The notes beneath the pieces are model-generated. The model was not told where the DNA came from and made no database searches. It saw nothing but the letters and a program-made list of their open reading frames with translations. Of a DNA stretch of 53,002 nt, positions 1 through 53,002 are shown one piece after another. The position numbers and the translations under genes are program-made. Numbering within the stretch: the stretch's first letter is position 1; every line of letters starts with the position of its first letter. Origin of the DNA: Candidatus Bipolaricaulota bacterium (GTDB lineage Bacteria; Bipolaricaulota; Bipolaricaulia; RBG-16-55-9; DRXL01); NCBI GenBank assembly GCA_030550495.1, contig JAUQPG010000005.1, positions 14,520 to 67,521 on the forward strand, in the 5' to 3' direction.

Positions 1-475
1 CGTCCTTGGCCGTCAGTTCTAATTTATACGCAGTGCGATCTTGGACTCTCTCTGTGCCCACAAGCTTGGCGTTGTAGTCCTTGACCAAATCTACTCTTAA
101 GACATCAGCGACGGTGAAGCTCGTGCCAAGCACGTTCTGGCGCGCACTCACCGGAACGATTCGACAATTTTCTGGGAAGAGAATGACGACCTCATCGCCG
201 ACTCTTAAAATCTTCTGCTCTTTGGCCTCTTCAGGAGCGAGCACTTCCAAGAGTGCTTTATCGCTACCCTTCTTAAAGACCCGCAGCTCATAGGCACTCT
301 CTAACTTACCCTTCTCAAAGTTCTCCAATTTATTGACCGAGACAACCTGCTCTGGATAGCTCGACTCGACAGACTTCTTTAAAATCTCTTCGGCCGAAGG
401 CTGCTGGGCCAAACTTACACTGAGGGCTATAAGTCCCACTGCGAGAACGACCCCAACAACGCGCATTGCGTTCAT
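1..475 (-). CDS. LolA-like / outer-membrane lipoprotein-sorting family secreted protein (runs off the window start)
   Basis: Translated by hand from ATG 475 with SD AGAAGGAGG: MNAMRVVGVVLAVGLIALSVSLAQQPSAEEILKKS...DYNAKLVGTERVQDRTAYKLELTAKD. Has a signal peptide, is open to the window edge, and lies downstream of a LolE/FtsX-type permease. Confidence 0.7.
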   Translation of the reverse strand, partial: MNAMRVVGVVLAVGLIALSVSLAQQPSAEEILKKSVESSYPEQVVSVNKLENFEKGKLESAYELRVFKKGSDKALLEVLAPEEAKEQKILRVGDEVVILFPENCRIVPVSARQNVLGTSFTVADVLRVDLVKDYNAKLVGTERVQDRTAYKLELTAKD

Positions 476-506
476 AGTACGCCTCCTTCTCTCTTACTTA
501 CTCAAT

Positions 507-543
507 TTCCGTGCCTTCCGTGTCCATCTCTGTGCTTTCCGTG
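507..543. repeat. Short intergenic degenerate repeat (TTCCGTG x3 plus CTCTGTG, two pairs with 9-nt period)
   Basis: TTCCGTG at 507, 516 and 537; CTCTGTG at 528. Confidence 0.45.
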
Positions 544-546
544 AGT

Positions 547-1773
547 CTACACATGCCGGAGAGCCTGCACTGGCTCTTGCTTGGACGCGATATACGCCGG
601 ATAGAGCGCCGCGAGCACTGCGACAACTTGCGCCAGCGCAAAGAACACCCCCAACGTTCTCCACGAGAACTCCGCATAGAACGTCGTCTCTATAGGGACG
701 TTGACAAGCTGCGACGCTTGCGTGATCGTGATCCCTGCGACCGAGAAATATTTGAGCAGCGCGCCGCCGATCCCAACCCCCATCAGCCCGCCAGCTGCCC
801 CCAAGATCGCGCTCTCTAAGAGAAAGAGCAAGCGAACCTCCCCAGGCGTCATCCCCAGTGCCATCAATGTCCCGATCTCGCGCACTCGTTCAAAGACTGA
901 CATTAACATCGTGTTGACGATCCCCAGCGTCGCGATCAGTATCACGACAAACGAAATGATCGCGATGAGTTGGCGCCGCGCTGCTAGAAGCTCAAAGATC
1001 GCTGCGCCCAGCTCACGCCACGTCTGCACCTCAAAGTCGTCGTCGCTCAATCTCGCCCGAATAATCTGGGCGACTGAATCAGCTTGGTCCGCGTCGTCGA
1101 GCATCAGCGTGATCTCTGTGACTTGCCCAGACATGCGCAAAAGCCTCTGCGCATCGGGTAGCGCCAACGCTAAGACAGAGTTATCTATCTGGCTGTAGCC
1201 CGTGGCGAAGATCCCCTTGATCTCGACGTCAATGGAGTTGAGCGCCCCCTTAGGGGTCGTAGCGACCAATGTCAAGAGATCGCCGACACCAATGTGCAAA
1301 TCCTTGGCGAGTTGTGTCCCGATCAGCGCATAGCCGGGCTTGTCTGACAGATACTCCCCTTGGACGATCTTCGTGGCAATGATGCCATCGCGTTCTGCTT
1401 GGGGATCGAAGCCCAATCCCAATACCCCTAAGCTCTCGCTGCCAGTACTGATAATCACAGGGAAGCGCAGCCTGGGGAAGACGCCTTTTACTCTGGGAAG
1501 CTCAGCGAGCTTCTGGATGACGCTCTGATAGTCTTTGATAGCGATATCCACGGGCATGAGCCGTGATTTCTCTTGGTAGCCGCGCGCGTGAATTTGAATG
1601 TGTCCAGTCTGTGCTTTGATAAAATTATCTGTGAACTGCTTATCTACCCCTTGGATGAAGCCGTAGAAGAAGAGCACCAATACCAATCCCAGCCCGATAG
1701 CGACGAACGTAATCGTACTGCGGCGCTTGTTGCGCAGGAGATTGCGCGCAGCAAGCTTGAAGAAAACCCACAT
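547..1773 (-). CDS. ABC transporter permease, LolC/E / FtsX / MacB family
   Basis: Motifs LAARNLLRNKRRS and NTMLMSVFERVREIGTLMALG; 4-TM layout with a large extracytoplasmic loop; ends PVQALRHV. Confidence 0.9.
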   Translation of the reverse strand: MWVFFKLAARNLLRNKRRSTITFVAIGLGLVLVLFFYGFIQGVDKQFTDNFIKAQTGHIQIHARGYQEKSRLMPVDIAIKDYQSVIQKLAELPRVKGVFPRLRFPVIISTGSESLGVLGLGFDPQAERDGIIATKIVQGEYLSDKPGYALIGTQLAKDLHIGVGDLLTLVATTPKGALNSIDVEIKGIFATGYSQIDNSVLALALPDAQRLLRMSGQVTEITLMLDDADQADSVAQIIRARLSDDDFEVQTWRELGAAIFELLAARRQLIAIISFVVILIATLGIVNTMLMSVFERVREIGTLMALGMTPGEVRLLFLLESAILGAAGGLMGVGIGGALLKYFSVAGITITQASQLVNVPIETTFYAEFSWRTLGVFFALAQVVAVLAALYPAYIASKQEPVQALRHV

Positions 1774-1797
1774 GACACATCGAGTGTACCAAATATC

Positions 1798-1826
1798 GAA
1801 GAAACCGGCGACTAAAGTCGCCGGCT
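1798..1826 (-). terminator. Intrinsic terminator after rplM
   Basis: Minus strand GCCGGCGAC-TTTA-GTCGCCGGT followed by TTCTT. Confidence 0.65.
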
Positions 1827-1872
1827 CATCAACAAGATGTGAACGTCCGGTACACCCTGGGTGAGTGGGCGT

Positions 1873-2316
1873 CTACACCTCTATGGGCTGAGGATTCTGG
1901 GCTTGATGAGGATGCTCCGGCCCGGGATAGACCTTGAGCTTCTTCAGCATCCGCCGACCAAGCACCGACTTGGGGAGCATGTTCTTGACAGCTTCTTCGA
2001 TGGGCTTGGTCGGATGTTTTTCTATAAGCTGCTCAAAGGTCCACTCCCGAATGCCCCCAGGATAGCCCGAATAGTGAAAGTATTGTTTCTGCTCACGCTT
2101 CTTCCCCGTCACCTTGATCTCTTTGGCGTTAACGACAACGACATAGTCCCCGGTATCGACGTGCGGGGTGTATTCGGGTTTATGCTTGCCCATTAAGATC
2201 TTAGCGATCTGCGACGCTAGGCGTCCTAGGGTCTTCCCCTTGGCGTCGATGAGCACCCAGCGGCGCTGAAATCTCTTGCCTAAGTCTTCTCGTTTCATCA
2301 GAGTCGAATGTTGCAT
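1873..2316 (-). CDS. rplM: 50S ribosomal protein L13
   Basis: [16 protein letters not shown]...[17 protein letters not shown]...YSGYPGG. ATG 2316 has SD GAAGGAGG. Confidence 0.97.
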
Positions 2317-2389
2317 ACGCTCCTCCTTCAAGAGCATTGTTGCTTGCTGGGGCTGCCCTGCCCACTTGCAGGGAGCTGTCGAATGTGCT

Positions 2390-2418
2390 ATCATAACGCA
2401 CTACAGGGCAAATTGCAA
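2390..2418 (-). promoter_or_regulatory. Sigma70-type promoter for rplM
   Basis: Minus strand TTGCAA-17 nt-TATGAT. Confidence 0.65.
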
Positions 2419-2434
2419 AGAGCGTTACTATCCC

Positions 2435-2463
2435 TTGACAGGAAAGGGCCTATATTTTATAAT
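2435..2463 (+). promoter_or_regulatory. Consensus sigma70 promoter of the ribosomal superoperon
   Basis: TTGACA (2435-2440)-17 nt-TATAAT (2458-2463). Confidence 0.85.
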
Positions 2464-2550
2464 AGCCCACACTAGGGATTAGGTTTGCCCTAGAGGTTCA
2501 TTGCCTTTTCCCAGCGTTGCCAAGCAACCTAGTTAGGTAAGGAGTTTACT

Positions 2551-2949
2551 ATGCCGACACTCAATCAGCTGGTGCGCTATGGGCGCACACGGATCAAGAA
2601 GATCAACCGGCGCTCGCTGGCGCTGGAGCACTGCCCGCAGAAGCGCGGGGTCTGCGTGCGCGTCTTCACTAAGACGCCCAAAAAGCCCAACTCGGCGCTA
2701 CGTAAGGTCGCCCGCGTGCGCTTGAGCAATAAGCAGATGGTCACCGCCTATATCGGCGGCGAGGGCCATAACTTACAAGAGCACTCGATGGTGCTCGTGC
2801 GCGGGGGCCGCGTGAAAGACTTGCCCGGCGTCAACTACCATATCATCCGCGGGGCCCTCGATGCCGCGGGCGTCGAAGGCCGCAAGCAAGGGCGCTCCAA
2901 GTACGGCGTCAAGCGGAGCGCAGCCAGCGCCAGAGCTGCCGCCAGCTAA
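2551..2949 (+). CDS. rpsL: 30S ribosomal protein S12
   Basis: MPTLNQL...[11 protein letters not shown]...GGRVKDLPG. Confidence 0.99.
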
Positions 2950-2964
2950 CGGAGCGGATCCTTT

Positions 2965-3444
2965 ATGACTCAACACGTGCTAGATCGCGTGATCCCAGGG
3001 CGGCCCGTCCCCCCAGATATACGCTACGGGAGCCCTATCGTCGAAAAGCTCATCAATTACGTGATGCGCGAGGGCAAGAAGTCGCTCGCGCGCCGCATCG
3101 TCTATAGAGCGTTCGATATTATTCAAGAGAAGACGGGTGAGAACCCTCTAGAAGTCTTCTTCAAGGCGATGGCCAACTGTATGCCCAAATTGGAGACACG
3201 CTCGCGCCGCGTCGGCGGGGCGGCCTATCAGGTCCCCTACGAGGTCGAAGAAGACCGCCAAAGGACATTAGCGCTGCGCTGGATCGTCAATGCGGCCCGC
3301 GAGCGCGGCGAGCACAGCATGGCGGAGCGGCTCGCCGCTGAGATCTTAGATGCCTCCAAAGGCCAAGGTCAGGCTGTAGAGAAGAAGAATGAGACCCATC
3401 GCATGGCCGAGGCCAACCGCGCCTTCGCCCACTATCGCTGGTAA
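2965..3444 (+). CDS. rpsG: 30S ribosomal protein S7
   Basis: [12 protein letters not shown] and [15 protein letters not shown]; N-terminus is atypical. Confidence 0.98.
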
Positions 3445-3473
3445 ATAGTCATGAGAGATCTGCGTGATCCCCT

Positions 3474-5567
3474 ATGAAATCGCTCGGATACGATATTCAA
3501 AAGATCAGAAACATCGGGATCATTGCCCACATCGATGCGGGCAAGACGACCACTACCGAGCGATTGCTCTTCTACACCGGGCGCATTCACGATATCGGTG
3601 ACGTCGATGAGGGCGATACCGAGATGGACTGGATGCCCCAGGAGCGCGAACGGGGTATCACTATTACCGCTGCCGCGACGACCTGCTTCTGGAGAGATCA
3701 TCAGATCAATATTATTGATACCCCAGGGCACGTGGACTTCACGGCAGAAGTCGAGCGCTCCTTGAGAGTCCTCGATGGCGCAATCACGATCTTCTCTGCT
3801 GTCGACGGTGTCGAACCCCAGTCGGAACAGGTCTGGCGCCAAGCCGATAAGTATCGCACACCACGCATCGCCTATATAAATAAGATGGACCGGATCGGGG
3901 CGGACTTCTACGCCGCGGTCGAGTCCATGGTCCAGAAGCTCGCGATCACTCCCATACCCCTGCAGATCCCCTACGGCCAAGGGGATCAGTTCGCTGGGGT
4001 CATCGATCTGATTAAACAGAAATTAATCGTGTGGGATCCGGAGTCCAAAGGAGCCCGCTACGAATATAGAGATATCCCTGAAGAGTATCGCGAGCAAGCC
4101 GCGCACTATCGGGAGAAGCTCGTGGAGACCCTCGCGGAAGTCGATGACGCCATGCTGACCAAATTCTTAGAAGGCCAGCCTATCGGCGAGGATGAGATCA
4201 AGAGCGTCATACGCAAGGTGTGTATCTCTTCTGACGATTTCATCCCCGTCCTGCTTGGGTCTTCGCTGAACAATATTGGGATTCAACCCCTCCTCGATGC
4301 CATCGTAGACTATCTGCCCAGCCCGCTCGATCGTGGGGTTATAGAGGGCATGAGCGTCAACGGTGCGAGCGCCGACGGCGCAAAGATCCAACGACGTCCT
4401 ACCCCTGATGATCCCTTGGCTGCCTTGGCCTTCAAAGTCCAAACTGATGAGTACACAGGGCGGCTCGTCTACGTGCGCGTCTACTCCGGCAAGCTCGTCA
4501 AGGGCTCCTATGTGCTCAACAGCACCACGGGCAAGACCGAGAGAATATCCCGAATCTTTCATATGCACGCGAACAAGCGCACTGAGGTCGACGAGGTCCT
4601 CGCCGGCAATATCGCCGCGGTCGTCGGCCCCAAAGAGCTCATCACAGGCGACACGATCTGCGATCCCAATGCCCCGATCGTCCTGGAGAAGATAGAGTTC
4701 CCCGAACCCGTCGTCACTGCGGCAGTCGAGCCCAAGACCGACGCCGAAGAGGATAAACTCAGTGAGGCCCTCTATAAGCTCGCCCAAGAGGACCCGACCT
4801 TCCGCTATAGGGTTGACCCGGAGACCAATCAGATGATCATCGCGGGGATGGGTGAGCTCCATTTAGAGATTCTCTTTGATCGTTTGAAGCGCGAATTCAA
4901 GGTCGAAGCGAACATGGGACGGCCCCAGGTAGCCTACCGGGAGACGTTGGCCGAGCCCGTCGAGGTCGAGGAGAAATTCGTCAAGCAGACGGGTGGACGG
5001 GGCCAATACGCGCACGTCTGTATTCGGTTTGAGCCGCTGCTACGGGGGAAGGGCTTTGAGTTTGTCGACGAGACTAAAGGGGGAGTCATCCCCAAGGAGT
5101 TCATCCCTGCGGTGCAAAAGGGCCTCGAAGAAGCGTTAGCCAGTGGTCCATTGGGGGGCTTTCCCATCGTAGATATCCGTGCGGTGCTCTTCTATGGGTC
5201 GCATCACCCGGTAGATTCCAACGAGATCGCGTTCAAGACGGCTGCGGCTCGCGCCCTCACTCAAGCGTTTGAGAAGGCGAAAGCTCTCCTCCTTGAGCCC
5301 ATCATGGTCGGGGAGATCGTCACCCCCGAGGAGTACGTGGGGGAGATCATCACCGATCTGCAGGCGCGCCGCGCGCAGATCACTGCCATGGAGGTCCGGC
5401 ACAATGCCCAGATCATCCACGCCCTCATCCCCCTGGCAGAGACCTTCGGATATGCGACGCGGTTGCGCTCGATCTCCCAGGGCCGAGCAACGTATAACTT
5501 GCGCTTTTCGCACTACGACGTTGTACCCACTAGCTTAGCTGAAGAGATCTTGAAAGGGAGACGGTAA
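3474..5567 (+). CDS. fusA: Elongation factor G
   Basis: [35 protein letters not shown]. Confidence 0.99.
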
Positions 5568-5875
5568 TGGCTCGCGAAAAGATTCGCATTCGCTTAAAGG
5601 GATACGATCACGAATTGGTCGACGATGCCACCCGGCGGATCGTCAAGACCGCCTTGGAGACGCGGGCAAAGATCATCGGTCCGGTGCCGTTGCCCACGGA
5701 GGTCCATCGCTATACGGTGCTGCGCTCGCCTCATGTGAACAAGAACTCGCGGGAGCACTTCGAGCGCCGTGTCCATAAGAGATTAATAGACATTAAAGAG
5801 CCGACCTCCGAGACGATCAACGCGCTGATGGATATCGAGTTGCCCGCGGGGATCGACATCGAGGTGAAGCTGTGA
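5567..5875 (+). CDS. rpsJ: 30S ribosomal protein S10
   Basis: [11 protein letters not shown]...GPVPLPT...[11 protein letters not shown]; start overlaps the fusA stop (TAATG). Confidence 0.99.
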
Positions 5876-5876
5876 T

Positions 5877-6506
5877 ATGGCTGTGGGGATTTTGGGTGAG
5901 AAGCTCGGCATGATCACGTGGTTCGACGCTGAGGGCAAGGCCCTCGCAGCGACTGTGCTCTATGCCGAGCCGTCGGTCGTCACTCAGATTAAATCGATAG
6001 AGACCGACGGCTATAATGCGATTCAGCTTGGGTATGGCAAGGTCAAGGAGAAGAACGTCACCAAGCCGTTAAAAGGGCACTTTAATAAAGCCGGTGTCGC
6101 TCCCAAGCGCGTCCTGCGCGAGTTTCGTGTGGAGAGCCCTCACGAGTTTAAAGTTGGCCAAGAGCTAGGCGTGACGCTCTTCCACGAAGGGGAGCTTGTT
6201 CATATCAGCGGGATCTCCAAGGGCAAGGGCTTTGCCGGGGTGATGAAGCGCCATGATTTCCTTGGGGGCCCAGACTCCCATGGTATGAGCAAATGGCATC
6301 GCCGCCCAGGATCGATCGGGTCAATCCGTGCGACAGGGCGGACGTTCAAGGGCTGGCGCATGCCAGGGCATATGGGCCATGAGCGCGTGACCGTGAGAAA
6401 TCTAAAGGTCTTGAAGGTCTATCCGGAGAAGAACGTCCTCGTCGTGCAGGGGGCTGTCCCTGGCCCGCGCCACGGGATCGTAGAGATCCGCAAAGCCACA
6501 GAGTAG
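5877..6506 (+). CDS. rplC: 50S ribosomal protein L3
   Basis: DGYNAIQLG, SKGKGFAGVMKRH, MPGHMG. Confidence 0.98.
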   Translation: MAVGILGEKLGMITWFDAEGKALAATVLYAEPSVVTQIKSIETDGYNAIQLGYGKVKEKNVTKPLKGHFNKAGVAPKRVLREFRVESPHEFKVGQELGVTLFHEGELVHISGISKGKGFAGVMKRHDFLGGPDSHGMSKWHRRPGSIGSIRATGRTFKGWRMPGHMGHERVTVRNLKVLKVYPEKNVLVVQGAVPGPRHGIVEIRKATE

Positions 6507-6515
6507 GTGAAGACC

Positions 6516-7217
6516 ATGACCGAAGCGACAGCTATTCCAGGCGAGCTTGTAGCCCCATTGTACAAGTTTGACGGCGGGCCTGTGGGGCAGATCAAGCTGA
6601 GCGAGAAGCTCTTTGGGTATAAAGTCAATCGCGATCTGCTCTACCGGGCTGTGCGTATATATCTGTTGAACTTGCGTCAGGGGACGCACTCGACCAAGAC
6701 GCGCGGCGAAGTAGTGGGGTCAGGGAGGAAGCCCTGGCCGCAGAAGCACACGGGCCGTGCGCGGCACGGCATGCGCCGCTCGCCCCTGTGGCGAGGCGGT
6801 GGTGTCGTCTTTGGGCCAAAGCCCAAAGAGTACGACTACGAGCTTCCCAAGAAGATGCGGCGCCGTGCCCTGCAGTCGGCGTTGATCGCTAAACTGCAAG
6901 AGGCGCAGTTAGGGGTCTTAGACCGAGTAGCGTTTGAGAGGCCCAAGACCAAAGAGGGCGTTCAGATGTTTACGCGCCTTGGGTTGGTAAAGGACCCTCG
7001 AGAGATCCAGAGGGCTCAGAATCAATTCTTGCTCGTCGTCTCTCAGCAAGAATGGGGCCTTCCTGTAAAGAAGACGTTTTCGAATCTGCCGTGGGCGACC
7101 TGTGTGGAATCGAATAGACTCACAGTGTATGATGTTTTAAAGCACGGATATCTGCTCATCACGCAGCAGGCCCTCAAGGAGCTGGAAGCACGCTGTGCCC
7201 TGGAGGCGGTGAACTGA
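6516..7217 (+). CDS. rplD: 50S ribosomal protein L4
   Basis: RQGTHSTKTRGEV, KPWPQKHTGRARHG, GGGVVFGPKP. ATG 6516 follows AGGTGA; GTG 6507 is an alternative start. Confidence 0.97.
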   Translation: MTEATAIPGELVAPLYKFDGGPVGQIKLSEKLFGYKVNRDLLYRAVRIYLLNLRQGTHSTKTRGEVVGSGRKPWPQKHTGRARHGMRRSPLWRGGGVVFGPKPKEYDYELPKKMRRRALQSALIAKLQEAQLGVLDRVAFERPKTKEGVQMFTRLGLVKDPREIQRAQNQFLLVVSQQEWGLPVKKTFSNLPWATCVESNRLTVYDVLKHGYLLITQQALKELEARCALEAVN

Positions 7218-7218
7218 T

Positions 7219-7509
7219 ATGGAATTTCTCGAAGATATTATACGCGAGCCCGTGATCAGCGAGAAGGGCTGGCGCCTGCAGGAAGAGAACAAGTACGTCT
7301 TTGAGGTCCATCCCAAGGCCAATAAGAATCAGATCAAGCGAGCTGTCGAGAGCATCTTCAAAGTGAAGGTGCTCAACGTGTGGACATTGAATATGCCGAG
7401 CAAGCCGCGCACCAAGAAGTTCTATCAGCAGGGGGAAGTCCCTGGCTGGAAGAAGGCTATCGTTCAAGTTGCTCCAGGGCAGCGGATCGAAGTCTACGGC
7501 AAAGGGTGA
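7219..7509 (+). CDS. rplW: 50S ribosomal protein L23
   Basis: PVISEK, ANKNQIKRAVE, WKKAIV; position in the operon. Confidence 0.97.
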   Translation: MEFLEDIIREPVISEKGWRLQEENKYVFEVHPKANKNQIKRAVESIFKVKVLNVWTLNMPSKPRTKKFYQQGEVPGWKKAIVQVAPGQRIEVYGKG

Positions 7510-7517
7510 TCTGAGAG

Positions 7518-8354
7518 ATGCCAACACGAAAGTTTAAGCCGATCACGCCCGGCCGCAGGCACATGGAGCTCCCAGACTTCAGTGAGCTTACAAAGAAAGA
7601 GCCGGAGAAGAGTCTGGTAGAACCGCTCCATAAGACGGGCGGGCGGAACAACCAAGGGCGCATTACTGTCCGGCATCGTGGGGGCGGGCATAAGCGCCTC
7701 TATCGAATCATCGATTTTTATCGAGATAAATGGGGCGTGCCGGCGAAGGTCGTCTCCAAAGAGTACGATCCGAATCGTTCGGCGTGGATCACTCTGTTAC
7801 AGTATGCCGATGGCGAAAAGCGCTATATTCTCTCCCCATTGGATCTGGAGATCGGCTCGATAGTCGAGGCTGGGGAGAATGTCGAGGCGCGTGTGGGCAA
7901 TGCGCTCCCATTGAAGAGAATTCCCGTGGGAGCGATGGTACACTGTGTTGAGTTCTATCCTGGGGGCGGGGGCAAGGTAGCACGGGCTGCGGGGACGGCT
8001 TGTCAAGTGCTGGCTCTAGAAGGGGGATATGCCCGGCTGCGCCTGCCCTCCGGAGAGATCCGACTCTTCCCCGAAGACTGCATGGCCACGATAGGCCAAG
8101 TAGGGAATATCGATCATAAGAATGTCGTCCATGGGAAGGCAGGGCGGGTGCGCCATCTGGGGATCCGCCCGACTGTGCGCGGAACAGCCATGAACCCCGT
8201 CGATCACCCGCATGGGGGCGGTGAGGGGCGTCACTATGTCGGCGGGCCACCGCGCACCTTCTCCGGGAAGCCTGCGAAGGGTGTGCGCACGCGCAAGCCC
8301 AATAAGCCCAGCGATCGACTTATCGTCTCGCGGCGCAAAGGGGGGACGGTCTGA
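7518..8354 (+). CDS. rplB: 50S ribosomal protein L2
   Basis: [40 protein letters not shown]. Confidence 0.99.
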
Positions 8355-8355
8355 T

Positions 8356-8640
8356 ATGGCGCGCTCGCTGAAGAAGGGGCCCTATGTCCATCCCAAATTG
8401 CTGAAAAAGATCGAGAAGCTGAAGCGCGGGGAGATCTCAGAGATCAAGACGTGGTCTCGCGCAAGCATGATCACCCCGCAGATGGTCGGGCTAACTATTA
8501 AGGTTCATAATGGGCGGATGCATGTGCCGGTCTTCATCACCGAGACGATGGTCGGTCATCGTCTTGGGGAGTTTGCTCTGACGCGCACGTTTAAGGCGCA
8601 TGGGGGCATCAAGAAGAAGAAGGTCCCCACGCCCAAGTAG
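8356..8640 (+). CDS. rpsS: 30S ribosomal protein S19
   Basis: [11 protein letters not shown]...KTWSRAS...[13 protein letters not shown]. Confidence 0.98.
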
Positions 8641-8650
8641 GGGAGGCTCT

Positions 8651-9016
8651 ATGGAAGCGAAGGCTATTGCCAGATGGATTCGCATATCGCCGATAAAGGC
8701 CCGGCTGCTGACCTCACAGATTCAGGGCAAGCCGGTCGACGAGGCGTTGCGCCTGACGCGCTTTGCCCGCGTCAAGGCCGCCCCTATCGTGCGCAAGTGT
8801 TTGGAGTCGGCTATTGCCAACGCAGAGCATAATTACGATATGAACGTAGACGCTCTCTGGGTGAAGGAGGTTCGTGTGGACAAGGGGCCTTTCTGGAAGC
8901 GATTACGCCCTGGTTCTCGAGGTAAGGTCTCTATTCGGAAACGGCGGACGAGTCATATTACGATCGTGGTGAGCGATGAGCCGCGGCCGGGGGCCGTCAA
9001 GAGCCAGGAAGGATAG
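8651..9016 (+). CDS. rplV: 50S ribosomal protein L22
   Basis: MEAKAIAR...SAIANAEHN...KRRTSHITIVV; SD GGAGG. Confidence 0.98.
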   Translation: MEAKAIARWIRISPIKARLLTSQIQGKPVDEALRLTRFARVKAAPIVRKCLESAIANAEHNYDMNVDALWVKEVRVDKGPFWKRLRPGSRGKVSIRKRRTSHITIVVSDEPRPGAVKSQEG

Positions 9017-9018
9017 CT

Positions 9019-9699
9019 ATGGGACACAAAACGCACCCGTACGGATTGCGCCTGGGCATCAACAAGAAATGGCTCTCCAATTGGTTCTTTGAAAAAGATG
9101 CCCCGCGCTACGTCAAAGAGGACCATACGATCCGAACGACGATTAAACGGCGTTATTACGGGGCGGGGATCGCGCGCATTGCTATTGAGCGGCCCACGGA
9201 AGAGTGGGTCTCTATCGTGATTTACACGGCCCGGCCAGGGATCATCATCGGCAAAGGGGGTCAGGAGATCGATCAGTTCCAGAAAGAACTCGAAGAGCTC
9301 ATCAAGCGTAAAGTAAAGATCTATATTAAAGAAGTCGATCATCCCGATCTGGAAGCGACCCTGATTGCGGAGGATGTCGCGTCACGGATTCAGAATCGTA
9401 TTCCGGTGCCCCGCGCTATGAAAGAAGTCATTCAACGAGTGATGGACCATGGGGCTAAGGGGGTCAAGATCCGCTGTGGGGGCCGGTTAGGTGGGGCAGA
9501 GATTGCACGCTCTATCGAGAGCAAAGCGGGTCGAGTCCCGTTGCAGACGATCCGGGCGGATATCGATTATGGCTTTGCCGAAGCGCTCACGAAGTACGGG
9601 ATGATCGGGATTAAAGTCTGGCTCTATCGCGGGGATATCTATCCTGCGCGTGGAGGTGAGGTCCGTGGCGTTACTAGCGCCCAAGCAGCGCAAGTTTAG
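9019..9699 (+). CDS. rpsC: 30S ribosomal protein S3
   Basis: [45 protein letters not shown]. Confidence 0.99.
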
Positions 9700-10096
9700 A
9701 AAAGACCATCGTGGCCGGATGACGGGCAAAGCTGTTGCCGGCTCAGAAGTCGCTTTTGGAGAGTACGGCATTCAAGCCCTAGAACCAGCGTGGATCACGG
9801 CGCAGCAGATCGAAGCGTGCCGCACGGTCATGGTGCGCGAGCTCGAGAAGAACTCGAAGATCTGGGTGCGGATCTTCCCCGATAAGCCTATCACCAAAAA
9901 GCCCGCGGAGACGCGCATGGGCAAGGGCAAGGGCGACCCGGTGGGCTGGTGCGCCGTTGTGCTTCCGGGAAGGATTCTCTTTGAGATGAGTGGTGTAGAC
10001 CGCACTAAAGCTGAAGAGATTTGGCGTTTAGTGGACCACAAGTTGCCCATCAAGACACGTCTGCGGGAGCGTTTCAAACTAGGTGGGGAGCGTTAG
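9665..10096 (+). CDS. rplP: 50S ribosomal protein L16
   Basis: [24 protein letters not shown]; GTG start after GGAGGTGA. Confidence 0.97.
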
Positions 10097-10099
10097 ACT

Positions 10100-10309
10100 A
10101 TGGAGAAGCCAGAGAAATTGCGAGAGCTGACTGATGAAGAGCTCAAGCAAAAAGAGCGGGAGCTCAAGCGTCAGCTCTTCAATGTACGCTTTGGTGTGGC
10201 CACAGGGCAGCAAGACAATACGGCATTAATCGGGCAGCTCAAGCGTCAGATTGCCCGAGTTAAGACGATATTACGGGAGCGTCAGCTCCAAAGAGGGCGA
10301 GCACAGTGA
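10100..10309 (+). CDS. rpmC: 50S ribosomal protein L29
   Basis: LRELTDEEL...LFNVRF...[11 protein letters not shown]. Confidence 0.96.
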
Positions 10310-10320
10310 GGGCAGAGACT

Positions 10321-10578
10321 ATGCCGAAGCGAGAGAAGATCGGACGGGTCGTGAGCGACAAGATGGCCAAGACTATTACCGTGCTGGTGGAGACGTTGGA
10401 ACAGCACCCGCTGTATAAGAAATATTATATAAAGCGCAAGAAGTTCTACGCGCACGATGAGCACGAAGAGGCTCATGAGGGCGATCTTGTGCGGATAGTG
10501 GAATCGCGGCCGCTATCGCGGCTGAAGCGGTGGCGCTTAGTCGAGGTGTTGGAGCGCGCCCGCCCCGGACAACGCTAA
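10321..10578 (+). CDS. rpsQ: 30S ribosomal protein S17
   Basis: [14 protein letters not shown]...HPLYKK...[11 protein letters not shown]. Confidence 0.97.
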
Positions 10579-10594
10579 ACAGGAGGCGATGGCG

Positions 10595-10963
10595 ATGATC
10601 CAAGTTCGGAGTATCTTGAAGGTTGCGGACAACTCAGGGGTCAAAGAGGTCCGAGTGATTAATGTATTAGGGCAGCCTAGTGGGGCCTGGGGCCAGATCG
10701 GGGATATCGTCGTGGCTTCGGTGCAGAAGCGCATCCCCACAAGTGAGATCGACAAGGGCGCTGTCGTCAAGGGCGTGATTGTGCGCACGCGCCAGCCCTA
10801 TCGGCGCAAGGACGGCAGCTATATTCGCTTTGATGATAACGCCGTCGTGCTGATCAATGCGTCGAAGGAGCCGTTGGGAACGCGCATCTTTGGCCCGGTG
10901 CCCCGTGAGCTGCGCGAGAAGGGCATGGTACGGATTCTCTCCTTGGCGCCGGAGGTGCTCTGA
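10595..10963 (+). CDS. rplN: 50S ribosomal protein L14
   Basis: MIQ...VADNSG...[13 protein letters not shown]...GTRIFGPV; SD AGGAGG lies 8 nt upstream. Confidence 0.98.
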
Positions 10964-11277
10964 TGCAGAAGATTCGCAAGGGTGACATGGTGAGGGTGAT
11001 CGCGGGCAACGACCGCGGCAAGGAGGGCGAGGTCTTGCAGGTCCTCCCCAAAGAGCGTAGAATCATTGTGAAGGGTGTGCGCATGATCACGCGCCACCTC
11101 CGGCCCTCAGCGAAGCATCGAGAGGGCGGGATCGTGCAGCAAGAGGGCCCGATCGATCTCAGCAATGTCTTATTGATCTGCCCAGAATGTGATCGCCCAA
11201 CTCGTGTTGGGTTCGTCATCACAGAAACTGGGGAGAAACTCCGTCAGTGCAAGCAGTGTAAGAAGACCTTCGATTAG
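10963..11277 (+). CDS. rplX: 50S ribosomal protein L24
   Basis: KGDMVRVIAGNDRGKEG; two CxxC motifs in the C-terminal half. Confidence 0.97.
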   Translation: MQKIRKGDMVRVIAGNDRGKEGEVLQVLPKERRIIVKGVRMITRHLRPSAKHREGGIVQQEGPIDLSNVLLICPECDRPTRVGFVITETGEKLRQCKQCKKTFD

Positions 11278-11292
11278 TATGGTGACTGGAGT

Positions 11293-11829
11293 ATGATGTT
11301 ATACGAACGCTATCGCACGGAGATCGTGCCTCACCTAATGAAGGAACTGAATTATAAGAATATTATGCAAGTGCCCAAGATCGAGAAGATCGTGATTAAC
11401 ATGGGTATCAAAGAAGCCAAGGATGACCCTAAGAAGCTTGAGGGGTGTGTGCGTGATCTGATGATGATCACGGGGCAGCGTCCTGTCGTCACCCGGGCGA
11501 AGAAGAGCATCTCCGACTTTGGGATCACCAAGGGCGACCCAGTGGGGTGTATGGTGACGTTGCGGGGGAAGCGAGCCTATGCGTTCTTTGAGAAGCTCGT
11601 GAGAGTTGTGCTCCCGGCGATCCGTGATTTCCGCGGGGTGAGCGCGGACTCGTTCGACGGGCGCGGGAATTTCTCACTTGGCCTGAGCGATCAACTGGTC
11701 TTCCCCGAGATCAAGTACGATCAGATCGCCAAGGTCCAGGGTATGGATATCTGTATCGTGACGACAGCGAAGACCGACCGAGAAGGATACTATCTCCTGA
11801 AAGCCTTAGGAATGCCCTTTAGAGATTAG
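11293..11829 (+). CDS. rplE: 50S ribosomal protein L5
   Basis: [26 protein letters not shown]. Confidence 0.98.
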
Positions 11830-11844
11830 TAAGGAGGCTATTAC

Positions 11845-12030
11845 ATGGGAAAGACTGCGTGGATAGCGAAGGTAGCGCGACCCCCGAAGTTCTCGGCGCG
11901 CTTGGTGCGGCGCTGCAGCATCTGTGGGCGTCGTCGCGGGTTTATTCGGGATTTTGGGCTCTGTCGCTTGTGTTTCCGCGCCAAGGCGCATCGGGGCGAG
12001 CTGCCCGGAGTCCGCAAGGCTACATGGTGA
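11845..12030 (+). CDS. rpsN: 30S ribosomal protein S14, zinc-binding (type Z)
   Basis: 61 aa: RCSICGR...GLCRLCFR...[11 protein letters not shown]. Confidence 0.97.
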
Positions 12031-12039
12031 GGGGATCCT

Positions 12040-12432
12040 ATGGATACGATTGCTGATATGCTGACAGCTATTCGGAACGCGAATGCACGCGCGTTGCGTG
12101 AAGTGCGCGTGCCGCATTCGAATATCAAGGCGGAGATTGCCCGAATCTTAAAAGAAGAGGGATTCATCGAAGATTATCGTGTTGAGGGCGAGAAGAAGCG
12201 CGATCTAGTCATCATAATGAAATACAAAGGGAAGCGCGGCAAAGACCCTGTCATCGAGGGGCTTGAGCGGGTGTCCAAGCCGGGTCGGCGCATTTATGTA
12301 GGGGTTGATGAAATCCCCCGGGTGCGCAGCGGCTTGGGGATAGCTATCCTGAGTACCCCTCTTGGGGTCTTGACCGGCAAACAAGCGCGCCAAAAGCGCG
12401 TGGGTGGAGAACTTCTGTGCAAGGTGTGGTAG
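12040..12432 (+). CDS. rpsH: 30S ribosomal protein S8
   Basis: IADMLTAIRNA, RVSKPGRRIY, GGELLCKVW. Confidence 0.98.
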   Translation: MDTIADMLTAIRNANARALREVRVPHSNIKAEIARILKEEGFIEDYRVEGEKKRDLVIIMKYKGKRGKDPVIEGLERVSKPGRRIYVGVDEIPRVRSGLGIAILSTPLGVLTGKQARQKRVGGELLCKVW

Positions 12433-12435
12433 GCT

Positions 12436-13002
12436 ATGTCTAGAATTGGTAAGCAGCCCATTCCCGTTCCCAAAGACGTCAAGGTGACGATCGAGGCCGA
12501 TCGCGTCATTGTCGAGGGCAAGGCGGGCAAGCTCGTGCAGCGCTATGAGCCTGAGTATGTGAGCGTGCAGATGACCGATGGCACTCTTGTTGTCACGCGT
12601 AAGGGCGACGAGAAAGAATTCAAGGCGCGGCACGGCTTGTATCGGGCACTTTTTGCGAACATGGTGAAAGGGGTCCAGCAGCCCTATACGAAGGTCCTGC
12701 AGCTGGTGGGGTTGGGGTATCGTGCCAAGCTCCAAGGGAAGGAGTTAGTCTTGGAGATCGGCTTTCACGATCCAGTAATCTATAAACTCCCGGACAACGT
12801 CAAGGCTGAAGTGAAAGACCAGACTGAGATCATCCTCACTAGCCCGGATAAACAGTTAGTAGGACAAGTTGCGGCGGAGATTCGCAGCCTGCGCAAGCCC
12901 GAGCCGTACAAGGGCACGGGTATTCGCTACAAAGATGAACAAATCCGGCGCAAGGAAGGGAAGCTTGCTGGTGGCGGCGCGGGCGGGGCGAAGGCCGGGT
13001 GA
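12436..13002 (+). CDS. rplF: 50S ribosomal protein L6
   Basis: [20 protein letters not shown]. Confidence 0.98.
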
Positions 13003-13010
13003 CACATTCT

Positions 13011-13370
13011 ATGATTAGGGTAGTCAGTCGTAATGAGCGACGGCAGCGGCGGCATCAACGGATCCGTAAGAAGATCTTTGGGACGCCGCAGCGTCCGCGC
13101 TTGTGCGTCTATAAGAGCTTAAAGCATCTCTACGCTCAAGTGATCGATGATACGGTCGGGCGGACTCTAGTCGCGGCAAGCACTCTCGAGAGAGAATTAA
13201 ATCTCAAAGGCGGGACGATCAAGTCTGCCGAGGCCTTAGGGAAGATATTAGCTGAACGTGCGTTAGCAAAAGGCATCACGACTGTGGTCTTCGACCGTGC
13301 TGGCTATCCGTACCATGGGGTCATCAAAGCGTTTGCAGAAGCCAGTCGCAAAGCCGGACTGAACTTCTAA
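13011..13370 (+). CDS. rplR: 50S ribosomal protein L18
   Basis: [21 protein letters not shown]; exact start uncertain. Confidence 0.97.
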
Positions 13371-13383
13371 GGGAGGAAGAGAT

Positions 13384-13896
13384 ATGGCGCGAGCGCGTGG
13401 TGGTGAGCGTCGAGCTGAAGAGTTCGAGAACGAAGTGATCGATCTGCGACGCGTAGCCAAGGTGACCAAGGGCGGAAAGAACTTGAGCTTTCGCGCTGTG
13501 GTGGTCATCGGCGATGGGAAGGGGCAGATCGGCTTAGGCAAGGGGAACACCCGTGAGGTCCCCTCGGCGATCCAGCAAGCGATCCGCGACGCCAAGCGCA
13601 ATATCATTCAGATCCCGCTTGTGGAGGACCGCACGATCCCTCATGAGATCTGGGGAGAGTTTAAAGCGTCGCGGGTCCTGCTCAAGCCGGCCTTCCCCGG
13701 TACTGGGGTCATCGCGGGCGGGACGGTCGGGGCGATCTGTCGGCTTGCCGGTATCAAAGATATTCTGACGAAAGCTCAAGGGTCTACGAACCCGTTAACG
13801 TTGGCAAAGGCGACTCTTGACGGGCTGCGACGCCTCAAGACGCTTGAGGAAGTAGCGCGACTCCGCGATAAGAAGCCCGAGGAGGTCTTGCAATGA
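13384..13896 (+). CDS. rpsE: 30S ribosomal protein S5
   Basis: [18 protein letters not shown]. Confidence 0.98.
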
Positions 13897-14396
13897 AGCT
13901 CAGTGATCTGCGTCCTACACCGGGGAGCATGAAGAAGCCCAAGCGTGTCGGCCGGGGAAACGCTTCAGGTCATGGGACGTACTCGACTCGTGGGGGCAAG
14001 GGGCAGACGGCTCGGTCGGGGTACCGGATGCCGCCGGCGTTCGAAGGCGGTCAAACTCCGTTGTGGAAGCGCGTGCCCAAGCGCGGGTTCAAGAATATTT
14101 TGCGAAAGAGCTACGCTTACGTGAACGTCGGCCAACTGAATGAGATCTTCCCCGATGGCGCAGAGATCACCCCGAAGGTTCTCAAAGAGCATGGGCTCAT
14201 TAAAAAATATAGAAACGGCGTGAAGATTCTCGGCGATGGCCCGCTTTCCAAGAGACTGATCGTAAAAGCTCATAAATTCAGCAAGAGCGCTAAAGAGAAG
14301 ATCACGGCTGCTGGGGGCCAGGCGATCGCTTTGCTCCCCCAGGAGCAGTCCGAAGAAGCTCCCACAGAGACCCCAAAGAAGGCGTCAGGGAAGTGA
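13893..14396 (+). CDS. rplO: 50S ribosomal protein L15
   Basis: [27 protein letters not shown]; overlaps rpsE by ATGA. Confidence 0.98.
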
Positions 14397-14406
14397 CCAG
14401 TAAGCT

Positions 14407-16086
14407 ATGACTGAAGGGTTATTTGAGGCATTTCGGATCCCAGAAGTCCGGAAGCGCATTCTCTTTACGCTTGGGGTCATTATAGTCTTTCGGTTGGGGG
14501 CATGGATCCCCGTGCCCGGCGTCGATCCCAATCAGATCAAGCTCTTCATTCAGCAGTTAGGGCAGCTAGGGCAGTTCTTGAGCGCGTTCACAGGAGGGGC
14601 GCTTGAGCGCTTCTCGATCTTCGCTTTGGGGGTTATCCCGTACATTAACGCGTCGATTATCTTAAGCTTATTAGTCGCGGTCATTCCTAAACTGAAAGAG
14701 CTCCAGGACCAAGGGGAAGAGGGGCGACGCGTTATTAACAAGATCACGCGCTACGCGACAGTAGGTCTTGCGTTCATTCAAGCCGCTGGGACGAGCTATC
14801 TCATCTATAATCAAGGGTTAGTTCAGCCCACTCAGAGCTTTGTGGGCTTCATGTTCATCGCGATCGTCACGCTCACCACAGGGACGATGTTTTTGATGTG
14901 GCTAGGGGAGCGCCTCACGGAAAACGGCATTGGCCGTGGAATCTCAATGTTGATCATGATCGGGATCTTAGCAGATTATCCGCGCTACTTTGCCACGATC
15001 TGGGGCGAAGTGACAAGCAATCCCAACCCCATGAACGCTCTCTGGTTGCCGTTGCTCCTTGCGATCTATGTCATAGTCACAGCAGTCATCGTGATGGTCC
15101 AGCTTGGGGCACGGCGCATTGATATTCAGTACGCTAAGCGCATGGTCAAAGGGCGCGTCTATGGAGGGCATAGTACTTTCTTGCCCCTCCAAGTAAATCA
15201 GGGCGGCGTCATCCCCATTATCTTCGCGGTTGCGCTGCTTGCTATCCCCCAGACGATCTTTCAGTTTCTTGATCAGAACAACGTGATTACGAATATGATG
15301 GCCGAGCGGCGCATCGTGTTGGAGATCTCCGGGGAGAGCCAACCAGGGGATCTCTTCGTCAAAGTTGACGGCCACCTCGTGCAGATCTCTCTCGCTGAAA
15401 AACAGACCAGTGAACAAGTCGCTCAGGCTATCGCTGAGGTGCTCAATCGCCGTCAAGCCGGTTCTGCTGAGACACACAGCAGCCGTGTTATTATCCCCGT
15501 TGAACCCGACAGAGCCCCTGATAACCCCAAGACGATATCGATTGGGGAGACCCCTGACAATCTCATAGCACTCAATGGAATCGGTCAGAGCGCTATGGTG
15601 CGCGGCATTACGTTTGTGCGGGCTTCGGCTCGCGATTGGATGAACGTTGTCGGCGATTTTTTGAACTGGCTCTCTACGGATCTATCGCGCGGGCACGCGC
15701 TCTATATGATCTTGAGCGCGTTGCTGATCTTCTTCTTTACGTACTTTTACAGCGCGATTGTCTTTAATCCGCGCGATCTGGCGGAGAACTTACGGAAGTG
15801 GGGCGGCTTCGTGCCTGGGATTCGTCCGGGCAAGCCCACGGCAGATTTCATTGAATCTGTGCAGAGCCGCCTGCTCTTCATTGGGGCGCTCTTCTTGATT
15901 GTCATTGCCCTGCTTCCTATGATCATAACTAATGCGAGCGGGCTCACGACGTTCTTCTTGGGAGGCACGTCGTTGCTCATCGTCGTGGGCGTCGGCGTCG
16001 ACACGATCAAGCAGATTGAGGCGCACTTGGTGGAGCGCCGCTACGAGAGCTTGATCGCCAAGGGCGGCCTGGGGCGGCGGATCTGA
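14407..16086 (+). CDS. secY: Preprotein translocase SecY with a ~120-aa insertion
   Basis: SIFALGVIPYINASII, WLGERLTENGIG, GVIPIIFA, PGIRPGKPT, GGTSLLIVVGV; 559 aa. Confidence 0.98.
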   Translation: MTEGLFEAFRIPEVRKRILFTLGVIIVFRLGAWIPVPGVDPNQIKLFIQQLGQLGQFLSAFTGGALERFSIFALGVIPYINASIILSLLVAVIPKLKELQDQGEEGRRVINKITRYATVGLAFIQAAGTSYLIYNQGLVQPTQSFVGFMFIAIVTLTTGTMFLMWLGERLTENGIGRGISMLIMIGILADYPRYFATIWGEVTSNPNPMNALWLPLLLAIYVIVTAVIVMVQLGARRIDIQYAKRMVKGRVYGGHSTFLPLQVNQGGVIPIIFAVALLAIPQTIFQFLDQNNVITNMMAERRIVLEISGESQPGDLFVKVDGHLVQISLAEKQTSEQVAQAIAEVLNRRQAGSAETHSSRVIIPVEPDRAPDNPKTISIGETPDNLIALNGIGQSAMVRGITFVRASARDWMNVVGDFLNWLSTDLSRGHALYMILSALLIFFFTYFYSAIVFNPRDLAENLRKWGGFVPGIRPGKPTADFIESVQSRLLFIGALFLIVIALLPMIITNASGLTTFFLGGTSLLIVVGVGVDTIKQIEAHLVERRYESLIAKGGLGRRI

Positions 16087-16089
16087 GCT

Positions 16090-16719
16090 ATGACTGCACG
16101 ACGGATCGTACTTTTGGGACCCCCAGGATCAGGAAAGGGCACCCAAGCTGTGCGGCTGGCAGCGTGGTTGGGTGTCCCCCATATCTCTACGGGCGATCTG
16201 TTGCGCAACGAAGTCCAGAATCGTACAGAATTAGGGCTACAAGCGCAGAGCTTTATGGATCGTGGTGAGCTCGTTCCAGATCAGCTCGTCGCGGAGATGA
16301 TCCGCCAGCGCATCAAAGGTGCGACGGGCTTTGTACTGGACGGCTTCCCTCGAAATATCAAGCAAGCTGAGATTTTAGAGACCGTGACGACCGTCGAGCG
16401 GGCCTTGCACTTTCAGCTCAATCGGGAGGAGATCATTCGGCGGCTCAGCGCTCGCAGAGTCTGTCCGCAATGCGGGGCTGTGTATAATCTGATCTCGAGC
16501 CCGCCTCAGCACAATAGTTTGTGTGATAAGTGCAAGATAGCGTTAGTGCAGCGCTCGGATGATACTCCAGAAGTCATTCAAAGACGGATTGATGTGCAGT
16601 ATGCACGTGAGATCAGGCCGATACTCGAGTTCTACAGAAAGCGCAATGTGTTGCGGGAGATCGACGCTCAGGGCGATATAGAATCCGTCTATCGAGCAGC
16701 TCAACAAGCGTTGGAGTAA
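16090..16719 (+). CDS. adk: Adenylate kinase with zinc-lid
   Basis: GPPGSGKGTQA, HISTGDLLR, LDGFPR, CPQC...CDKC. Confidence 0.98.
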   Translation: MTARRIVLLGPPGSGKGTQAVRLAAWLGVPHISTGDLLRNEVQNRTELGLQAQSFMDRGELVPDQLVAEMIRQRIKGATGFVLDGFPRNIKQAEILETVTTVERALHFQLNREEIIRRLSARRVCPQCGAVYNLISSPPQHNSLCDKCKIALVQRSDDTPEVIQRRIDVQYAREIRPILEFYRKRNVLREIDAQGDIESVYRAAQQALE

Positions 16720-16722
16720 TCT

Positions 16723-17532
16723 ATGGCGATGAAGCTCAAGAGCCCAGCAGAGATCGAGATCTTACGGGAGAACGCCCAGCTTTTGCAAGAGATCTTGCAG
16801 CGCTTAGTAGAAGAAGCGCGGGCGGGCGTCTCTACTCTCTCCTTGGACACTCTTGCTGGGCGCCTCATCGCTGAAGTTGGGGGTCGCCCGGCTTTTAAGG
16901 GCTATCGTGTAGGAAGATATGTTTATCCTGCAAATATTTGCACGTCGCTCAACGCCGAGGTAGTCCATGGCATCCCCCGTGCTGATCGGATCCTCCAGCC
17001 CGGAGATGTGCTCTCTATCGATATTGGCATGATCCGGCAAGGGTTTTGTGCAGACCTGGCAACAACGGTTATAATAGAAGATGCCCCGCGATCGAGTGAG
17101 GATCTCTTGGTGGTGCAGACGGCTCAGGAAGCCCTGTGGGAGGGTATCCGTGCTGCACGCCATCTTGCGCGCGTGGGTGATATCGCCTATGCTATTCAGC
17201 ACTATGTGAATAGTCGTGGGCTGTCGATTGTCACGAATTTTGTGGGCCATGGGATCGGGCGCCAGATGCATGAGGAGCCCCAAGTGCCCAATTACGGTTC
17301 TCCGGGGCAAGGGCCCTTGCTCCGCGATGGATTAGTGATTTGTATTGAGCCCATGGTCGCTAACAGCGGGAGAGATCTCATTGAAGTCGAAGTCCAAGAC
17401 GATAATTGGACAGCAGTGGCCCCAGGAGCGACTGCGGCGGCTCACTTTGAAGCGATGGTGAGGATTCGCGCGTCAGAGGAGTTGCCGGAGCTCTTAGGAT
17501 GTGGGGCCTTGGAGCGCGTGCCCTCGAGGTGA
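16723..17532 (+). CDS. map: Methionine aminopeptidase type I
   Basis: CTSLNAEVVHGIP, GHGIGRQMHEEP, IEPM, AHFE. Confidence 0.97.
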   Translation: MAMKLKSPAEIEILRENAQLLQEILQRLVEEARAGVSTLSLDTLAGRLIAEVGGRPAFKGYRVGRYVYPANICTSLNAEVVHGIPRADRILQPGDVLSIDIGMIRQGFCADLATTVIIEDAPRSSEDLLVVQTAQEALWEGIRAARHLARVGDIAYAIQHYVNSRGLSIVTNFVGHGIGRQMHEEPQVPNYGSPGQGPLLRDGLVICIEPMVANSGRDLIEVEVQDDNWTAVAPGATAAAHFEAMVRIRASEELPELLGCGALERVPSR

Positions 17533-17539
17533 TTGGCTT

Positions 17540-17755
17540 ATTGGCAAGGGAGAGTTTATCAAGCGTCGTGGTGAGGTGATTGAGGCCTACCCGGGTTCGA
17601 TGTTCCGTGTGCGATTCGAAGACGGCACGGAAGCATTCTGTCACATCTCCGGGCGGATTCGCAAGAATTATATCAAGATCCTCCCCGGAGATAAGGTGCT
17701 TGTGGAGTTTTCGCCCTATGACCTCAGCCATGGAAGGATTATCTATCGCGAGTGA
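17540..17755 (+). CDS. infA: Translation initiation factor IF-1 (probable ATT start)
   Basis: [44 protein letters not shown] lies 8 nt before an in-frame ATT, giving 71 aa. Confidence 0.95.
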
Positions 17756-17765
17756 AGGTGATCCT

Positions 17766-17882
17766 ATGAAAGTGCGGAGCTCTGTCAGGAAGATCTGTGA
17801 TGCGTGTAAGATTGTGCGGCGCCACGGGCGTGTGATGGTGATCTGTAAGAACCCCAAGCACAAGCAGCGGCAGGGATGCTAA
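17766..17882 (+). CDS. rpmJ: 50S ribosomal protein L36
   Basis: [38 protein letters not shown]. Confidence 0.98.
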
Positions 17883-17894
17883 AGGAGGAATTAG

Positions 17895-18263
17895 ATGGCT
17901 CGTATTGCGGGGGTCGATTTGCCAAACAATAAGCGCATCGATATTGCGCTCACGTATATTTATGGGATCGGGCGCCCCTTGGCGCAGCGTATCCTCCAAG
18001 CGACACAGGTCGATATGGGTAAGAAGGTCCGCGATCTCACAGAACAAGAGATCACGGCTCTGCGCAAGGAGATCGAGACCAAGTATCAAGTCGAAGGCGA
18101 TCTGCGCCGCAAAGTGCAGAACGATATCGCTCGCCTGAAACTCATTAAGTGTTATCGAGGGGTGCGCCATACGGTGGGGTTGCCGGTGCGTGGGCAAAAG
18201 ACGCGCAGCAACGCGCGCACGTGGAAGGGTCCGCGCCCGGCCAAGGCCGGCAAGCGCAAGTAA
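17895..18263 (+). CDS. rpsM: 30S ribosomal protein S13
   Basis: [33 protein letters not shown]. Confidence 0.99.
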
Positions 18264-18278
18264 GGGTGAGGTGAAACG

Positions 18279-18620
18279 ATGGCCCGCAAGGTAGATCGTG
18301 CGCGGCTCCATGTCCACTCGACTTTTAATAATACTATCTTGACCTTGACGGATTTAGATGGGAACGTCTTGGCGTGGGCCAGCCCGGGCACGCGCGGCTT
18401 CACGGGGAGCAAGAAGGGTACCCCCTACGCGGCGCAGCTGGCGTGTGAGTCGCTGCTGGTGAAGATGCGCGAACTTGGCGTGCGTTCCCTGATCGTGACT
18501 ATTAACGGCACCGGTCAGGGACGCAATTCTGTCGTCAATACGCTCAAGAGCTCTGGTATTCGCGTGGAGGACGTCAAGAATGTGACCCCAGTGTCACACA
18601 GTTCTGAACGCAAACGGTGA
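18279..18620 (+). CDS. rpsK: 30S ribosomal protein S11 (divergent C-terminus)
   Basis: STFNNTI, GFTGSKKGTPYAAQ; lies between rpsM and rpsD. Confidence 0.96.
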   Translation: MARKVDRARLHVHSTFNNTILTLTDLDGNVLAWASPGTRGFTGSKKGTPYAAQLACESLLVKMRELGVRSLIVTINGTGQGRNSVVNTLKSSGIRVEDVKNVTPVSHSSERKR

Positions 18621-18626
18621 ATGGCT

Positions 18627-19247
18627 ATGGGACGCTATACAGGACCGAAGTGTCGTTTGTGTCGGCGTGAAGGGGAAAAGCTCTTTCTCAAGGGCGAGAA
18701 GTGTTACACAGAAAAATGCCCCGTAGAGCGACGGCCCTACGCGCCTGGGATGCACCAGCGCAAGTTTGGCAAGCTCAGTCAGTACGGGATTCGTTTGCGC
18801 GAAAAACAGAAAGCGAAGCGCATCTATGGGTTGCGCGAGGAGCAATTTAGAAGATACGTGGAGCGAGCCAAGCGCGTCAAGGGCGTCACCGGCGATTTCT
18901 TGCTCGAGTTGTTAGAGAGGCGCTTAGATAACGTGATCTATCGAGCGGGCTTGGCGGCTTCGCGGGATCAAGCGCGACAGTTAGTCACTCATGGGCATTT
19001 TATGGTCAACGATCGTAGTGTCAATATCCCGTCATTTCTAGTCCGTCCAGGGGACGTTATTACGCTCAAGCCCAATGCCGCGCAGAAGCCTGGGATTAAA
19101 GCTCTACTAGAGACCAAGGGGCGCGGAACTGTCCCGGCGTGGCTGGAGCGTGTGGACGGGCGTATCCACGTGCTAGATCGTCCCAAGGTCGATCAGCTGG
19201 AGCACAAGCTGCAGATGCAGCTCATTGTTGAGTTCTACTCCCGCTAA
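18627..19247 (+). CDS. rpsD: 30S ribosomal protein S4
   Basis: MGRYTGPKCRLCRREG, LERRLDNVIYR, ARQLVTHGH, IVEFYSR. Confidence 0.98.
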   Translation: MGRYTGPKCRLCRREGEKLFLKGEKCYTEKCPVERRPYAPGMHQRKFGKLSQYGIRLREKQKAKRIYGLREEQFRRYVERAKRVKGVTGDFLLELLERRLDNVIYRAGLAASRDQARQLVTHGHFMVNDRSVNIPSFLVRPGDVITLKPNAAQKPGIKALLETKGRGTVPAWLERVDGRIHVLDRPKVDQLEHKLQMQLIVEFYSR

Positions 19248-19265
19248 GTGTGGAGAAAGGGGACT

Positions 19266-20192
19266 ATGCGTGCAGAGCTCGTAAAGCCGAAGATTAAAGT
19301 TGAGGGCTTGACCCCATATCGGGGGGTCTTTGTGGTGGAGCCGTTGGAGCGCGGCTATGGCACAACGGTGGGGAATGCCTTGCGGCGAGTTCTGCTCTCG
19401 TCTATTCCCGGGGCGGCGGTCACGCGCGTGCGCTTTGAGGGCAAATATCACGAATACGATACGATTGAGGGCGTCAAAGAGAGCGTTCTAGAGATTATTC
19501 TCAATCTGAAAGAGATCGCGTTTCGGATCACTGACGGGGAGCCCAAGCACGTCTACGTGCAACACGAAGGTGAGGGAGTAGTCCGAGCTGGGGATTTAGA
19601 GTTGCCCCGGGGCCTGGAAGTGATGAACCCCGACCATGTGATCGCGACGGTCGCTAGCAATGGACGATTAGTTATCGACATGGAAGTGGAGCCGGGAGTG
19701 GGGTATCGTCCGGCGGAGCGCAACAAGAAAGGGGATATGCCCCTGGGGATTATCGCGGTAGATTCGGACTTTTCCCCAGTTAAGCGCGTCAATTTCAAAG
19801 TGGAGCCGACGCGCGTGGGCGAGCGTACCGACTACGATCGTCTGCTCTTAGAAGTTGAGACGAATGGGGGTGTCCGCCCCGACGAAGCGGTGCAGCAGGC
19901 TTCGCAAATTCTTATCAGTCACTTCGAGTTATTCACGTTGCCCTTGGGGGCAGCAGAGCCAGTGCCTGCTGAGCCGGATGAACTCAACAAGCGCTTAGAA
20001 GAGCTCGCGTTTGACAAGCGCGCGTGCAATCTCCTTGAGACCAAAGGGGTCATCACGCTGAAAGACTTATTACAGAAATCCAAAGAGGAGTTGCGAGATA
20101 TTCACGGGTTTGGCGAAAAGACTCTTCAGAAAGTCATTGAGCGTGTCGAAGAGCTTGGGTATCATTTGAAGGAGTCTGTGAAACGGAGTTGA
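19266..20192 (+). CDS. rpoA: RNA polymerase alpha subunit
   Basis: EPLERGYGTTVGNALRRVLLSSIPG, TRVGERTDYDRL. Confidence 0.98.
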   Translation: MRAELVKPKIKVEGLTPYRGVFVVEPLERGYGTTVGNALRRVLLSSIPGAAVTRVRFEGKYHEYDTIEGVKESVLEIILNLKEIAFRITDGEPKHVYVQHEGEGVVRAGDLELPRGLEVMNPDHVIATVASNGRLVIDMEVEPGVGYRPAERNKKGDMPLGIIAVDSDFSPVKRVNFKVEPTRVGERTDYDRLLLEVETNGGVRPDEAVQQASQILISHFELFTLPLGAAEPVPAEPDELNKRLEELAFDKRACNLLETKGVITLKDLLQKSKEELRDIHGFGEKTLQKVIERVEELGYHLKESVKRS

Positions 20193-20198
20193 GGTGCT

Positions 20199-20552
20199 AT
20201 GTGGCATCGGAAGAAATTTCGCAAGCTTAATCGAGCTCCTGCTCATCGGAAGGCGCTCTTAGCGAATATCGTGAAAGAACTGATTGAGCACGGCAAGGTC
20301 GACACGACCGTAGCTCGTGCCAAGGAGAGTGCGCGGTTAGCCGAACGACTCATCACGTGGGCGAAGCGCAACGATCTCCATGCGCGGCGCTTGGCCTTCT
20401 CCGTGCTGCAAGACCCTGATCTCACCGAGAAGCTCTTCACCGAAGTAGCTCCGAAATTCGCAGGGCGTGCTGGGGGCTACACCCGCGTGCTGAAGCTCCC
20501 CCCGCGCCAGGGAGACGGCGCAGACTTGGCTCGGCTGATGTGGGTCAGTTAA
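20199..20552 (+). CDS. rplQ: 50S ribosomal protein L17
   Basis: HRKALLAN, TTVARAKE, GGYTRVLKL, RQGDGA. Confidence 0.98.
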   Translation: MWHRKKFRKLNRAPAHRKALLANIVKELIEHGKVDTTVARAKESARLAERLITWAKRNDLHARRLAFSVLQDPDLTEKLFTEVAPKFAGRAGGYTRVLKLPPRQGDGADLARLMWVS

Positions 20553-21175
20553 AACTGAGAGCGAAGAAAGTCGTCGATGCCCTGAAGGATCGCGTGGGCC
20601 AAGCGTTTTTGATAGGGGAGCTGATTGAGTTTTCGCGCCTCTTCAGGGTTCGTGATAAATCCCAGATTGATCTGCACTGCGGGTATATTCAGGCGTCGCA
20701 GCCAAAGGTGAGCTGTCTTGGTCTTCCAACTCAGCCCTTTAGTTGTCGCTAGTATGCTATGACGGAGCGCTTCAGCGAGAGCTTGCGTAGCCTGAGAAGC
20801 CTTGGTTGGCATAAGTATGGTGATCCCGTGCATCCAGGGATCGTACGAGAAATCTAAATGGAGACTAATACAGAGCTGTGCGCCTTGAGCGTTTTGTATG
20901 CGCTCTTTGGGTGACAGATAGCGATCCTCGTGGCGCGTCAGCGTGATTTTTATATGGGGGAAGCTCACGGCTTCCAGAGCGATCAGATGTGCGATCTTGA
21001 GCACTATATCTTTTTCAAAGAGATTGTCTATGCCGATGCTGCCGGTATCGTCGCCGCCGTGTCCGGCGTCTATAGCGACTATTGTAATCGGTGTGGTCTG
21101 GCTTGTGCCCCACACCCCAAGCAGACTGAGTATCAGAAGCCCTAGACCAACCGCACGCATCGCTTGACAGATCAT
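20549..21175 (-). CDS. N-acetylmuramoyl-L-alanine amidase (Amidase_3) family protein, catalytic Glu apparently replaced
   Basis: IDAGHGGDDTG, EKDIVL, LTRHED, ISLHLD, PAVQINLGFITN; N-terminal signal or TM segment. Confidence 0.85.
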   Translation of the reverse strand: MICQAMRAVGLGLLILSLLGVWGTSQTTPITIVAIDAGHGGDDTGSIGIDNLFEKDIVLKIAHLIALEAVSFPHIKITLTRHEDRYLSPKERIQNAQGAQLCISLHLDFSYDPWMHGITILMPTKASQATQALAEALRHSILATTKGLSWKTKTAHLWLRRLNIPAVQINLGFITNPEEARKLNQLPYQKRLAHAILQGIDDFLRSQF

Positions 21176-21257
21176 CTCTTAATGTTTATTATACAGGGAT
21201 ACCGAAGGCTCAAGGAAATCGGTGGGATCTCTTTTCATCACTCTGAGGTGAACAAAC

Positions 21258-24200
21258 ATGCACACGATACGCAAACTTGTTGAGAAATACGGAAAGTACG
21301 TGATTTGGGCTGTGGTCATCAGTTTCGTGGCTGGGGCGCTGGTGATCTTTTCACCAGTGGCGTTCAACCCCGGCGCACGCAATGCCCCTAAGGAAGAAGA
21401 CGTCGTTCTTGTCGTGAACGGGGAGAAGATTGGGAAGGACCAGTACGAGCAAGCTTATCAGGAGATCCTCAATGAGCAACGCCAGTTCAATCCAGAGATT
21501 GAGAAGGCCCTCCAAGGGCCAGACGGGGCTTATAGACAATTACAATGGCGTGCCCAAGCGATTGATCGTCTCATTGAGAGAACTATAAAAGACCAAGAGA
21601 GTCGCAAGCGCGGGATCAGCGTCCCTGCCAAGAAGCTCGATGAGCGCTACAAGAAAGAGTATGAGAATTTCTTAGTCATGCTGCGCCAACGCTACGGTAT
21701 TGACGAGAAGGAGTTTGCCCGCATGCTGCGTGAGCAGGGCAGCTCCATCCAAGCCTATCAACGCCGGATTCGCGAATGGGTGGAAGCGCAACTCAAAGAA
21801 GAGCTTCTGGAGGAGGCTGTTGTCGGCCCAATCGACGTCTCCGATGCCCAATTGCTAGAGTTTATCGAGCAGAACAAGACGCGTTATATCACTGATATTT
21901 TGGGGTATCTCCAGCCGACGACGGCCGAGCTCCAAGCGTACTTCGAAGCCAACCGAGAGAAATATGCGACTCCTGAGGTCAAGGCCCGACATATCTTAGT
22001 GAAAGTGGACGAGAACGCCCCCGAAGAGCAAGTCGCTGAAGCGAGGAAGAAGATCGAGAATATTACGCGAGAACTCGAGCAGGGCGCGGACTTCGCTGAG
22101 CTTGCCAAGAAATATTCTGACGATAAGAGCAACGCCGAGAATGGCGGCGATCTAGGATGGTTTGGCAGGGGCGTCATGGTAAAGGAATTTGAAGACGCGG
22201 CGTTTGCTCTTGATATCGGGAAGATCAGCGACCCCGTGCGCACTCGCTACGGGTTCCATCTCATCAAAGTCGAGGACAAACGGGTGCGCACGTTCGAGCA
22301 AGCCCAATCAGACATGCGCCGCGATTGGATGAGAGAAAAAGAAGACGCGCTCTTCACTCAATGGCTCGAAGCGGCTAAGCAGGGCAACTTTTTAGAGCGC
22401 GTGCGGGTGAGCCGAATCTTCATCCCCATAGCGCCGGATGCCCCTGAAGACGAGCTGATCGCGGCACGCAAGCGCCTGCAGGAAGCCAAAGACAAACTCA
22501 GAGTCGAAGGCGCCAGCTTCTCCCAAGTGGTCCGAGAGTACTCCCAAGATCCAGACTTCAAGGACCGCAACGGCGATATGGGCTACCTCACGCTCATGGA
22601 TCTGCCCAAGGAGCTGCAAGACGCAATCGCTACTCTCCAGGTGGGCAAGATCAGCGATCTCATTCAGACGGCCCAGGGGCTCTGGCTCATTCGGCTCGAG
22701 GACCGCAAGAGCTGGGAGAAAGTCAAAGAGAGCATTGCAAGCGATTACCGAGTGCGCCAGCGCGTAGAGAGATTCGACCAGTGGCTCAAGCAAGCGAAGG
22801 AGTCAGCACGAATTGAGCTGCGGTTACCGTTGATCGCAGCATATCAGTTAGAGGAACAAGAGAAGATCGACGAGGCTATCGCTGCCTACGAGCGACTCTT
22901 GCAAGAGGGATCCTTGGCCGATGATGAGCTGGGGAGATATTTAGACTATTATATTGCTCGGCTCTATCAAGCGAAGCTGCGCCAAGCCGAGCAAGAGAAA
23001 GCTGAGCTTGAAAAGCAAGAGAACGTCGAAAACAAAGAAGCAAGGCTCAAAGAGCTTGAGCAGAAGATCAAAGAATATCGACAGAAGGCCGTGCAGCACT
23101 TATTAGAAATAGCCAAGACTGCCGAGGGGGATCGCAGCTTTTATGATCAGCTGTTGGCGCTCGATCCCGATAATCCTCAAGCGTACTATCAATATGGGCT
23201 CTTCTTGTTCACCGCTGGGGACCAGGAGAGCATTCAAAATGCGATCAAGATGACCAAGCGCGCCACGGAGCTTGCCCCGACCGATCCTGGACCGCTCCGG
23301 CTCTACGGGCACTTGATGATGTCGCTTAAGAACTACGCTATCGCTCTCGAATACTATCAGAAAGCCCTAGAAAAGCTCAATCCGGAGAAGGACAAGGGAG
23401 CGATCAAGACAGTGAAGCAGAAGATGGCCGAGGCATACTTTGGCTTAGAGGAGTGGGACAAGGCTGAAGCCCTCTATACGGAACTGCGCGAGCAGGAGCG
23501 CACCGAGCGCGGCTATGACGACCCGCGCATCGTAACAGCCTTGGCCGATATTGCTGTCAAGAAGGGCGACCCCGAACGCGCGGTCACTCTCTATCTGGAG
23601 TCGCTCAAGCTCCAGAACAACCCCAACGTGCGCTTGAAGCTTGGGCGAGCTTACGAAGAGCTCGGCGATCTCGAGAACGCTGCGAAACAGTACACTCAAG
23701 TGATCAAGGAATCCCCCTATCTTGCTGAGGCGTATATGGCACTGGGGGACTTGCAGCGCAAGCAAGGCCAGACCGACGAGGCTCTCAAAAATTATCGTGA
23801 AGGCTTTAAGCGCACAGCGGCGGCAGAGCTGCGTGAGCAGTTAGGGGAGCGCATCGTCGAGCTCGACCCCAAAGATTTCGAAACGCGCTTCCAGTTAGCG
23901 AAGCAATACCAGAAGCAGCATATCTTCGAGTCTGCTGTGCGACACTATACAGCGATCTTAGAGCAAGGGCCAACTCCCGAGCAGGCGCTCAACGCGTACA
24001 TTGGACTGGGGGACGTTGCTGTGGGCCGCGCCGAGTATGAACAAGCAAAGAGTCACTATAAATCCGGGCTGGCCGTAGCGACGACCGACGACCAGAAGAA
24101 GAATCTCTATCAAAAGATTCTTGACGCAGAGCGCTCGCTGGTCGGTGCAGAGGGCAAGCTCGGAGAAGATGGCTTAGAGGCGATGTACCAACTTGCAGTT

Positions 24201-24779
24201 ATCGCGCGCAATCAGCAAAAGATCGCCGACATGCGCGAGCAACTCGAGAAACTCAAAGAACAAAATCCGAATTACAAAGCGAACGAAGTCGCCCAGATGC
24301 TCTACGAAGTCACGGGCAAATGGAGCGACGACAAACCCGGTATGCCCATACCCATCCAAGAAGTCTTCGGGCCCATCTCTGTAGGGCAAGAACATGAGCC
24401 GTATAATTCGACGCCGCCCACTTCAGGAGCTTATGCTGAAGGAGAGATCGCCTTCGGGGTGCATCAAGAATCGATCGCTGAAGAGCTTCAGGTATGGGCA
24501 CTGCGCGGCGGTGCTGTGCTCATCCAATATGGGCCAGAGACGGACGCTACGACTATAACTCAGTTGGGGGATCTAGTGAAGCGCTTACAAAACGAGCACG
24601 CTGAGAAGTATTGTCGTCTGATCGTCGCCCCGTATGAGAAGCTCGAACCCAAGCAGCTTGTGCTCACGGCGTGGGGGCGTATCGATAAGCTCTCGTCGTA
24701 TGATGAGAATCGCATCGAGAGCTTTATCGACGAATGGATCAACAAGGGGCCGGAACAGATCCCCTGCTCCCGGCAATAA
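21258..24779 (+). CDS. Membrane-anchored SurA/PrsA/PpiD-like foldase: SurA_N + 2 parvulin domains + TPR array + DUF3105-like C-terminus
   Basis: N-terminal TM; VKARHILV...FAELAKKYSDD...GGDLGWFGRG...EFEDAAF...YGFHLI; second parvulin (RNGDMGY); many TPR-like helices; YNSTPPTSG...LTAWGR...GPE. Confidence 0.85.
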   Translation: MHTIRKLVEKYGKYVIWAVVISFVAGALVIFSPVAFNPGARNAPKEEDVVLVVNGEKIGKDQYEQAYQEILNEQRQFNPEIEKALQGPDGAYRQLQWRAQAIDRLIERTIKDQESRKRGISVPAKKLDERYKKEYENFLVMLRQRYGIDEKEFARMLREQGSSIQAYQRRIREWVEAQLKEELLEEAVVGPIDVSDAQLLEFIEQNKTRYITDILGYLQPTTAELQAYFEANREKYATPEVKARHILVKVDENAPEEQVAEARKKIENITRELEQGADFAELAKKYSDDKSNAENGGDLGWFGRGVMVKEFEDAAFALDIGKISDPVRTRYGFHLIKVEDKRVRTFEQAQSDMRRDWMREKEDALFTQWLEAAKQGNFLERVRVSRIFIPIAPDAPEDELIAARKRLQEAKDKLRVEGASFSQVVREYSQDPDFKDRNGDMGYLTLMDLPKELQDAIATLQVGKISDLIQTAQGLWLIRLEDRKSWEKVKESIASDYRVRQRVERFDQWLKQAKESARIELRLPLIAAYQLEEQEKIDEAIAAYERLLQEGSLADDELGRYLDYYIARLYQAKLRQAEQEKAELEKQENVENKEARLKELEQKIKEYRQKAVQHLLEIAKTAEGDRSFYDQLLALDPDNPQAYYQYGLFLFTAGDQESIQNAIKMTKRATELAPTDPGPLRLYGHLMMSLKNYAIALEYYQKALEKLNPEKDKGAIKTVKQKMAEAYFGLEEWDKAEALYTELREQERTERGYDDPRIVTALADIAVKKGDPERAVTLYLESLKLQNNPNVRLKLGRAYEELGDLENAAKQYTQVIKESPYLAEAYMALGDLQRKQGQTDEALKNYREGFKRTAAAELREQLGERIVELDPKDFETRFQLAKQYQKQHIFESAVRHYTAILEQGPTPEQALNAYIGLGDVAVGRAEYEQAKSHYKSGLAVATTDDQKKNLYQKILDAERSLVGAEGKLGEDGLEAMYQLAVIARNQQKIADMREQLEKLKEQNPNYKANEVAQMLYEVTGKWSDDKPGMPIPIQEVFGPISVGQEHEPYNSTPPTSGAYAEGEIAFGVHQESIAEELQVWALRGGAVLIQYGPETDATTITQLGDLVKRLQNEHAEKYCRLIVAPYEKLEPKQLVLTAWGRIDKLSSYDENRIESFIDEWINKGPEQIPCSRQ

Positions 24780-24783
24780 GACC

Positions 24784-25449
24784 ATGGAGCCGCACTCGGA
24801 GCTGGAACTGCGTTCGTTGGTAGAGCTTGTGGCGCACTTGCGCTCGGAGCGTGGCTGCCCTTGGGATCGCGCCCAAACCCATGAGTCCCTGAAAAATCTT
24901 TTGATCGAGGAAGCTTACGAGACTGTCGCAGCTATCGAATCCGGCGACAGTCGCGAGCTCCAAGACGAACTCGGTGATCTGCTTTTACACGTGGCATTCC
25001 ACGTCCAGATTGCACAAGAGCAGAAAAAGTTCACACTTCAAGACGTACTGCGGGGGATCTATACGAAAGTACTCCGGCGCCATCCTCACGTCTTTGGGGC
25101 GGAACCCACTCAAGATGTGGAGCAGATCAAAGGGCGCTGGGAGGAGATCAAGCGCCAAGAGGGACGGCGACTGTCAGTCAAGGCAGCTTTGCCGGCCCTG
25201 ATCGAGGCGCGCAAGCTTCAAGAGCGCGCTGCCCAATCGAACAAAGAACTCTCTGTTCAGCCCTCGCCCGCGATTGGAGCACTGTTGAGCGAACCCGATG
25301 AGCAGTATTTGGGTATGCTACTCTTTGAGATCGTGGCGCGAGCGCGCCAGCTCGGCCTTGATCCAGAGCTGGCGCTCAAGCGCGTCAACGCTCAGTTTGC
25401 CCAAGAGATCGAAGAGAAACTCACGCACGACCATGCTCGATCTGAGTGA
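24784..25449 (+). CDS. mazG: MazG-family nucleoside triphosphate pyrophosphohydrolase (second domain degenerate)
   Basis: GCPWDRAQTHESL, EEAYE, DELGDLL, RRHPHVFG, DPELAL. Confidence 0.9.
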   Translation: MEPHSELELRSLVELVAHLRSERGCPWDRAQTHESLKNLLIEEAYETVAAIESGDSRELQDELGDLLLHVAFHVQIAQEQKKFTLQDVLRGIYTKVLRRHPHVFGAEPTQDVEQIKGRWEEIKRQEGRRLSVKAALPALIEARKLQERAAQSNKELSVQPSPAIGALLSEPDEQYLGMLLFEIVARARQLGLDPELALKRVNAQFAQEIEEKLTHDHARSE

Positions 25450-25696
25450 TTTGCCTCCGCCACCTCAAGAAGCGCTCACGGTCTACGTAGAGCTGCCCGA
25501 ACAAGACGTGCATTTCTTTGATAGTGCCCTCAAGGCATTTGATCATAAAGTCAATCCGCGCCGCGACGTGAAGCTCATTAACGGCAAGCTGTATTATAAA
25601 AACTACGTCGCACCCGACTTTTGGCCAGAGGTTCAGAGCCTGCTGGAGACACTCCGGAGATACGTAGCAATTGGGGATATCGTACTTGAGCCGTGA
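25433..25696 (+). CDS. Small conserved hypothetical protein (DUF4911-like)
   Basis: 87 aa, overlaps both mazG and the HAD gene; VYVELPEQDVHFF...VAPDFWPEVQSLLETL resembles DUF4911 (from memory). Confidence 0.55.
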   Translation: MLDLSDLPPPPQEALTVYVELPEQDVHFFDSALKAFDHKVNPRRDVKLINGKLYYKNYVAPDFWPEVQSLLETLRRYVAIGDIVLEP

Positions 25697-26232
25697 AGCG
25701 CCTGCTCTGTTCCCTTCGCCCTGATGAGATATGCCCTTCAATCTATGCGATTGACTACAAGCGTTTATGGGGTGCGGGGTACCGAGCGCTGATCTTCGAC
25801 ATAGATAACACTTTAGGGGAATGGGGCTGCCGTGCTCTGCCGGAGTCAGCCCAAGCCTTCTTGCAGGAGCTGAGCGCTCGGGGTTTTGTTGTAGGATTTC
25901 TCAGTAACGACGGGGGAAAGAACCGCACTCATCTGAAAGAGCAGCTTAGTTCTTGGCCCGTGCTCTGGCACGCGGGCAAGCCTCGCACGCACAGCTATAA
26001 AAAGATGCTCGCGCTTCTCAAGACCCAAACGACAGAGACAGTCATGATCGGGGATCAGCTCTTCACAGATATCTGGGGGGCGAAGCGGACGGGGTTGTAT
26101 GCGATCTTGGTAGCTCCGGTCAGTCCGGCGTCGGATTCGCTTCCTGCGAAGCTCAGACGCCCCTTGGAACGTCTTGTTCTGAAGTTACTCTCCAGAGAGG
26201 ATCCGCCCCACGACCATACCGATGATCGTTAA
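25693..26232 (+). CDS. yqeG: YqeG-family HAD IIIA phosphatase
   Basis: FDIDNTL, LSN, AGKP, MIGDQLFTDIWGA. Confidence 0.9.
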   Translation: MKRLLCSLRPDEICPSIYAIDYKRLWGAGYRALIFDIDNTLGEWGCRALPESAQAFLQELSARGFVVGFLSNDGGKNRTHLKEQLSSWPVLWHAGKPRTHSYKKMLALLKTQTTETVMIGDQLFTDIWGAKRTGLYAILVAPVSPASDSLPAKLRRPLERLVLKLLSREDPPHDHTDDR

Positions 26233-26553
26233 GAAAAATATGGAGAGAGCGCCCCACCACACAGAGCGTAGAATGAATTCTGGGGCCGTTGCCGCGATCT
26301 CGACGTTAGGGAGATAGATCGCTAAGAAGAGCGTAACAGTACCTACAAGAGTAATAGCTAGGGCCATGAGGAGCCCCTCCTGCACCCCTCGGACAAGCAA
26401 GCCCACGCTCACCCCTACAAGAGCTACTAGCACATAGGCGATGTTCCCCGGCACAAAAGAGAAGTCGAGCAGCTCTTGAGTTTGCAGGGCAGAGCTTGCC
26501 CCCGCAGCTATCCCAGCAGCAAGAGCAAGAATGAGCCACCGGAGGAGCTTCAT
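26185..26553 (-). CDS. Hypothetical membrane protein (about 4 TM)
   Basis: Hydrophobic 122 aa; SD GAAGGAGG; ATGA-coupled to the upstream gene. Confidence 0.75.
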   Translation of the reverse strand: MKLLRWLILALAAGIAAGASSALQTQELLDFSFVPGNIAYVLVALVGVSVGLLVRGVQEGLLMALAITLVGTVTLFLAIYLPNVEIAATAPEFILRSVWWGALSIFFLTIIGMVVGRILSGE

Positions 26554-27080
26554 TCGCCCTCCTTCGGAAGCATGAAGACGCTCGCCACAGGGAATTTCTT
26601 GCGCTCTTCCCTTTGGGGCAATTGGAACATGACCAACGCCACCCCTTGAAAGAGCAGAGCCGTCTCTTGGGGAGACTCCTCTTGAAGACGCTGTAATTTC
26701 TCAAAGTTGGGCCCTCTAATAGCAGCTTCAAGAGGGATCTCTGTATTAGGCCCCAGCGCAATCTGGACATCTCCGCTCGTATAGTACCCCAAATACGTGC
26801 TTCTATCGGCGCTGTACAGATGCCAATCTAAGAGCTCTAGCGACGCTGGAATCTTTTGGGCAGGCATCGTCACTGTTACCGTCCATTGTAGGCGTGCTTC
26901 TTGAGAAGCAAGCTGCTCAAAGTGCGTGAGGCTCACGGTAAACTGTATCCCTTGGAGCGCCTCACGGAACGCCGTGTAGTTTTGCTCAGTTAGGACGAGC
27001 AAGACTAAGGCAACGATGAGTAATACTATGAGTAGGCCAACTCCTAAGGGATATCGCCATGGGCGCTCTTCAGATCTCAT
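26550..27080 (-). CDS. Hypothetical single-TM protein with a beta-rich soluble domain
   Basis: [31 protein letters not shown]...; start at ATG 27080 overlaps the oppF end. Confidence 0.7.
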   Translation of the reverse strand: MRSEERPWRYPLGVGLLIVLLIVALVLLVLTEQNYTAFREALQGIQFTVSLTHFEQLASQEARLQWTVTVTMPAQKIPASLELLDWHLYSADRSTYLGYYTSGDVQIALGPNTEIPLEAAIRGPNFEKLQRLQEESPQETALLFQGVALVMFQLPQREERKKFPVASVFMLPKEGE

Positions 27081-28104
27081 AGCAGGCGGCAAAGTGACCA
27101 TGGCCCTTGTCTTCCAGAGGAGGATGGTCACTCTGAGCGCAGCGCTCCGTTGCGATGGGGCAGCGCTCATAGAACCGACATCGCGGGGGAGGATCGATGG
27201 GCTTGCTCACGCCGCCCTTGATCTCGATGGGCTGACGCTCGACCGTCGGATCGGGTATGGGCACGGCGGAAATGAGTGCGCGCGTATAGGGATGGAGCGG
27301 GTTCTGAATGACTTCTTCCGTGGGGCCTAGCTCGACGATCTTGCCCAGATACATCACGGCGATGCGATCACACATATAGCGGGCGACAGCTAGGTCGTGT
27401 GTAATATACAGATAGCTGATCCCGAACTCTTCACGCAGATCTAACATTAAGTTCATCACGCCAGTGCGGATGGAGACGTCGAGCATGGACGTCGGCTCGT
27501 CAGCGACGATGAAGCTGGGGTTGAGAATCATCGCGCGGGCGATGGCCACGCGCTGGCGCTGTCCACCCGACAGCTCATGGGGATAGCGAAAGAGAAAGCT
27601 CTCTGGGGGAGTGAGCCCTACTAAGCTCAGGAGTTCCGCCACACGCTCTTCCCGCTCGTAGACGCTGCCGATCCCGTGGATGCTCAGCGGCTCGGAGACG
27701 ATGTCGAAGATCGTCATGCGCGGGTTGAGCGACTCATACGGGTCTTGGAAGATCATTTGGACGTTGCGACGGAACTCTTTGAGGGCACGCCCTTCGAGCG
27801 TAGCGATGTCCACAAATTGCTCCCCTTGGGAATCTGTTGAGGGGTCCTGAGTGACACGGAGATAGATATGCCCCGACGTCGGGGTGATGAGTCGGACGAG
27901 CAACTTCCCCGTCGTGGTCTTGCCGCAGCCAGATTCGCCGATCAGCCCGAAGATCTCCCCACGCTTGATGTCAAAGCTGACGTCATCCACGGCGTGAATG
28001 AAGCTCCGCGCTCGCGCGAAGATCCCCGTCGATACGGGGTAGAGCATGCGCAAGTTCTCCACGCGGACTAGGGTCTCTGTCTTTGTCTGTGTTTGTAATG
28101 CCAC
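27070..28104 (-). CDS. oppF: Peptide ABC transporter ATP-binding protein (OppF/DppF)
   Basis: [40 protein letters not shown]-terminal CRF...C...ACY. Confidence 0.93.
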
Positions 28105-28131
28105 CGTGATCACCTACTATTATAAGCTTAA

Positions 28132-29277
28132 TTAAGTTAAGGGATTCCAGCAAGCCGCATGTTGTTTGGGCTTGTGCTCGATAAATTTGGGCACTTCGCG
28201 CTCACAGATCTCGGTCGCATAAGGGCACCTTGGGTGGAACCGGCAGCCTGAGGGCGGCTTAATCAGATCCGGGGGTTCGCCAGGAAGCGCCGCGAGTTTC
28301 ACTTTCTCGCCCTTGATAGACGGAAACGCCGACATCAACGCTTTCGTATAGGGATGAATAGGGTTCTTAAAGATTGCTTCTGCGGGGCCAAATTCGACCA
28401 AGCCCCCTGCGTACATGACCCCGACTTTATCGGCGACCTCAGCGATGACCGCGATATCGTGCGAGATGTAGATCATACTCATATTGAGCTTCTTTTGGAT
28501 CTGACGCATCTCGCGCAAAATCTTGTCTTGGACGATGACATCGAGAGCCGTCGTCGGCTCGTCCGCAATGATAATATCGGGATCACACGCGAGCGCCATG
28601 GCGATCACGGCGCGCTGCTTCATGCCCCCTGAATATTCGTGGGGGTAGCGGTCCATCAATTGGCGGTCCAAGCCGACGAGCTGGAAGAGCTGGGCTACTC
28701 GCTCCCGGGCCTCAGGGATGGGCATGGGCATGTGGGTCTGAATCGCTTCGATGATCTGATCCCCGACTTTGTAGACGGGGTTGAGCGAGTTCATGGCAGC
28801 TTGGAAGATCATCGAGATGCCCTTCCATCGAATAGGGCGCATCTCTTCATCGCTGAGAGCCGTCAAGTCGACTCCGATGCGGGCGATGCCATCTCGCGCG
28901 AGCTTGATTTGCTGCGTCCGCCCGTTAAGGCGCGCATCGAGCACGAGCTGCGATCTGTCGACTCCTACAAGTCGGCCTTGATGCTCTTGCCCATCTAATA
29001 AGACTTTGACGGGCTTCCCCACAGCGCGGCGGGCGTGGGCTTCATCAGAACCATCACGGAAGAAATAGACATGCCCTCCTAAGAACTGGGCGTTCTCTGG
29101 GAGCAGGCGCAGCAGCGTCAACGCCACAGAAGTCTTGCCGCAGCCGGACTCGCCCACAAGCCCTAGCGCTTCGCCCTTTTCTAGCGAAAAGCTCACGTCC
29201 TCGACGGCTTTGACAGCCCCCTTGCGGGTGGTATAGTGCATCGTGAGATTTTCGACTTGTAGCACGGGATATGCCAC
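28132..29277 (-). CDS. oppD: Peptide ABC transporter ATP-binding protein (OppD/DppD) with a ~60-aa insertion
   Basis: [39 protein letters not shown]. Confidence 0.93.
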   Translation of the reverse strand: MAYPVLQVENLTMHYTTRKGAVKAVEDVSFSLEKGEALGLVGESGCGKTSVALTLLRLLPENAQFLGGHVYFFRDGSDEAHARRAVGKPVKVLLDGQEHQGRLVGVDRSQLVLDARLNGRTQQIKLARDGIARIGVDLTALSDEEMRPIRWKGISMIFQAAMNSLNPVYKVGDQIIEAIQTHMPMPIPEARERVAQLFQLVGLDRQLMDRYPHEYSGGMKQRAVIAMALACDPDIIIADEPTTALDVIVQDKILREMRQIQKKLNMSMIYISHDIAVIAEVADKVGVMYAGGLVEFGPAEAIFKNPIHPYTKALMSAFPSIKGEKVKLAALPGEPPDLIKPPSGCRFHPRCPYATEICEREVPKFIEHKPKQHAACWNPLT

Positions 29278-29281
29278 GCTC

Positions 29282-30310
29282 TCACCTCTTGCGCAGGCGC
29301 GGGTTCACGACCTCATCGAGGCCGCGGCCTACAAGATAGAACGCCGAACAGAGCAGAGTAATCGCGATCCCTGGCGGCATCCACAGCCACCAGTTCTGGA
29401 AGGAACGTCCCCCGAGAATGTAGCCCCCGCTATGGGCAGAATCGATCATGATGCCCCAGCTCACTTTAATCCCCGGCAGCAGCCCAAAGAACGACAGAGC
29501 TGCTTCGGAGAAGATCGCCCCGGTGACGTTGAACATCATATAGAGAAACGACAACGGCAACAGATTGGGAATGATATGGCGGAAGATCACGTGGAAGTGG
29601 CTGCCTCCAGCGACTTTAGCTGCTTCAATATAGGGCTTGACCTTCACCGCGAGAGCTTGGGACTTCAAGATGACCGTGATCTGGCCAAAGCCGTAGAGAA
29701 TTCCTAAGACAAACGCGAGCTTAATGAGCGTCAGCTCGATCATTGAGCCCAGAACAATCAAGAACGAGACCAACGGGAAGAGAATGAAGACGTCGGCCAC
29801 GCGCATGAAGAACGTGTCGACAAAGCCCCCATAGTACGCCGTGATCGCGCCGATGAACGTGCCAATGAAGACCGTGATGAGCGCGGCCAGGACGCCCAGC
29901 ATGAACTCTGAACTGGTGCTCGCCATCAGTTGCGCTAATATATCACGGCCAAATTGATTTGTCCCTAAGGGATGGCGGCGTGAGGGGGGCGTGGGATTCT
30001 CTATCCCTGGAATGAGCGGATCATACCCCGTCACTGGATCATAGACTTGATAGATACTACTGATAGCCCCGTAGGGGACGTTACGGGCAGCTTCAAGCTC
30101 TTCAGGGGTCCAGGCTAGCCGTTCCATCAGCCATGGGTAGGCCGGCCATAGTGCCCCAAAGATTGCAAAGAATATGATAATCCCTAAGCCGGTCAGGCCG
30201 ATCTTGCTCTCGGCGAACATGGCCCAGCTGCTCTTGAGCCCCCTCCAGAAGAGCTGGAGGCGCACGCGCCAGATCGCTTCTGCCGGCTTAAATGTTGGAG
30301 CGGCTTGCAT
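29282..30310 (-). CDS. oppC: Peptide ABC transporter permease (OppC)
   Basis: HPLGTNQFGRDIL, YIEAAKVAGG, RHIIPN, EAALSFFG. Confidence 0.93.
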   Translation of the reverse strand: MQAAPTFKPAEAIWRVRLQLFWRGLKSSWAMFAESKIGLTGLGIIIFFAIFGALWPAYPWLMERLAWTPEELEAARNVPYGAISSIYQVYDPVTGYDPLIPGIENPTPPSRRHPLGTNQFGRDILAQLMASTSSEFMLGVLAALITVFIGTFIGAITAYYGGFVDTFFMRVADVFILFPLVSFLIVLGSMIELTLIKLAFVLGILYGFGQITVILKSQALAVKVKPYIEAAKVAGGSHFHVIFRHIIPNLLPLSFLYMMFNVTGAIFSEAALSFFGLLPGIKVSWGIMIDSAHSGGYILGGRSFQNWWLWMPPGIAITLLCSAFYLVGRGLDEVVNPRLRKR

Positions 30311-30330
30311 AGGTTCTCCCTTCGTGCTCG

Positions 30331-31677
30331 TTAGTCATATCGAATGCGTGGATCCAAGAACGCATAGAGGATATCAGCGATAACGTGAGCGACCAAAGCG
30401 AAAATACCCGTGAAGACGAGCGAGCCGATGGCTACAGGGTAATCTTGCTCTAGGGCGCTCAGCAGCAAGAGCTGTCCCATCCCCGGCCAGGAGAAGATCG
30501 TCTCGGTGAAGACGCCCCCGTCGACAGAGAACGCGATAGCGAAGATCAAGCTTGTCACGACCGGGAGCAAGGCATTGCGCGCGGCGTGCTTATCGCGCAC
30601 GACGTTATCAGGCAGGCCCTTAGCCTTGGCTGCCATCACGTAGTCTTCGCGCATCGTCTCCAGCATCGTATTTCTCATTAACAACATCGTGCCTGCAAAG
30701 GAGATTAGCGTCAGCGTCAAGATGGGCAGGACCATGTGCTGCACGAAGTCAAGAGCCAATGGGAAGAGCGGGATCGTCCCAGCGGGAAACTCAAAGTACC
30801 AAACGAAGAATTGAAACTTAGTGTTGCGCGCTAACACAACACGATTGACCTCGCCGAACCAGCTGCCGCCAAAGAAGAGTCCTGCCAAGACTATTCCCAA
30901 CGCGACGGCTCCCCATCGTATGACGTTCCTCTGCCATACATAAGAGAAGCGCCGGCTCCACAGATAGACAATGCCCCAGAAGAGCGATAAGCCACCGAGC
31001 CACAATAGCATCTGATTGAAGACGATATTGGAGCAGCTAATCCCAACGCTGCAGTCCACTGAGCCAATCTGACGGATGTTCGTCCAGCTATCAGGATTGA
31101 TAAATCCTCCAATGGGAACGACGCCAAGATTGACAGCAAAGAGCCAGACTAACAGCAAAGCAAACCATGGGGTGAACACGGTAAAGAGCGTGACGCCCAC
31201 AACTGTCGAGAAGTATTCGATGATCGCACCGCGACGCCAGGCGATCAGCTTTCCCAAGAAGAAACCAATATAGAACGAGACGATGGTATACGTTAAGAAG
31301 AGCACAATCGTTCGCGGTAAGCGCTCTTTGATGAGGTCCCATGTCGGGCGTTGCTCGCGGCAGACGGGATCGGGGGTCGGGCTGATATTGCCCCACTTGA
31401 AGGAGCACCCGAGGTGTCCCGTCACAAAGTTTTTCAGATATTCGAAATATCGCTCATGGATCGGCTTATCCAAGCCGAGCTGCTTCACGATGGCATCACG
31501 TGCCTCAGGAGTGATCTTGGGGTTGCCCACGTAGATATCTGTGATGTCTCCCGGCTGAGCCTCGAGGATGATAAAGACCAGCGTCATGTAGAGGTAAAGC
31601 ACAAGAATGACTTGCAAAAGACGCATGATGATGTACTTGCTCATGCCGCTGGTCAGAGTCTGCCAAATCCGTTTCAT
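30331..31677 (-). CDS. oppB: Peptide ABC transporter permease (OppB), enlarged
   Basis: LGLDKPIHERY, EDYVMAAKAKGL, ETIFSWPGMG, YAFLDPRIR. Confidence 0.93.
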   Translation of the reverse strand: MKRIWQTLTSGMSKYIIMRLLQVILVLYLYMTLVFIILEAQPGDITDIYVGNPKITPEARDAIVKQLGLDKPIHERYFEYLKNFVTGHLGCSFKWGNISPTPDPVCREQRPTWDLIKERLPRTIVLFLTYTIVSFYIGFFLGKLIAWRRGAIIEYFSTVVGVTLFTVFTPWFALLLVWLFAVNLGVVPIGGFINPDSWTNIRQIGSVDCSVGISCSNIVFNQMLLWLGGLSLFWGIVYLWSRRFSYVWQRNVIRWGAVALGIVLAGLFFGGSWFGEVNRVVLARNTKFQFFVWYFEFPAGTIPLFPLALDFVQHMVLPILTLTLISFAGTMLLMRNTMLETMREDYVMAAKAKGLPDNVVRDKHAARNALLPVVTSLIFAIAFSVDGGVFTETIFSWPGMGQLLLLSALEQDYPVAIGSLVFTGIFALVAHVIADILYAFLDPRIRYD

Positions 31678-31715
31678 AAGGTGCTCGCCCCTTTTTGGCA
31701 ATTCTAGAGAGGGGA

Positions 31716-31753
31716 CTCTGGAGGTGAGGGCCTAGGAGCCCTCACCTCCAGAG
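31716..31753. terminator. Strong hairpin between oppA and oppB (attenuating or mRNA-stabilising)
   Basis: CTCTGGAGGTGAGGGC-ctagga-GCCCTCACCTCCAGAG, a perfect 16-bp stem with a weak U-tract. Confidence 0.6.
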
Positions 31754-31761
31754 GGACTCTG

Positions 31762-33741
31762 TTACTTAAGCTGGACGTAGCTCATCATGCCGTTCGTGCC
31801 CTGGATACCGTCGAAGACCTTCTCGTAGGGCATGTGATCGCCCACCAAGACATCGGCGCGGAAGGCCTCATAGAGTGGGGCGTTGAAGAGCGGCACATAG
31901 GGCAGCTCCTCGGAGAGCATCTCCTGCATCTTAAACGCCAGCTCTTTGAGCTTGGGTTGCTCGCAGGCCTTCTCGAACTCCTCGGCGAGCTTGTCGTACT
32001 CAGGGTTATTGTACCCTTGCGGGTTGAAGCCGCCCAGGCCCGAGTTGCGGCTGTGGAAGAAATCGACCAGGTAGCTGGGGAACAAGCCGCCCAAGCCCCA
32101 GCCCAGGATCCACGCGTCGAACTTCTGCTCATCGAAGACGCGGTTGGAGATCGTATTGAACCCGGTCAGGTTGACCTTCACGGGGATGCCGATCTTGTTA
32201 AGCCGCTCCTCGATGTGCAGGGCGAACGTAGCGCGCAGCGGGTCATAGCCCTGGTGCGGCGCCAACAGCTCAAACGGCGCGACGGCCTTGCCCTTGTACT
32301 TGAGGCCGCGTCCTGGGGTGACCTTGTTGCCGGGGATATCGACCTTGGGCTCGACGTCCCAGCTGAAGCCGGCCTGCTTGAGCAGCTTAATAGCTAAATC
32401 GGCCTTCTCCGCTTCCTTGAGACCCTTGCCGTAGGTCTTCACGTTGGGGTTGTACCAGGCGGTGTTGACCGTCGGCACGATGCTGTAGGTAGGGATGGCC
32501 AGGCCAGCCAGGAGCTGCTGGGTGACGAACTCGCGGTCGATCATAATAGAGACTGCCTGGCGGAACTCCTTCACGTTGAAGGGCTCGCGGCGCAGGTTGA
32601 AGCTCATGTAGTACAGGCCGTTGCCGGGGTTCTCCGCGATGCCCACGCCCTTGGCCTCGCGCAGCTGCTTGCGGAAGCCCGCCTGCACGCCCAAGGGGTT
32701 GAGCAAGAAGTGAATGTCGCCCTTGATGAGCGCCGCGACGGCAGTCGCCTGGTCGCCGTAGATGCGCCACTGCGTGGCGTCGACAAACGGACCGGAGGTC
32801 AGCTCCAGGCGCACCGTGGGCTTATCTTTGTCGAGAATAGCCGTGCCGGGGTCGCCATCATAGGGCTGAGGATCTTTGGTTGTATGGGTGTACTTATAGA
32901 CGCCGGGCTTCTCTTCGGTGTAGCCGCCAGAGTAGGGCCGGACGCTCTTGGCACCATAGAAGTAGTGATTCTTGTTTGCGCTAGACTCGGCAAATGCCCC
33001 AGGCTCCCACTTCTGGAAGAGCCACCCACCGATCACGGGTTCATCGTCGCCCTTGTGCTCATAGAGGGCCTTGATGGGATCCTTAGCTTCGGCAGCGGCC
33101 TTAAACTTCGGCTCCCAGTACGCCTTGCTGATGATCGGGGCGAAGAGCAACCCCTGGTCCCAATCATCGTAGCTGCACTGGGCCTTCAGATAGAACTTCA
33201 CCGTATACTTATCTACGACCTCAGCGCGATCGAAGAAGTCGGGATTGATCGTCCCTGGCCAGTTACCGCCCATCTTGATGGGGTCAATGCCCTTGTAGAG
33301 CTTGCCGCCAATGGCGTTGAACGTGAACGCCACATCTTCAGCGGTGAGCTCGCCGACTTCCTTGCCGGTCTTGGGATCGAACCACTTGATGCCCTTCTTG
33401 ATCTTGATGGTCGCGGTCTTGTCCGGCCCGATGGTGATCATCTTCTTGGCTTCTTCTTCGGTGCTGGCATCAGCAATCCCGGGGACGTAATCGAAGAACT
33501 TATCCGAGAGCCCAAATAAGCTCGGACCCCACCCGTTGAGCCGGACGTAGAAGTTCCACACCGTCGCCTTCGGCCCTAAGATAGCCAACGTATTTAAGCT
33601 CGACAGATCTTCGAAGATCGCGAGCTTGTAGATCTTCTGGGCCTGAGCCTGGACGACCGACTGAGACTGACTGGACAGCACAGCCCCGATGCAAAGCGCC
33701 AACAAAGCAACAATGGTAATGAGCTTGATATGTTTAAACAT
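31762..33741 (-). CDS. oppA: Family 5 extracellular solute-binding protein (OppA/DppA)
   Basis: Signal peptide; LTAEDVAFT, FNLRREPF...FRQAVSIMIDRE, YNNPEYDKL, EELPYVPL; strong SD. Confidence 0.92.
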   Translation of the reverse strand: MFKHIKLITIVALLALCIGAVLSSQSQSVVQAQAQKIYKLAIFEDLSSLNTLAILGPKATVWNFYVRLNGWGPSLFGLSDKFFDYVPGIADASTEEEAKKMITIGPDKTATIKIKKGIKWFDPKTGKEVGELTAEDVAFTFNAIGGKLYKGIDPIKMGGNWPGTINPDFFDRAEVVDKYTVKFYLKAQCSYDDWDQGLLFAPIISKAYWEPKFKAAAEAKDPIKALYEHKGDDEPVIGGWLFQKWEPGAFAESSANKNHYFYGAKSVRPYSGGYTEEKPGVYKYTHTTKDPQPYDGDPGTAILDKDKPTVRLELTSGPFVDATQWRIYGDQATAVAALIKGDIHFLLNPLGVQAGFRKQLREAKGVGIAENPGNGLYYMSFNLRREPFNVKEFRQAVSIMIDREFVTQQLLAGLAIPTYSIVPTVNTAWYNPNVKTYGKGLKEAEKADLAIKLLKQAGFSWDVEPKVDIPGNKVTPGRGLKYKGKAVAPFELLAPHQGYDPLRATFALHIEERLNKIGIPVKVNLTGFNTISNRVFDEQKFDAWILGWGLGGLFPSYLVDFFHSRNSGLGGFNPQGYNNPEYDKLAEEFEKACEQPKLKELAFKMQEMLSEELPYVPLFNAPLYEAFRADVLVGDHMPYEKVFDGIQGTNGMMSYVQLK

Positions 33742-33830
33742 ATCACAACCTCCTTTGCTGATTTAGTGGTGTCTTGCTTGCTGAAGAAAAAGGCTTAGAC
33801 GCTCTCCCCAGTGAGTTGACATCACCTCCT

Positions 33831-34400
33831 TTAAAATCTTCCTGGTGATACACGATACACCACCATGATGCTGCCTTTCATGGGGCTGTCTTGCACGACC
33901 TGTGTCCAACACGGTTGTTCGATCCAGCACGTTGGTGACGGTGGGCTAGCAGACCAGAGCCAGAGAGCAGCAAGGATCGCTGCTGCGGCCGCAGCCCCTA
34001 CAGCTCCCCACGCAAAACGCCGCCACCAGCTCTGTTCTTCTCTGGGATGCTGGCGCGCAGAACTGAGCAAACTCCAGCGGCGTGCCTGTAGGTATGCCAC
34101 GCGCTCTTGACAACGGGCACACGTCAAGACGTGCATGGCGACGTCGGAGCGCGTCCAGCGTGGGACACGTCCGCTCAAGAATTTCTGGAACGCTTGCTCA
34201 TCGCGGAAGGTCGCCCCAACGCGCCCCGCCCCAGGACTGTCCAGCAGCCTATTCGCCACGTATGCTCGCAGAACTTCTTCGCTTGGGTGATCAGGGTACT
34301 CAAGGCCCCGGAGACCTGCAAAAAGCTCGGCAAACTCAGCGAGCTTCTCCGTGTCCAGCTCGTCCTCGTAAGGCGGGTGCGGAGAGTACTTAGTGTCCAT
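33831..34400 (-). CDS. Zinc-finger (zf-HC2/ZAS) anti-sigma-factor-like membrane protein
   Basis: HPSEEVLRAYVANRL...VAMHVLTCARC (Hx3Cx2C), then TM FAWGAVGAAAAAAILAALWLW. ATG 34400 has SD GGAGG. Confidence 0.65.
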   Translation of the reverse strand: MDTKYSPHPPYEDELDTEKLAEFAELFAGLRGLEYPDHPSEEVLRAYVANRLLDSPGAGRVGATFRDEQAFQKFLSGRVPRWTRSDVAMHVLTCARCQERVAYLQARRWSLLSSARQHPREEQSWWRRFAWGAVGAAAAAAILAALWLWSASPPSPTCWIEQPCWTQVVQDSPMKGSIMVVYRVSPGRF

Positions 34401-34845
34401 ATGAGACCTCCGTGCGGGGGATAAGGGATGCTGAGGCGTAGAGCTGATTATACAACTCTTTAATCTTCTCTTTCTCGCGGGTGGGATTGAACTGACGCCC
34501 CACCAGACGAAAGACATGCTCCCAACTGAGCCGAGTGCCCGCGAGACGCTCTATAGTCAGATCGCGCATACGGACGCGCCCTTCCGTGATCTCGCGCACG
34601 AGCTGCTCGCGCTTATGCGGGTCGAACTCCGAACTCGCATAGTGGCTGAATAGATAGACTAATAACCCGCGCACGACGTTGGGATCGAAGCGTCGCTTCG
34701 CCTCAGCGAAGACGAACCACCGACGCGCCTTCTCCAGCTCACCGTCTAACGAGAGCAAGTCTTCCACCATCTCCGGAGGTTCGTTGGTGCACCGTAAGAT
34801 GTTCTCAGCATACGCTAAGCGCGCCAACTCAATCCGGATCTCCAT
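34390..34845 (-). CDS. Hypothetical helical protein coupled to the anti-sigma-like gene
   Basis: 151 aa; overlaps the downstream gene by 11 nt; no clear family. Confidence 0.7.
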   Translation of the reverse strand: MEIRIELARLAYAENILRCTNEPPEMVEDLLSLDGELEKARRWFVFAEAKRRFDPNVVRGLLVYLFSHYASSEFDPHKREQLVREITEGRVRMRDLTIERLAGTRLSWEHVFRLVGRQFNPTREKEKIKELYNQLYASASLIPRTEVSYGH

Positions 34846-34953
34846 TAATTATATTCACCCCTCGCGAAATCCTGACAGCTTCGGACTGTAAGCACACGAA
34901 AAGCCTTATTCTATCAAGATTCCTTTGACCTTGACTCGTCTTTTCCCCATTCC

Positions 34954-36216
34954 CTAGCGGCGTTCGTTCATGAGCACTGAGACAGAACCATCCCCTTGAT
35001 TGACGACAGCTAAGTCGGGATCACCGTCTCTATCGAAATCTCCAGCGACAATGCTCACCGGCAGCGACCCAACAGGAATAGTGATCGCTTTATTCGGCTG
35101 CACGAACTTTCCTCGCGAGGGATCGACCAAGAACTTTGCGCCAAACCCTCCAAAGCCATCGTTGAAATGCACGGTCACCGTGTTGCTTGCCGAATTCGCT
35201 GCAGCCAGATCAAGCCAACCATCCCCGTTGAAATCGCCCACGATCACGGCTCGTGGGTCTAGACCCCCTGTGGGCAGCCCTTGAGGCTCGTCAAACTTTC
35301 CTTGGCCGTCTCCAGCAAAGACTAGGAGACGGTCACTCTCGGGATTGGCCGTCACTAAATCCCCGAACGTATCGTTGTTGATATCGGCGATTTCGATCCA
35401 CGCTGGCGAATCCCCACTATAGAGCCCAGCTGCCAGGCGCTGCGCTATGACAAAACTTCCCGCGTTATCCCCAAGCAACGTAGCAGCTCGGCCAATGCTG
35501 CTGACGACGGCGTCTAGCTTCCCGTCACGATTGAGATCATAGACAGCGAGGGATTGCAAGCTCCCGCCGACAAACGTCTCGCGCACGCTCCAGCGATCTA
35601 TCTGGTCTGTCCCATTATTGATAAAGACGTAGACGCTCCCTTGAAGATTAGCACAGATAATATCAAGACGACCGTCGTTGGTGAAGTCCGCGATAGCGAC
35701 GGAACTGACGTCGCGTAGGCCGCGGGGAAGATCGCGGCTGGAAGCGGGCCGGAGCAACTCCTTCTCGTCCCCCCATAAAACCCAGAAGTTGCCCCCTGTA
35801 GGATAAGCGAGCACAACGTCAAGAAACCCATCTCTATTGAGATCACCAAGTGCTAAGACCTTACCACGGGGGACCTTGACTGTATCGTCGGCCTTGACTG
35901 AGTTAAATTCTACTAATTGTGGGGCACGAAAGATCTGTTGTGGGCTCCCAAGAGCAATGGCGACATAAAGTCTCTTAATATCTTTCTCTTCGTCTGTAAC
36001 GAGTAGGGTTGAAGTGATGATATCAAGAAGTCCATCGCGGTTGACATCGCCCAAGGCAATGGCCGTCGTGCCTGAGCCTATTAGAATAGATTGACTCTGT
36101 TGGAACTTCACAGTAGGGTTGCTGAAGGCTTCTATCCCTAGCAAGAGCACAAAGCTGCCTATGAGTATTAGCTGCCGTGTTCGGGTATCTCTGCGCATCG
36201 TGAGAAATTGTACCAT
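34954..36216 (-). CDS. Secreted FG-GAP/VCBS repeat beta-propeller protein
   Basis: Seven DxNxDGxxD-type repeats, e.g. GDVNRDGLLD, GDLNRDGFLD, DFTNDGRLD, GDFNGDGWLD. Confidence 0.9.
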   Translation of the reverse strand: MVQFLTMRRDTRTRQLILIGSFVLLLGIEAFSNPTVKFQQSQSILIGSGTTAIALGDVNRDGLLDIITSTLLVTDEEKDIKRLYVAIALGSPQQIFRAPQLVEFNSVKADDTVKVPRGKVLALGDLNRDGFLDVVLAYPTGGNFWVLWGDEKELLRPASSRDLPRGLRDVSSVAIADFTNDGRLDIICANLQGSVYVFINNGTDQIDRWSVRETFVGGSLQSLAVYDLNRDGKLDAVVSSIGRAATLLGDNAGSFVIAQRLAAGLYSGDSPAWIEIADINNDTFGDLVTANPESDRLLVFAGDGQGKFDEPQGLPTGGLDPRAVIVGDFNGDGWLDLAAANSASNTVTVHFNDGFGGFGAKFLVDPSRGKFVQPNKAITIPVGSLPVSIVAGDFDRDGDPDLAVVNQGDGSVSVLMNERR

Positions 36217-36253
36217 CTTCCAGGGCGGATGTCCACCGAGAGGGAGGGGCTGC

Positions 36254-36283
36254 TTGACAAGTATCGCTTTTTCGTGCTAATCT
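36254..36283 (+). promoter_or_regulatory. Sigma70-type promoter for the YVTN-type gene
   Basis: TTGACA-18 nt-TAATCT with a TGn extension. Confidence 0.55.
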
Positions 36284-36410
36284 TTCTGAAGGACAATCTT
36301 CGGGTCGTCGGAGGAGGTGATGGTGGGAGCGTTTAAAGAGATAGCTCACGTGGGTCGTTGCGGGGGAGTAGGCGTAGTTTACATCTCTATGCAAAAGGAG
36401 GTTCTCTCAT

Positions 36411-37604
36411 ATGTCTTCCACATATAAAGTTTTGGCAATCGTTGTCAGCTTGGCTGCGTTGCTCTTTCTGCCCTTGGTGAGCGCGCAAGAGCAGCAAGAG
36501 CTCAATCCGGTGAGCAAGCTCGATCTTGGCGGGTCCAAGGTCAACGGCTTCGTCTTCACGGCAGATGGGAAATTTGCCTTCGTCTCTGTCAGTGTCGGGC
36601 GCGAGAGCTCAGTCTTTCTTGTAGCGGCCAGCACAACGGATACCACAAAGTTTTACGGCAAGAAAGTGCGCGGCTGCCCCATTGCCGGAGAAGTCTGCCT
36701 AGCCCAAGTTCGCGGGAATATCAACCCCCAAGACTTGGCGTATAACGAGGAGAAGAAAGTGCTCTTCATACCAGGCTATGACGATGACACACTCTATATC
36801 TCGCAGGTGGCCTTTGACAAAGACGGCAACCCCACCGAAGCCAAGGCAGCCAAGAAAGTCGCTGTAGGGGCTGGCCCGCGAGCAGTCGCTGTCAACGCCG
36901 CTGGCACCCGGGCCTTCACGGTGAACGAACGCGAGCACACCGTCAGCGTCGTGGATATTTTGTATAAGGATAACGCCCCCGACAAGGGCGAAGTGATCGC
37001 GACGATCAAGCTCGACCCCGACGAAGAGAACCCCACATATCCTAGCCCGGCAGATATTGCCATTGTGGGCGATAGAGCCTTCGTCGTCAACACCGACACA
37101 TGGAAGGTCTGCGAACTTAAGAACATCAACGCGGACAGCGAGAAGGTGAAGAAGGGCGAGGAGAAGATTGAACTTGGCGCGTGCGTCGATACCGGGGCAT
37201 ATCCACGTGCTATGGCCATGCTTGGGAACACGGCGTATGTGATCAACAGTCTTGGGGACAGCGTCAGTCAGCTCTCCTTGGAGCCGTTGGAGAGCAAAGC
37301 AGAAGTCCCCGTCGGCGATGCTCCGCGGGGGATCGCCACAGACAATCAGTGCTGGGTTGTGGTGACCAATACGGGGGTAGATAACCCCGAGGGTGGCCGC
37401 CCTAGCCTCTCCTTCTTGAGCGCGGATTTGAGCAAGTCTCTCACGCTCTCCATCACAGCAAAGGAGCCAGGAGATCCGATTGTGCCAACTCAGGTGCAGG
37501 TCCTCGTCAAAGAGGGCGCTAAAGAGGTGTGGGTATTGAACATCGGAGCTCGCGGAGAGATCTTAATCTACCCTGCGCCGGAGGCTGTCCAGAGCTGTCC
37601 GTAA
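36411..37604 (+). CDS. Secreted YVTN/YncE-type beta-propeller protein
   Basis: Signal peptide; repeats VAVGAGPRAVAV...AFTVN...TVSVVD, DTGAYPRAMA, VPVGDAPRGIA. Confidence 0.85.
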   Translation: MSSTYKVLAIVVSLAALLFLPLVSAQEQQELNPVSKLDLGGSKVNGFVFTADGKFAFVSVSVGRESSVFLVAASTTDTTKFYGKKVRGCPIAGEVCLAQVRGNINPQDLAYNEEKKVLFIPGYDDDTLYISQVAFDKDGNPTEAKAAKKVAVGAGPRAVAVNAAGTRAFTVNEREHTVSVVDILYKDNAPDKGEVIATIKLDPDEENPTYPSPADIAIVGDRAFVVNTDTWKVCELKNINADSEKVKKGEEKIELGACVDTGAYPRAMAMLGNTAYVINSLGDSVSQLSLEPLESKAEVPVGDAPRGIATDNQCWVVVTNTGVDNPEGGRPSLSFLSADLSKSLTLSITAKEPGDPIVPTQVQVLVKEGAKEVWVLNIGARGEILIYPAPEAVQSCP

Positions 37605-37623
37605 TAGAAAAATCGAAAGCGAG

Positions 37624-37664
37624 AAGAGAAGCGGCCTCGGGGGCTTCCGGGGCCGCTTCTCTTT
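37624..37664 (+). terminator. Intrinsic terminator
   Basis: AAGAGAAGCGGCCTCGG...CCGGGGCCGCTTCTCTTT. Confidence 0.8.
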
Positions 37665-37668
37665 GCAG

Positions 37669-37698
37669 TTGACGATCCCAGCCCTTCTTGAGTATAGT
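37669..37698 (+). promoter_or_regulatory. Promoter for the tRNA(CAT) gene
   Basis: TTGACG-18 nt-TATAGT, 8 nt before the tRNA. Confidence 0.6.
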
Positions 37699-37706
37699 AA
37701 AAGAGC

Positions 37707-37782
37707 GGGCCCGTAGCTCAGGGGTCAGAGCAGTCGGCTCATAACCGATCGGTCGCAGGTTCGAATCCTGCCGGGCCCACCA
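37707..37782 (+). tRNA. tRNA with CAT anticodon, probably tRNA-Ile2 (lysidine-modified)
   Basis: Cloverleaf GGGCCCG...GTCGG-CTCATAA-CCGAT...GGTTCGAATCC...CGGGCCC-A-CCA. The paired G1-C72 and absence of three GC pairs in the anticodon stem argue against fMet; the acceptor stem is Ile2-like. Confidence 0.92.
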
Positions 37783-37815
37783 CAGACAGTTAGGAAGTTT
37801 CCAGTTTTTCAGTTT

Positions 37816-38349
37816 ATGGAGAAACTCTTCGTGAACGTAGACGGAGCCTCGCAAGGCAATCCCGGCGAGGCTGCTATTGGCATTGTTATTGCTGACGCTG
37901 ATGGGAACGTTATTAAAGAGATCTCTGAGCACATCGGGCGCACGACCAATAACGTTGCAGAGTATCGCGCTCTCATCGAGGCGATCAAAGCTGTGATACC
38001 TTACACGCCCAAGCGCGTCATCTTCTTCACAGATAGTCAACTCCTAGCTAATCAAGTCAACGGGCTCTATCGTATTCGGCGGCCCCATCTGGAGCCCCTC
38101 AACCGTCAAGTCCATGAGCTGTTGGCAAAACTCCCCAACTGGCAGGTCAACTATGTCGAGCGCGACGCCAATTGGAAGGCGCACCGTCTCGCGCAAAAGG
38201 CGCTCTTAGAGAGAGTTGCCAAAGAGGCTGAAGTGGGCTTGCCGGAGCGCATCCGCAGGAAGGTTGAACTCCTCGATGAGATCGATCAAAGACGGGTCTT
38301 AGAATTTGTGAATCGGCTCTACGAGGAGGCCCAGAAAGACAAGACGTAA
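37816..38349 (+). CDS. rnhA: Ribonuclease HI family protein
   Basis: VDGASQGNPG, TNNVAEYRAL, TDSQLL, ANWKAHRLA; C-terminal helical extension. Confidence 0.88.
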   Translation: MEKLFVNVDGASQGNPGEAAIGIVIADADGNVIKEISEHIGRTTNNVAEYRALIEAIKAVIPYTPKRVIFFTDSQLLANQVNGLYRIRRPHLEPLNRQVHELLAKLPNWQVNYVERDANWKAHRLAQKALLERVAKEAEVGLPERIRRKVELLDEIDQRRVLEFVNRLYEEAQKDKT

Positions 38350-38388
38350 AGGCTCAAGCTTCAGTCTTCGGGCAAGGGGGACTTTGTC

Positions 38389-40008
38389 ATGGGTGGGTAT
38401 CTCAAAGGGTGTCTTCTCGTTTGTGGGATTCTCTTTGTAGTGACGGGCTGCTGGCCTATGCCCAATAGAATCAGCGTCAGCGCTGATGGGCTGCTTGCTC
38501 TTTCCGTCTCTTCAAGAGAGACTGATGGGTCCTACGAAGCCCTCCCTCAAGCAGGACACGTGTGGCTTATAGATTCTCAAACAGGGCGCGTGCAGACTGT
38601 GCTCACTGAGGGTGAGAATCTCTCGTGGGTGACGTTCTCTCCTGACGGGAACGAGTTGCTCTACGTTGAAAGCCCCAGCGTCGAGCTACCTCAGATTCTA
38701 ATGGGAAAACTCTCACATCCCTGGCGGTTAATGCTCTTCGACCGTCGGAGCAACACTCAAACGGAGCTCTTATCGGGGGATCACGGCTTTATCTGGGCAC
38801 CAACGTTTTCTCCTGACGGGCGCAAGATCGCGTTCTATAAATTTTATCACAATCATACGGGCGACTATCTCAATCTGCATATCTTTGACAGGGACAGCCG
38901 TCAGGAGAGGCTGCTCAAATCCGTACAGGATAAAGAGGGTATCTATTACGCGCCCTACGGGCCGGGGCCCCTGTGGGCTCCTGATAGTCGGGGGGTGTTC
39001 GCTTTCCGTATTGAAAAGATCTTCCCTGAAGAAACTTTGCTCAGCCCAGAGGAGATCACTGCAGAAACAGTACGGATCTTCGCGGGGCGACTCGCTGTGC
39101 TCAGCATTGATTGTGGATGCGAGCACAGCATTGCCAAGGGATTCTTCCCGCTCTTGCCTGTTCCACTCTTTTTAGTAGCATCTCCCGATGGCCAAAAACT
39201 CTATGTCAATGGCTATGACCAGACGTTCTCTGTGAGTGCCCGTGAGCGCGTTAATCTCTACGAGATCAGGGTTGAGACCGGCGAACAAGCGGTGCTCTAT
39301 GACGGGGGTGGGATCGCGCTCGCTCCGGCACTCTCCCCCGATGGGGAGCGCCTGCTCTTCACGGTCATCTCTCCCGAAGAACCCTTGAAGGCCGATCTCT
39401 ATGTGCTTGATCTTACCTCAGCAGCACCCGCCCGGAAGGTGACCGATGACGGGCAGTCGGGCTTTGGGTTCTGGCTCTCTCGCGAAGAGATAGGGTTCTT
39501 GCGCGTAAGAACCCCCCAAGCACTCCGTGGTGAGATCTGGGTAAGAAATCTCAACACTAACGAGGAGCGCAATCTCAGTATGCTCTTGGCTGTGCAAAGC
39601 CATCTTGTGCAGTTGAGCCAAGAGGCAAAAGTCTATGAGAAATCCCTTGAGCGAGTGGAGCGCCAGCTCACAGCCCTGAACGATGCTGTTGCTGCACTAC
39701 CAGGAGCTATAATGGCTCTCTCTGAAAAGCTAGACGCTGCGCAGACGCAGAGCCTTGAAATAGCGAATCGCACAGATCAACAATTGACTAAGCTTGCTCA
39801 AGATATTGGTGCGCTCCTGGCTGATATGAGCGCGATGAAGGCTCAGCTCTCGGGGATAGAAACAGAAGTACAAACTGTCAGTAAACGGCCTGCGCTCTCG
39901 TTCTGGCAGCTTGTGATCGCGCTACTGATCGCTGTGATCGTGATCGTCTGGCTTGTTCGGCGCGCCTTGCACTCGCTCGCTCAGCAGATAGCTTTGCCGC
40001 CCCAGTAA
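38389..40008 (+). CDS. Putative lipoprotein: TolB/PD40-like propeller + coiled coil + C-terminal TM
   Basis: Lipobox VTGC; repeated (F/W/L)SPDG motifs; heptad-like region; FWQLVIALLIAVIVIVWLVRR. Confidence 0.75.
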   Translation: MGGYLKGCLLVCGILFVVTGCWPMPNRISVSADGLLALSVSSRETDGSYEALPQAGHVWLIDSQTGRVQTVLTEGENLSWVTFSPDGNELLYVESPSVELPQILMGKLSHPWRLMLFDRRSNTQTELLSGDHGFIWAPTFSPDGRKIAFYKFYHNHTGDYLNLHIFDRDSRQERLLKSVQDKEGIYYAPYGPGPLWAPDSRGVFAFRIEKIFPEETLLSPEEITAETVRIFAGRLAVLSIDCGCEHSIAKGFFPLLPVPLFLVASPDGQKLYVNGYDQTFSVSARERVNLYEIRVETGEQAVLYDGGGIALAPALSPDGERLLFTVISPEEPLKADLYVLDLTSAAPARKVTDDGQSGFGFWLSREEIGFLRVRTPQALRGEIWVRNLNTNEERNLSMLLAVQSHLVQLSQEAKVYEKSLERVERQLTALNDAVAALPGAIMALSEKLDAAQTQSLEIANRTDQQLTKLAQDIGALLADMSAMKAQLSGIETEVQTVSKRPALSFWQLVIALLIAVIVIVWLVRRALHSLAQQIALPPQ

Positions 40009-40682
40009 AGTGTCGCTATCCCTAAGGTGAGATCGCGATACCCCACAGGGCGAAACCCCGCTTCATAGAGTTCTTCGAGAATCTGAGCACGGTCTGGGAA
40101 GCTCAGAATCGAATCGCGCAGATATTGATAGGGCGCGCGTGCTCCCGTGAGCATCCCTCCAACCCAAGGCACGATATATCGCAGATAGGGGAGGTAGGCC
40201 AAGCGCACGAGAAAACTTCGAGGGACGGAAAACTCTAAGATGAACACCCGCCCTCCTTGGGAGAGCACACGATAGATCTCTCTCAGTCCCTGAGCGCGAT
40301 CTGGGAGATTGCGCAACCCAAACGCTATTGTCGCGATCTCAAAAGAACTTTCGGCGAAGGGTAGCTCCAGCGCATTCCCGTGCACAAGCTGCACTCGCTG
40401 ATTGAGGCCAAGCTGAGTGAACTTATCGCGAGCGATACGAAGCATCTCTTCAGAGAGATCCAGCCCCACAATTTGAATATCTGGGCACGCTCGAGCGAAC
40501 TCTATAACGACATCACCGGTGCCGGTGCACAGATCCAAGAGACGCTCTCCAGGCTGAGGAGCAGCGTGTCGGACAAGCTCGCGCCGCCAGGCGCGGTCGC
40601 GATTGAGACTTAAAATATGATTAGCGCGATCATATCGGTGTGCGACCTCGGAGAACATTTGAGCGATTTCATGAGGGCGCAT
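39981..40682 (-). CDS. menG: Demethylmenaquinone methyltransferase (UbiE/MenG)
   Basis: MFSEVAHRYDRANHILS, LDLCTGTGD, AFGLRN, ILEFS, YQYLRDSI. Confidence 0.92.
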   Translation of the reverse strand: MRPHEIAQMFSEVAHRYDRANHILSLNRDRAWRRELVRHAAPQPGERLLDLCTGTGDVVIEFARACPDIQIVGLDLSEEMLRIARDKFTQLGLNQRVQLVHGNALELPFAESSFEIATIAFGLRNLPDRAQGLREIYRVLSQGGRVFILEFSVPRSFLVRLAYLPYLRYIVPWVGGMLTGARAPYQYLRDSILSFPDRAQILEELYEAGFRPVGYRDLTLGIATLYWGGKAIC

Positions 40683-40685
40683 CGC

Positions 40686-41045
40686 TCACTCTTTGATGAC
40701 GCCACTGATCTCTATGATAATATCGTCGACTTCCAGGCCAGCGAGCTCGCGTAACCGGGCCTTCACTTCTGTGATGGCTTTTTGGGCGGCCTCGTGGATG
40801 CGCGTCCCGTAGACGGCAAAGAGCGCCATTTTAATAATCAGACGCCCGTTCTCCTTGAGGACCTCGATGCCGTCGCCCTTGATTGCCTGAGTGATCATGC
40901 TAAAAAAACTAGAGCTTTCGCGGGCCTGGCGTGGGGTACGCAAGCCCTCCTGCTCGCTAATAACTTTGGCGCAGAGCTGGACAATAGCTCGCTCAGAGAT
41001 GTAAATATCACCAAGTTCACTGCTGATTCTCTTCAGCTCAGCCAT
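40686..41045 (-). CDS. Asp23/Gls24 family protein
   Basis: LGDIYISERAI...GIEV...VYGTRIHEAA...LAGLEVDDIIIEISGV. Confidence 0.85.
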   Translation of the reverse strand: MAELKRISSELGDIYISERAIVQLCAKVISEQEGLRTPRQARESSSFFSMITQAIKGDGIEVLKENGRLIIKMALFAVYGTRIHEAAQKAITEVKARLRELAGLEVDDIIIEISGVIKE

Positions 41046-41049
41046 ACTC

Positions 41050-42570
41050 TTAGGCTATTAAACTTCGCCCTGTCATCTCCTTCGGCTGCTTTAGTCCCAT
41101 CAATTCTAGCAACGTCGGCGCGATGTCGCAGAGCGCCCCGCCGTCAGCGAGCGTGATCTTCCGCGGCCCAATGTAGATGAAAGGGCCGGGGCTGTGCGTG
41201 TGCGCTGTGTGGGGCTGCCCGTGCTCATCTCGCATAATATCGGCGTTGCCGTGATCGGCTGTGATTAAAATTTCTCCGTTCACAGAACGTGTTGCTTCAA
41301 CGACGCGCCCCAGACATTCGTCGACAGCCTCGACAGCTCTGACGGCAGCGTCAAAGACCCCCGTGTGTCCCACCATATCAGGGTTAGCGTAGTTTATCAA
41401 GACAAAGTCATAATGACGACTCGTGATTCTCTCTATAGCTTCGTCGGTCACTTCATACGCGGACATCTCCGGCTTGAGATCATATGTGGCAACTTTAGGG
41501 GACGGGATGAGCTTTCTGTCTTCCCCGGGGAAGGGGGTCTCGCGCCCGTTATTGAAAAAGTACGTGACGTGTGCGTATTTTTCGGTTTCTGCGAGACGAA
41601 ACTGGGTCAGCCCCGCTGTGCTTAGCACCTCCCCGAAGATATTTTTCAGCGCTTCATCGCTGGGGAAGGCTGCTGGAACTGAAAAGCTTTGATCATACTG
41701 GGTGAGCGTGACGAACTCGATCTGTGGGCGTGGCCCGCGCTCAAACTGAGCGAAGTCTTTTTCGGTAAAGGCGCGAGTGAGCTGGCGGGCGCGATCAGGA
41801 CGAAAGTTGAAAAATATGACAGCGTCGCCATCGCGAATCGCTCCCTCAGGATCGAGAATGATGGGCTTAATAAATTCATCGGTCTCGCCGCGCTGATAAG
41901 CTCTTGCGACGGCAGCTTCTGGGGGTCCGTCATCTCTGAAGCCTTCGGCAAAGCGCAGCGCACGATACGCTTTCTCCGTGCGCTCCCAGCGATTATCACG
42001 GTCCATCGCCCAGTAGCGCCCCATGAGCGTTGCAATCTGTCCGAAGCCCCGCCTGGCGCAGAACTCGCGCACCTGCTTGACATAACCAGCCCCAGAAGTT
42101 GGTGGGGTGTCGCGCCCGTCTAAAAACGCGTGAATGTAGAGATCGTAGACGTGCTCGCGCTCAGCAAGCTCTATGAGTGCAAAGAGATGTTCCAACGCAC
42201 TATGCACGCCGCCGTCGCTGACTAGCCCCATGAGATGGAGGCGGCTGTTACGCATTTGTACATGCGCGATGGCGCGCAACAAAGCTCTATTTTTGAAGAA
42301 GCTCCCGTCGGCGATGGCATCGGAGATGCGCGTCGAAGTCTGCACGACGACGCGCCCAGCTCCTAGATTTTGGTGTCCGACTTCAGAATTTCCAAATTGT
42401 CCGTGGGGCAGGCCGACGAAGCGGCCATCGGTGCGCACGAGCGTATGGGGGCAGCTTTCCCAATAGCGATCGAAGTTTGGGGTCTTCGCGAGTGCGATAG
42501 CGTTCCAATCTGTTTCCTGGCGCATCCCCCAGCCGTCTAAAATCACTAGCACATACGGGCGCTTGGGCAT
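41050..42570 (-). CDS. gpmI: 2,3-bisphosphoglycerate-independent phosphoglycerate mutase
   Basis: ILDGWG, GNSEVGH, SDGGVHS, DGRDTPP, AETEKYAHVT, NPDMVGHTG, TADHGNA. Confidence 0.98.
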   Translation of the reverse strand: MPKRPYVLVILDGWGMRQETDWNAIALAKTPNFDRYWESCPHTLVRTDGRFVGLPHGQFGNSEVGHQNLGAGRVVVQTSTRISDAIADGSFFKNRALLRAIAHVQMRNSRLHLMGLVSDGGVHSALEHLFALIELAEREHVYDLYIHAFLDGRDTPPTSGAGYVKQVREFCARRGFGQIATLMGRYWAMDRDNRWERTEKAYRALRFAEGFRDDGPPEAAVARAYQRGETDEFIKPIILDPEGAIRDGDAVIFFNFRPDRARQLTRAFTEKDFAQFERGPRPQIEFVTLTQYDQSFSVPAAFPSDEALKNIFGEVLSTAGLTQFRLAETEKYAHVTYFFNNGRETPFPGEDRKLIPSPKVATYDLKPEMSAYEVTDEAIERITSRHYDFVLINYANPDMVGHTGVFDAAVRAVEAVDECLGRVVEATRSVNGEILITADHGNADIMRDEHGQPHTAHTHSPGPFIYIGPRKITLADGGALCDIAPTLLELMGLKQPKEMTGRSLIA

Positions 42571-42575
42571 GGCTT

Positions 42576-42628
42576 ATTATACACTGTCCTTGTGTGTGCT
42601 TGCTAACAAAGCTTTAAATAATTACAAT
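42576..42628. promoter_or_regulatory. Divergent promoters for gpmI and dtd (probably leaderless transcripts)
   Basis: Minus-strand TATAAT (42576-81) is 5 nt before the gpmI ATG. Plus-strand TTGCTA-17-TACAAT (42600-28) is 4 nt before a dtd ATG. Confidence 0.55.
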
Positions 42629-42632
42629 GAGC

Positions 42633-43103
42633 ATGGCTATGCGGCTTGTGCTCCAGCGGGTCAAAGAGGCGTCAGTTGAGATTGACGGCCAGATCGTGGG
42701 CCGGATCGGCCCAGGGCTTTTAGTCTTCGTGGGCGTGGGCAAGGGGGACACTGAGCACGACGCGATCTTTCTCGCAGATCGAGTCCTGGGCTTGAGAATC
42801 TTTGAAGACGCAGCGGGCAAGATGAATCTCTCGGTCAAGGACGTGCAGGGCGAGCTCTTAGTCGTCTCGCAGTTTACGCTCTATGGGAACACGCAGAAGG
42901 GGCGACGCCCCAGCTTCGACGCGGCGGCGCCGCCTGAGCACGCCCGCGTGCTCTATGAGCTCTTTCTGCAAGAGCTGCGTCGCAGCGGGCTCAAAATAGA
43001 GTCTGGGGTCTTTGGCGCGCGCATGAAGGTCTCGCTCGTCAACGATGGCCCGGTCACGTTTATCTTGGAGAGCGAGCCGGTTGCACAAGAGCGTTCTCTC
43101 TGA
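42633..43103 (+). CDS. dtd: D-aminoacyl-tRNA deacylase
   Basis: [27 protein letters not shown]; start could be 42633 or 42639. Confidence 0.97.
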
Positions 43104-43109
43104 TAGAAT
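43081..43109 (+). promoter_or_regulatory. Promoter for rpmF
   Basis: TTGCAC-17 nt-TAGAAT with an extended TGn. Confidence 0.6.
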
Positions 43110-43184
43110 GTGACTCACGGTAGGCACGGCAATTCCCGCAGAGCAGAAAGCCGTCCTCCATTATCTATTTAAGGAGTTGGGACT

Positions 43185-43382
43185 ATGGGTCAGGGCGTAC
43201 CCAAATACAGAAGATCTCGTTCGCAGAGGCGCATGCATCGTGCGGCAAGCTATCGCTTCACCCCGGTGACGATTGGGGAATGCCCGCGCTGTCATGAGCC
43301 GAAGCTGCCCCATCGCGTCTGTCTTAATTGTGGGTATTACAGGGGGATGGAGATTATCGCGCTAGAGGAGGAAGAACAATAG
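43185..43382 (+). CDS. rpmF: 50S ribosomal protein L32
   Basis: VPKYRRSRS...CPRC...PHRVCLNCGYYRG; SD AAGGAG. Confidence 0.96.
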   Translation: MGQGVPKYRRSRSQRRMHRAASYRFTPVTIGECPRCHEPKLPHRVCLNCGYYRGMEIIALEEEEQ

Positions 43383-44480
43383 CTATCGGGCGCCCTTCAG
43401 GCGCGGGTCCAGGATATCTCTGAACGCGTCGCCGATCAGATTCCACCCCAATACAAAGAGCAGAATAGCCATGCCCGGGTAGACTACAATATACCAATGA
43501 TCGCTCAACCTAGGGATCCAGTCGCGAGCAAAGCTGATCATCTGGCCCCAGTCAGCAAATCCCACCTCGGCCCCTAAGCCTAAGAAGCTCAGCGCAGCAA
43601 AGCTCAAGACATACGACCCGATGTCCATTGAGCCCACGACCAACGTTGGATAGATCGCGTTGGGGATGATATGGCGCATCAGAATACGATGGTGCGGCAC
43701 CCCTAGGGCTTGAGCGGCGTAGACATAGTCGCGCTCCTTAATCGCGAGAATATCCCCGCGGATCAGGCGAGCATAGCCCATCCAGCCGAAGAAGATCAAG
43801 GCGATCATGGCTGTTAAGAGCCCACGCCCCAGCGACGGCTGGAGCACAGCGGCCATCGTTATAGCTGCCACAAGGAAAGGGAAAGCCAGAAAAACATCGG
43901 TGATGCGCATGAGAATCTCATCAATCCATCGGCCAAAGTATGCCCCGATCGAGCCAATCACCAAGCCGATCAAGACGTTGAGCCCGGTGATAACCAAGCC
44001 CACGAAGAAGGCCATGGACGTCCCCCACACGATCCCGTAATAGATATCATAACTTTGGATGAGCCCGAAGGGCCGGGCCTCACAGATCGTCGCCTGCTTG
44101 GTGATGACCTTCCAAATTTGTTCCAAGGGGTTTTCGCCGTTAGGAGGCTGAGGCATATGGGTATAGCCGCACCGGACAATACGATAGGGCTCGCGTGGAT
44201 TCTCCGGGGGAGCCAGCCACGGCGCAGCAATCGCAATGGCCGAAAAGAAGAGTACTATAATGATCCCTATGAGGGACAAGCGATTCCGCAAGAGCTTGCG
44301 CACCCGATACGCCGCGGTGAGAATCGCCGTGACCACGCCAAAGACAAGAATCGTGCTGACGAGAAAGAGGGGCTCCTCAGCCAACCCCAGCTCATAGCGT
44401 GCCACAAACACGATGAAAACAAAGAGTCCCCCAAGCACGAGATAGATCCAGAAGAGAGGATGACGCAGCCACGTCGGCAT
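43383..44480 (-). CDS. Peptide ABC transporter permease (OppC/DppC)
   Basis: MRITDVFLAFP, GWMGYARLIRG, RHIIPN, GDAFRDILDP. Confidence 0.92.
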   Translation of the reverse strand: MPTWLRHPLFWIYLVLGGLFVFIVFVARYELGLAEEPLFLVSTILVFGVVTAILTAAYRVRKLLRNRLSLIGIIIVLFFSAIAIAAPWLAPPENPREPYRIVRCGYTHMPQPPNGENPLEQIWKVITKQATICEARPFGLIQSYDIYYGIVWGTSMAFFVGLVITGLNVLIGLVIGSIGAYFGRWIDEILMRITDVFLAFPFLVAAITMAAVLQPSLGRGLLTAMIALIFFGWMGYARLIRGDILAIKERDYVYAAQALGVPHHRILMRHIIPNAIYPTLVVGSMDIGSYVLSFAALSFLGLGAEVGFADWGQMISFARDWIPRLSDHWYIVVYPGMAILLFVLGWNLIGDAFRDILDPRLKGAR

Positions 44481-44482
44481 AT

Positions 44483-45511
44483 TTACTCCAACCTCACCCG
44501 CGGATCAATGAACGCATAAAGCAGGTCGACGACCAAGTTACCTACGACGAGCAACACCCCGTTAAATAGCGTAAATCCCACGACGCTTAGGATATCAAGC
44601 CGGATCGCAGCATCGGCGGCCCACCGGCCGATCCCCGGATAGTTAAAGATCGTCTCGGTGATGACTACCCCGTTGAGCAAGCCGATCAGAAGCAACCCCC
44701 CCATAGTCGCTACGGGGATCATGGCGTTGCGCGCGGCGTGCTTGTTAATGACGACACTCTCTTTGAGCCCTTTAGCGCGTGCGGTCATGACGTACTCCTG
44801 GCGTAGCGTCTCGAGCATCGAGCTGCGCGTCACGCGCAAGAGTAGCGCCCATTGCACATAGGAGAGCGTGATCACGGGCATGATGAGATGGCGCAGGGAA
44901 TCCCAGAAGACATCGAGCCTGCCGTTGAGCAAAGCATCGATGGTGTACATTTGAGTGTAGCGGATGAATGTGCCGTTGATGACCTCGCGGGTGACCCAGT
45001 CGGAGATCTGCCCTGGGGGGAACCATTGCAACTTCGCGTAGAAATACATGAGCATCAGCAGCCCAAAGACAAAGGTGGGCAGCGACCATCCGACAAGGGC
45101 GAAGACGCGCATTGTGTGGTCGATGAGTTTGTCTTGGTGGACGGCCGAGAGTATTCCCAGCCAGATGCCCACAAGAATAACAGGGAGCATCGCCCAGAGA
45201 GAGAGCTCCACAGTTGCGGGGAGATAGTAGAGCAAGGCTTCGAAGACGGGGCGCTGGGCGGTCTTCGACCAGCCGAGATCCCCCCGGATGATTTGGTTGA
45301 GCCATTGCCAGTACTGGATGTAGATGGGCTGGTCAAGCCCATATTTATGGATGATGCGTTGCATCGCGTCGGGGCTCTTGGGGACATCAGTCAAGTAGAG
45401 GCTGGCGCGCATCTCCGGGGAGAGCAACGAGAAGATCGCGAAGACAAAGATCGTCACTCCTAACAGTAAGAAGGGGAGCAAGAGCAATCGCCGAATAATA
45501 TACGCAAGCAT
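44483..45511 (-). CDS. Peptide ABC transporter permease (OppB/DppB)
   Basis: MLAYIIRRLL, YGLDQP, EYVMTARAKGL, ETIFNYPGIG, DPRVR. Confidence 0.93.
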   Translation of the reverse strand: MLAYIIRRLLLLPFLLLGVTIFVFAIFSLLSPEMRASLYLTDVPKSPDAMQRIIHKYGLDQPIYIQYWQWLNQIIRGDLGWSKTAQRPVFEALLYYLPATVELSLWAMLPVILVGIWLGILSAVHQDKLIDHTMRVFALVGWSLPTFVFGLLMLMYFYAKLQWFPPGQISDWVTREVINGTFIRYTQMYTIDALLNGRLDVFWDSLRHLIMPVITLSYVQWALLLRVTRSSMLETLRQEYVMTARAKGLKESVVINKHAARNAMIPVATMGGLLLIGLLNGVVITETIFNYPGIGRWAADAAIRLDILSVVGFTLFNGVLLVVGNLVVDLLYAFIDPRVRLE

Positions 45512-45529
45512 GATCGCCTTAGCGTCAAG

Positions 45530-45559
45530 AGTATACTATACTTGGCCGGACTCCGTCAA
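45530..45559 (-). promoter_or_regulatory. Internal promoter for the second permease pair
   Basis: Minus strand TTGACG-18 nt-TATACT, directly after the terminator of the binding-protein gene. Confidence 0.55.
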
Positions 45560-45564
45560 GCGCG

Positions 45565-45605
45565 AAAAAACGCGAGGGCCGGAGGCACCTCGCCCCCGGC
45601 CCTCG
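45565..45605 (-). terminator. Intrinsic terminator after the second binding-protein gene
   Basis: Minus strand CGAGGGCCGGGGGC...GCCTCCGGCCCTCG followed by CGTTTTTT. Confidence 0.75.
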
Positions 45606-45626
45606 TCTCACGCTGATCGTAGCGTC

Positions 45627-47474
45627 TTAGCCCTTACTGAGCCAGTAGACATACGTGCCAGGATAGGCCGGATTGTAGAACCAGCCCTTGACCCAGACCT
45701 GCTCGTAGCGCCGCACCTGGAGCTGGATGTTCTGGATGTTGATCGCGTACTCCACGGCCAGGCGGTTGAGCTCGAAGTAGATCTTCTCGGCGCGCCCGCC
45801 CTTCTTCTGATCCGGCTCCTTCTTGGCCTTCACGACCAGGTCATCGAAGAGATCCTGGAGCGTGGGATACTTCTTAGCCTCAAGGAAGGTAGCATAGACC
45901 GGCTTGAACTCTACGTCCTTGAGGGCATCGAAGTTCTGGCCGATGGCGAAGGACCCGGTGCGGAACATATACGGATGGACCCAGTTGTGCGGGTGCGCAT
46001 AGTCTTCAAGCCAGCCGACCCAGAAGACCGCCAGCTCCCCTGCGTCCATAGCCTTCAAATATGTCGGCCAGGGCAGGTCGAGCACGTCCACGGAGAAGAT
46101 CGGTCGCCCGGCGCGCTTCTTGTTCATCTCTTCAAGGTTACGCTCGAGCATCTCCGCGGCGAAGCGGCGCGCTATGTTGCCCTGATTGAACGTCAAGACC
46201 AGGCGCATGCCGTCCGACCAGAGCTTGCCGCCCCAGGCAGCTTTCAGCTCCTCTTCGCACTTGGCCAGGCTGAACTCATAGCCCTTCTGCTCGGGGTTGT
46301 AGCCCAAGCGGCCCTCAATGATCACGCCATTGATGGGCTTGGCTTCACCCAGCCAGGACTCCTTGATGTATGTTGCCGTGTCGAAGCAGTAGTTGAGAGC
46401 CCGGCGCAGGTTGAGGTCAAGCAGGAGATCGGGCTTATCGGCGCCGCCGAGCTTAGGCATGTAGGCGCTGCCCTCCTTCACCTTGAAATTGATGAAGGCG
46501 CTCTGCATGACCGACCCCGGCAGTGGGCCATGCATGCGGGCCTTGCCAGCCTTGACCAAGGGCTCCATAGCCGCTACGAACGGGCGCGGCACATCGATAG
46601 AGTCGGCATCGCCGGCCTCGAACATCGCCAGCCGCGTGCCCCACTCCGGCACGACCTTCCTGATGTAGTTCTTGATGATAGCTGGGCGCTTCGCTAGGCC
46701 GCCCCAGTAGGCGTCGTTGCGCTCCAGAATAAGCTCTTTGCCCTTGTCCCACTTCACCAGCTTATACGGGCCGGTGCCGTTGGCAACGTCAAAGAGCTTG
46801 GAATCTTCCGCCTTGGGGTCCCACCACTTGCGCCAGTTGTCGCACTTGCCGTCCCAGTCGCCGCGGGCGATGGCCCACTCCTTGTCAATAATGGACGTCC
46901 AGCTCCCGGCGAGAATCTGCAGGAACGGCCCGAAGGGCGAAGCCAGCTTGATCTCGACCGTATCAGGGCCGGTGACCCGGATCGCGTTAAGCACTTGCTG
47001 ACAGGCTTGAGCATCACCCACCTTCTTAGCCAGCTCATCGATCGAGGCGACGTCAAGGACGTGCTCGATGATCATGTGGATGGGGCCGCCGGAACGATCT
47101 TGCAAGAGCGCTCGCTGGAAGCTGTAGGCCACGTCCTCAGGGGTGAGGTCGCCACCTTGATGGAATTTGACGCCCTTGCGAATCTTGAACGTGTAAGTGC
47201 TGCCATCGGGAGAGACCGTCCAGCTCTCCGCGAGCATCGGCACGAACTTATCAATTGCCTCGCCGTCGTAGAAGACCAGGGTCTCGTAGATGTTGAAGAT
47301 CGCCGTCGCGCTCGCTGTGTCATAGTGCCAGGCTGGATCGAGGGTCTCCAAATCGCCAATGACTGCCTCAATATATGTATCCGGGTTCTTCACTTGCTGT
47401 GCGAGACCGCTCGTCACCCCGAGAACCAACACCAGACTTAGGGCTAAAGCTCCCCATCTCCAAACTGCCTTCAT
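45627..47474 (-). CDS. Family 5 extracellular solute-binding protein (DppA/OppA)
   Basis: Signal peptide; TLDPAWHYD, IYETLV, LAESWTVSPDG, GTGPYKL; strong SD. Confidence 0.93.
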   Translation of the reverse strand: MKAVWRWGALALSLVLVLGVTSGLAQQVKNPDTYIEAVIGDLETLDPAWHYDTASATAIFNIYETLVFYDGEAIDKFVPMLAESWTVSPDGSTYTFKIRKGVKFHQGGDLTPEDVAYSFQRALLQDRSGGPIHMIIEHVLDVASIDELAKKVGDAQACQQVLNAIRVTGPDTVEIKLASPFGPFLQILAGSWTSIIDKEWAIARGDWDGKCDNWRKWWDPKAEDSKLFDVANGTGPYKLVKWDKGKELILERNDAYWGGLAKRPAIIKNYIRKVVPEWGTRLAMFEAGDADSIDVPRPFVAAMEPLVKAGKARMHGPLPGSVMQSAFINFKVKEGSAYMPKLGGADKPDLLLDLNLRRALNYCFDTATYIKESWLGEAKPINGVIIEGRLGYNPEQKGYEFSLAKCEEELKAAWGGKLWSDGMRLVLTFNQGNIARRFAAEMLERNLEEMNKKRAGRPIFSVDVLDLPWPTYLKAMDAGELAVFWVGWLEDYAHPHNWVHPYMFRTGSFAIGQNFDALKDVEFKPVYATFLEAKKYPTLQDLFDDLVVKAKKEPDQKKGGRAEKIYFELNRLAVEYAINIQNIQLQVRRYEQVWVKGWFYNPAYPGTYVYWLSKG

Positions 47475-47580
47475 GGCGCTACCTCCTTTTTTGGTAATGG
47501 TGTGGGTGATGGAAAAGCGTTAGATCTTTGGACTCGACAACCACCTCCTTTTAAGCCACCCTTATATGGGCTTTTTCGGC

Positions 47581-47618
47581 TGTAACTTATGTTACACCTA
47601 GGGCCGAGGGATTGTCAA
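47581..47618 (-). promoter_or_regulatory. Promoter with a palindromic operator over the -10 element
   Basis: Minus strand TTGACA-18-TAACAT; inverted repeat TGTAAC-TTAT-GTTACA at 47581-47596. Confidence 0.6.
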
Positions 47619-47714
47619 GAGCCAGGGCCCTTTTTTTTTGTCCATCAAAATTGAGAATTGGCGCGGGCGATGATATGGCTTGACGTGCTCGCAAATTTTA
47701 TGCACACTGATTCT

Positions 47715-48275
47715 ATGAAAAAATGGATATGGCTTGTGATAAGTGGGGTGTTGGTTGGCGGAGGTGTAGGGATCTGGTGGGCGTGGCAAGCCAGCACACC
47801 TTCGTCTGAAGCGTATCGAGCGGACGTCATAGAAGTCCTGCAAGGGCAAGGAGGGCTCGATCCCGGACTTGCCTTTATGCTTAAGGGAATTCGGGTCGAT
47901 CTCGATTGCCAGGACGAGGAGGTCTGCACCCGCAGGGAGCACTTTTCGGAGGTCTTCGATATCGCTGAGCAGTACGAGTTTCTCATCGGGGACTATCAGG
48001 GCCGGATCTGCAAGATGAAGCCCAGCGCCGGCGACCGCGCCGACCACCAGCGCCTATGTAAGCTTCTTCAGGAGTTTCTGAAAGAAGTCAACGGTATCAA
48101 GATGAACGCCTCGCTAGCGCTCAGCTTTCTCACCCAGAACAAACCAGAAGAGGTGCGGAGGCTCTTGCGGAACTTCTTGCACCGGATCTTAGGGCATCGC
48201 GAGCGCGTGCTCCAGATCGAAGCTGAACTGAGACAGATCAACTGGCTGGAGCCAGTGTTGCGCACGGAGCCCTAG
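47715..48275 (+). CDS. Hypothetical N-terminally anchored helical protein
   Basis: MKKWIWLVISGVLVGGGVGIWWAW...; TTGACG-17-CACACT ends 6 nt before the ATG (leaderless-like). Confidence 0.7.
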   Translation: MKKWIWLVISGVLVGGGVGIWWAWQASTPSSEAYRADVIEVLQGQGGLDPGLAFMLKGIRVDLDCQDEEVCTRREHFSEVFDIAEQYEFLIGDYQGRICKMKPSAGDRADHQRLCKLLQEFLKEVNGIKMNASLALSFLTQNKPEEVRRLLRNFLHRILGHRERVLQIEAELRQINWLEPVLRTEP

Positions 48276-48283
48276 CCTGCACC

Positions 48284-50836
48284 CTAAAACTCCGGCCCTA
48301 GCATCGAGAGCACATAGTTCTGCAAGTACTTCTGGGCGACGCGCTTGATGTCTTCAGACGTCACCGCTTGGATCAGCTCTGGATATTGAGCGTCCATCTG
48401 GTAGCCCACGCCAAGTGTTTCATACCAACCCAGATACCAGGCACGGCGCTCTGTCGTCTCGTGATCGATTCTGTAGTTTCCGATCACATAGCTCTTAGCT
48501 CGGTCTAGCTCGTCTTGAGGCACGCCGTTCTCTTGGATATCTTTGATAATCTGGAGAATACCCTGCTGCGCGGTCTCAGCGTTCTGCGGCAGCGCGATGA
48601 TGTACGTTACCAAGTGACTCTCTTCAGCGCGCGACGGATAGAACGAGCCCGTCGAATATGCGAGCCCACGCTTATCGCGCAACTCGCTAAATAGCCGCGA
48701 GCTCATACCGCCACCTAAGATCGCATTGAGCAATTTCATCGCTGGGTAGTCAGGGCTGGACACCGGCGGGGCGGGATAGCCTAGAATCAGCCAAGTTAAA
48801 TTCGAGCGCTTCGCTGCTTCGACGCGCTTGTTCTCAGTCAGCGCCAGAGCGATGGGCTGGGGCTTGAGGGGCAGCTCTTCGGCGCCTTTGGGGAGCTCTT
48901 GGAGTTTCGCCCGCAAGAGCGCTTCGAGCAGCGCGCGATCAAACGCCCCAACAGCGACGACGGTCATATTGTTGGACACGTAGTATTTTTTGTAGAACTG
49001 CACGATGTCGTCGCGGGTGATGCGCGAGACACTCTCGGGGGTCGGGATGCGCCCGTAGGGGTGCGTGCTGTAGAGAGTGCTCTGGAAGTTATTGTAGATG
49101 ACTGAAAAATTCTGGTCGGCTTGAGCACGGATCTCACGGATGAATTCGGTCTTAGCGCGCTCGACCTCATCTGGGGCAAACGCCGGATTCAGCAGCACAT
49201 CAAGATAGATGGGCAGGGCGCGTTCCAGCGTCTCTTTCGGAGCGACCAGCGTCACGTGAGCCATGTCGGCCAGCAAGTCTTGGCTGAGCTGCGCCCCTAA
49301 GTTCTCAATTTCAGTAAAAATCTCTTCTTCGGAGCGCGAGGTCGTGCCGCGTAAGAGCAATCGCGATGTCAGCTCGGCGATCCCCGTGAGTTCTGGTGGT
49401 TCAGCGCGAGCGCCGGTGCCGACAAACGCCTGCAGCGCGACTGTCTCCGCAGAAGGGTCTTGGCGCAGGATCAGTTTCAGCCCATTGGGCAGCGTGATAA
49501 GCTCGTCAGTCGTCGGCTGCTCGGCGGCGCTCTCAGGGATGAGCACAAGCTCATAGTAAGTGTCAAGATTGATATACTTACGCGCGACGTTCACGATATC
49601 TTGGACGGTCACAGCGCGGATCCTCTCCGGGTATGTGAGCGCGAATGTATAATCTCCCGCGACGACGGCGTAGAACCCGAGCGTGCTAGCGATTCCTGAG
49701 CTTGTCTCAGCCTGGAGGGCCTCCCGAGCGAGCAAGACGGTCTTGGCGCGCTCGACCTCGTCAGGGCTGAGCTTGCCGTCGAGAATCTCTTTGAGTTTTG
49801 AGAGAATCGCTTGCTCGACAGCGACGCGGTTCTCGTAGGGGAACTCAGCGTAGATGTTGAAAATCCCTGGCTCTTTCTGGGTGAAATACCCAGCGTCTAT
49901 CGTCGTCACCAAACCCAATTCTTTGCGCAGCTTCTTGTAGAATCGTGAGCTGCGCCCCTCTGACAATAATGTGATCAAGACGTCCATGGCGTAGACGTCT
50001 TGGGCTTCTTTGACCGACGGGCCAGGCCAGGCGAATATTAAATATCCTTGGCTGACGTCGCGGCGGATCTCTCTGACGGTCTTTTGGGTGCGCGTTGGCT
50101 CCCTAGGATACGTCTGAGCTGGGATGGGTTTGCGCTCCATCACGCCGAATTTCTCTCGCACGATCTGTAGAGTTCGCTCGATCTCGATGTCCCCTGCGAC
50201 GATGAGCGTCATGTTGTTGGGGACGTAGTACGTCTTCATCCAGTTGAGAAAGTCTTCGCGCGTCAGCTTCCCCAAGCTATCAGCAAAGCCAATGATGGGG
50301 AGCTTGTATGGATGCACAGTATAAAACTCTTGGCGCAACGTGAAGAACGCAAACGAAGTGGGTGAATCTGAGCGCTGCTGCTGCTCGCGCAGGACGACTT
50401 CTTTCTCGCGAGCGATCTCTTCTTCGGGGAAGGTCGAGTTTTGTGTAATATCTGCGATGATATCTATAGCAAGCTCGGTGTGCTCGCTAGGCAGAATGAT
50501 ATAGTAATGGGTGAAATCGTAGGACGTTGCAGCGTTGGTGCGGCCGCCGAGGGCCTCGACTTCTCTGTCGATGCCGCCGGGGCGTTTTTCGGTGCCCTTG
50601 AAGAGCATGTGCTCAAAAAAGTGCGAGATGCCCGAGATCTCTCGCGTCTCGTTGAGGCTGCCCACGTTGACCCAAATATCTACGGCTGTAATGCCAGTAC
50701 CGGGTCTGGGAATGAGCAAGACTTTCAAGCCGTTATCGAGAGTAAATTCGTGCACGTTGGGCTGAGCGAGCGAGTTGGGGAGAGACAAGACAGCGACTGT
50801 AGCGAGCAAAAGAACAAGCACTGCGAAGCGTTTCAT
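48284..50836 (-). CDS. Secreted M16 family zinc peptidase (pitrilysin/PqqL-like, four-domain)
   Basis: Signal peptide MKRFAVL; HFFEHMLFKGT, NAATSYDFT, SSRLFSELRDKRGLAY; SD AAGGAGG. Confidence 0.93.
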   Translation of the reverse strand: MKRFAVLVLLLATVAVLSLPNSLAQPNVHEFTLDNGLKVLLIPRPGTGITAVDIWVNVGSLNETREISGISHFFEHMLFKGTEKRPGGIDREVEALGGRTNAATSYDFTHYYIILPSEHTELAIDIIADITQNSTFPEEEIAREKEVVLREQQQRSDSPTSFAFFTLRQEFYTVHPYKLPIIGFADSLGKLTREDFLNWMKTYYVPNNMTLIVAGDIEIERTLQIVREKFGVMERKPIPAQTYPREPTRTQKTVREIRRDVSQGYLIFAWPGPSVKEAQDVYAMDVLITLLSEGRSSRFYKKLRKELGLVTTIDAGYFTQKEPGIFNIYAEFPYENRVAVEQAILSKLKEILDGKLSPDEVERAKTVLLAREALQAETSSGIASTLGFYAVVAGDYTFALTYPERIRAVTVQDIVNVARKYINLDTYYELVLIPESAAEQPTTDELITLPNGLKLILRQDPSAETVALQAFVGTGARAEPPELTGIAELTSRLLLRGTTSRSEEEIFTEIENLGAQLSQDLLADMAHVTLVAPKETLERALPIYLDVLLNPAFAPDEVERAKTEFIREIRAQADQNFSVIYNNFQSTLYSTHPYGRIPTPESVSRITRDDIVQFYKKYYVSNNMTVVAVGAFDRALLEALLRAKLQELPKGAEELPLKPQPIALALTENKRVEAAKRSNLTWLILGYPAPPVSSPDYPAMKLLNAILGGGMSSRLFSELRDKRGLAYSTGSFYPSRAEESHLVTYIIALPQNAETAQQGILQIIKDIQENGVPQDELDRAKSYVIGNYRIDHETTERRAWYLGWYETLGVGYQMDAQYPELIQAVTSEDIKRVAQKYLQNYVLSMLGPEF

Positions 50837-50855
50837 ATCGGCCTCCTTCGGGGGT

Positions 50856-50884
50856 ATTCTATCATTTCGAGAGGGTTGGGACAA
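50856..50884 (-). promoter_or_regulatory. Promoter for the M16 peptidase gene
   Basis: TTGTCC-17 nt-TAGAAT with TGn. Confidence 0.6.
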
Positions 50885-50892
50885 ATCTTCGG

Positions 50893-50921
50893 TTGACAGA
50901 GCCAGCACAGATGGGTAAAAT
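50893..50921 (+). promoter_or_regulatory. Promoter for tRNA-Lys
   Basis: TTGACA-17 nt-TAAAAT. Confidence 0.75.
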
Positions 50922-50927
50922 CTCTGT

Positions 50928-51002
50928 GGGCCGTTAGCTCAGTGGTAGAGCACCTGCCTTTTAAGCAGGGGGTCGCAGGTTCGATCCCTGCACGGCCTAC
51001 CA
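50928..51002 (+). tRNA. tRNA-Lys (TTT)
   Basis: GGGCCGT...CCTGC-CTTTTAA-GCAGG...GGTTCGATCCC...ACGGCCT-A-CCA. Confidence 0.96.
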
Positions 51003-51118
51003 CCTGCCCAATAGACCTCCTCGAGTGTGCTGTGTGTTTCGAATTTTGATCTTGCCCAGACCATGCCGGTATAATCTCCTTCAGACTCATGCTAGCACCG
51101 CTGAGCGAGGAGGCTTCG

Positions 51119-53002
51119 ATGGAGTTGGAGGATATCCACGTGGACGAGATTCTCGAGAGTGCTTGCTGGCCTGAGCCGGTGCGTGTCCTGCGCCTCCAAG
51201 CGTTCGGAGACCTTGTGCAGATTGAAGCCGTCGGCACACAGACTCAACAGTTCTATTCACGAATCTTTTCGCCTGCAGACCTGGTGCAAGTCCGCCGTCT
51301 ATCGAGCACTGCCCAAGACTTCCAAGGCCATGCTGAAAGATTCTTTCTGACCATAGAAGGCCATCGCATCCGGTATGCGCAGCAGTTCGACCCGCTCTTT
51401 GCGGTCAATGTCTCGCAGATCGATCCGCTTCCCCATCAGATCGAGGCTGTTTATTTTTATATGCTCAAGCATCCCAGGATTCGCTTCTTGTTGGCTGACG
51501 ATCCCGGCGCGGGCAAGACGATCATGGCGGGGTTGCTCCTCAAGGAGCTGCAGTATCGGGGTCTAGTGCACCGCGTGCTCATCGTCGTCCCTGGTCATCT
51601 CAAGGATCAATGGCTCAGGGAGATGAGGGAGCGCTTCAACGAGTCTTTTGTCATTGTAGATCGCGCTGTCATGAATGCCACCTGGGGTCGCAACGTCTGG
51701 AATGAGCACACGCACGTCATCACTTCAATGGATTTTGCTAAACAAGATGACGTGATGGCGTCGCTCGCTGAAGCCCGCTGGGATATCACTATCGTGGATG
51801 AGGCACACAAACTCGCGGCATATCGCTACGGCGACAAGATCACGAAACGGGAGCGCTATCGCTTAGGGGAGCTGCTTTCACGAACGAGTCAGTTTTTGTT
51901 GTTTTTGACGGCCACGCCCCATCGTGGCGATCCGGAAAATTTCCGGCTCTTCCTAGATCTTCTTGAGCCTGGGTTCTTCGCATCGACGGAGATATTGGCC
52001 CAATCTGTCCGTGATCGGGACAACCCCCTGTTTCTGAGGCGCCTCAAAGAAGATCTCTGCGACTTTGAGCGCAGGCCGCTCTTTCCCAAGCGCCACGTCT
52101 TCACGATCCCCTATTATCTCAGCGATGAGGAAAAACAGCTCTATAACGCGGTCACGACTTACGTCGAGCGCGCGTACAACAAGGCCCTCGCAGCGGATAA
52201 GCGCAACGTCGCGTTCGCCTTGCTCATCTTGCAGAGACGTTTAGCATCGAGCGTGCGGGCTGTCCGGCGTTCTCTCGAACGGCGCACTGCGCGCCTGAAA
52301 GAGCTCTTGCGCCTAGGACAGTGGCTTGCCGAGCGCGGCGATGTCGACGAAGACGCTCTCGAAGATAGCGAAGAGATAGAGCGCTTGCGTCAAGAAGAAG
52401 AGCTCGTCGAGCGCCTGACAGCAGCAGAGACGCGTGAGGAGCTCCAGGCGGAGATCTCTCAGCTTGAAGAGTTGATCCGCCTGGCCAAGCAGGCTGAGCG
52501 CCGAGAGATCGAGCGTAAGCTTGACGAATTGCGCAAGGTAATGGAGGAGGAGCGCATCCGGCAGACAGGAGAGAAGTTGCTCATCTTTACTGAGTCGCGG
52601 GAGACGCTCGACTATCTTGTGGAAAAGCTCACATCCTGGGGCTACTCCGTCGTCGGCCTGCACGGAGGATTGAATCTTGACGCGCGCATCCGCGCTGAAC
52701 ACGAGTTCCGTGAGCACGCCCAAGTCATGGTCTCCACTGAGGCCGGTGGGGAGGGGATCAATCTGCAATTCTGCTCACTGATGGTTAACTACGATATCCC
52801 TTGGAACCCCAATCGTCTGGAGCAGCGCATGGGGCGGATTCACCGATACGGCCAGACCAAGGAAGTCCATATCTATAATCTTGTGGCGCGCGATACCCGC
52901 GAGGGTAAGGTCTTGGACGCGCTCTTTCGCAAGCTGGCTCAAATTCAAGAAGCCCTGGGGAGCGACCGGGTCTTCGACGTCATCGGGGAAGTGCTTCCCG
53001 GA
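51119..53002 (+). CDS. SNF2-family (RapA/HepA-like) helicase, likely from a defence locus; truncated by the window end
   Basis: Not in the ORF track because it has no stop in the window. Hand translation from ATG 51119 (SD GAGGAGG) gives DPLPHQIEAV, LLADDPGAGKT, DEAH, LTATPHRG, STEAGGEGINLQ, YDIPWNPNRLEQRMGRIHRYGQ. Confidence 0.92.
   Translation, partial: MELEDIHVDEILESACWPEPVRVLRLQAFGDLVQIEAVGTQTQQFYSRIFSPADLVQVRRLSSTAQDFQGHAERFFLTIEGHRIRYAQQFDPLFAVNVSQIDPLPHQIEAVYFYMLKHPRIRFLLADDPGAGKTIMAGLLLKELQYRGLVHRVLIVVPGHLKDQWLREMRERFNESFVIVDRAVMNATWGRNVWNEHTHVITSMDFAKQDDVMASLAEARWDITIVDEAHKLAAYRYGDKITKRERYRLGELLSRTSQFLLFLTATPHRGDPENFRLFLDLLEPGFFASTEILAQSVRDRDNPLFLRRLKEDLCDFERRPLFPKRHVFTIPYYLSDEEKQLYNAVTTYVERAYNKALAADKRNVAFALLILQRRLASSVRAVRRSLERRTARLKELLRLGQWLAERGDVDEDALEDSEEIERLRQEEELVERLTAAETREELQAEISQLEELIRLAKQAERREIERKLDELRKVMEEERIRQTGEKLLIFTESRETLDYLVEKLTSWGYSVVGLHGGLNLDARIRAEHEFREHAQVMVSTEAGGEGINLQFCSLMVNYDIPWNPNRLEQRMGRIHRYGQTKEVHIYNLVARDTREGKVLDALFRKLAQIQEALGSDRVFDVIGEVLPG

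Follow-up and report, generated by a model that had tools for sequence, protein, structure and literature searches.

A folded periplasmic domain in the SecY of a hot-spring Bipolaricaulota bacterium, probably captured from an exported protein

In an uncultured hot-spring bacterium from a genus within Candidatus Bipolaricaulota, the housekeeping SecY, which is the sole SecY found in the genome, carries in its TM7-TM8 loop an additional domain that is very probably a copy of the passenger of an exported protein, gained by SecY. The insert-bearing protein is a real and new SecY variant. The explanation that we favor, in which the identity and origin of the domain are weighed together with a putative role as a docking platform, has a probability of about 0.7 as a whole; the platform function, taken by itself, is its tentative part and has somewhat less than an even chance of being right. 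The origin from a surface-protein passenger is a new result, absent from the earlier note on this DNA.

Results

The insert-bearing gene and the limits of the insert

Within the window, i.e., the whole 53,002-nucleotide stretch of DNA that was analysed, secY occupies its usual spc-operon position (gene order S5-L15-SecY-Adk-Map), and its 559-aa open reading frame matches Pfam SecY (PF00344) at 341.4 bits against a cut-off of 32.2, the match being split into two stretches. A phmmer search of the PDB matched 17 sequences (3DIN chain C, E 1.2e-107), and both five-helix halves can be aligned to solved SecYs: residues 5-297 and 428-555 pair with residues 5-298 and 301-427 of T. maritima SecY, and the E. 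coli protein aligns to residues 11-287 and 419-555. Because these alignments fall into two blocks, some 120-130 residues between TM7 and TM8 have no counterpart in solved SecYs, as expected from the earlier note, which had described an extra segment of about 120 aa in the extracytoplasmic TM7-TM8 loop. The gene and the features of this region are as follows:

14407..16086, + strand: secY, 559 aa (open reading frame, Pfam SecY 341 bits, PDB SecY match, one copy in the genome)
15208..15276, + strand: TM7, one side of the lateral gate; residues 268-290 (helix in the full-length model and PDB alignment)
15277..15306, + strand: N-terminal loop linker of native SecY sequence; residues 291-300, aligning to the loop of insert-less relatives, with a short helix at 293-298
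15307..15627, + strand: inserted domain; residues 301-407, 107 aa, predicted beta-beta-beta-helix and then six strands; apparent homologue of the IPTL-CTERM passenger domain
15637..15690, + strand: native periplasmic helix before TM8; residues 411-428, W.N...FLNWL..DL, a helix in the model, kept in insert-less relatives and aligned to E. coli SecY 300-318
15697..15762, + strand: TM8; residues 431-452 (helix in the model and alignment to solved SecYs)

The core of the insert (RRIVLEISG...GITFVRAS, residues 301-407) was delimited against the insert-less 453-aa SecY of a congener, genome G012, and relatives outside the insert-bearing clade have SecYs of 428-453 aa. The span of 15271-15640 originally assigned to the extra segment does enclose the insert; it also takes in the linker, and the core is confined to 15307-15627. 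In solved SecY structures the TM7-TM8 loop lies on the extracytoplasmic side; alignment with insert-less relatives shows that the cytoplasmic loops flanking the insert region are conserved, and the GC content of the insert resembles that of its flanks (0.54-0.55). The insert is present in close relatives, is not predicted to be disordered and does not map to the cytoplasmic side; none of the three objections foreseen in the earlier note applies.

A search of the bacterium's own genome (G000, 92% complete) returned one SecY, as did searches of genomes G008, G009 and G013, and a tblastn search of G000 for a second SecY, using a divergent paralogue as query, recovered the same gene only. The cell envelope is diderm, with an Omp85/BamA homologue at 87 bits against a cut-off of 24.

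Predicted fold

When modelled alone with AlphaFold, the insert reached a mean pLDDT of 91.6 and a pTM of 0.84; in the full-length model, which has a mean confidence of 74, it is the part of highest confidence, with 10-residue block means mostly of 83-89 and a drop to 70-75 in the loop at residues 361-380. That the insert is an autonomously folding soluble domain, as had been supposed, is well supported by these models.

Structural comparison places the predicted domain with modules that project from filaments and virions. Among 48,161 chains searched with VIA-align, six have Z values of at least 8, and each of the six comes from within a longer sheath, nozzle, flagellin or baseplate chain: the phage Mu sheath (residues 99-211, Z 10.5) and a cyanophage sheath (9.8) lead, further top values are 9.3 and 8.4, and Pseudomonas aeruginosa FliC 171-277 and T4 gp11 score 8.5 and 8.3; FliD lies lower, at 5.4-6.3. 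These best six matches align 89-102 residues at an rmsd of 2.7-3.2 Å with 13-19% identity. Foldseek against the PDB puts the same set of proteins on top, at E values of 4.5e-3 to 1e-2, none reaching E <= 0.001. The likeness of the beta-beta-beta-helix pattern to flagellin, FliD and tail-sheath modules, which the earlier note had suggested, is thus borne out by two aligners, and the model resembles, at the level of structure, the fold class of phage tail-sheath outer domains and of the flagellin and FliD D2/D3 domains. Sequence-level kinship to these modules was not detected, there being no Pfam family in common and identities of 13-19%; a Pfam scan of the insert returned only Phage_lambda_P at a chance-level E of 0.13, and an NCBIfam scan returned nothing. 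The neighbours of the insert in a protein atlas are unnamed viral or bacterial clusters, or crAss auxiliary capsid proteins, at 0.89-0.95, and serve as leads only.

Homology to the passenger of small IPTL-CTERM proteins

Stand-alone homologues of the insert, 160-164 aa in length, are encoded in genomes G011, G000 (contig C20, 15433-15927) and G013. Each consists of a signal peptide, a domain of about 100 aa and an IPTL-CTERM tag (TIGR04174 at 24.8 bits against a cut-off of 20.5; also PF18203), and a gene for exosortase H (XrtH, TIGR04177) adjoins the stand-alone gene in G011 (93.8 against a cut-off of 86) and in G000 (87.9). We take small IPTL-CTERM proteins that are encoded beside XrtH to be exosortase H cargo.

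Comparison of 11 inserts with 20 stand-alone proteins by hhalign gave a probability of 99.1% and an E value of 1.1e-18 over 95 columns, pairing insert positions 2-104 with stand-alone positions 25-123. An HMM built from only the passenger parts of 19 stand-alone proteins, when run over the 22,682 six-frame open reading frames of the genome, produced two matches: an E value of 1.9e-27 for the stand-alone gene, and one of 1.2e-10 for SecY, at about residues 302-403. Searching in the opposite direction yielded 1.7e-4. Along the stand-alone proteins, the homologous part follows the ALA|A site, and the insert stops just before their IPTL motif; neither an N-terminal signal peptide nor a C-terminal IPTL tag is present on the SecY insert by NCBIfam and Pfam matching. 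Two further candidates (G017:C22 and G002:C110) were flagged by a mixed profile and rejected, being missed by the passenger-only HMM and sharing only the signal peptide and tag. These profile comparisons give good support to the view that the insert is an end-to-end homologue of the mature passenger domain of small signal-peptide plus IPTL-CTERM proteins.

Less favorable to a transfer into SecY are the unrooted domain tree, in which one long branch parts the inserts from the stand-alone forms, and the finding that, among the 18 family genomes, the passenger domain is seen solely inside the insert-bearing clade. At E <= 0.001, a profile search of 1.84 billion representatives matched just 13 proteins. 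Besides small IPTL-CTERM proteins, these comprise two large ones that also have VWA/Ig or CARDB domains, an S-layer-homology protein from Paenibacillus and further giant proteins. Judging from these architectures, the module is a property of exported proteins, and we infer that the transfer ran from a stand-alone protein into SecY.

Distribution and selection

The insert occurs in 12 of the 14 genomes of the genus, the congener G012 lacking it, and a collection of 5.8 billion proteins holds 40 further insert-bearing SecYs of 554-560 aa (two of which are fragments); in addition, 19 public runs from several studies contain at least half of the sampled words, and the communities in which the sequence occurs are those of hot springs or sediments. 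When the loop columns are left out, the SecY tree groups the 14 insert-bearing rows in a single clade (SH-aLRT 98) with G012 outside it, and one state change accounts for the insert, with no loss among those rows. A single gain, in frame, by one ancestor within the genus is well supported by this phylogenetic pattern.

Across 10 genomes (44 of 45 pairs usable), the median dN/dS calculated by the Nei-Gojobori method is 0.129 for the insert and 0.062 for the rest of SecY, with 0.09 in close pairs, values that are to be read with dS above 1, i.e., saturated, in most pairs. The inserts of different species diverge by 11-49%, and 30 of the 107 positions are invariant across 11 sequences, the polar ones including E6, S11, Q12, Q26, Q33, E36, N47, T56, S58, K75, E81 and R105 (insert numbering). 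Purifying selection therefore seems to act on the insert in the sole SecY of these cells, a conclusion that we regard as well supported.

Only the size of the insert would favor reading it as a removable element, such as an intein or something intron-like, or as the artefact of a chimeric assembly, and the probability of this is negligible. Pfam detects no Hint or intein family, and the junctions (R301 at the start and A406-S407 | A408 at the end) lack the residues needed for splicing (C, S or T first; HN followed by C, S or T at the end), which agrees with the absence of intein signatures reported initially. Moreover, the insert is in frame and apparently under purifying selection, and the 12 genomes, 40 additional proteins and 19 runs that share it argue against faulty assembly. 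Contigs from RNA libraries, which may contain DNA, run through both junctions and show no joint (X5 record 12 covers 15120-16200; X13 records 4 and 6 span 15307 and 15627), which also speaks against this reading. Raw RNA reads on the locus number two in X21 and none in X22, too few to judge.

Discussion

Comparison with known systems

With both halves of the channel complete, its cytoplasmic loops conserved and a single gene copy at the spc-operon position, the protein is like the canonical SecY (PF00344) of E. coli, T. maritima and T. thermophilus, from which it differs in having a TM7-TM8 periplasmic loop of about 140 residues with a folded 107-aa domain; in the solved proteins this loop ranges from a few residues to about 20. 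The nearest parallel in position is the lumenal loop 7 of eukaryotic Sec61, which is the same TM7-TM8 channel loop, and at which reviews, in their accessible portions, place the action of BiP. Yeast loop 7 is described, in the accessible part of one study, as large and functionally important, its deletion causing import and ERAD defects (PMC3897919). Whereas loop 7 is native channel sequence, the bacterial insert appears to be an acquired, independent domain, and a comparison by Pfam shows no relation between the two.

The insert is homologous, by profile comparison, to the passenger of small members of the XrtH cargo class (TIGR04174, PF18203, TIGR04177) within the same genus, but, having neither signal peptide nor IPTL tag, it is ruled out as a substrate of the exosortase. 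In Methylomirabilis lanthanidiphila the S-layer protein is, according to the accessible part of its description, an IPTL-CTERM protein (PMC8671808), so that the class would include surface-layer proteins. The insert shares its predicted fold class, and its arrangement as an internal, outward-facing segment of a chain, with the modules of flagellin D2/D3, FliD D2/D3, tail sheaths, the podophage nozzle and T4 gp11; its host, however, is a membrane channel and not a filament or virion. Finally, it resembles PpiD-YfgM and the large periplasmic domains of SecDF and YidC in being a periplasm-facing part at the translocon (the association of PpiD-YfgM with SecYEG is reported in the accessible part of PMC9643414). 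Those are separate proteins that aid emerging chains, whereas this domain is built into the SecY chain and shows no match to a chaperone-like family.

Possible roles of the insert

Under the explanation that we favor, the domain would be exported through the existing translocon during SecY synthesis and would fold in the periplasm, standing at the outer tip of the TM7/TM8 hairpin, on the lateral-gate side of the channel exit and outside the pore itself. Such a module would be tolerated in a SecY loop because the chain leaves and re-enters its host at one point. There it could act as a built-in accessory domain, i.e., a platform on which exported chains dock as they emerge, or by which they or an envelope partner are held at a distance; the earlier note had suggested docking of chaperones or particular substrates.

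No candidate partner follows the insert. The earlier note had pointed to the foldase encoded at 21258-24779, a PpiD-like protein of 1173 aa with a SurA_N/PpiD-like region, two rotamase domains, TPR and DUF3105; this suggestion finds no support in the distribution of the protein, in that the foldase is also present at full length in the insert-less genomes G012, G015 and G016 and does not co-vary with the insert. The stand-alone paralogue was found in three (perhaps four) of the 12 insert-bearing genomes and not seen in seven, among them G009 (96% complete) and G008 (90%). XrtH exceeds its cut-off in eight of the 18 family genomes, including the insert-less G012 and G017, and was not found above it in the insert-bearing G007, G008 and G009 (85-96% complete). 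Presence of the insert thus does not co-vary with the stand-alone paralogue, XrtH or the PpiD-like foldase.

This lack of a co-varying partner would fit an insert that is a mere passenger in SecY, captured by chance and retained only because a misfolded or deleted loop harms an essential protein, with no role of its own. The fold class, as generally understood, is typically a dispensable surface decoration, dN/dS is twice as high in the insert as elsewhere in SecY, and the close relative G012 does well without it. Against this, a dN/dS of about 0.13 at such divergence amounts to strong constraint, many of the invariant positions are polar, and there are zero losses in the 14 insert-bearing rows; we consider a passenger without function a serious contender that nevertheless has only about one chance in three of being correct. 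A different possibility is that the SecY copy binds the IPTL-CTERM paralogue that stands alone, or forms a link between translocon and XrtH, such that cargo passes from the lateral gate to the exosortase. The insert and the cargo encoded beside XrtH do belong to the same domain family, and, from what is known of Sec biology, IPTL-CTERM tails would have to leave SecY through the lateral gate by TM7/TM8. Given the seven insert-bearing genomes with no detected stand-alone passenger, and an exosortase that was not found above its cut-off in three insert-bearing genomes yet is present in two insert-less ones, such a homotypic arrangement is improbable.

Still less probable is that the domain alters or shields the periplasmic surface of SecY against agents using it as an entry route or receptor. 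We know of no SecY-using toxin or phage for this lineage. Modules of this fold class are variable on exposed surfaces, and two contact-dependent inhibition toxins reportedly exploit SecY for entry, as stated in the accessible part of PMC7858069; the insert, however, is conserved and not diversifying (dN/dS 0.13).

Implications

SecY is among the most conserved of membrane proteins, and every solved bacterial SecY matched here has short periplasmic loops. We found no description of the present insert in the full-text literature on SecY inserts or on this phylum that is open without subscription. Because its source can be traced to the mature region of a surface protein of the exosortase type, the insert offers a clean example of domain capture, in which cargo has probably entered its own export machine, and it provides the first context for an unnamed family of extracytoplasmic domains that is rare, with 13 members among 1.84 billion representatives.

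It is conceivable, if rather doubtful, that the translocon of this clade has turned a cargo domain into a working part, which would serve in the periplasm as a receptor beside the lateral gate and there catch or align emerging surface proteins, or else an envelope partner. If so, SecY alone would do what other bacteria assign to separate factors such as PpiD-YfgM, and this would be the first SecY known to have a functional folded accessory domain. The outer end of the lateral-gate helices evidently tolerates a whole folded module of 107 residues that appears to be under selection, and in this sense nature has provided an experiment on the capabilities of the channel's trans side.

Results

The secY gene lies in the usual housekeeping position, with the genes for ribosomal proteins S5 and L15 upstream and those for adenylate kinase and methionine aminopeptidase downstream, and the Pfam SecY model matches its product in two stretches (341 bits, cut-off 32.2). 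In alignments across the PDB, residues 5-297 and 428-555 correspond to residues 5-298 and 301-427 of T. maritima SecY, and the blocks aligned to E. coli SecY are residues 11-287 and 419-555. Both halves of the channel are complete, and some 120-130 residues between TM7 and TM8 are unmatched in solved SecYs; this two-block alignment bears out the earlier note, which had claimed an extra segment of about 120 aa in the TM7-TM8 loop. Aligning G012, an insert-less member of the genus, and other relatives against the long forms set the limits of the insert.

Features of the secY gene and its product
14407..16086, + strand: secY, open reading frame of 559 aa
residues 268-290: TM7 (full-length model)
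residues 301-407, window 15307-15627: insert (RRIVLEISG...GITFVRAS)
residues 411-428: native SecY helix after the insert (W.N...FLNWL..DL), found in all relatives
residues 431-452: TM8 (full-length model)

The insert is similar in GC content to its flanks. In four relatives without it (G012, G015, G016, G017), the TM7-TM8 loop is about 17-20 residues longer than in other families of the order (SecY alignment A4, columns 310-340; window 15277-15306), and the lengthened loop of this family has the motif WWP..NE.NP.W; the insert entered a loop that was already enlarged. Further upstream, L15 directly follows S5, with overlapping stop and start codons and no L30 gene between them (window 13384-14396), and the L15 of G012 (L014 2783-3448) has 221 aa, including a long Lys/Glu-rich C-terminal tail, vs. 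167 aa in the window.

We searched 41 genomes for SecY: that of the window (G000; 1.63 Mb in 66 contigs, 92% complete, the window being on contig C28) and 40 relatives. Ten members of the genus encode a full SecY of 555-561 aa, and in G002 and G011 the long SecY is interrupted by contig ends; the insert thus occurs in 12 of the 14 genomes of the genus, so that the comparison across the lineage suggested by the earlier note located it in close relatives. G012 has a SecY of 453 aa without the insert, and no canonical SecY was found in G005 (61% complete). Among the 27 genomes of other genera, 26 match SecY only as two blocks (the ORFs from 18 of them are 428-453 aa), and G027 (70% complete) gave no SecY match. 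A collection of 5.8 billion proteins yielded 40 further insert-bearing SecYs at 59-89% identity, all of 554-560 aa except two fragments. In a SecY tree of 34 rows from which the loop columns were left out, all 14 rows with the insert group in a single clade (SH-aLRT 98), with G012 and the sister genus outside, and one change of state explains the distribution.

The long form is the only SecY found in G000, and likewise in the better assemblies G008, G009 and G013. A divergent SecY-like paralogue of 526-607 aa occurs in G005 (contig C4, L015 1452-3275) and G017 (contig C209, L016 1330-2910), and was not found in G000; it is about 40% identical over the N-terminal half, is degenerate in the region of the cytoplasmic TM6-TM7 hairpin, and is extended at the C-terminus by a soluble segment and additional hydrophobic helices.

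Nineteen sequencing runs, mostly labelled as hot-spring or sediment metagenomes, contain at least half of the sampled words from the stretch spanning both junctions. Two of these are RNA libraries, whose contigs extend over the entire gene and cross both junctions with no joint reported; this argues against removal of the insert at the RNA level, although DNA can be present in such libraries. An intein was considered and rejected: neither the sequence junctions nor the Pfam scan revealed intein features, as the earlier note had said. In pairwise Nei-Gojobori comparisons of 10 genomes (44 of 45 pairs usable), median dN/dS was 0.129 for the insert vs. 0.062 for the rest of the gene, and 0.09 vs. 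0.03-0.04 in the closest pairs, values that are rough because dS exceeds 1 in most pairs. The direction is clear: the insert is under purifying selection, about half as strict as that on the channel body. Of its 107 positions, 30 are invariant, many of them polar.

For the insert and short flanking segments (116 aa, 30-row alignment), AlphaFold2 predicted three strands, a 15-residue helix and six further strands (mean pLDDT 91.6, pTM 0.84), and so the modelling that the earlier note had proposed returned a folded soluble domain and not a disordered segment. The full-length model is less certain overall (mean pLDDT 74.1, pTM 0.62); the insert, with the same secondary structure, is its most confident part, with 10-residue block means mostly of 83-89, apart from a drop to 70-75 in the 361-380 loop. 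SecY has ten helices and both termini in the cytoplasm, and its TM6-TM7 hairpin and the PGIRPG loop between TM8 and TM9 are cytoplasmic; because of this established topology the TM7-TM8 loop lies on the extracytoplasmic side, where the earlier note had placed the insert. The genome has a gene for an Omp85/BamA homologue (87 bits, cut-off 24), and that side is therefore most likely a periplasm.

Compared with 48,161 chains by VIA-align, the insert matched six at Z of at least 8.

Structural matches of the insert (VIA-align)
Phage Mu sheath 99-211: Z 10.5, rmsd 2.9 A, 102 residues aligned
Cyanophage A-1(L) sheath 90-187: Z 9.8
P-SCSP1u nozzle 144-254: Z 9.3
P. aeruginosa FliC 171-277: Z 8.5
Klebsiella phage baseplate protein: Z 8.4
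T4 gp11 80-184: Z 8.3
Middle modules of the LPMOs CbpD and GbpA: Z 6.2-6.6
FliD D2-D3 domains: Z 5.4-6.3

Foldseek ranked the same proteins first, with a best E of 4.5e-3 and no match reaching 0.001. The insert is alike in fold to flagellin D2/D3 and phage sheath decorations, as the earlier note had suggested of flagellin, hook-cap or tail-sheath modules; because identities are 13-19%, the claim is limited to fold likeness and does not extend to descent. The matched parts are all internal to their chains, which suggests that such a module exits and re-enters its host chain at one point, and this would explain how it fits in a loop between two adjacent helices.

Searching relatives for SecY also uncovered an unexpected 160-aa ORF in G011, 35% identical to residues 299-404, with counterparts in G013 and in G000 (contig C20 15433-15927, 164 aa). 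Each of these stand-alone proteins has three parts: a signal peptide that ends at ALA|A, a domain some 100 aa long, and a tail, SLPTLT(E/Q)WGLIALAVLLAGG...RRR, which is an IPTL-CTERM sorting domain (TIGR04174, 24.8 bits, cut-off 20.5; PF18203, 31.7, cut-off 20.8). The adjoining gene encodes exosortase H (XrtH; TIGR04177, cut-off 86; 93.8 bits in G011, 87.9 in G000). Besides XrtH, the G000 cluster (C20 15433-20625, outside the window) encodes the stand-alone paralogue, two further IPTL-CTERM proteins, one of them with a VWA domain, and several small polytopic membrane proteins; directly upstream are two multi-CxxCH proteins, NrfA/NrfH-like by eye.

By BLASTP, insert residues 2-103 share 33% identity with the G011 protein over its residues 25-121. 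An HMM built solely from 19 stand-alone passenger parts was run against G000 (22,682 six-frame ORFs, minimum length 40 aa), and its only matches were SecY (1.2e-10) and the stand-alone gene (1.9e-27). Searching in the other direction gave 1.7e-4, and hhalign of 11 inserts with 20 stand-alone proteins equated insert 2-104 with stand-alone 25-123 (probability 99.1%, E 1.1e-18). The homology runs end to end, so that the piece in SecY matches what would be left of the stand-alone protein once its signal peptide is cut off and its tag removed; both forms fold outside the cytoplasm.

A wider profile (11 inserts and three passenger parts) found 13 proteins at E of at most 0.001 among 1.84 billion representatives. 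Five are small IPTL-CTERM proteins or fragments; the best match, P0055 (2.9e-34), is an IPTL-CTERM protein of 261 aa in which the domain is duplicated and interleaved, in three matched stretches. Five giants (1249-1666 aa) have no significant Pfam family, four being without any match and P0167 having a sub-threshold PCB_OB match.

Other proteins matched by the wider profile
P0162, 1022 aa: integrin-beta VWA domain, Ig-like domains, IPTL-CTERM tag
P0163, 946 aa: CARDB and IPTL-CTERM
P0164, 822 aa: S-layer-homology protein, named from Paenibacillus profundus; five partial stretches

The module is rare and, wherever its context is readable, belongs to exported, surface-type proteins; in the literature searched, the one paper that uses the term IPTL-CTERM describes an S-layer protein of Methylomirabilis lanthanidiphila that bears such a tag (PMC8671808). 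Within the 18 genomes of the family, the passenger domain turned up in the insert-bearing clade and nowhere else. A domain tree of inserts and stand-alone forms does not show the direction of transfer; because the insert-less SecY is ancestral in the SecY tree and the module occurs in other exported proteins, transfer from a surface-protein gene into secY is likely.

Discussion

In the models this conserved insert forms a rigid domain, which would stand at the periplasmic tip of the lateral gate's TM7/TM8 hairpin. A loop this large would itself have to be exported during SecY synthesis; work in E. coli on large periplasmic loops points to a SecA requirement, so, by analogy, its export probably needs SecA.

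What the domain may do there can be ranked. This anatomy and the selection on the insert, together with the large, functionally important equivalent loop of eukaryotic Sec61 (PMC3897919) and the periplasmic PpiD-YfgM pair that acts at the E. coli translocon (PMC9643414), favor a built-in accessory or docking domain, to which we assign a probability of about 0.3-0.4. Ranked next, and about as probable, the insert may be a passenger that is merely tolerated: its constraint is laxer than that of the channel, and checks of the obvious partners across the family genomes were all negative. One of these candidate partners is a periplasmic foldase-like protein:

21258-24779, + strand: 1173-aa protein; N-terminus like SurA_N/PpiD, two PPIC rotamase domains, an extended TPR region, DUF3105 at the C-terminus

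For a PpiD/SurA-type chaperone this fusion is unusual in its size, and it is conserved in full across the family, including insert-less G012, G015 and G016.

A link with exosortase cargo, suggested by the kinship with IPTL-CTERM proteins, takes a minor share. The stand-alone paralogue was detected in three of the 12 genomes with the insert, and a fourth copy, in G006, is broken; G009 (96% complete) and G008 (90%) showed none. XrtH exceeds its cut-off in eight of 18 family genomes, including insert-less G012 and G017, and was not found above it in G007, G008 or G009. That the insert changes the outer face of SecY is accorded a similarly minor place. The accessory or docking reading remains the one we rank first.

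No description of this SecY insertion turned up in the open literature that we searched. The insertion is real and under selection, it affects the only SecY of a clade within the Bipolaricaulota, and its likely source is the passenger portion of a family of IPTL-CTERM surface proteins; the insert-bearing SecY is a new form of a known protein rather than a system of a new kind.

What the first reader, a model, noticed from the sequence alone, without database searches (positions are those of the whole stretch)
33742..33835. Conserved double-Shine-Dalgarno leader shared by both solute-binding-protein genes (copy 1)
Seen, on the minus strand. Copy 1: TTAAAGGAGGTGATGTCAACTC...GTCTAAGCCTTTTTCTTCA...ACACCACTA...AAAGGAGGT-6nt-ATG. 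Copy 2 (47475-47554): TTAAAAGGAGGTGGTTGTCGAGTC...ATCTAACGCTTTTCCATCA...ACACCATTA...AAAGGAGGT-6nt-ATG. The same blocks occur in the same order although the two proteins are highly diverged. The upstream SD lies 60-75 nt before the real one and has no well-spaced start codon. Established: a start-less STAB-SD in the Bacillus thuringiensis cryIIIA leader binds 30S subunits and blocks RNase J. Inference: an undescribed cis-regulatory leader family acting as stabiliser or ribosome-standby site, with conserved middle boxes as possible sRNA or protein targets.
Basis: partly seen in the sequence, partly recalled or inferred. Interest (0 to 1): 0.7.

Follow-up and report, generated by a model that had tools for sequence, protein, structure and literature searches.

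The report
Start-less super-Shine-Dalgarno leader of exported-protein genes
The leader of this transporter binding-protein gene carries a second, extra-strong ribosome-binding sequence with no usable start codon, and the same element recurs before exported-protein genes across this uncultured bacterial group, most likely parking a ribosome near the front of the mRNA.

Summary
The two Shine-Dalgarno (SD) sequences are real. The shared "middle boxes" are close to chance.

**The element.** The upstream SD (SD1) is AAAGGAGGTGAT at 33821-33832 on the minus strand. All 12 bases are complementary to this genome's 16S 3' tail. It lies 76 nt before the true SD of an SBP_bac_5 solute-binding-protein gene.

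**Conservation.** SD1 has the consensus RRGGAGGUGRU. It is present in 59 of 59 related leaders from five gene families, while the flanking sequence diverges.

**Binding strength and start codons.**
- SD1 is predicted to bind the 16S tail more tightly than the true SD in 59 of 59 leaders (-20.2 vs -14.2 kcal/mol).
- It has no conserved start codon.

**Distribution.**
- In this Candidatus Bipolaricaulota genome, intergenic GGAGGTG lies 50-115 nt upstream of 15 genes.
- 11 of those 15 encode exported-like proteins, against a background of 329 of 1598 (p = 1.5e-5).
- The double-SD pattern occurs in 116 of 121 genomes searched in the phylum, with 534 matches against about 29 for a reversed control.
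- In seven distant genomes, 42 of 57 matches precede signal-peptide proteins.

**Interpretation.** My best reading is a ribosome-docking 5' leader that works like STAB-SD, the start-less 5' stabiliser of Bacillus thuringiensis cry3A. RNase Y and RNase E/G are present. Function is untested.

**Verdict.** A new variant of a known kind.

The parts
33821..33832 (-). SD1 of copy 1: AAAGGAGGTGAT, start-less, with 12 of 12 bases complementary to the 16S 3' tail. It directly follows the TAA stop (33831-33833) of the upstream ORF.
   Evidence: Sequence. 16S 3' end GGATCACCTCCTTTCT. Kept in 11 of 11 orthologous leaders.
33757..33820 (-). A weak local hairpin (CUGGGGAGAGC / GCCUUUUUCUUCAG) is predicted.
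   Evidence: The fold is no better than shuffles, z = +0.36. Similarity to the copy 2 spacer is marginal, with 69 of 2000 shuffles scoring as well.
33748..33756 (-). SD2 of copy 1: the true Shine-Dalgarno AAAGGAGGT, 7 nt before ATG 33741.
31762..33741 (-). Solute-binding protein gene 1 (659 aa, SBP_bac_5) with an N-terminal signal peptide.
   Evidence: Pfam E = 1.1e-45. Translation.
31716..31753 (-). Perfect 16-bp hairpin without a U-tract, between SBP gene 1 and the permease gene. It is a candidate 3' barrier for an SBP mRNA segment.
   Evidence: Sequence. Metatranscriptome contigs show a joint 31711->31753.
47540..47552 (-). SD1 of copy 2: AAAAGGAGGTGGT, start-less. The G at core position 7 (the twelfth base shown) can pair G-U with the 16S tail.
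   Evidence: Kept in 11 of 11 orthologous leaders of the genus.
47481..47490 (-). SD2 of copy 2: AAAAGGAGGT, 7 nt before ATG 47474.
47589..47618 (-). Promoter-like site TTGACA-18-TAACAT (10 of 12 matches) for copy 2. It places SD1 about 30 nt from the predicted 5' end.
   Evidence: The TTGACA and -10 are conserved in orthologues.
45627..47474 (-). Solute-binding protein gene 2 (615 aa, SBP_bac_5).
   Evidence: Pfam E = 8.8e-66.
45573..45605 (-). Terminator-like hairpin (15 pairs plus a T-run) right after SBP gene 2. It is followed by a second promoter-like site (45559-45530) for the permease genes.
36313..36321 (+). Third SD1 in the window: GGAGGTGAT, 98 nt before ATG 36411 of a secreted beta-propeller protein gene (36411-37604).
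   Evidence: Kept in 13 of 13 orthologous leaders. Pfam Lactonase-type propeller.

Best explanation
**What it is.** The stretch is the 5' leader of an oligopeptide-type solute-binding-protein gene. It carries a start-less "super-SD" (SD1, consensus RRGGAGGUGRU).

**Proposed mechanism.**
- A 30S subunit, or a 70S ribosome, docks on SD1 by an 11-12-bp pairing with the 16S 3' tail but cannot initiate there.
[quoted passage not shown] In copy 1 it sits instead at the head of the SBP segment of a longer transcript.
- The parked ribosome shields the leader and the mRNA behind it from 5'-end-dependent decay. This gives a long-lived, heavily translated message for abundant exported proteins, as STAB-SD does for cry3A.
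- RNase J is not detected here, so the nuclease held off would be RNase E/G scanning from the 5' end, or RNase Y.

**Shown here:** the element, its conservation, its complementarity to 16S, its link to exported-protein genes, and the lack of a conserved uORF.

**Inferred:** ribosome binding and stabilisation.
For: **Conservation.** SD1 is present in 59 of 59 leaders from five gene families, with protein identities from 96% down to about 33%, while the flanks diverge.

**The pattern of variation fits RNA pairing with 16S.**
- Position 7 is A in 37 and G in 22 of 59 leaders, and both bases pair with U.
- Position 8 is T in 51 of 59.
- The true SD lacks this extension: it has G at position 6 in only 2 of 59.

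**Binding strength.** Predicted duplex energy with the 16S tail is -20.2 kcal/mol for SD1 against -14.2 for SD2. SD1 is stronger in 59 of 59 leaders.

**No start codon.** 41 of 59 leaders have none 3-14 nt after GGAGG. The others are at 3-5 nt or are specific to one family.

**Position.**
- There is a second peak 70-99 nt before starts.
- Promoter-like sites lie upstream in 23 of 56 leaders, against 6.9 +/- 2.1 in shuffles. The -10 element ends a median of 27 nt before SD1 (for copy 2).

**Association with exported proteins.**
- In this genome, 11 of 15 genes are exported-like against 329 of 1598 overall, p = 1.5e-5. The reverse-complement control gives 1 of 9, and the 116-250 nt distance control gives 0 of 2.
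- The association rises with the length of complementarity: 43% for GGAGG, 58% for GGAGGT and 73% for GGAGGTG.
- It is replicated in seven distant genomes, where 42 of 57 matches precede signal-peptide proteins.

**SBP gene 2 is a self-contained unit** of promoter, SD1 leader, gene and terminator.

**Metatranscriptome.** In run X1 the three genes led by SD1 have the highest contig depths of the 16.5 kb laid.

**Precedent.** The STAB-SD mechanism is described in PMC4113751 (passages read). RNase E scanning blocked by obstacles is described in PMC9943677 (start of abstract seen in the listing).
Against: - There is no experimental or read-level evidence of ribosome binding, 5' ends or half-life. 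The raw metatranscriptome reads were too few (22 and 2 reads) and no begin or end sites were reported.
- RNase J, the enzyme that STAB-SD blocks, reaches its cut-off in 0 of 35 genomes of the order.
- Copy 1 of SD1 is not near a predicted primary 5' end. It abuts the stop codon of a conserved upstream ORF, and no promoter-like site was found between 33836 and 35656 on that strand.
- The sharp preference for 70-99 nt before the start is not required of a pure 5' stabiliser, and fits a hand-over model at least as well.
- SD1 is predicted to be no more accessible than SD2, with unpaired probabilities of 0.43 and 0.40.
- Contig depth is a poor measure of expression, and the X2 run is less clear-cut.
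- The gene calls and the signal-peptide classifier were crude scripts of my own.
Confidence: 0.45

Rival explanations
1. Ribosome standby or pre-loading site. SD1 captures the next 30S subunit while SD2 and the start codon are still occupied, then hands it over. This raises initiation frequency on mRNAs of very abundant exported proteins, as described for the 5' UTR of E. coli lpp. Any stability effect would be secondary.
For: - The SD1-to-start distance is tightly clustered: 17 of 31 intergenic sites lie at 70-99 nt, and none precedes a secreted-like gene beyond 115 nt. That is about two 30S footprints end to end.
- The spacers have no significant structure, with z-scores from -0.15 to +1.39. 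They are A-rich at 32%, against 22% in the genome.
- Copy 1 of SD1 abuts an upstream stop codon, where terminating ribosomes could be retained.
- There is precedent for standby loading on the lpp mRNA, which encodes an abundant exported lipoprotein (PMC5924895, passages read).
Against: - A 12-bp duplex of -20 kcal/mol, stronger than the true SD in 59 of 59 leaders, should hold a subunit rather than release it.
- The known standby sites in the passages I read are single-stranded stretches that depend on ribosomal proteins S1/S2, not SD sequences.
- SD2 is itself strong and is not predicted to be sequestered, with an unpaired probability of 0.40, so a standby site is not obviously needed.
Confidence: 0.25
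2. SD1 together with the purine box behind it is the binding site of a dedicated factor: an RNA-binding protein, an sRNA, or a small structured sensor. This factor would co-regulate an "exported-protein" regulon. The resemblance to an SD would then be partial or be exploited for competition with ribosomes.
For: - In 42 distant leaders the sequence after SD1 is not random:
  - G at position 9 in 25 of 42.
  - G at positions 13-15 in 20, 24 and 26 of 42, with T in 3, 0 and 2.
  - A at positions 19-22 in 17 to 22 of 42.
- The gene set is coherent: solute-binding proteins, surface repeat proteins, a cytochrome and IPTL-CTERM proteins.
Against: - The conserved core is exactly the complement of the 16S tail, including the wobble-compatible A/G at position 7.
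- CsrA, the known protein that binds GGA motifs, was not found in this genome, which is 92% complete.
- No Rfam family matches.
- The consensus fold has no support: -1.3 kcal/mol, with SD1 invariant and so showing no covariation.
- Anti-SD-like words occur in only 5 of 56 spacers.
Confidence: 0.12
3. SD1 drives translation of a very short upstream ORF (leader peptide). It would then be the translating or stalled ribosome, not a parked one, that regulates or stabilises the mRNA.
For: - In copy-1 orthologues an ATG lies 11-12 nt after GGAGG in 6 of 11 leaders. It gives MGDSV* in 4, MGDAA* in 1 and a 14-codon ORF in 1.
- Positions 7-9 read ATG or GTG in 25 of 42 distant leaders, and by my reading in 8 of 11 copy-1 and 11 of 13 third-family leaders.
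Against: - There is no start 3-14 nt after GGAGG in 41 of 59 leaders. That includes 0 of 7, 11 of 12 and 5 of 5 start-free leaders in three of the groups.
- The window's own copy 1 has lost the ATG of the mini-ORF.
- An RTG at positions 7-9 is only 2 nt from GGAGG and lies inside the predicted rRNA duplex. That such spacing is too short for initiation is from my recall.
- ORF lengths and peptides are not conserved between families.
Confidence: 0.07
4. SD1 is a DNA-level signal, such as an operator or an initial-transcribed-region element of a shared promoter type, and not an RNA element.
For: It lies shortly downstream of predicted promoters, with the -10 element ending a median of 27 nt upstream. 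It is shared by a coherent gene set.
Against: - Its distance from the -10 element varies from 4 to 70 nt, and copy 1 has no promoter nearby.
- It occurs only in the sense orientation. The reverse-complement control shows no association, at 1 of 9.
- Its sequence and its A/G variation match rRNA pairing.
Confidence: 0.04

Closest known systems
STAB-SD of the Bacillus thuringiensis cry3A leader, and related 5' polypurine or RBS stabilisers in Bacillus (SP82, aprE, gsiB, hbs)
   Same: Both are SD sequences in the 5' UTR, far upstream of the true RBS. Both are fully complementary to the 16S 3' end and do not direct initiation. Both serve a very abundant protein (PMC4113751 passages; PMC2358910 passages).
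   Different: - Here the complementarity extends to 11-12 nt (GGAGGUGRU).
- The element is used by many genes per genome and across a whole uncultured phylum.
- It is tied to exported proteins, chiefly ABC-transporter solute-binding proteins.
- The order has no detectable RNase J, the enzyme STAB-SD is known to block.
- No stability data exist here.
Ribosome standby sites (MS2 coat, tisB, lpp 5' UTR)
   Same: Both are upstream sites distinct from the start site where a 30S subunit can wait. lpp is likewise an abundant exported protein (PMC5924895).
   Different: In the passages I read, standby sites are unstructured stretches helped by ribosomal proteins S1/S2, not strong SD sequences. The lpp 5' UTR is 38 nt, whereas SD1 here lies 54-126 nt before the start.
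Obstacles to 5'-end-dependent scanning by RNase E
   Same: A bulky object bound in the 5' region protects downstream sites. RNase E/G is encoded here (333 bits).
   Different: This is known from E. coli (PMC9943677, only the start of the abstract seen). Whether this organism's 404-aa RNase E/G-type enzyme scans is unknown.
CsrA dual GGA sites in leaders (e.g. B. subtilis hag; recalled, not read here)
   Same: Both have two GGA-containing sites, one of them overlapping the true SD.
   Different: CsrA (PF02599) was not found in this genome. Conservation here extends well beyond GGA, to the full 16S complement.

Membership tests
STAB-SD-type 5' stabiliser | SD-like sequence in the 5' UTR complementary to the 3' end of 16S rRNA | tested here: met
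   AAAGGAGGTGAT matches the 16S tail GGATCACCTCCTTTCT at 12 of 12 bases. Mean duplex energy is -20.2 kcal/mol over 59 leaders.
STAB-SD-type 5' stabiliser | Does not direct translation initiation | tested here: inconclusive
   By sequence only. 41 of 59 leaders have no start 3-14 nt after GGAGG, and no frame is conserved. There are no translation data.
STAB-SD-type 5' stabiliser | [quoted passage not shown] | tested here: inconclusive
   Promoter-like sites put SD1 about 15-40 nt from the predicted start in 23 of 56 leaders. Copy 2 is about 30 nt away. Copy 1 is intercistronic. No 5' ends were mapped.
STAB-SD-type 5' stabiliser | Blocks the 5'-3' exonuclease RNase J1 | tested here: not met
   TIGR00649 is over its cut-off in 0 of 35 genomes of the order, with a best hit of 61 bits against a cut-off of 400. 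This genome scores 20.5 bits. The genomes are incomplete, at 61-96%.
STAB-SD-type 5' stabiliser | Raises mRNA half-life; 30S subunit binding demonstrated | not testable with these tools
   The organism is uncultured. Contig depths are only suggestive.
Ribosome standby site | Upstream single-stranded site that compensates for a structured or occupied RBS | tested here: inconclusive
   Unpaired probability is 0.43 for SD1 and 0.40 for SD2. The spacers are not structured beyond shuffles.
Leader peptide / uORF | Conserved start codon at working distance and a conserved reading frame | tested here: not met
   absent in 41 of 59 leaders, and the mini-ORF is limited to 6 of 11 copy-1 orthologues.
CsrA-regulated leader | CsrA encoded in the genome | tested here: not met
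   PF02599 gave 0 matches in this genome, which is 92% complete.
Any curated RNA family (Rfam 15) | Match to a covariance model | tested here: not met
   The window at gathering threshold gave only two tRNAs. Twenty leaders at E <= 1 gave only one chance hit, E = 0.39.

The most novel reading that the evidence does not exclude
SD1 and the purine box behind it may form a dedicated, phylum-wide "export-mRNA" leader module. In this reading, a ribosome-parking signal marks mRNAs of exported proteins as one post-transcriptional regulon. It would pre-load ribosomes and hand them to the true SD, perhaps coupled to membrane targeting or read by a specific factor. It would not be merely a generic stabiliser, and it would operate in a lineage without RNase J.
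Probability: 0.15. Interest if true: 0.85.

Novelty: new variant of a known kind. Interest (0 to 1): 0.6.

Why it matters
If the element works as proposed, it would show three things.
- Start-less SD "parking sites" would be a systematic, conserved way of setting expression of exported proteins, above all ABC-transporter binding proteins, in a whole uncultured phylum. They would no longer be just a curiosity of one Bacillus toxin gene.
- The principle would work without RNase J. This makes the question of which nuclease a 5'-bound ribosome holds off testable outside Firmicutes.
- The element would give a simple sequence marker for highly expressed surface and transport genes in Bipolaricaulota metagenomes.

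It would also be a compact natural part for expression design in thermophile-like hosts.

Tried and rejected
- **Conserved secondary structure.** RNAalifold on 11 copy-2 leaders gave -1.3 kcal/mol with no convincing covariation. Single folds of four leaders had z-scores from -0.15 to +1.39.
- **Anti-SD / anti-anti-SD switch.** Some orthologues carry CACCUC downstream of SD1, but anti-SD-like words occur in only 5 of 56 spacers.
- **Middle boxes as conserved targets.** Marginal against shuffles and not kept in orthologues.
- **Chance hits to the motif.** Several GGRGGTG sites upstream of genes proved to be arms of hairpins or terminators, for example 31716-31753. They were filtered out by a reverse-complement test before counting.
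- **Read-level 5' ends.**
  - Raw-read runs X4 and X5 gave 22 and 2 reads, from about 3% of each run.
  - No begin or end places were reported.
  - Adapter-tagged contig ends, for example at 47493, are single observations and I did not interpret them.
- **First alignment of copy-2 leaders.** Three loci were on the wrong strand, so I redid it.
- **Earlier notes of this scan.** Nothing fitted.
- **Other phyla.** I could not test whether the second SD peak exists there.
Full report
**Observation.**
- On the minus strand, copy 1 reads TTTTAAAGGAGGTGATGTC...AAAGGAGGTTGTGATATG.
  - SD1 (AAAGGAGGTGAT) is at 33832-33821.
  - The true SD (SD2) is at 33756-33748.
  - The ATG is at 33741.
- Copy 2 has SD1 (AAAAGGAGGTGGT) at 47552-47540, SD2 at 47490-47481 and the ATG at 47474.
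- The two SD cores are 76 nt apart in copy 1 and 62 nt apart in copy 2.
- Both genes encode SBP_bac_5 solute-binding proteins (E = 1.1e-45 and 8.8e-66). They head Opp/Dpp-type ABC transporter genes.
- The 16S rRNA of this genome ends in GGATCACCTCCTTTCT. SD1 of copy 1 is therefore complementary to it over 12 of 12 bases.

**Surroundings.**
- Copy 2 is a self-contained unit.
  - The best promoter-like site of the 16.7 kb scanned is TTGACA-18-TAACAT at 47618-47589. It lies about 30 nt upstream of SD1.
  - A 15-pair terminator-like hairpin with a T-run (45605-45573) follows the gene.
  - A second promoter-like site (45559-45530) precedes the permease genes.
- Copy 1 is different.
  - Its SD1 directly follows the TAA stop of an upstream ORF (33831-34517). 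That ORF is conserved in relatives, ending ..RF* with synonymous changes.
  - No promoter-like site was found nearby.
  - After SBP gene 1 there is a perfect 16-bp hairpin without a U-tract (31716-31753).
- A third leader with SD1 lies in the window on the plus strand. GGAGGTGAT at 36313-36321 is 98 nt before the ATG of a secreted beta-propeller protein gene.

**Organism.** Record titles of close relatives name Candidatus Bipolaricaulota (Acetothermia/OP1) metagenome-assembled genomes. The window's genome is 1.63 Mb in 66 contigs, 56% G+C and 92% complete.

**Orthologous leaders.** I collected leaders of five gene families from relatives:

| Family | Leaders with SD1 |
|---|---|
| Copy 2 (protein identity 60-96%) | 11 of 11 in the genus, plus 5 more distant |
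| Copy 1 | 11 of 11 |
| Third window gene | 13 of 13 |
| SBP_bac_3 amino-acid binding protein | 7 of 7 |
| Secreted 508-aa protein | 12 of 12 |

- In all 59 leaders a G[GA][AG]GGTG word lies 70-126 nt before the start.
- The search word fixes positions 0-6, so only the positions outside it are informative.
  - Position 7 is A in 37 and G in 22 of 59 leaders, never a pyrimidine.
  - Position 8 is T in 51 of 59.
  - Both fit pairing with ..AU.. of the 16S tail, with G-U allowed.
- The true SD does not share this extension: it has G at position 6 in only 2 of 59.
- Predicted duplex energy with the 16S tail is -20.2 +/- 1.4 kcal/mol for SD1 and -14.2 +/- 1.5 for SD2. SD1 is stronger in 59 of 59 leaders.

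**No conserved uORF.**
- 41 of 59 leaders have no ATG, GTG or TTG 3-14 nt after GGAGG.
- Most of the rest have a TTG or GTG at 3-5 nt.
- Six of 11 copy-1 orthologues have an ATG at 11-12 nt. It gives MGDSV* in four, MGDAA* in one and a 14-codon ORF in one.
- The window's own copy lacks this ATG.

**Genome-wide class.**
- I used my own crude gene calls: 1598 genes covering 91% of the genome.
- Intergenic GGRGGTG shows the expected peak at 10-19 nt before starts (34 sites). A second peak lies at 70-99 nt (17 sites), with few sites in between.
- I first removed sites whose reverse complement lies within 50 nt, because these are hairpin arms. GGAGGTG then lies 50-115 nt upstream of 15 genes.
- 11 of those 15 are exported-like by a crude signal-peptide rule, against 329 of 1598 overall (odds ratio 10.9, p = 1.5e-5).
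- By eye, three more of the 15 have Sec or Tat signals.
- Controls:
  - The reverse-complement word gives 1 of 9.
  - Distances of 116-250 nt give 0 of 2.
  - Restricted to the 615 genes with at least 80 nt of upstream spacer, the result is still 11 of 15 against 146 of 615 (p = 5.5e-5).
  - The exported share rises with the length of complementarity: 43% for GGAGG, 58% for GGAGGT and 73% for GGAGGTG. CCTCC gives 25%.
- The proteins include:
  - two SBP_bac_5, one SBP_bac_3 and one Peripla_BP_6;
  - a DUF11 surface-repeat protein and a cohesin/dockerin protein;
  - a multihaem cytochrome c;
  - two proteins with the IPTL-CTERM motif;
  - several secreted proteins with no Pfam family.

**Across the phylum.**
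- The pattern GGAGGTGRT-N50-80-RGGAGG-N5-10-ATG occurs in 116 of 121 genomes searched. There are 534 matches: 150 listed and 384 unlisted.
- The same pattern read backwards gives about 29 matches by my hand tally of the table.
- I fetched all 57 listed matches of seven distant genomes.
  - 42 of 57 precede an N-terminus that passes the signal-peptide rule.
  - Of the 15 that do not, 10 have SD1 inside an open frame of 120 codons or more, so they are probably coding-sequence chance hits.
  - By their first residues, many of the 42 look like ABC-transporter binding proteins. That is my reading and was not scanned against a library.
- The signal-peptide background was not measured in those seven genomes.

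**Position relative to the 5' end.**
- Promoter-like sites lie within 100 nt upstream of SD1 in 23 of 56 leaders, against 6.9 +/- 2.1 in shuffles.
- The -10 element ends a median of 27 nt before SD1, with an interquartile range of 21-44.5 nt and a full range of 4-70 nt.
- In the SBP_bac_3 family, TATAAT is followed within 9-13 nt by SD1 in all 7 leaders.

**Structure and known families.**
- No Rfam family matches the window or the 20 leaders tested.
- RNAalifold finds no supported structure, at -1.3 kcal/mol.
- Single folds are no better than shuffles.
- SD1 and SD2 are predicted to be equally accessible, at 0.43 and 0.40.

**Middle boxes.**
- The similarity between the two spacers scores 24, against 16.4 +/- 3.3 for shuffles. 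69 of 2000 shuffles score as well.
- The pair only ties for rank 2-4 among 91 pairs of such spacers.
- The copy-2 leader of the closest relative has a different spacer.
- I therefore treat the boxes as largely compositional. In copy 1 they partly form the 3' arm of a weak local hairpin.

**Nucleases and regulators.**
- RNase J (TIGR00649) is over its cut-off in 0 of 35 genomes of the order. The best hit is 61 bits against a cut-off of 400.
- RNase Y is present at 622 bits.
- An RNase E/G-type enzyme is present at 333 bits.
- Rho is present.
- CsrA was not found.

**RNA evidence.**
- Two sediment metatranscriptome runs hold the stretch as contigs with few differences, for example 834 nt with 0 differences.
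- In run X1, summed contig depths are:

| Region | Depth | Neighbouring region |
|---|---|---|
| SBP gene 1 | 785-1122 | 167 upstream |
| SBP gene 2 | 1076-3057 | about 177 over the permease genes, 156 upstream |
| Third gene | about 610-636 | 80-146 beside it |

- Run X2 is less clear.
- The tool warns that contig depth is a poor measure of expression, and that DNA may be present in these libraries.
- Raw-read runs gave 22 and 2 reads, so no 5' ends could be seen.

**Mechanism.**
- The evidence best fits a ribosome-docking site read by the 16S tail. The pairing is too strong, and too poorly placed relative to any start codon, to initiate translation.
- I rate the idea that SD1 is a functional 16S-complementary leader element at about 0.75.
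- I rate its main role as a STAB-SD-like 5' stabiliser at 0.45. The nuclease excluded would be RNase E/G or RNase Y, since RNase J is not detected.
- The standby or hand-over model (0.25) is favoured by the sharp 70-99-nt spacing. It is also favoured by copy 1 sitting at an upstream stop codon.
- The remaining rivals are:
  - a dedicated factor or sensor reading SD1 plus the purine box (0.12);
  - a uORF (0.07);
  - a DNA-level signal (0.04).

**Comparison with known systems.**
- The closest is STAB-SD of cry3A.
  - I read passages of the review PMC4113751.
  - I did not read the primary papers (Agaisse & Lereclus 1996; Mathy et al. 2007). They are cited from that review's text and reference list.
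- The element meets the sequence-level criteria of that family but fails the RNase J criterion.
- It differs in its extended complementarity, in its use like a regulon, and in its taxon.
- Searches for "STAB-SD" (41 papers) and for "Bipolaricaulota" with "Shine-Dalgarno" (3 papers, the 2 listed unrelated by title and abstract start) found no description of it. I read no supplements.

**Limits.**
- The gene calls, the signal-peptide rule and the promoter rule are simple scripts of my own.
- Orthologous leaders are not independent observations.
- Other phyla were not examined.
- 384 of the 534 phylum-wide matches were not inspected.
- Function is entirely inferred.

Noticed in passing
window 31716-31753 (-): A perfect 16-bp hairpin (CTCTGGAGGTGAGGGC / GCCCTCACCTCCAGAG, loop TCCTAG) with no U-tract lies between SBP gene 1 and the permease gene. 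Metatranscriptome contigs of two runs carry a joint 31711->31753 that skips 41 nt. This could be an assembly effect at the inverted repeat or a variant lacking the hairpin.
   Followed up: partly
window 45530-45605 (-): SBP gene 2 is followed by a strong terminator-like hairpin and then a separate promoter-like site for the permease genes. The binding protein and the permeases therefore look like separate transcription units.
   Followed up: partly
42 leaders from seven distant genomes (L092-L147), positions 9-22 after the first G of SD1: There is a T-depleted purine box behind SD1. G occurs at position 9 in 25 of 42, G at positions 13-15 in 20, 24 and 26 of 42, and A at positions 19-22 in 17 to 22 of 42. 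In this genome's families a GGGAG or GGGGGA box sits at a variable distance. This is unexplained.
   Followed up: partly
L032, L033, L037, L038, L040 (copy-1 orthologues), just after SD1: By my reading, there are two overlapping mini-ORFs. One is MSIHGG*-like, starting from an ATG or GTG 2 nt after GGAGG. The other is MGDSV*, starting from an ATG 12 nt after it. Both are disrupted in the window copy.
   Followed up: partly
window 33831-34517 and 34390-34845 (-): Two ORFs upstream of SBP gene 1 have no Pfam match. The first is conserved in relatives. The listed ORFs overlap by 128 nt, so one of the start codons is probably wrong.
   Followed up: no
G000 contig C66:21155-25365 and relatives (L073-L090): There are tandem paralogues of a ~500-aa secreted protein with no Pfam family, present in 18 of 18 genomes of the family. 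The first gene carries SD1. It may be a major envelope protein.
   Followed up: no
orthologous leaders of the third window gene (L050, L053, L056-L059), upstream of SD1: A small hairpin AAGGTG-CTCT-CACCTT lies just upstream of SD1 in several orthologues. It pairs an SD-like word with an anti-SD-like word, which could alternatively pair with SD1. I did not analyse it further.
   Followed up: no
window 37707-37779 and 50928-50999 (+): Two tRNA genes.
   Followed up: no

Follow-up and report, generated by a model that had tools for sequence, protein, structure and literature searches.

Sigma/anti-sigma pairs are among the commonest signalling devices of bacteria, and those of the class-I zinc type are represented by ChrR-RpoE, RsrA-SigR and RsiW-SigW. 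Two other arrangements are useful for comparison. In the PhyR-NepR-EcfG system, an ECF sigma factor is imitated in its entirety by PhyR, a protein with a receiver domain, and NepR does not belong to the anti-sigma domains of the zinc type; SigO-RsoA is reportedly a two-subunit sigma factor. As set out by Casas-Pastor et al. (2020, PMC7406223), the Hx3Cx2C signature spans helices 2 and 3, and there is a dual interface with sigma-4 and sigma-2. ECF sigma factors with C-terminal extensions (ECF41, ECF42, ECF238 and others) usually lack an anti-sigma factor, according to the main text of the ECF re-classification, which required Pfam matches to both sigma-2 and sigma-4 (Casas-Pastor et al. 2021, PMC7826278). 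Acetothermia are not mentioned in that main text, and a full-text search of one literature collection found no paper joining Acetothermia with a sigma factor, although the supplementary tables of ECF papers might list such proteins.

The gene pair and its zinc protein

The locus lies in a window of 53,002 nt, the whole stretch of DNA that was analysed, from a Candidatus Bipolaricaulota genome of 1.63 Mb that is 91.8% complete. The pair consists of a gene for a protein that we call X, followed by a gene for a membrane protein of 189 aa. Their features are the following:

34390-34845, minus strand: gene for X (151 aa, all-helical), from the open reading frame and its translation
33831-34400, minus strand: gene for the zinc anti-sigma-like membrane protein (189 aa), from the open reading frame and its translation
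34062-34352, minus strand: predicted cytoplasmic partner-binding domain of the 189-aa protein, residues 17-113, from invariant columns and the predicted interface
33945-34019, minus strand: its single transmembrane segment, residues 128-152, from hydropathy (Kyte-Doolittle maximum 1.87)
33834-33944, minus strand: its short extracytoplasmic tail, residues 153-189 (37 aa), from the sequence

The stop region of X and the start of the 189-aa gene overlap by 11 nt, and the start codon of the latter (ATG at 34400) has GGAGG 9 nt upstream. ECF sigma factors with class-I zinc anti-sigma factors are arranged likewise, as an operon of two genes in which the regulator comes first and the frames overlap. 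An SBP_bac_5 (OppA-type) gene starts at 33741, 89 nt past the stop of the 189-aa gene; on the upstream side, the neighbour of X is a gene for an FG-GAP repeat protein. A first-pass annotation, made from the DNA letters, had described overlapping genes for proteins of 189 and 151 aa next to oppA, and both open reading frames were confirmed on the minus strand. Its suggestion that the pair may regulate the peptide transporter or the adjacent propeller genes found no support: the FG-GAP/Opp synteny is kept in close relatives only, and paralogs and distant members sit elsewhere. The paralog on contig C60 of the same genome is flanked by a divergent tRNA-Leu(CAA) gene on one side and by an FAA-hydrolase gene on the other, and distant X members adjoin rsmA or tRNA-Leu(CAA).

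The window genome holds three pairs of X and zinc protein, on contigs C28 (the window), C60 and C31, the C31 copy of X having a CxxC...CxxC insert. It also has two canonical ECF sigma genes. Downstream of one is the gene of a canonical zf-HC2 protein, downstream of the other that of a membrane protein of another sort. Since both ECF genes thus have their own downstream anti-sigma candidates, the zinc proteins linked to X are additional to these.

The stretch is present, with shares of 0.71 and 0.64, among the contigs of two metatranscriptomic libraries that a single sediment study produced, and one metatranscriptome contig of 2249 nt covers 33565-35400; contigs of RNA libraries indicate presence only and cannot show transcription or its starts. 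Two raw-read metatranscriptomes gave 0 reads, but about 3% of each run was examined, which makes this no test.

Judged from its sequence, the 189-aa protein fits a divergent member of the class-I zinc (His2Cys2) anti-sigma-domain proteins, with one membrane helix. Its zinc motif, H38...H90-x3-C94-x2-C97, is split: HPSEEVLRAYVANRL forms residues 38-52, an insert of 34 residues follows, and VAMHVLTCARC forms residues 87-97. Along the cytoplasmic domain the order is an N-terminal helix (residues 17-33), H38-P39, the insert, H90-x3-C94-x2-C97 and then a helix. The split zf-HC2-like motif, the single membrane segment and the short tail with a Cys pair had all been pointed out in the first-pass annotation, and all were found. 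H38, P39, Y47, W82, H90, C94 and C97 are invariant in the 22 aligned partners, which are 24-87% identical to the window's protein; the conservation of Hx3Cx2C is thereby confirmed. H38 is invariant but lies 52 residues ahead of H90, a distance that is due to the insert; it is a candidate fourth ligand, zinc ligation itself being putative.

The partners of ECF sigma factors in class-I zinc pairs likewise have Hx3Cx2C, a His ahead of it and one membrane helix, whereas the 34-residue insert and a zinc domain below the Pfam cut-off set the window protein apart. The zf-HC2 model (PF13490) scored 13.6 bits against a gathering cut-off of 22.2 (E 0.075), which is below threshold; among the 22 partners it gave matches at E <= 1 in five and above the cut-off in none. 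Matches of the 189-aa protein to the ChrR-type anti-sigma-E model (E 0.0051) and to further anti-sigma models (E 0.05-0.16) were also sub-threshold. Against PDB sequences, a ZAS-bearing CHAT protein (E 0.11) and the anti-sigma factor DdvA (E 0.85) were met. The 27 homologues of the 189-aa protein have no Pfam domain and are all named 'hypothetical'. The tail, which ends in GRF, contains C158 and C165 within CWIEQPCW; it is conserved in close relatives only, and the stretch with the Cys pair is gapped in three of the 11 close relatives L001-L011 (L007, L010 and L011). The tail may be a sensing or cleavage region.

The pair is conserved. A downstream ORF with Hx3Cx2C overlaps X at 19 of 23 Bipolaricaulota genome loci; at the other four (L016, L018, L020 and L023) no Hx3Cx2C ORF was found beside X or elsewhere in the locus DNA examined. 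The zinc partner directly follows X in both other copies of the window genome (C60 and C31), and the same linkage was found at all ten loci of a family of longer relatives described below.

A complex of X with partner residues 1-125 and Zn was then modelled. Three runs gave ipSAE values of 0.88, 0.87 and 0.88, the best of three controls reaching 0.01. Of 157 solved complexes 116 attained the mark set for this score, as did 2 of 215 mismatched pairs; the score is a model confidence and not a measurement. The runs had at least 85% of contacts in common, with a partner pLDDT of at least 74. Since a profile search of PDB sequences with X gave no match at E <= 10, memorised structures are a less likely source of the high score on the X side. 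The predicted interface takes in both halves of X (residues 3-15, 61-70, 77-85, 95-102 and 121-129), including residues 97-102 and 121-129 of a putative helix-turn-helix, and residues 17-33, 50-71, 84-93 and 101-112 of the zinc partner. Predicted contacts of the zinc domain to both halves of the regulator are a likeness to ECF/class-I zinc pairs; the window partner differs in that an extra N-terminal helix makes many of the predicted contacts. Binding of X by the zinc protein is accordingly a prediction of the model. Taken together, the genes are linked in other genomes, an interface is predicted and Hx3Cx2C is invariant, three points on which the first-pass annotation had let its reading of the pair depend.

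Protein X and its longer relatives

X was modelled from 39 sequences with AlphaFold2 (mean pLDDT 91.3, pTM 0.83) as eight helices, four in each half, with a short linker between the halves. These differ in charge: the N-half, with a pI of 5.3, is acidic, and the C-half, with a pI of 9.7, is basic. The C-half contains one further feature:

34438-34536, minus strand: putative helix-turn-helix of X, residues 104-136 (TRLSWEHVFRLVGRQFNPTREKEKIKELYNQLY), resembling sigma region 4.2

In this helix-turn-helix, L106, W108, F112, L114, G116, N120, P121 and R123 are invariant in the family, and the last helix of X (FNPTREK) is its most conserved stretch. None of the 38 homologues of X has a Pfam domain or a name beyond 'hypothetical protein'. 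The 23 genome loci all come from metagenome-assembled genomes labelled Bipolaricaulota, Acetothermia, 'Fraserbacteria' or uncultured Thermotogae. The X family is confined to Bipolaricaulota/Acetothermia and is undescribed.

Searches with X gave no usable match in Pfam, NCBIfam, PADLOC or PHROGs, and the Pfam models for sigma factors and HTH domains hit none of the 39 family members, with a limit as loose as E <= 10. Comparison with the ESM Atlas returned scores of 0.83-0.86 only, which is the chance range. The absence of Pfam sigma-2 and sigma-4 matches, and of any sigma-2 at all, distinguishes X from the regulators of ECF/class-I zinc pairs. A Foldseek search with the structure gave a weak list, of which the best 50 rows were considered. 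These included eight isolated sigma region-4 chains, each aligned over nearly the whole chain of 57-80 residues, as well as eight longer chains of sigma factors or sigma complexes. The region-4 chains were (row, chain, protein, listed value):

row 1, 6ono_B, SigA region 4, 4.2
row 2, 3hug_A, SigL region 4, 4.1
row 6, 2h27_D, sigmaE region 4, 3.9
row 17, 4g6d_A, sigmaA domain 4, 3.6
row 20, 3vep_D, SigD region 4, 3.5
row 34, 5fgm_A, SigR region 4, 3.3
row 35, 8jzt_A, SigF, 3.3
row 47, 2o8x_A, SigC region 4, 3.2

Profile-profile comparisons (hhalign) were carried out against 29 ECF sigma factors from 41 genomes of the same phylum. Whole X did not match them significantly, whether 39 sequences (E 0.52) or 55 superfamily members (E 0.2) were used, nor did its N-half match ECF sigma-2 (E 0.36). 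The C-half gave a marginal match to ECF sigma-4 (E 0.026-0.027) over the helix-turn-helix, LSWEHVFRLVG...NPTREKEKIKELY. The 'echoes' of sigma-2 that the first-pass annotation had read in MVEDLLS and RRFDP are therefore not borne out by the N-half comparison; of the comparison with sigma2 and sigma4 that it had proposed, the sigma-2 part was not significant and the sigma-4 part was marginal. Ankyrin-repeat matches over the N-half (P0063, P0064, P0066 and P0067; E 7.6e-6 to 1.4e-4) were set aside, as they spread over many stretches and are inflated by repeats.

A profile search of 1.84 billion representatives returned 30 proteins at E <= 0.001. The 50%-identity clusters P0049, P0051 and P0055 have the C-half of X continuing directly into a zinc domain and a membrane helix, and there are fusions of X with the zinc domain that lack the last helix of X. 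The search also yielded proteins of the size of X, a subfamily with CxxC inserts and, as informative relatives, proteins of about 400-410 aa, in which a complete X module occupies the last 140 or so residues (about 273-411). Of this long family, 22 full-length members were found at E <= 2.2e-79; all are labelled Bipolaricaulia or Acetothermia, and none has a name other than 'hypothetical'. P0052 has matches in 50 of 184 genomes of the phylum.

The relatives of about 410 aa carry a sigma-2 domain. In an AlphaFold2 model of the long family (27 sequences, pLDDT 82.8), residues 1-130 match ECF sigma-2 domains, and the alignment of this N-terminal domain with the ECF sigma-2 of the phylum reached an hhalign E of 9.6e-5; one member matched Pfam Sigma70_r2 at E 0.01, below the cut-off. 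The N-half of the X module in this model matches only generic three-helix bundles. The best 50 rows for the long model contained no sigma-4 chain, but they were filled by sigma-2 domains and three-helix bundles and are no test of sigma-4. These relatives have a true sigma-2 on top of an entire X module, which means that the N-half of X does not correspond to sigma-2. A short middle segment of the long proteins matched sigma-4 at E 0.023 (hhalign), as well as the C-half of X did, so that X could be a C-terminal extension of a sigma factor and not its region 4.

At all ten long-family loci, a gene with the HP...Hx3Cx2C motif and membrane helices comes directly after X. Two orders were encountered: a fused one, sigma-2-X then zinc protein, at L066 and L067, and a split one, sigma-2 protein, X and zinc protein as separate genes, at L068-L071 and L073, in genomes of the same genus and the same family. 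The split form L073 is from the window's own genus. Separate adjacent genes for the sigma-2 part and the X part recall SigO-RsoA. The two systems are unrelated in sequence; in the present one a zinc anti-sigma-like gene comes after the split form, and the window genome has X only. The long relatives can also be read as extended ECF sigma factors, being sigma-2 proteins with a large C-terminal module. They differ from those described in the main text of PMC7826278 by the anti-sigma-like gene after them at 10 of 10 loci, and by lacking the Pfam sigma-2 and sigma-4 matches on which that main text bases its classes.

No sigma-2-bearing gene was found beside the window X, where the upstream neighbour is the FG-GAP repeat gene. 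A search of the window genome for a sigma-2 part, with the A4 profile at E <= 10, recovered two X genes, those on C28 (the window) and C60, and nothing else. Since neither the operon nor the genome offers a sigma-2 partner, the window X cannot be a self-sufficient sigma factor. The first-pass annotation had offered 'an extremely divergent sigma factor' as one reading; what remains of it is that X is sigma-related, X itself being a C-terminal module whose sigma-2 counterpart forms a separate N-terminal region or gene in relatives and is absent from this genome.

Conserved motifs upstream of X

In the 108-nt intergenic region upstream of X, four places are conserved in 12 close relatives:

34872-34877, minus strand: TGTCAG, -35-like, kept in close relatives and the most enriched hexamer
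34848-34853, minus strand: TATAAT, 18 nt after TGTCAG, abutting the annotated ATG of X
34930-34935, minus strand: GTCAAG, distal conserved element, from the alignment of close relatives
34908-34916, minus strand: TGATAGAAT, extended -10-like element, from the alignment of close relatives

All 12 close relatives keep the G, T, C and A of the TGTCAG element unchanged. Hexamers were counted over the 150 nt upstream of 18 superfamily operons, with the window group represented once. TGTCAG came out on top, in 9 of 18 operons where 0.42 would be expected (binomial p 7.6e-11, uncorrected for the 4096 hexamers and overstated because the operons are related). Variants of it, TGTTAGAA or CGTCAGAA, occur in three further operons. 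TAnnAT follows 18 nt after the motif in seven operons (window, L013, L015, L017, L022, L035 and L068), and the motif is absent upstream of both canonical ECF operons of the window genome. Over the whole genome, 11 sites of the form TGTCAG-N18-TAnnAT were found against about 2 expected (an estimate from base composition), and in 8 cases, with 0.7 expected, TGTCAG is spaced by 18 from a -10-like hexamer. Several of the TGTCAG-N18-TAnnAT sites lie 27-66 nt ahead of genes for secreted proteins, and the 11 sites are a lead towards a possible regulon.

From its sequence and placement, TGTCAG-N18-TAnnAT resembles the promoter of an autoregulated operon with a -35 element particular to it, of the sort that ECF systems have. 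That the operon apparently possesses such a motif is a further likeness to ECF/class-I zinc pairs, the difference being that the -10-like element here is TAnnAT and not of the ECF type. The sites could, alternatively, belong to another factor. In the window TATAAT lies 2 nt from the ATG, so that a normal transcription start does not fit the annotated start codon of X; a leaderless reading of TATAAT-ATG was rejected, as the spacing does not fit. A simple sigma-70 promoter scan of 33500-35200 called nothing, the distal elements included.

Two other explanations of the hexamers were considered and dropped. TGTCAG might be the -35 element of a divergent promoter (CTGACA), but the -10-like element is on the X side in 7 operons, and none is found opposite in the window and L035. 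ATTATA, TATAGC and CGTCAA, which were also enriched, are not motifs of X: they are the reverse of the TTGACG...TATAAT promoter of the divergent tRNA-Leu(CAA) gene.

Proposed function of the X module and alternatives

We favour the view, with moderate confidence, that the pair is a regulator/anti-regulator module of the sigma/anti-sigma kind, working by sequestration. X would be the C-terminal module, bearing a helix-turn-helix and predicted to bind the anti-sigma-like partner, of an undescribed sigma-like family. The helix-turn-helix of its C-half probably descends from sigma region 4. According to this model, the cytoplasmic domain of the zinc protein would wrap X and hold it at the membrane; it would be released by a signal that reaches the short outer tail or the zinc site; and freed X would act on transcription through its helix-turn-helix at promoters with a TGTCAG(A/G)A -35 element, its own included, whether by contact with DNA or with RNA polymerase.

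A more specific version may be put forward, which we regard as doubtful. The Bipolaricaulota would possess a sigma family in which region 4 was replaced by, or diverged into, X, and which exists in fused, split and sigma-2-less states, all under a zinc anti-sigma protein. The window X might then be a reader of the -35 element (TGTCAGAA) for an RNA polymerase that carries region 2 of another sigma factor, a case of sigma appropriation by a cellular protein.

Alternatively, X may be a decoy or adaptor, a sigma mimic resembling PhyR, that titrates the zinc protein or docks on another sigma factor, the output passing through a canonical sigma. There is a likeness to PhyR-NepR-EcfG in that a sigma-derived protein that is not a sigma factor would bind an anti-sigma protein, binding here being predicted. 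X keeps the anti-sigma-binding module with sigma-2 lost, fusions with the zinc domain exist without the last helix of X, and PhyR entries (9by5, 5uxv, 5uxw and 9cb6, E 2-5) are among the weak Foldseek rows. However, no third partner is known for the X pair, X has no attached receiver or other switch domain, and both ECF sigma genes have anti-sigma candidates of their own and no TGTCAG motif; the conserved last helix (FNPTREK) and the basic C-half fit contact with nucleic acid better. We therefore judge a decoy unlikely.

The pair could also have no role in transcription, for instance as a zinc or redox sensor or a scaffold with a helical partner such as a chaperone or protease adaptor. That no family or fold is matched significantly by X, and that its N-half gives weak profile matches to ankyrin-repeat proteins, would be compatible with such a role. 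The fusion of X to sigma-2, or its adjacency to it, in relatives, the anti-sigma type of the partner and the conserved promoter-like motif upstream argue against it, and make it improbable.

Finally, the idea that X is a complete miniaturised sigma factor, one of a divergent ECF pair with an N-half corresponding to sigma-2 and a C-half to sigma-4, draws on the eight helices in two linked halves, the anti-sigma-like partner and a collinear alignment (PEMVEDL/AEDVVQ, WF.FAEAK/WI.GIARN and LSWEHVFRLVG/LSYSEIAQILG), but is very improbable given that this alignment is not significant (E 0.2, and E 0.36 for the N-half against sigma-2), that relatives have a real sigma-2 besides a whole X, N-half included, and that the N-half in the long model resembles generic three-helix bundles only.

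Proteins of the X type escape ECF catalogues based on Pfam, as the main text of the re-classification describes their construction, and are 'hypothetical' in every source consulted. If the reading as a regulator/anti-regulator module holds, a sigma-like family with an unrecognised C-terminal module is gained, and the natural series of fused, split and sigma-2-less forms would make it possible to test how far a sigma factor can be dismantled under anti-sigma control. These pairs, at three per 1.6-Mb genome, would then be the chief additional regulatory modules in a phylum that is little known and for the most part uncultured.

Variant forms of X and of the zinc protein

In three clusters from the profile search (P0049, P0051 and P0055), the C-half of X, the 151-aa all-helical protein, runs without a break into the zinc domain and then a membrane helix, and the last helix of X is absent; they may be genuine fusion proteins, or the gene calls may be truncated. 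A subfamily of X, to which P0056, P0057, P0065 and P0068 belong, has its two halves separated by a CxxC...CxxC insert that is likely a zinc ribbon. Here too, a zinc anti-sigma-like gene comes next. The organism's own genome encodes one such copy, on contig C31:

L030:988-2540 (C31), minus strand, X locus with CxxC insert

Weak matches were also obtained for positions 17-93 of the X profile with eukaryote-type ankyrin-repeat proteins (P0063, P0064, P0066 and P0067; E 7.6e-6 to 1.4e-4, several stretches per protein); owing to the repeats, these scores probably overstate the likeness.

The zinc protein ends in an outer tail:

window 33834-33944, (-), outer tail with CWIEQPCW, terminus ...GRF

Of the 11 close relatives L001-L011, 3 lack its Cys pair (L007, L010 and L011), which is therefore probably not essential.

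Neighbouring genes and a library contig over the pair

Upstream neighbours were noted over window 36411-40008:

window 36411-37604, lactonase-like seven-bladed propeller
window 37707-37782, tRNA-Met
window 37816-38349, RNase H / RVT_3 protein
window 38389-40008, PD40/DPPIV_N propeller protein, membrane helix at its C-terminus

Secreted protease genes flank two loci of the long sigma-2-X family, whose members end in an X module:

L067:3283-4212, matrixin-like metallopeptidase, after the zinc protein
L073:1-1482, putative subtilisin-type protease (likeness judged by eye), before the operon

In a metatranscriptomic library, one contig of 2249 nt matches window 33565-35400 with 9 differences and 2 gaps, spanning the Opp 5' end, X, the zinc protein gene and the FG-GAP 3' end; it indicates presence in the library only and is no proof of a transcript.

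Promoter-like sites across the genome

At all five loci checked, a divergent tRNA-Leu(CAA) gene lies just 5' of the second X paralog group (L012, L017, L019, L020 and the own-genome locus L035):

L035:1229-1318 (own genome, contig C60), tRNA-Leu(CAA) gene, divergent to the X paralog

Its TTGACG...TATAAT promoter accounts for the remaining hexamers that were enriched upstream of the operons.

The combination of the TGTCAG hexamer and its -10-like element, TGTCAG-N18-TAnnAT, occurs at 11 sites in the own genome, against about 2 expected by our own base-composition estimate. One of these motifs may be a chance occurrence:

window 17783, (+), TGTCAG-N18-TAnnAT, inside the cluster of ribosomal protein genes, 82 nt upstream of rpsM

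Other examples are as follows:

C11:9697
C20:9399
C25:45627
C2:13877
C51:8288

Several of the sites in the genome are followed, 27-66 nt downstream, by genes for signal-peptide proteins.
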